Source of the DNA: Parasitella parasitica NRRL 2501
Lineage: Eukaryota > Fungi > Mucoromycota
Reading direction: 5' to 3'
DNA: 46,051 nucleotides
Assembly (NCBI GenBank): GCA_025201805.1
Contig: MU619294.1
Coordinates: 30,247-76,297, forward strand
Part shown: positions 1 through 46,051 of the stretch, piece by piece
Layout of the letters: each line of letters begins with the position of its first letter
Numbering within the stretch: position 1 is the first letter of the stretch
The notes under the pieces: generated by a model
What the model was told of the DNA's origin: nothing
Seen by the model: only the letters and a program-made list of their open reading frames with translations
The model's database searches: none
Position numbers and translations under genes: made by a program

Positions 1-1138
1 TTTCTTCTAAAAGTGCGACACCTTAAATTTTTTTTTTGCGACATCATTTTGGCAAAAGGTGTACCTCACGAAAATTCGCGATTATGGAATCTTATTATGA
101 TACACCTGTATTGTCACAGTAAGACTGTTAAAAGGTTCGGGTCGGAGTAGGGGGGGGGGGGAACAGGAGCAAAAGGAAATTTAAAGTCAAGTCAATATTC
201 CACTTACACCTACCTTCCAGTCTACATTAGGAAGAGTATGAGTTTGGAGAAATGAGTATATAATGGTTGATATAGTAGTTAGACTCGAAATTCTGGGTAT
301 GCCCTAAGGGGGTTTACGCTGACGGTTCTCCAGGGTGCCACACCAACCTAAAGTACGGTATATCACCAAGGCTTTTGGGGTCGACAGGGCCCATTTCCAC
401 CGCAGCACCAAAATAGGGAAGCCATAAGTTACTAGATACGCCGCGCAACAAGGTCAAGCTATAGATTTCAGGCGAGAGGGGGACAGAGTAAGGAGGAGTG
501 CGTCAAGTTTAAGGAAATATTGGGACCATTCTCTACGAGTGGCGAGATCGTATTGAAAGGTTCAAATTACCATCAAAACAACATGAGTGAGGAGAAATGG
601 ATATTCACGAAAGAGCGGTTAATAGCTGGCAACGCATATTTGAACCCGCTTTTAAGGCCTTAGGTTGGTCTGAACAGTCTTCCCATATGCCAACAAGTGG
701 AAAGACAGCTATCATCAAGATAATCGCTTCGATTTAGACTGGATCAAACTACGGTATTGATACGTATGATTTCACAAGGGTACGAACTTGGTAGCTTCGC
801 AAGTGATAACTCCGATAATTGGTATAAAAATAAAGTGTGGTGTATTATCGATAGATGCTTTGGAAATCTAAAAGGAAATGAAATTATGAGACAAACACAT
901 TTTCGTGCATTCTGATTAAATCTTTTGTATTGATTGCCAAGTGTTTTTAGAGGTGAGGGGGGCATCGGTGGCGTCTGCTGTAAGAAAAAAACGGCAAAAA
1001 AACGTTAGAAGACGTATACAGCTCAGTGTTGCGTGACAACCTCATTATGCATACATTTAGGACCTTAAGGTGTCTCATCTTTTTTTTATATCTATAACTC
1101 ACCTTACATTTTCAATATCTTTATTTGCACAATATCAT

Positions 1139-2030
1139 TTACATAACCAACAATCGGTAAGTCTGAGTATTCCTAAACTCTATATTTCTCCTATGATAAT
1201 TGAAAGAAATGCAAAGCTGTCTAGCTGCAATATCAAAGTAGATGCTTCTAATTAAGTTCAACAGCTTATCACCTAGAAGAAGCATATCTTGAGGGATTGA
1301 AATGAGGTTTTTCGATCTATTTTCAATTAGTCCAAGAGTAGGAATAGCTCCTTGGCCAACCTGAAGAAGGTATTCAGCAAACCGTTGCAATTCAGCAGCA
1401 AAGCTGTTGTCATTTGATTCAAGGGCTTGTTGCACACGCATGTTGGTGTGCAGCCTCATCAATTGGACTTGTGGCCCGAAGCTGGCTTTGTTCAGGCATT
1501 GGCTTATAACCACGGATCTGCTGGCACCGCGGATAATAGACAAGACCTGACCAAAGTTACCACCAAAGACAATGAAAACACCCGCCAAAAGGAGCAGTGT
1601 TATCCATGATATCTTGAAAGGATCGATTGGCAGTTTTTATCAAGTCTTTGCTCACCATTGAACATCCATCCCAGACAATGATCTTTGCTCTCTTGCTAAA
1701 AGAAGCGATTTCTGATTGCGGAGTCATGCCACACACCGTGCTTATTGTTACATCTAATGTTATGTTGAATGTATAATGGGCAGTGCGCCCGCCTTTTAAC
1801 AACAATGCAGCAGTACCACTGGAATCAACAGCAATGGCAATCTCACCTTCCTGCAGCTGCTTGATATGAGCTTTGTAGATGTTCTTCAAAAGTTCTAAGG
1901 AACACGAAGGATGTAGCGCCAGAGACATGTAACAACAGTAACCTCGGGGGATATTTTTCAATATCTCTCGGGGAATACGGTATACATTCTTCCAATTGTC
2001 CCGCCAAAACCTGCTCTTCTTGGAGCTCAA
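1139..2030 (-). mobile_element. Degenerate Helitron RepHel fragment (PIF1-family helicase portion), frameshifted
   Basis: Two overlapping ORFs in different frames carry PIF1/Helitron motifs: SSGTAALLLKGGRTAH, IIVWDGCSM (normally WDEAPM), PFGG-(frameshift)-VFGGNFGQVL (normally GGDFRQ), LHTNMRV, FAEYLLQVGQG. Walker A and the C-terminal half are missing. Confidence 0.88.
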
Positions 2031-2309
2031 TACCTGGGATATCCTTCTAGATGAAAGGTGTATTTTTTTTTTTTTTCACAAAAGTTGACGTATGGTGTTT
2101 CCTTTGCAATCTCGTCATCAGGATTATTGGTGTTATACGGTACTTGAACCATGCAGTTAAAGTGCTTTCTGACAGTGAACGTTCTACGGTAATACCTCAG
2201 CGCTAGATTCTCGGTTGTTGATTGGTTCAGAAAACTTTTTTTTTAAATCCTGGATGGGCTATCAACTTTTTTTTTTTACAGCCTCTACACTTGCATTAAT
2301 TAGACCACG

Positions 2310-3511
2310 ATGAGCAAAAATGTTATGCAAAAACTGATACGGCATATCGACAGTAACGAAAAAACCAGAGAGTTGCTAGAAAAAGATGACCATATCCGAC
2401 AGCATATTAACGACAAAGACGAGCATGGCGATACGGCGCTTCATTTTGCATCGAGAATCCACAGCATGCAAGTGATGGCAATTTTGCTGGAGTTTGGTGC
2501 TGATCCCGAGGCAGTCAACGAACATGGCCGAAGAGCCATACATGAAGCCATTGATTCTTTTGCGTGCATTGAGCTTTTGATTGTTGACTATCATGTTGAT
2601 GTCAATGCAATGAAACGAGGAGACTGGACACCTGTCATGATTGCAGGTTTGTTGTTTGGCTGGCGAAATACGTGTATGCTCACATAAGCAGTACAGCTAT
2701 GAAAGGAAATTTGGAAATCGTAAAACTGTTGACGGAATCAGGCGCATTACTGGACCGAAAAACAAAAGATGGGAGAACAGCGTTGTATCTGGCAGCGCAA
2801 GAAGGTAAGATACAGGCCGTGCAAGCAGATTGTACTCGACTAACGGTTGCTGCATATAGGTCACGTCGAGCTGTCAAAGTATTTGGCAGATCAGTACCCA
2901 GCAGCAATCACTCAAGCTACGAATTCTGGCCGGTATCCGACGCAGGCGGCAGCAATATCAGGCACCCAAGCGGCATTTGAGACTACCCGGTATCTGCTAT
3001 CACACGCCACAATAGCTTTACCCGCCATACTTGCACATCGTGATAATTCGGGCCGAAATATACTACTTGATTCCGCAGTGTCGCAGAATTTGCAACTGCT
3101 GAAATTTTTATTAGATCAAGGAGCAGAGGCGAATGATGCAGACTCGCTGGGTCGAAACATGATTCATCACGCTGCTATGATGGGCCATTTGAATGTGTTG
3201 CGCATGTTGAACACTCTGGATGGCCTTGATTGGAATGTGCAAGATACGTGGGACTTGTGGTCCCCATTGATGCATGCAGCGAGACAGGGTCATTTGGATA
3301 TTGTCAAATATTTGATCGAGACGGTCAAGGTGGATGCAAATGCACAGGATACACAAGGCAGAACAGCATACGATATAGGTGAGTTTTTTTCTTTTTCTTT
3401 TTTTCTTATTGTTCACTGGTTTATGTAATCATTCGCTGCTCAGCTTTGTTATGGCATCATGGGTCGATAACTGATTTTTTGGCTTCGTTGATGGATAAAG
3501 TTGTGGGGTAA
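2310..3511 (+). CDS. Ankyrin-repeat protein, ANKRD16-like (4 exons: 2310-2646, 2697-2804, 2860-3378, 3444-3511)
   Basis: Repeated ankyrin consensus (GDTALHFAS, GRTALYLAAQEGH, GRNMIHHAAMMGH, SPLMHAARQGH). KRGDWTPVMIA resembles ANKRD16. GT-AG introns join the ORFs in frame. Confidence 0.85.
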
Positions 3512-3815
3512 ACCTTATTCGCACATGTGATGTTTTTCATATGAAAACAAATTCATTTCATTGTATATAATGTAATACTAATAATAATAATAATAATAAA
3601 ACATGTTTTATGTTTGAGAGCATCGTTTGCTGTTTCTCTCTCTCTCTCTCTCAGTCTCACTTTTCAAAAAATACAAATCAAAAAGAGACATGCCTGCTCT
3701 TAGAAACGAATTGATCCAGCCCTGTTCAAGCCAAGATTGCTGCCTTGTGCTTGACAAAAGCCATAGCATATCGGATGTTGCATCTCTGGTGTCTTTTACC
3801 CATTCCCAAATCATC

Positions 3816-5229
3816 ATGTCAAACCAAACTACTAATACAAGCCTGATTTCGACAGTAACAGCAACTGTGGTTCAGGAACTGTACAGCACGCTATACCAGA
3901 TGCCCACCAGTCTGCTCAGACTTGCAACTGATATTTGGTCACATGTAAAAAAGGAACCAAAGAAACCTACCTGGAATATCCAGACTACTATAGTGATGGG
4001 GTTCTTGCAAGCATTCAGAGACCAGTCGCTGAGCAATAGCTTGGAATTCTGGAGACTTATGCTGATTGCACCTACTCTCATCAAGCCGCTCACATCTCAA
4101 ATTGAACCTGAATACATTATCGTCAAACGGAGAAATCTGTGTGGCATTTTAAAGCAATTGGACTCTCAAGAAAAGGGAAGCAGGTTAGAAGCAGAGTGGA
4201 TGTCTGCTGTTTCTACGTGGGAGAAGATCTACGGGGGACCTACCACCACCACCACCACCACCACCACCAAGACAAATGGCGCTACCCCACTACTACTGTT
4301 GGAAGCACCACCTTGTTGCGAAAAGGTTGTGTTTTATTTGCACGGTGGGGCGTATTGTGCTATGAGCGCACAAACACATCGAACGCTCACTCATAAAATC
4401 AGTAAATCAACAAAGAGAAGAGTGCTAGGTAACGTTTGTTTGTGTCATCTCTTGCCAATCCCAGCTAACGTATTATGGATATATTATGCTCATCCTCATC
4501 AGCTGTCAATTACCGATTAGCACCAGAAACCAAATTTCCTGGCGCCTTGTATGATGTCGTGCAGTCGTTTTTCTATTTGATCGACCCTAAGGAGAAGCAC
4601 CGTTTGGATCCCAAGAATGTCATTGTCATGGGCGATAGTGCTGGTGGTGGCCTGTGTTTAGCAATGATGCTCTATCTACGAGATCATGGGCTGCCACAAC
4701 CAGAGGGAGCTGTCCTGATATCTGTAAGTGCCATTTGTACGTGGGGGAGGGGGGTTTTTTTTTTGGAATGCTACTCACTATGCATTGTCAGCCATGGGTT
4801 GATTTAACCTTTTCTTATCCATCGTGGAAAGATGCTTCTCTTTATGACTACTTGCCTTCCAACCCAGCAGAGCTTACAGCCATGAATCCTGCTCATCTGT
4901 ATTTGGACGACCCAAATTTGGTTCGAAACCCATACGTATCTCCTATTTTTGCAGACAATTTTAGAAACATGCCGCCTATGCTGATCCAGTCTGGTGGTTG
5001 CGAATCGCTAAGAGACGAGATTAGTGATTTAACCACAAAAATTAAAAATTCAAAATCTACCATGGTATACCATGAAATATATGAGGACATGGTGCACGTA
5101 TTCCAGGCCTTTCCTTTTGCCAGATCAGCAGAAGCGGTCGAAAGTATAGGCTGGTGGGCTAAACATGGCATCCCTTTGATCACACAATTCAAAGCAAGTC
5201 TCGATAGTACCTCCGAAGCGACCACTTGA
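3816..5229 (+). CDS. Alpha/beta hydrolase, hormone-sensitive-lipase (abhydrolase_3) family; introns ~4429-4502 and 4724-4791
   Basis: HGGAY oxyanion motif, NYRLAPE, nucleophile GDSAGG, SPWVDL, ESLRD and MVHVFQ catalytic His. Confidence 0.92.
4242..4269 (+). repeat. (ACC)n coding microsatellite giving a poly-Thr tract
   Basis: accaccacc... in frame as TTTTTTTTT. Confidence 0.9.
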
Positions 5230-5791
5230 TTTTTCGTGGCAGTATAGAATTTTGTGATCCAGGAACGGTTTTTTCTAATAAATAAAAAAATAAAAAAAAT
5301 TAAACTTGTGTTCTAGCAGCTGCTCCCATTGATTATCGCAGTGCATGTGCGTGTAGTATATTCTGACAATGGCGCATGGCATTGTTGCTCAGGGTTCCAG
5401 ACTCGATTCGCTCAACGTACACATTGCATTGTCAAGTTAAATTGTTGCATCGTAATGCAAATATGCCAGAAAAGGAAGGCAGTCATCCCAACTCATCAGT
5501 AGGTAGTACGGTACATGGGAGCGAAATTGCATTCACACATTTTAGTCAAAGGTGGCCAAGTATTCATAGACTTGGTGAGCTTGACAAGTGTATAGATTGT
5601 TTGCATACAAGCAAGTCTGCATTCAGGCAATACCAAACGGCTCTGCTTGCGTCTGAATGAGAGTAGCTTGGCTTCGACACATTTCAGTGCCCCAGTTCAA
5701 AGCAGTCTTTTTTTTGTTTTTGTTTTTTCTCATTTTTAAAATTTTCAGCACAAAGAGTGTTTTTTTTTTTTCCTCTCTTCCCAATACTTTG

Positions 5792-6960
5792 ATGTCTTTT
5801 CCGCTGAATAACAATACTAATACTGCCAGACAGCCACAGCATGTGTGGGTAAAGCCTGACGCACATCTGAATCGCCCGTCCCATAATTCACGCGAGCAGG
5901 AACTCCAGCAGAAACTAAAGCAATCCACACTCGCTCCTGGCGCAAGGAATGCGCATCACGACGAATTCCCAAAACTCCCAGCAGCCGAAATAGCAGCCAG
6001 AAAGAAGAAGTTTGCATCGTTCAAGTTCTTCCTAGACAACCTGGATCCTCTTGTGTCAAAGCGAATTGAAAGAGGTATCAAGCTGATGGGCGCTGTAAGT
6101 ATACCTGTTAGACAATAACGCCTCCCACTAAACTCCTTTGCATGGCAGACACACGAGGCATTCTTCTCAAAGGACTGCACCCATCTTATCACGACAAAAC
6201 CCATTCCACATCACGAAAACTTACTCGCACCTACCATAAAGTAAGGCGCCTCTATTGTCATTTTTTTTTTTTTTTTTAACTTTGTTTTCTTCCCTTTTCT
6301 TATACTCCTTAAAATATACTAAATTGCTGCTTCTAGTTCTACAGCGCCTCCACCCGCTACTAAACCAACAAACAGCACAAAAAAGTATGACGCTATCATA
6401 GAAAGTGCCATCCAATTCAATACGGTGCTGTGGAGTGCTGATGGTGAGTCCTCTTTGTGTCTTGAAAGGCAGAGTACGGCACTCATCTTGTCATTATAGT
6501 TATGCGAAAAACAGTGGAATTCCTGATGAACGTCTCCAGTAGAAAAGAGGTCCAAGAGAAGAGAGCATTAGGCAAGGTATTACAGGAGGAAAAGTTGTTT
6601 GGCCCTTCTACTGGCACAAACAGTGAAGCACAATCCAAACGACCGCATTTCGTGCCTTTTACTGGTCACTTTCTCATTGTTGAAGATGCGACTCAAGCCC
6701 ACCGTCCTCCCATATGCAAACAGTGGACCAAAGAGGTTTTCACCAAAAAACCCGCTGAATACCCTTGGCCCTACTTTAAGCAGACCCCCAAGCTTAGATC
6801 ACCGTTTGGCAAAAGAGCGCCTCCGCCTCCGCCTCCTCCTAAACAACCCACTGCTGATGGTTGTGCTACCAATCTCACTCCTGCTGGTGGTAATACCAAA
6901 AAGATGGATCCTGTTGAAAACAACTTGCAAGAAGATAAAGAAAACATCCCAGTACAGAAA

Positions 6961-6995
<35 letters not shown>

Positions 6996-7824
6996 CCAGG
7001 CTGCGTCTGGCATAGCGACAGCCAAGCCTTTAACAACACCATCTCCCTTATCGTCACAAAAATCCCAACAACAAACAGCAACACAAAAGCAGCCGGATTC
7101 GCAAAATTTCAGTCTACGTGCTTCTGGATTTCAACCCTCATGTACCAACAACATACAGTCTGCATCGACCCGATCTGTGTCAACCTTGCAAGGCGGAAAC
7201 CGACGACTGCCTCCAGGCGACAGTGTCAATCGTTTGGATAAGCGCATGGTAGAAAATGTAAACGCTTTGAACGAGCAAGAGAAGCTTGGTAAGCAAAAGG
7301 CTCAGCAGGAACATCAGGCTCGCCAGGAGCGAGAATTGAAAAGGAAGAGGGACTCTCGATTTTGTGAGAATTGTAACACTGTGTTTGAGAATTTAGACGA
7401 GGTAAGTCGCGAACATTGTATTTTACCTGTCTTGGTGCCTGGCTAACCGCTGTCAAATTAACAGCACTCCAAGCAACAAACCCACCAAACCTTCATCCGT
7501 GATCAAAACAACTTTAAAGAACTCGACGCATTGTTGGCAAAGATACACCGACGTTATAAGCAGCCCTTACCAGACCATATGAAGGGGCTGATCGACACCA
7601 GCATCGATGGAAAAAACGTTGCATTTGTATCTGAACTCAAGCAAACTCGTCCCGCAACACCGTCTTCTCTTGTTGATGCTTCGTCGCCGTCTCCACGAAA
7701 ACTATCCACTGCCGACATGATCAAGAGAAAGTCTATCCCAGCCAGCCAACCTCGCATTGCTACTAATGCATCCAGCGTCAATGAAAGTGAAGGCTGGGGT
7801 AAATATGGAGATGTGTTTCTTTAA
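5792..7824 (+). CDS. DBF4: Dbf4/Dfp1/Him1, regulatory subunit of Cdc7 kinase (multi-exon)
   Basis: Motif N (FKFFLDNLD...FFSKDCTHLITT), motif M (HFLIVEDATQAHRP) and motif C zinc finger (FCENCNTVFENLDE|HSKQQTHQTFIRDQNNFKELDALL across the intron at ~7402-7465). Confidence 0.9.
6961..7002 (+). repeat. (CAGGCT)n hexamer repeat encoding QAQAQA in DBF4
   Basis: Tandem caggct units read directly from the sequence. Confidence 0.9.
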
Positions 7825-8548
7825 TGTAATAATCGCAGCAACTTGTTGATCATGTAAATACGGCATTTTTAAAAACCACCATAGATGATATTTAAATATA
7901 TCTAGAAACAAGATATCATACAATCCAATATTCCCCCATAATGCCAGATAACTAATAAACTTTATGTTTTTAAAATCCAAGTGAAAGAGTGCCTCTAATT
8001 GCCGTGAGACTTTAAACATTGAGTGGAAAACATACAAATCATTGATACAATGATCTGCATATATTCGACACCCTCGCAGTCCGAAAATCGAATAAACTAA
8101 TTGTTTTTACAACCCTCCGCACCATTTGCTACGCGTTTTTACGTGTGCCGTTCCTACAAAAAGCCAGTTTGTGCGAAATCACAAGACGGGAGTACCATGA
8201 TTCAGTAAATTCGAGTCCAAAATGCACCGTCAAGTTTCAAGTAGGTGTGTCATGAATACTATTGTAGTACTATGTAAATTATGTCAGCTGCATTAAATAA
8301 TCATTCATCAGCCAAAACACTCGACAACATGCCACTATGGATACTTTTAAAACGGCATGGTTGTTTTAAAAAAAAAAGGCACACCTTTAAATTTTTCGAG
8401 TCGCATATGATTGCCTTTTTTTTTTTTTTCCATTTGGTCCCCTTTATCCCCTCCTCCTATCCCTCCCTATATTTCTATATTTCACTCATATTTAATCCTT
8501 GAAAGAATTGATGTTTGCTCAAGCCCTCTTTTCTCTTTCAATCTAAAT

Positions 8549-9912
8549 ATGCAGAAAAATTTGGCTTGCACTCATAAATTCATAGAGCACGGTCGATGTT
8601 GGAGCGATGGCTGCCCTTATTGCATCCATGAAACCAAGTTCAACGGTATCTGCGTAGCATGCAGTCATGTAGACGAAAACGAGTAATTTGATTGTGCGTT
8701 GATAGAAGCAGGATCGTTAGTAACCAACCACACACTAGATTTGCACAAGCCAAACAGATGGAAAAGGTTGAACTAAAACGCTTACAAACCGAGAAGAAAC
8801 TGGTATTGGTCATTGACCTCGACCATACGCTTATCCACGCCACATCTGTATACGACGTCGCCGAGTGGATCAACAAACAGAAGCGCAGTGCTACTCATAG
8901 ATCCCGGGTCAAAGAGCTCTTTACAGTCTGCGGCAACAAATTCTCGTTTAAACTACGGTAACTACCATGCTAATTCAGTTTTACTGCGAAAACAATACAT
9001 AATAACAAAAAAAAAAAAAAAAAATCCGCACATTGTGTAGACCGGGATTGCACAGATTCTTGACACAGCTTTCTTCCATGTACGAGTTCCATGTGTACAC
9101 AATGGGAAATAAAGCATACGCAGAGGCTTTCCTCGACAGGATTGACCCGCATCGCACTCTGTTCAAAGGAAGGGTCTTGACAAGAGACGGAAACGGCTGC
9201 ATTTTAAAGAAGAAATTGAGTCGGTTATACCCCACAAATCAGACACAAGTCCTTGTCCTCGATGACTGTGCCAATGTGTGGGACAACAGCCCTAACCTAA
9301 TCCAGATCAAGCCGTATGTCTTTTTCAAGAATGTAAAGCAGGTCAATCCCTTGACGCATGCAAAACCCATCAAAAATCGGCTCTTCTCGTTTGTAAATAA
9401 CTATTCCACGTCGCTCAATATAAAGAATAACTACCATGACGACCACCAGCAGAGCGATTTCAAACTGGATGACTCTGACTTTCTAATGCCCCCACCACCC
9501 TTTGATGACGACCACAATTTCTCCATCTCATCTACTTGTACAAATCAAACAGATACGTTTCTTGACGAGAGTATCGCAGACATTATACCCGAAACGCTCG
9601 AAAATGACAGGGCTTTAGAAAACGTAGGAAAGGTAATGTTATATCTGATCAGATCCTCTCAATAGGAGTATAAGCATCTGATAAAGTCTCTGCCAGCTTT
9701 TAAAGGACATCCATAGCATTTATTTCAAAAACCTCAGTTGTAATATCGAGCCTGACGTCGTTAGCATATTACAATCTCTATGCACAGAAACAAGGACACC
9801 AATGCTAAGACGAAAGAGGAGCAGTAGCAGTTCCGAACCTGACTATGTCCCGAACAAAAAATGCAACAATATTTGTCGATCCACTTCTTCAACAACATTG
9901 ACCATACCGTGA
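8549..9912 (+). CDS. FCP1-like HAD-family RNA Pol II CTD phosphatase paralogue lacking the BRCT domain
   Basis: N-terminal CxH..GxCxxC; catalytic LVIDLDHTLIHA; KLRPGL; HVYTMGNKAYA; VLVLDD..VW...NLIQIKPYVFF. The last exon 9697-9912 reads LLKDIHSIYF...PDVVSIL and then stops. Confidence 0.85.
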
Positions 9913-10194
9913 GGACCATTCATATATCTGTATTGCACATTCAATAAATTACTATTGGTTATTTTACCCCTTTTAGTATTCAAAATGGCCTCTCTTCTTT
10001 TTTTCTCAAAAAAAAAAAAAGTGTTTATTAATTGAGCTGCTTATATTAAGAGTACAAGGCCATACCGAAGAAGCAGGTGCAATTGAGGTGTGAAATAAAG
10101 ACAAATACAAGTTGTGATAAAAACAAGCTAATGAATACTAAAAATAAAAATTATACGAGTTGAAAGAAAAACAATTTCAGTTAGTACTCAGGCA

Positions 10195-11140
10195 CTACAG
10201 GAGGGAATGCCACCGATCTTCCTCCAGTAGTTTGATGAATATTGGATCATATGGACAAGCTATATTTGAGAAGGCGCGATAAGGCAATTTCGGTATGGTG
10301 TGATTCCTTTGCATTGGCAGTGCCAGATGCTGAAAAAATCCAGGAACAGAAGGGCCTCTTTGATATCGTCTATATAATGAGGGCAATCAGATCGGCAGTG
10401 GTCAGTACTTTGACAATGACGACAAAAAGTCGGGCACCTTGTCCCATTACAGAAACACTTTTCTTTGTTCCTCATCTCTAGGATCCCAAATTAATGACTC
10501 TAACAAAGAGATTCCATATGTTTGTGACCAGGGCAGATGGAGCCATCAGCATTCAGTATTTGAAGAATTCGTAATGGTGGAATTGAGAGAGGCATACCCT
10601 TCGTCCCTGAAAGATAAGACCAGTTTTGGACATATCCATGGTCCAAAACATCGCCGAAGCATGGCAAGCGCTTGGCCATTTTTGGTTTCAGCTCCATAGC
10701 AGGAAGAAATGGTAAGTTTTCCGCCTCTAATAAGCGGACAATTGTGGCATCCGCAGGATATGAGGGGAGGCCCTTAACAAAAGTAACCATCTTTGAGTGC
10801 AATTCCTTCATCAATCACAGTCTGACGACCTGGACTGTTCAATAGCCAAGAAAATCTTCATGGTGTGCTGTAGCCTCTGCTTTTCGTTGAATTGGAGCAA
10901 GGCTTTGTTGAGCAATGTGCGATCCTTGACATGAGCCAGATCAATGAGAGCTGAGTCATGTTCCATTTCTTTAACAAAAGAACGAATAGCTGCAACGGGG
11001 GCTGGACGATCAGTGCTGTTGATTGCATTTTGCAAAGACTTTTCCTCAGTATAATAGGTCGAGTAACAAGAGTGGGATTCAAGGAAAGAATCAATTGCTC
11101 TTTTTTTTTTTTTTGTTATTGTTATTGCTATTATTATCAT
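10195..11140 (-). mobile_element. Decayed ORF1 (gag-like) of an L1-type non-LTR retrotransposon
   Basis: Fragments in several frames: DATIVRL..ENLPFLP...FGDVLDHG, then IWDPRDEEQRKVFL*WDKVPD, then a CCHC zinc knuckle CRHCQSTDHCRSDC (~10380-10425). Stops and frameshifts present. Confidence 0.75.
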
Positions 11141-11725
11141 TATTATTATTTGGATCTAACAACATGAGGCTACAGCATTGGAGGTCCATTGTTCAAATTT
11201 CTAGTTTGTCTTTGTTGTATAATTTCTCTCATAGAATGGGAAAAGATGAATGCAAGATGGGTTCAAAAGCGAGACTTCTGACATTATTGTAGCAAGTGCA
11301 CAAATTACATCAGGTCTACTTTCAGACAAATCTTTGCACAATCTGCTATGCTATGAGCCTCAGATACCCACATCTTGCAACCAAGGGAATGAGGTTGTAC
11401 CTGATGATTCAAATAGATTGTTTAAGCTGTGCTTTTTTTTTTTAAAAATGTACTCTTGATTGGTGCATGTAATAATAAAAGTACTCCATTGGAAACATGC
11501 ATGTGCAACGATATTCACATATACTTTATTCTCAGGGCCTTGTTGATTTATAATTACGTAGAGCAATGGTAATCTTGATTGTTTATATAGGGGGTTGCTC
11601 TTTGTTATGATGTACAAGTAGAAGTATAACAATGAAACATTAAAATATTTTAAAAGCATATAAAAGTACACGCGAATTTGATCGAATGGACACCAATAAA
11701 TTTCTTCTACAATATACAAAACCCC

Positions 11726-13621
11726 ATGTCGCAACCATCTAGTTGGAACGAGCTTCCAGGCGACCTTTTACGAGAAGTCTTTGCGTTTGTTGAAGATACA
11801 TCAGACTGGAAAGAATTTAGAAGATTTCTATATCCAATTTTGTTTGTCTGCAAAAACTGGTCAAAGACAGCAAGTTATAGGCTTTACCAAAGGTTGGATC
11901 TTATACAAAGCGAGATTCCTTATATTGCGTCCACACTCAGAACTAAACCAGATATCGGTCCTCTTGTTAAGAGCATTAAGATTCATCTGGATGTCGAAGA
12001 CAAAAAAGCCATTTTCCCCCCAAATCTAGATCATCACCTAAACATCATTTTGAGATGTAGCCCAAATCTTGAGGCATTTGGAAGTACTTCAAGTACCTTT
12101 GAACCTCTGGTCACTTGGAGGCTTCTTGGTCAAGCAGGAAAATCTCACCACGAATGTATGAAGTTTATTAGCTTGATGGACAAATGTATTCCAACATGTC
12201 GCCAGTACACATCACTCTGCTTCAAGTTCATCGATTCGTTATCCGAGCTTCGGCTGTGTCCTGAGGTGTTGCCGGGTCACCATATCAGTGAAGCGGCCAA
12301 CTGCCGCGAATTGAAGGAACGTATACATGAATTCACATCATTGACCAGATTGCAGCTTTGGGGAAACTCAATAGCAAACGTCGCTATTATTACTGAAGTA
12401 GACAACCTAATCGACTGTTACCTCTGTAAAGTACCTTCACTGGAACTTAGAGAGTGTATGTTTTCAAGTAACGACGACTACACAGGAAAAGCGAATCCAA
12501 ACTGCAGCGTAAAGAACCTTCAGCTTACTGACTGCCTGCTTTCAGCGTTCGCACTCCAGTATTTTGCAACAAAGCTACAGGCATTAGAGGAATTCACACT
12601 GACCACCGGCGCTCGCAGCTTTGCAGAACCAGAAACAAAGGACCATTTTGCTGAATGGTGGAGCGAGTTGACGAATGTCTGCCGGAATGCTCAGCATTAC
12701 GATATCAGTATCAAGGATTTAAAAACCAAGACTTATTTGCATCAAATCAGAGGTTGTGCTGAGCTGTTTAACGCACTCGCACAAGGCACCACAGAGTTTA
12801 CCGTGATTTTTGATATAGGAAAATCAACGTCCAAAAGCTACGCCATCGAAATGAAACAAAATGGTTCATCTGTTCGCCTCTTTGATCGTAGTAAAGATGG
12901 CCAAGCATTCATGCAAATTGTACGCATTGCCGATATATTTCAAGCTTTAGAGCCTTGTGTGCCTAATATTATCAGAGTATTGGATATCAAGTACGATCTG
13001 CGTCCTGAAAGAGTGCTAGAGTATCTTGTACATATTGCCAAGAAGGAGAATGTTGGCATCCTGCAAAGGTTCGAAAAGAAGTCGTGGGCCGTCTTCAACG
13101 CTATTATGTCTCTGATTGACGACAAAGCCGTGTTATTAGTGCAGTTGGATAAAACGATCTTCCCTGGATCTGGAGCTGGAGAAATCGCTGTCTCCAGAGA
13201 TACAAGTATTTCTGAACTGAAGCTGACAAACTGTGTATTCTATGATGATGCCTTACGTAAAATGTCGCCGAAACTACCCAAAGTCGACAAATTGATACTT
13301 AGCAGATGCATCTTTCCGACTGAATCTACCTACCAAATCAACATAGATTTCCCAGAAACGAAATTGGGTCACTTGGAATTAAGCCTGAACAGTATTTTTG
13401 ATTCAAGTCGCATTGTCACCCCAGGCAAATGCCATACACTTTCTGTAGCTATAGGTGATGTAATGAGAAATTATGTCTACGCTGAACATGGACACCAAAA
13501 AACGTATCAGGCTACCGATAATGAACCAGTAATTGAGTCTAGATGTGCCGTTAATTTTCACATTTCTATCAAATGTAAAGAGCTGCAAAGTTTGTCTGTT
13601 TCTGATGTAAACGTATTTTAA
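11726..13621 (+). CDS. Intronless F-box / LRR-like (RNI-like) protein, Mucorales-expanded type
   Basis: N-terminal F-box signature WNELPGDLLREVF...LFVCKNWSKTA..LY, followed by loosely repeating LxxLxL segments; single open frame of ~630 aa. Confidence 0.8.
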   Translation: MSQPSSWNELPGDLLREVFAFVEDTSDWKEFRRFLYPILFVCKNWSKTASYRLYQRLDLIQSEIPYIASTLRTKPDIGPLVKSIKIHLDVEDKKAIFPPNLDHHLNIILRCSPNLEAFGSTSSTFEPLVTWRLLGQAGKSHHECMKFISLMDKCIPTCRQYTSLCFKFIDSLSELRLCPEVLPGHHISEAANCRELKERIHEFTSLTRLQLWGNSIANVAIITEVDNLIDCYLCKVPSLELRECMFSSNDDYTGKANPNCSVKNLQLTDCLLSAFALQYFATKLQALEEFTLTTGARSFAEPETKDHFAEWWSELTNVCRNAQHYDISIKDLKTKTYLHQIRGCAELFNALAQGTTEFTVIFDIGKSTSKSYAIEMKQNGSSVRLFDRSKDGQAFMQIVRIADIFQALEPCVPNIIRVLDIKYDLRPERVLEYLVHIAKKENVGILQRFEKKSWAVFNAIMSLIDDKAVLLVQLDKTIFPGSGAGEIAVSRDTSISELKLTNCVFYDDALRKMSPKLPKVDKLILSRCIFPTESTYQINIDFPETKLGHLELSLNSIFDSSRIVTPGKCHTLSVAIGDVMRNYVYAEHGHQKTYQATDNEPVIESRCAVNFHISIKCKELQSLSVSDVNVF

Positions 13622-38183: not shown

Positions 38184-38225
38184 CAGTAGTAAAAGTAGAA
38201 GTAGTAGTAGCAATAGTAGCAGTAG

Positions 38226-38267
<42 letters not shown>

Positions 38268-39201
38268 CGGAAGTTACTCCATCTTCTTCGGGAGGCAAAT
38301 CAAGGACACCCCTTCTCTTTAGATCCTGCTGAATGTTTTCAATGTCTTTGACCAGGATATTTGTTACGCCGTTCGCTTTAAGGGCCTTTACGATAAAAGA
38401 GTTGCCCACATGCTCTCGCAGTAAGCGACGGACAACCAATAAATGTTCATCAGACAAGCATCTGTACATGGAATAAGTGCGAGGATCATCGGCAATAGGG
38501 TGGTTGTGCTCGCCGACACACTTGCGGACGATCCAGAAGCTGCCACGACAGCAGCGAGCGTAGATCATGCACGGACACCCAATTTTATGAGAGCTTCTGA
38601 TGCGAGGCTTGACGTTTTTACCTGGAACGGGTCTCTTGTTGTTTTTGCGATACTGCCCGCCGTGTTTGCATATCAGGTAGATCTTGGTCTTGTCAGACTT
38701 GCTCGTGGTCAAAGCGACATTGTGCTTTTTGCCATACTCAAACGCTTCGTTGCGGAGCTCGTCCAGGGTTTGGAACATTCGTCCTATGGCAAACTTTTCG
38801 TAGAACTCAGTGATGATGGCGCTGGACGGATCAAGCGTATTGCCAGTGATTTCAATGTTGCATTGACGATTGTTGTTCCTAAAATCTGCAGCGCCAAGAG
38901 CGGAAGGAGCAACGCTGCCGCCAGGATGAACAATCTGGTTGAGCATGGCAGCCCCCACATTCAGAAGCTCCGTGTTGTCAGTTATATTGGGATGGTTCAG
39001 TAACGGATGATGATGAGTGCCGGCCTCCATCAGGCTCTGCATCAGAGGCTGGCTGTTGACATCCATCAAAGTTTGCTGCGTATAGTCAATCGTCGTTCTT
39101 TGCTCCAGAGCGTTTGTTAGGTTGGTTGCTGCTTCGGAAAGCCCTGCCGCAGGCTGGCTATCCACTGCGGATATCATTTCGTTTTTGACTTGTTCGCTCA
39201 T
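37933..39201 (-). CDS. FAR1/AFT-type (WRKY-GCM1 fold) DNA-binding protein, MULE-derived, with no DDE domain
   Basis: FQTLDELRNEAFEYGKKHNVALTTSKSDKTKIYLICKHGGQY...SHKIGCPCMIYAR...WIVRKCVGEHNHP, then a helical KDIENI segment and a Thr/Ala low-complexity tail; uninterrupted ORF. Confidence 0.78.
38126..38268. repeat. Compound (GTA)n/(GCA)n trinucleotide repeat encoding poly-Thr/poly-Ala
   Basis: Read directly from the sequence. Confidence 0.9.
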
Positions 39202-39266
39202 AGTCGTCTGTCTATCGTTAGTTATATGGACACCCACTATACGCAATCAATGGGTAAAGGAAAAAA

Positions 39267-39416
39267 NNNNNNNNNNNNNNNNNNNNNNNNNNNNNNNNNN
39301 NNNNNNNNNNNNNNNNNNNNNNNNNNNNNNNNNNNNNNNNNNNNNNNNNNNNNNNNNNNNNNNNNNNNNNNNNNNNNNNNNNNNNNNNNNNNNNNNNNNN
39401 NNNNNNNNNNNNNNNN
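39267..39416. other. Assembly gap (N-run)
   Basis: Run of n. Confidence 0.99.
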
Positions 39417-39608
39417 ATCAATGCTGTAGACGACGACACAATAGTATACAATACTAATCCACATGTACAACCACTGAAAAGGCAGCTGTTGGATCAACAA
39501 AACCGGATGAAACGGCGTGAATAAACCAGCATATACATTTATATATATAAATATATATAAATATATACTATATCTCTTTTATTACATTTTGCTAGATTGT
39601 ACAAGTAT

Positions 39609-40986
39609 TCAATCTATTCTGTATTTCTTGGCTTCGTCGTTTCCTTTTCCTTCTTCCTCAGCAGTGGTTTGGTCAGCTTTTCGCTTTACTGAAGCAGACA
39701 GGTCGTTTACAGATTTGCGCTTCACGAGGGTCGATAAATCATTCACAGGCGTCGAAGCTGTCAACTCGGTCGGTGCTTTAATGAATCCAAACATGGCTTT
39801 CAGCATGGCTTTTGCTTCATTTTCAGTAGCTTGTCGAGTAGCAAGTTCCTCAATCTAGCCCCCCCCCCCCAAAAAAAAAAAAATCTCGGTTAGAAAGGCT
39901 TCAAAGTCGCCAAACAAGAACAGCCACTACCTTGAGCTCCATGTCAGGAATAAGCTCGTTAATGTCTTTGATCTCGTCCAAGACCGGCTGATCCAAGGCT
40001 GTTGCTGTTGCTTTTCCTTTTCCTTTCCCCTTCCCCTCGCCTGTCTCTAGGTTGGATATCCTCTTTTTCAGCACATCCACCGCCTTTTGAAGTTCTGGAA
40101 GCGCCTGATCTGCTCTTTCTGTGGAAAACTCCAAGGCCAACGCTAGCTTGTAATGCGCCTCTGCTAATTCTCGGTTATCGTCCTGTAACACCGCCTGCTT
40201 AATCTCGATGGCTTTCTCATAATCCGATAATGCGTCGTTGAATTTCTCTATGTGTGTTTGGCATCAGACAATTTCTCATGCTGGCCAATGTGAAAAGCAT
40301 CGCTACTGACCTGTTTCGAGAGACACATCGCCCAAGCACAAGTGAACGTCTGCCAAATTCAACTTGGACTTGTCATCCTCTCCCTTTTCAAAAATAACTC
40401 GAGCGACATCAAGAATATCCCAGGCTGTTTCAAAGTCTTCTTCGCCTGTATTTCCAGGCCCCTCCTCGTCGTCGCCATCCTCACTGTTGTCGCCCTCTTC
40501 TTCTTCTTCACCATCATCATCTTTGTCAACATCATTATCGCCAGTTTGCTTGAACTCGGGAACACCGCTTAATTGAAACAAAGGGTTCTTGGATTCAGCT
40601 GAGAACGCATAAATGCATGGTTTGTGTCAATCCTGTCGGGATTCTTACCTTCTTTTTCTTTTGCAATCTCCTGCCGTTGCTCGACTTTGGTAGCCGAGGC
40701 CTGAGCAGTCTGCCCAAGCACGGCGTTTTGCTGGATAGCATATTGGAGCAATGCTTGACCGTACAAGAAATAGGCATCACCGTTTGCAGGTGCAAGGTCG
40801 CCGTTGAGTTTGTCCCTACCAATAAACGTTACTTTGTATGCACCACAAGCGAAAAATAGCAGCTACTTGCAATAGTTGGCAGGCTTCCCCCAGCTTGGTG
40901 ACGCTGGATTCGTACTCGCCATTATTGAAAGCAAGCTTTCCTTGTTCAAACAAGGCTTGGGCAGTAGTCTCTGATGATTCTGACAT
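39609..40986 (-). CDS. NASP/Sim3/Hif1-family SHNi-TPR histone chaperone, multi-exon
   Basis: Interrupted TPR with acidic insert; DFETAWDILDVARVIF, LADVHLCLGDVSLETE, RELAEAHYKLALALE; C-terminal VNDLSTLVKRK NLS (present twice). Confidence 0.9.
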
Positions 40987-41259
40987 GATATGCGATTTAA
41001 AAAAAAAAGAACAGAAACTAGCCATGTCCTCAACACGGGTGATTTCTAGCGCGCGTCTTGTTTTGTTCCACAGTCCCAAAATGGTGTGTGCAGTGTGCAG
41101 AAATGATTTCTCATCAACTTTATAACTGTTTAGTAAGGCTTTATTTGTCAGATTCCACCGCTGTTATAAAATGGGACCAACTGAATTATTAATATTCAAC
41201 ATCTCTTCTTTTTTTCCTTTTCTTTCTTTCTTCCCTCTTCTCTCTCAGACCCTAAAACC

Positions 41260-41965
41260 ATGAATGCAAGCAGCACAATTAATCTTGACAGACCTCTCAT
41301 TGTCGGCCCCGAGAATCTCGAAGCACCTTATCCTATCTCTGTTTCCGGCACAGTTGTAAAGGGCTTTGGCCGCGGTTCCAAAGAATTGGGGATTCCTACA
41401 GGTAAATACCATTTTTTTTTAAAAAAAAAAAAGAGCGTACCAAACCGCTAGTTCTGACATGGATGGGTTTGCAGCAAACATGAACGAAGAAGCGCTTGAA
41501 AAGATGTTTAATGATTTCACCACCGGTGTTTATTACGGCTGGGCACAGGTTGGCGAAAAAGACACCGCCGTGTACCCTATGGTCATGAGTTTGGGATGGA
41601 ATCCTTATTATAAAAACGAAAAGAGATCTGCAGTAAGTGATATTTGTGTGTGGCATGAGCATCTTGACTCATGGACGTTTTTTCGCTACTAGGAGGTTCA
41701 CATTCTCCATAATTTCGAGTCTGACTTCTACGATGAAGCGATCAGAATTATTGTGACAGGATATATTCGTCCAGAGCAAAACTATCCTTCGCTCGGTAGG
41801 TTGGAGCAATTGATTCTGTGCTGTAAAATACTGACACTTGGATATACATTAGATGCTCTCATTTGTGACATCAAGACTGATATCGAAGTTGCAAAGCAAT
41901 CTCTGAAGCGCAAGGCTTACGCCGATCTTTGTCATGACAAGCTCTTTTATACAAAAGAAAATTAA
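41260..41965 (+). CDS. FMN1: Riboflavin kinase, 4 exons
   Basis: [54 protein letters not shown]. Confidence 0.95.
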
Positions 41966-42394
41966 CGTATAGATTACTTTATAGAGTTTTTGAAGGGTCC
42001 TTAGATATAGATTTGTATCATTTAGTTTTGATTGTTTTTTTTTTAATAATATTTCAGTTGTCTTATATCCATTCTAACAAACAAACTCTTTAATTTCGAA
42101 CATCAGAAAAAAAAAAAAAAAAGCCATTGTTATCTGGATACTCTCATCTTGGATTTATTCAGCGCGCATGTAATGATACTATTCAGCATGTCGATTTGAT
42201 GATGGTGTGCTTTGATATGTTCCCATCATAAAATCCTTTTATGGTGATTCATTATGCACGACTATTTTAGTGCGACAACCCTAAAGATGGTGATATCGGC
42301 TGCATTGAAACTCACCGAGATAAAGTTGAATGAAAAAAAAAAAGTTATAGCATTTTTCTTTTACTTAGTATTATTTCATCGACAATTCGCTACA

Positions 42395-45158
42395 ATGTGG
42401 AATTCAGTCATGAAAAACGTTGGTTTGTTGCCAACTGAAGACTACATCCAGCCTCGCTTATCCATTGGAAACGCAGTATCAGATCATGAGTTTTCTACGG
42501 GGTATTTCAAGATTCAAGTTGACGCTCAAGCAATGTGTTTGACAGTGAAAAATATCCATGGACGGATTATCTGGAAATGTAAGTTCATATCTTTGCTTTG
42601 CACAGACAACCCCCAAATCTTCCTGTCTAAATAAGCAAAAAATAGCGCTTCATAATTTACCTTTCCTCTCCACTTGTCTTGGCAAAGTCAGCGTCAGTCC
42701 GGGCGATAATGGTGTGTTCAAGGTAACTGAGCGCAATGAGAAGCCCTCCCGCCTTCAATCAATTACCAAGATTGAAAAAGAAAACGACACAACCGTCAAA
42801 ATCTTTGGTGGTCTTGGTACCAAGTTGGTGTTACCCACTCATCTGGATTATGTAATGACATTTAAACAAGTGTCTCGTCGTCAATTGCAGTTCACAGCAG
42901 AAATTACACATAGAGACCCTTCCATGGAAGACTATGATCGACTGATCTTAACCTATGAAAGCAGAGCAGAGGAGCACTTTTATGGATTTGGCGAGCAGTT
43001 CTCATACGCCTCTCTCAAAGGGCAAAAAGTGCCTATTCTTGTCAGGTAAAAGTATCCAGACGGTAGAGATAGCAATTCCATTCAACTCAATATATATAGT
43101 CAAGTATAGAGAGCAAGGGGCAGGACGTGGCGCACCCGCTGTAAGCATCAACAATAACATTTAACTCGCGAGAAACTAACTCTGGCTGTACAAACACAGG
43201 CTGCTTCTTTCAAGGAGTCTGCTCTAAGCATGCTGGGATCCTATGGCTCTGCTGATAATTTTGCCACCTACGCATCTGTTCCTCAGTACATTTCTAGCGA
43301 TATCCGATGTCTGTTTATGGAGAACTCAGAGTACATGAGTTTTGATATGACTGAGCTCGATCGCGTGTCCATCCGTCTAGAGTCTGACAGAATGCGAGGT
43401 ATGTACGTTATGATAATTAGGAGGGAGGGACAAAGAAAGGCTTACTCTATTTATGCGCACCTTTCTAAAGGTCGTATCTTGGACGGTATCACTATGCTCG
43501 ACTTGATAACGGAATACACATCGTTTGCTGGACGCATGCTCCCATTACCAGATTGGGTCTCTAACGGTGTCATTGCCGGCATACACGGCGGAAAGGAAAA
43601 GACCAGCAGTATTATTCAACGACTGCAGCAGAAAGAAATTCCCATTGCCGGCGTATTTTTACCAGATTGGACAGGAGTGCGCTTCCAAGATGCAGGCCGA
43701 GACGTGCGTTTTACTCGTAGCTGGTGGAACTGGGAGAGCGATGATGATCTTTACCCTCAGTGGGATGAATACGTACAAACTTTGGCCAATGACGAAGCAG
43801 GAAAGATCCGGGTCTTGGCCTATGTTAATCCACTTTTGACAGCACCCAACTTGAAGCCTAGCATCAAAAAGAATTTGTTTGCTGAAGCGCAAGAGAGGGG
43901 TTTCTTGGTAAGTTCCACTGAAAATCAGGCATTCTCCATCAAATGCGGCCTTGATCTCGAGGCGGGCATCTTGGATTTGACAAATCCCGAAGCACGTACA
44001 TGGTTCAAGGACATAATGAAAGAGCAAGTTTGGAAGTCTGGTATTTCTGGTAAATAATATATATATATAGTGATGCACACAAGCCGTAGCGATACAAGGC
44101 ACTTATATCTTGGTAGGTTTGATGGCTGATTTTGGAGAACATTTACCTTGCGATTCAAGCAAAATCACGCTGCACTCTCGCGAGAGCGCATCCACATATC
44201 ACAACCACTATCCTGAAGAATGGGCACAATTACATCAAGAGGTTGTCATGGAGATTGGCAAAGAAGACGAAGCGGTTTGTTTCTTCCGCTCAGGATATAC
44301 TCACTCACCAGGCCATATGAATTTGTTCTGGGCAGGCGACCAAACAGTTACTTGGGACCAACACTATGGCATCAAGAGCGCTGTAAGTCATTTTGTTTTG
44401 GTATCGAATGACCTTGAAGATGAACGAGTTTTATAGGTTACCGGTATGCTTTCTGGTGGGTTTAGTGGGTTTTCAGTCACCCACTGTGATGCAGGAGGGT
44501 TCAACACCGTTCCCAGTAGCATCCCAGGCGTCAGGATGACTCGTACAAGGGAGCTGCTCTTTAGGTGGTTGGAGCTAGCTGCATTTACCGCGGCATTTCG
44601 TACTGCTGAAGGCATCATTCCATCAGTGAATGCTCAGTTCTACGACGATGATGGTGCGTATCTACATGAGAGAAATCTTCTTGGTATTTACACTCTACAC
44701 TATTTTTTATTTTTTTTTTAGATTCGTATGCTCATCTAGCACATACTGTAAAGCTTTTCGTAGCAATTTCAGCTTACAGAAAGACTGTATTGAAAGAAGC
44801 TTATGAGAAGGGATGGCCGCTCTTGCGCCATCTAGTGCTTTACTATCCTAATGATAAAATTGCCCGTGAATTGACATACCAACAATTTTTGGTGGGCAGC
44901 TCCATGATGGTGGCACCTGTGCTTGCACCTTCAACAGCTTATGTCAAGGTGTATTTTCCAAAGGATGCGCAAAAGGTTTCCTGGCGCCATGTTTGGACAG
45001 GCAAGTACTATACAGGAGATGGTTCATACCACACCATCAGTGCTCCTCTTGGCCAACCGCCTATATTTATTAAAGAGCCACGAGGAGATGATGGGCTGCT
45101 CAACAGTTTACTTGATTATGCTACAACTTACTATCAGCAAAAGATGCAAGCCGTTTAA
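42395..45158 (+). CDS. GH31 glycoside hydrolase, YihQ/sulfoquinovosidase-like clade, multi-exon
   Basis: YGFGEQFS...KG, REQGAGR, WWNW, LAYVNP, DLTNPEAR.WFK, nucleophile motif MADFGEHLP, acid/base WAGDQ, RW.E.AAF, G.PLLRHL.L.YP. Confidence 0.88.
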
Positions 45159-45449
45159 AATAGATGGTTATTTATGAATTCTCAAAGTCTACAAAGTTTC
45201 CACCTCAAGCCGCTTCCAATAAAAATAAATCAAAATAAGATCAGAGTATGCATAGAAGGATTTTTGTAACTTTATTGATACAATATCTATGAAGGATATC
45301 ATAGAAAACTAGTACTGAGGTGATATATTTTATGATACATTAATTTGAGGGGGTACTTTTTGACGTAAAGTAGACTGGGATTTTCTAGTTATATAAAAGA
45401 ATCAACTTTATTGTTTGTTAATTTAAATGGCTTAATACAGTTGACGAAA

Positions 45450-45580
45450 CTAGGTTGGGCCAATGAAAATAAATTTTGGTCATTTCCAAATTGAGTTGGG
45501 ACACGATTACAAAATTACAAAAATGGGTCACCAATACGAAAATGGGACAACAAGATGAAAATGGGACATGAGTACGAACA
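45450..45580. repeat. Subterminal short direct repeats (AAAATGGGACA-like), putative transposon end downstream of Fanzor
   Basis: gttgggaca (~45495), aaaatgggtca (~45520), aaaatgggaca (~45539) and aaaatgggaca (~45558), spaced ~19-23 nt apart. Confidence 0.55.
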
Positions 45581-45644
45581 TGGAGATAATGTTAGTATCT
45601 TTCAGAAGAGTCAGAATTGTTACAGCTTCTTACCTGCAATATCT

Positions 45645-46051
45645 TTAAGTTGCTGACTCACCGGAGTGAGCAGCAACAACCACATTGGAGGTGGCGGTAT
45701 GTCTTTTGAAGACCTGGGGGCGGCCATTTCCACACCAAATTGATGTGGCAATGGTGAGCATGTTCTTCGAGGCCATGGCATCGCGATTCCAGTAAATATT
45801 GCAAGTTTTACACTTCAATACCTGATAGATTTTGGTTTCCTCGTTGTCATGGCTTACCTTGAAATTCTCCAGATCTTCTTTGAGACAGTTGTTGCAGATC
45901 TATGAATAATCGGTTTTAGCTGAAAGTGCAATATGTGAATTATGTGTGTTTTTTCCTTAATAACCTTCGATGTTTTGAACTCATTAATATCTACAAGTAA
46001 TAGTTCACCAATTCTTTCTCTTGCTTGTAGTTGCTTGTATATTTTGTTCGA
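45645..46051 (-). mobile_element. 3' end of a Fanzor (eukaryotic TnpB-like RNA-guided nuclease) gene, running off the window; exons <46051-45965 and 45899-45645
   Basis: Manual translation: ...LLLVDINEFKTSK|ICNNCL...VLKCKTCNIYWNRDAMASKNM...GNGRPQVFKR...*. This is RuvC-II E, a CxxC..CxxC zinc finger and RuvC-III NRD, with a 65-nt phase-0 GT-AG intron at 45900-45964. Confidence 0.88.

Follow-up and report, generated by a model that had tools for sequence, protein, structure and literature searches.

A terminal intron in a Mucorales Fanzor1 element that may assemble the guide RNA

Main finding

We observed a second intron, downstream of the stop codon, in a Fanzor1 element on the minus strand at the right edge of a 46,051-nt window (the whole stretch of DNA that was analysed, from Parasitella parasitica NRRL 2501). 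This 184-nt GT-AG intron (45450-45633, minus strand; GTAAGA...CCTAG) spans nearly the whole right end of the element, and junctions in likely-RNA contigs indicate that it is very probably truly spliced. A terminal spliceosomal intron of this kind, likely assembling the guide RNA, is likely new relative to the papers searched, and it is apparently common across Mucorales Fanzor1 elements. The more interesting features, the end of the element and the second intron, were absent from a preliminary description of this DNA.

Little is settled about the way in which Fanzors obtain their guide RNAs in native eukaryotic hosts. If the reading proposed here is true, a guide assembled by the spliceosome would be a eukaryote-specific step with no TnpB or CRISPR counterpart, the reverse of what IStrons do. 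It would explain how a long DNA end occurs together with a short guide, and why yeast-expressed Mucorales Fanzors gave no TAM at first. It would also predict where scaffold and guide correctly meet in a very large family of possible editing enzymes, with 2181 representatives. Published work is cited below from the portions of each paper that were available.

The coding tail and its 65-nt intron

The Fanzor1 frame enters the window with the penultimate coding exon (45965-46051, minus strand), which is truncated on its 5' side by the window edge, contains the alternative RuvC-II Glu codon (45982-45980, minus strand) and ends ...INEFKTSK. A 65-nt GT-AG intron (45900-45964, minus strand; GTTATT...TCATAG) separates it from the last coding exon (45645-45899, minus strand), which encodes the C4 zinc finger, the RuvC-III Asp (codon 45782-45780, minus strand), the tail and the TAA stop that terminates the frame (45647-45645, minus strand). 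The last exon reads ICNNC...CKTC..WNRDAMASKNM, its Ile being the residue given as a dash in the preliminary description.

That description had claimed that the minus strand is open across the 65-nt intron, with no stop or frameshift in the visible coding part, and both claims were borne out. The spliced tail comprises 113 codons with 0 stops and 0 frameshifts. The joint 45899->45965, which skips 65 nt, was present in 3 of the 4 likely-RNA runs examined (X7, X16 and X17) and in contigs of 0 of 4 DNA runs (X1, X2, X6 and X8); X19 has a contig of a deletion form, which departs from the stretch at 45816. Because 15 GT/GC-AG splice choices leave a frame of at least 100 codons open (splice-choice scan), openness by itself cannot fix the intron position. 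The position is fixed by the RNA joint and by the match to annotated proteins: exon 45965-46051 is 100% identical to residues 709-737 of P0014, an 821-aa Mucor circinelloides protein, and exon 45645-45899 is 92% identical. An alternative 95-nt intron (45994-45900) was ruled out by the position of the RNA joint. A metagenome contig, L001, has a corresponding intron of 64 nt. The coding observation is confirmed as real.

Fanzor1 identity and relatives

The assignment of the tail to the RuvC-II/zinc finger/RuvC-III arrangement of Fanzor was supported by the alternative-Glu spacing, the C4 finger, the RD pair and matches to SpuFz1 (PDB 8GKH). After splicing, the alternative Glu stands six residues ahead of the first CxxC (E-FKTSKI-C), as in the Fanzor 'Ealt' spacing, in which the Glu lies six residues N-terminal to the first CxxC (PMC10711439); the signature motifs are used as defined in PMC10711439 and PMC10530073. 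The finger CNNC...CKTC is followed by WNRD, which aligns with YWNRD of SpuFz1, whose metal ligands are D383, E541 and D606 (PMC10432273).

The last exon alone matched 8GKH at E=1.7e-4, P0014 did so at E=1.7e-10, and a profile built from eight relatives at 2.3e-17. The preliminary description had named a profile search and a look for upstream RuvC-I as checks on its claim. The match of the last exon alone to PF07282 was weak (E=0.0048, under the Pfam cut-off), and a full-length relative passed that cut-off. The motifs of P0014 lie at TDG 471, DPG 515, alternative Glu 732 and RD 776-777. RuvC-I DPG was found in P0014 and in the 96%-identical L001, that is, in relatives rather than in the present copy, for which it lies outside the window; the same holds for the WED-domain TDG, found at 471 in P0014 and L001. 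L001 is 96% identical to window 46051-45702 at the DNA level (350 common bases), and its gene has six exons, five GT-AG introns and 803 codons without a stop, with 97% identity to P0014. Introns within Fanzor coding regions were already known from the literature available.

The window tail and P0014 share 106 of 113 residues. Four Mucor circinelloides proteins matched the last exon at 88-98% identity (4 of 9 candidates), and the best-match protein cluster has 36 members, including three 821-aa proteins. Longer relatives (12 of 1514 candidates) were present in other species of Mucor and in Rhizopus, Helicostylum and Rhizomucor, and the family counts 2181 representatives at E<=0.001. Metagenome contigs contained relatives at one locus, L001 (2 of 106 stretches); viral contigs contained none (0 of 134 candidates), nor did genome contigs (0 of 55). 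One viral contig (L002) matched the terminal 17-mer inside an unrelated reading frame, which we judged to be chance. The AlphaFold model of P0014 (mean pLDDT 48.6) was too poor for a fold search. Family members carry a long basic insertion (P0014 residues 625-685, KKYNKGKRKKTRANRKRRRR) between RuvC-I and the alternative Glu, likely a nuclear localisation signal or a RuvC insertion. A Fanzor1 in a TA-flanked element is almost certain, and the coding part by itself is an ordinary Fanzor1 member not described before.

State of the present copy and its family

The preliminary description had suggested a young or functional copy. This stood for the family, which is multicopy, has intact full-length members and yields spliced transcripts in likely-RNA contigs. 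In X1 a collapsed 2997-nt contig had a depth of 669 against a flank depth of 31.5; in X6 the values were 727 and 34.9 (about 21x), a contig depth and not a copy number. For the present copy the suggestion is no more than a possibility, since the gene's 5' 85% lies outside the window.

Compared with L001, the present copy differs at 12 coding bases across 95 codons (9 codons changed, 2 silent), which looks like drift as far as the aligned codons tell. All of one set of four runs differ from it at three positions (His to Tyr, Ile to Val and one silent). We dropped His762->Tyr as a sign of decay: among the 40 motif-bearing relatives in a set of 178 proteins, 8 have Tyr or Phe at this position and 26 have His. 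In P0017, a full-length relative, Asn replaces the RuvC-III Asp.

We also observed an internal deletion form in the likely-RNA runs X17 and X19, in which the INGGK region is joined to 45816 with loss of the alternative Glu and half of the zinc finger; protein P0004 is of like form. The X19 deletion form also carries the spliced 3' end. Such nuclease-dead deletion copies may supply guides, like ghost elements.

The element end and transposon type

The minus strand of the element ends ...CAACTG followed by TA, 207 nt past the stop, which places the terminus at 45438 and the TA at 45437-45436. At 45436 DNA contigs part into unrelated flanks (5 in X1, 5 in X2, 5 in X6 and 6 in X8), and every divergent flank branches after the common TA. 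These flanks belong to the right end only, and from them we infer a TA target-site duplication. The preliminary description had also proposed aligning genomic copies to define the ends; the divergent contigs set the right end at 45438.

The right-end region (45438-45569), delimited by depth and loose ends, begins with CAG after the TA on the plus strand and contains four short internal repeats. Up to about 45569 it is common to many other genomic repeats at very high depth. It is likely a long terminal inverted repeat, seen at the right end only; the window contains no second copy of the terminus. L001, which stops 471 nt ahead of the ATG, showed no terminal repeat match, and no DDE/D transposase was seen in the part of the element that it covers. 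A start of CAG behind the TA fits the Tc1/mariner pattern. ROr-1 and ROr-3 likewise begin CAG (Bao and Jurka supplement, PMC3627910). The host transposon is a multicopy, TA-flanked, likely Tc1/mariner-type element of a Mucorales fungus.

In X1 the terminal 50 nt (45433-45481) had a depth, summed over contigs, of ~240x that of the flank and much higher than that of the Fanzor body, which suggests that many short or unrelated elements share the same end. By analogy with SpuFz1, the 15 nt beyond the TA (45421-45435, minus strand) form the candidate guide flank; elsewhere in the window this sequence has one 3-mismatch site, which does not follow a TA. The insertion-site DNA (45184-45432) is itself repetitive, with depth 4-16x that of the flank and loose ends at 45184, 45305, 45340 and 45366, so the predicted guide of the present copy would derive from another repeat family.

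Contig evidence for splicing of the terminal intron

Contigs have loose ends at 45634, the exon side of the terminal donor. The last-exon contig of X7 leaves the match there, and its 14 loose letters equal 45436-45449. X16 and X19 contigs have the identical 14 letters at 45634, followed by two different flanks. The junction 45634/45449 was therefore present in three of the four likely-RNA runs examined, from three studies with organism labels A (X7), C (X16) and G (X19); it shows up as a loose end whose short side has 14 letters and was not called as a joint. Among the matches listed, it occurred in 0 of the 4 DNA runs (X1, X2, X6 and X8). Six likely-RNA runs were identified by guess and four examined, as contigs only, with the DNA coming from other samples.

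Depth inside the intron (45580-45628) was zero in X7, X16 and X19, where the last-exon contig is the joined form. The DNA runs X1, X2 and X8 have cover across the intron; the DNA run X6 has none at 45580-45628, so a coverage hole alone proves nothing. X17 yielded only intron-retaining contigs, the donor being intact in one and altered in another. That X7 is RNA is supported by its skipping of a host intron (44652->44721), and both X7 and X16 skip the 65-nt coding intron; the RNA status of X19 is without backing from the coding-intron joint.

The acceptor is the sole AG in the last 150 nt and is preceded by 147 nt without AG; of 20000 shuffles, 36 gave so long a run. The putative branch site, TGAC at 33 nt upstream of the acceptor, is weak.

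Predicted omegaRNA structure

Folding of the minus strand gave a predicted stem-loop 1 (45649-45677; 7 bp + bulge + 5 bp; z about -4) that overlaps the last codons, with a 5-bp hairpin just upstream (45695-45679). The 5' arm of predicted stem 2, UGCAG (45634-45638), ends exactly at the splice donor. Its predicted 3' arm lies in the last 12 nt of the element plus TA (45436-45449), a segment defined by DNA contig divergence and the fold. In the spliced fold a predicted 7-bp hairpin brings together UGCAG and the terminal CUGUA, which includes the TA. The layout is then a predicted 12-bp hairpin in the last codons, a 10-nt linker and the 7-bp hairpin. A second copy of the 3' arm lies inside the intron (45620-45625, minus strand) and is predicted to form an alternative 6-bp stem whose loop contains the donor; this hairpin is the minimum-energy fold of the unspliced RNA.

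The five basal pairs had a probability of 0.64-1.0 in spliced vs 0.08-0.93 in unspliced RNA, and fold z was -3.9 to -5.7 (eight start/end choices) vs -1.1 to -2.3. Taken alone, the terminal 65 nt, the place expected for a scaffold of the SPu-1 type, were unstructured (z -1.2). In a test designed after the pattern had been seen, 21 of 20000 shuffles gave an arm that complements the terminus and has GTRAG immediately behind it. No Rfam family reached its cut-off; two weak matches, far under the cut-off, were rejected.

The C-terminal SNVV tail, which lies over the predicted scaffold, is kept in 15 of the 40 motif-bearing relatives, many of them near-identical. One relative has the motif in the +1 frame, which points to a possible constraint on the RNA. 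Two natural variants in X17/X19 weaken predicted stem-loop 1, with no compensatory change seen.

The target-site duplication is part of Fanzor1 scaffolds (PMC10711439). SpuFz1 contacts only U35-G39/C71-A75 in stem 2, and C40-G70 is dispensable (PMC10432273); the terminal-intron donor falls just past the fifth pair, at the equivalent boundary between contacted and dispensable parts.

Comparison with known systems

SpuFz1 of the element Spu-1 (Spizellomyces punctatus; PMC10432273, 8GKH) resembles the present family in its DPG-type RuvC-I region, Ealt, C4 zinc finger and RD. It also lies in a TA-flanked element and has a two-stem scaffold that closes with a TA-containing stem and uses the flank as guide, as predicted here. 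Its stem 2 starts U-A, G-U with the TA duplication, again as predicted here. SpuFz1 differs in having a single exon and 30-33-bp inverted repeats, whereas the present family has five coding introns (L001). The SpuFz1 scaffold is unspliced and occupies the last 75 nt of its element (75 nt); the scaffold predicted here, in contrast, begins some 240 nt from the end, shares sequence with the last codons and is split by the 184-nt intron.

PpFz1, another Mucorales Fanzor1 from Parasitella parasitica (PMC11423790; Saito Table ID58/ID59), has a 7-bp first stem and a linker, and its omegaRNA carries the identical UGCAG arm followed by a GUAAG donor. It differs in that it was published from yeast as an unspliced 71-89-nt RNA with the 3' part assigned as guide. 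Both Parasitella omegaRNAs recovered in yeast (ID58 and ID59) extend further into sequence that resembles an intron, with ACUAAU and a pyrimidine run at the end of ID59, and their TAM is 'N.A.' in the Saito table (PMC10432273). PpFz1 later gave an ATN TAM, with a 4-bp second stem, and cleaves DNA in vitro with this unspliced-type scaffold and 4-bp stem (PMC11423790), so the enzyme can work without splicing. A PDB sequence search with P0014 or profile A2 did not match PpFz1; the proteins are therefore distant. The published PpFz1 omegaRNAs may well be unspliced precursors, judging by their arm, donor and intron-like continuation.

ROr-1, ROr-2, ROr-3, MCi-1 and PBl-1 (Bao and Jurka 2013, PMC3627910) are mariner-type Mucorales elements with TA or TAN duplications, intron-containing Fanzor1 genes and terminal repeats of 12-133 bp. 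By eye, in the supplement portions available, 6 of 7 Mucorales right ends share the arm-donor-acceptor layout (ROr-1, -2, -3, MCi-1, PBl-1 and -2): an arm complementary to the terminus plus TA, then a GT donor at a distance of 0-5 nt, and an AG that precedes the end by 2-26 nt. The arms differ, being UACAG in ROr-1, ROr-3 and PBl-2, UGCAC in ROr-2, UACAU in MCi-1 and UACC in PBl-1; the PBl-2 terminus is our own reading of the sequence. ROr-3 and PBl-2 have clear CTAAY branch sites. The layout was missing, by eye, in the MuDR-type PBl-3 and the chytrid SPu-1. The present family's motifs were not found in the 12 of 14 supplement files searched, its terminus was at no element end examined there, and the available text of PMC3627910 does not describe a terminal intron.

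IStrons (group I intron + IS605/IS607 TnpB; PMC10690162) also combine splicing and omegaRNA formation on the same transposon-end RNA. They self-splice, remove the whole element and sever scaffold from guide, so that the two processes are antagonistic. The 184-nt intron here is instead of the spliceosomal GT-AG type, lies inside the element and would join scaffold and guide; we found neither a group I intron that splices itself and removes the whole element nor an Rfam match at cut-off. A spliced Fanzor omegaRNA was not found in the literature searched. In the text available, 'splic' occurs 0 times in PMC10711439, once in PMC10432273 and twice in PMC11423790 (one on cyclophilins).

Proposed origin of the guide RNA and alternatives

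We propose that the transcript spans the gene and extends past the element end into the flank, as the contigs show for the family, and that the spliceosome would excise 45633-45450, so that 12 nt of the element and the TA remain, as seen in the contig junctions. The exon-end UGCAG is predicted to pair with the terminal CUGUA, including the TA, to give a 60-80-nt scaffold with the flank-derived guide directly after it. By analogy with SpuFz1, the RNA would be trimmed and loaded on Fanzor, which would direct cuts at empty insertion sites beside a TA-ending motif, with repair promoting re-insertion; this putative part in homing comes from published work on OMEGA systems (PMC13565253). Thanks to the intron, the element would retain a long DNA end for the transposase and yet make a short guide RNA.

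Assembly of the omegaRNA by the spliceosome is supported by the exact GTAAG donor and CTAG acceptor, the junctions in likely-RNA contigs and the closure of the stem on splicing, and by the same layout with differing arms in six other Mucorales elements. From the contig junctions, the folds and the SpuFz1 analogy, we lean towards the spliced RNA as the probable source of the working omegaRNA. A fuller model, which we offer tentatively at slightly under an even chance, is that the Mucorales Fanzor1 guide is built by the host spliceosome: a conserved stem-2 intron would remove the end repeat and fuse the scaffold to the flank guide, an intron-internal decoy arm would give an inert unspliced form with splicing as the on-switch, and the published PpFz1 omegaRNA would be the unspliced precursor.

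The joined contigs might come from genomic deletion copies that lack 45633-45450, or from assembly errors, without any splicing. Deletion forms do exist in the family (the P0004-like join at 45816 in X17 and X19), and the RNA runs were compared with DNA from other samples. We consider this explanation highly improbable, given that exact GT-AG signals mark the cut points, which agree across three organism labels, that the junction is absent from the four DNA runs among the matches listed, and that the donor and acceptor signals are mirrored in six unrelated elements. A real intron could also serve the mRNA or the host, by dropping an AT-rich repeat with termination signals or by softening insertions. 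The working omegaRNA would then be the long unspliced RNA, with the same 5-bp stem around the whole intron, or would be made otherwise. Some folds of unspliced RNA do form this basal stem (up to 0.93 when started at 45678), X17 has unspliced contigs, and published omegaRNA lengths vary widely (75-150 nt). This too is unlikely: the last-exon contigs of X7, X16 and X19 are the joined form with zero intron depth (45580-45628), the donor sits 0-5 nt past the arm in six other elements, and splicing keeps scaffold and guide together.

Splicing could, alternatively, act as a switch that competes with omegaRNA formation and yields mRNA only, as in IStrons, where the two are mutually exclusive (PMC10690162). 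The unspliced RNA would close stem 2 with the internal arm (45625-45620), carry an invariant element-encoded guide and bind Fanzor. This arrangement agrees with the 6-bp hairpin, donor in loop, as the minimum-energy unspliced fold, and yeast pull-downs likewise gave PpFz1 RNAs of the unspliced type, in an active complex. We regard it as quite improbable, since an internal guide would be unable to recognise empty insertion sites, and IStron splicing severs scaffold from guide whereas the terminal intron joins them. Baker's yeast requires a strict branch sequence, which would explain why the PpFz1 RNAs were unspliced under the reading that we prefer, assembly of the guide by splicing.

Surroundings in the window

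The neighbour genes are intron-bearing fungal genes. A glycoside hydrolase family 31 gene (PF01055; 42248-45158, plus strand) is convergent with the element and ends 280 nt from the element end. A Tc1/mariner-like transposase N-terminal fragment (13834-14298, plus strand), whose HTH domains are under Pfam cut-offs, does not carry the terminus of the Fanzor element. Broken pieces of a non-LTR retrotransposon reverse transcriptase lie at 28750-30733 (minus strand; weak RVT_1), and PIF1-like helicase fragments at 1139-2075 (minus strand; PF05970, E=1.8e-12) are likely a Helitron remnant. Three tandem related reading frames (22903-26237, plus strand; repeat families D7 and D11) contain Cys/His motifs and end in an 'IDH...GGSS...NLQ' segment that may be HNH-like.
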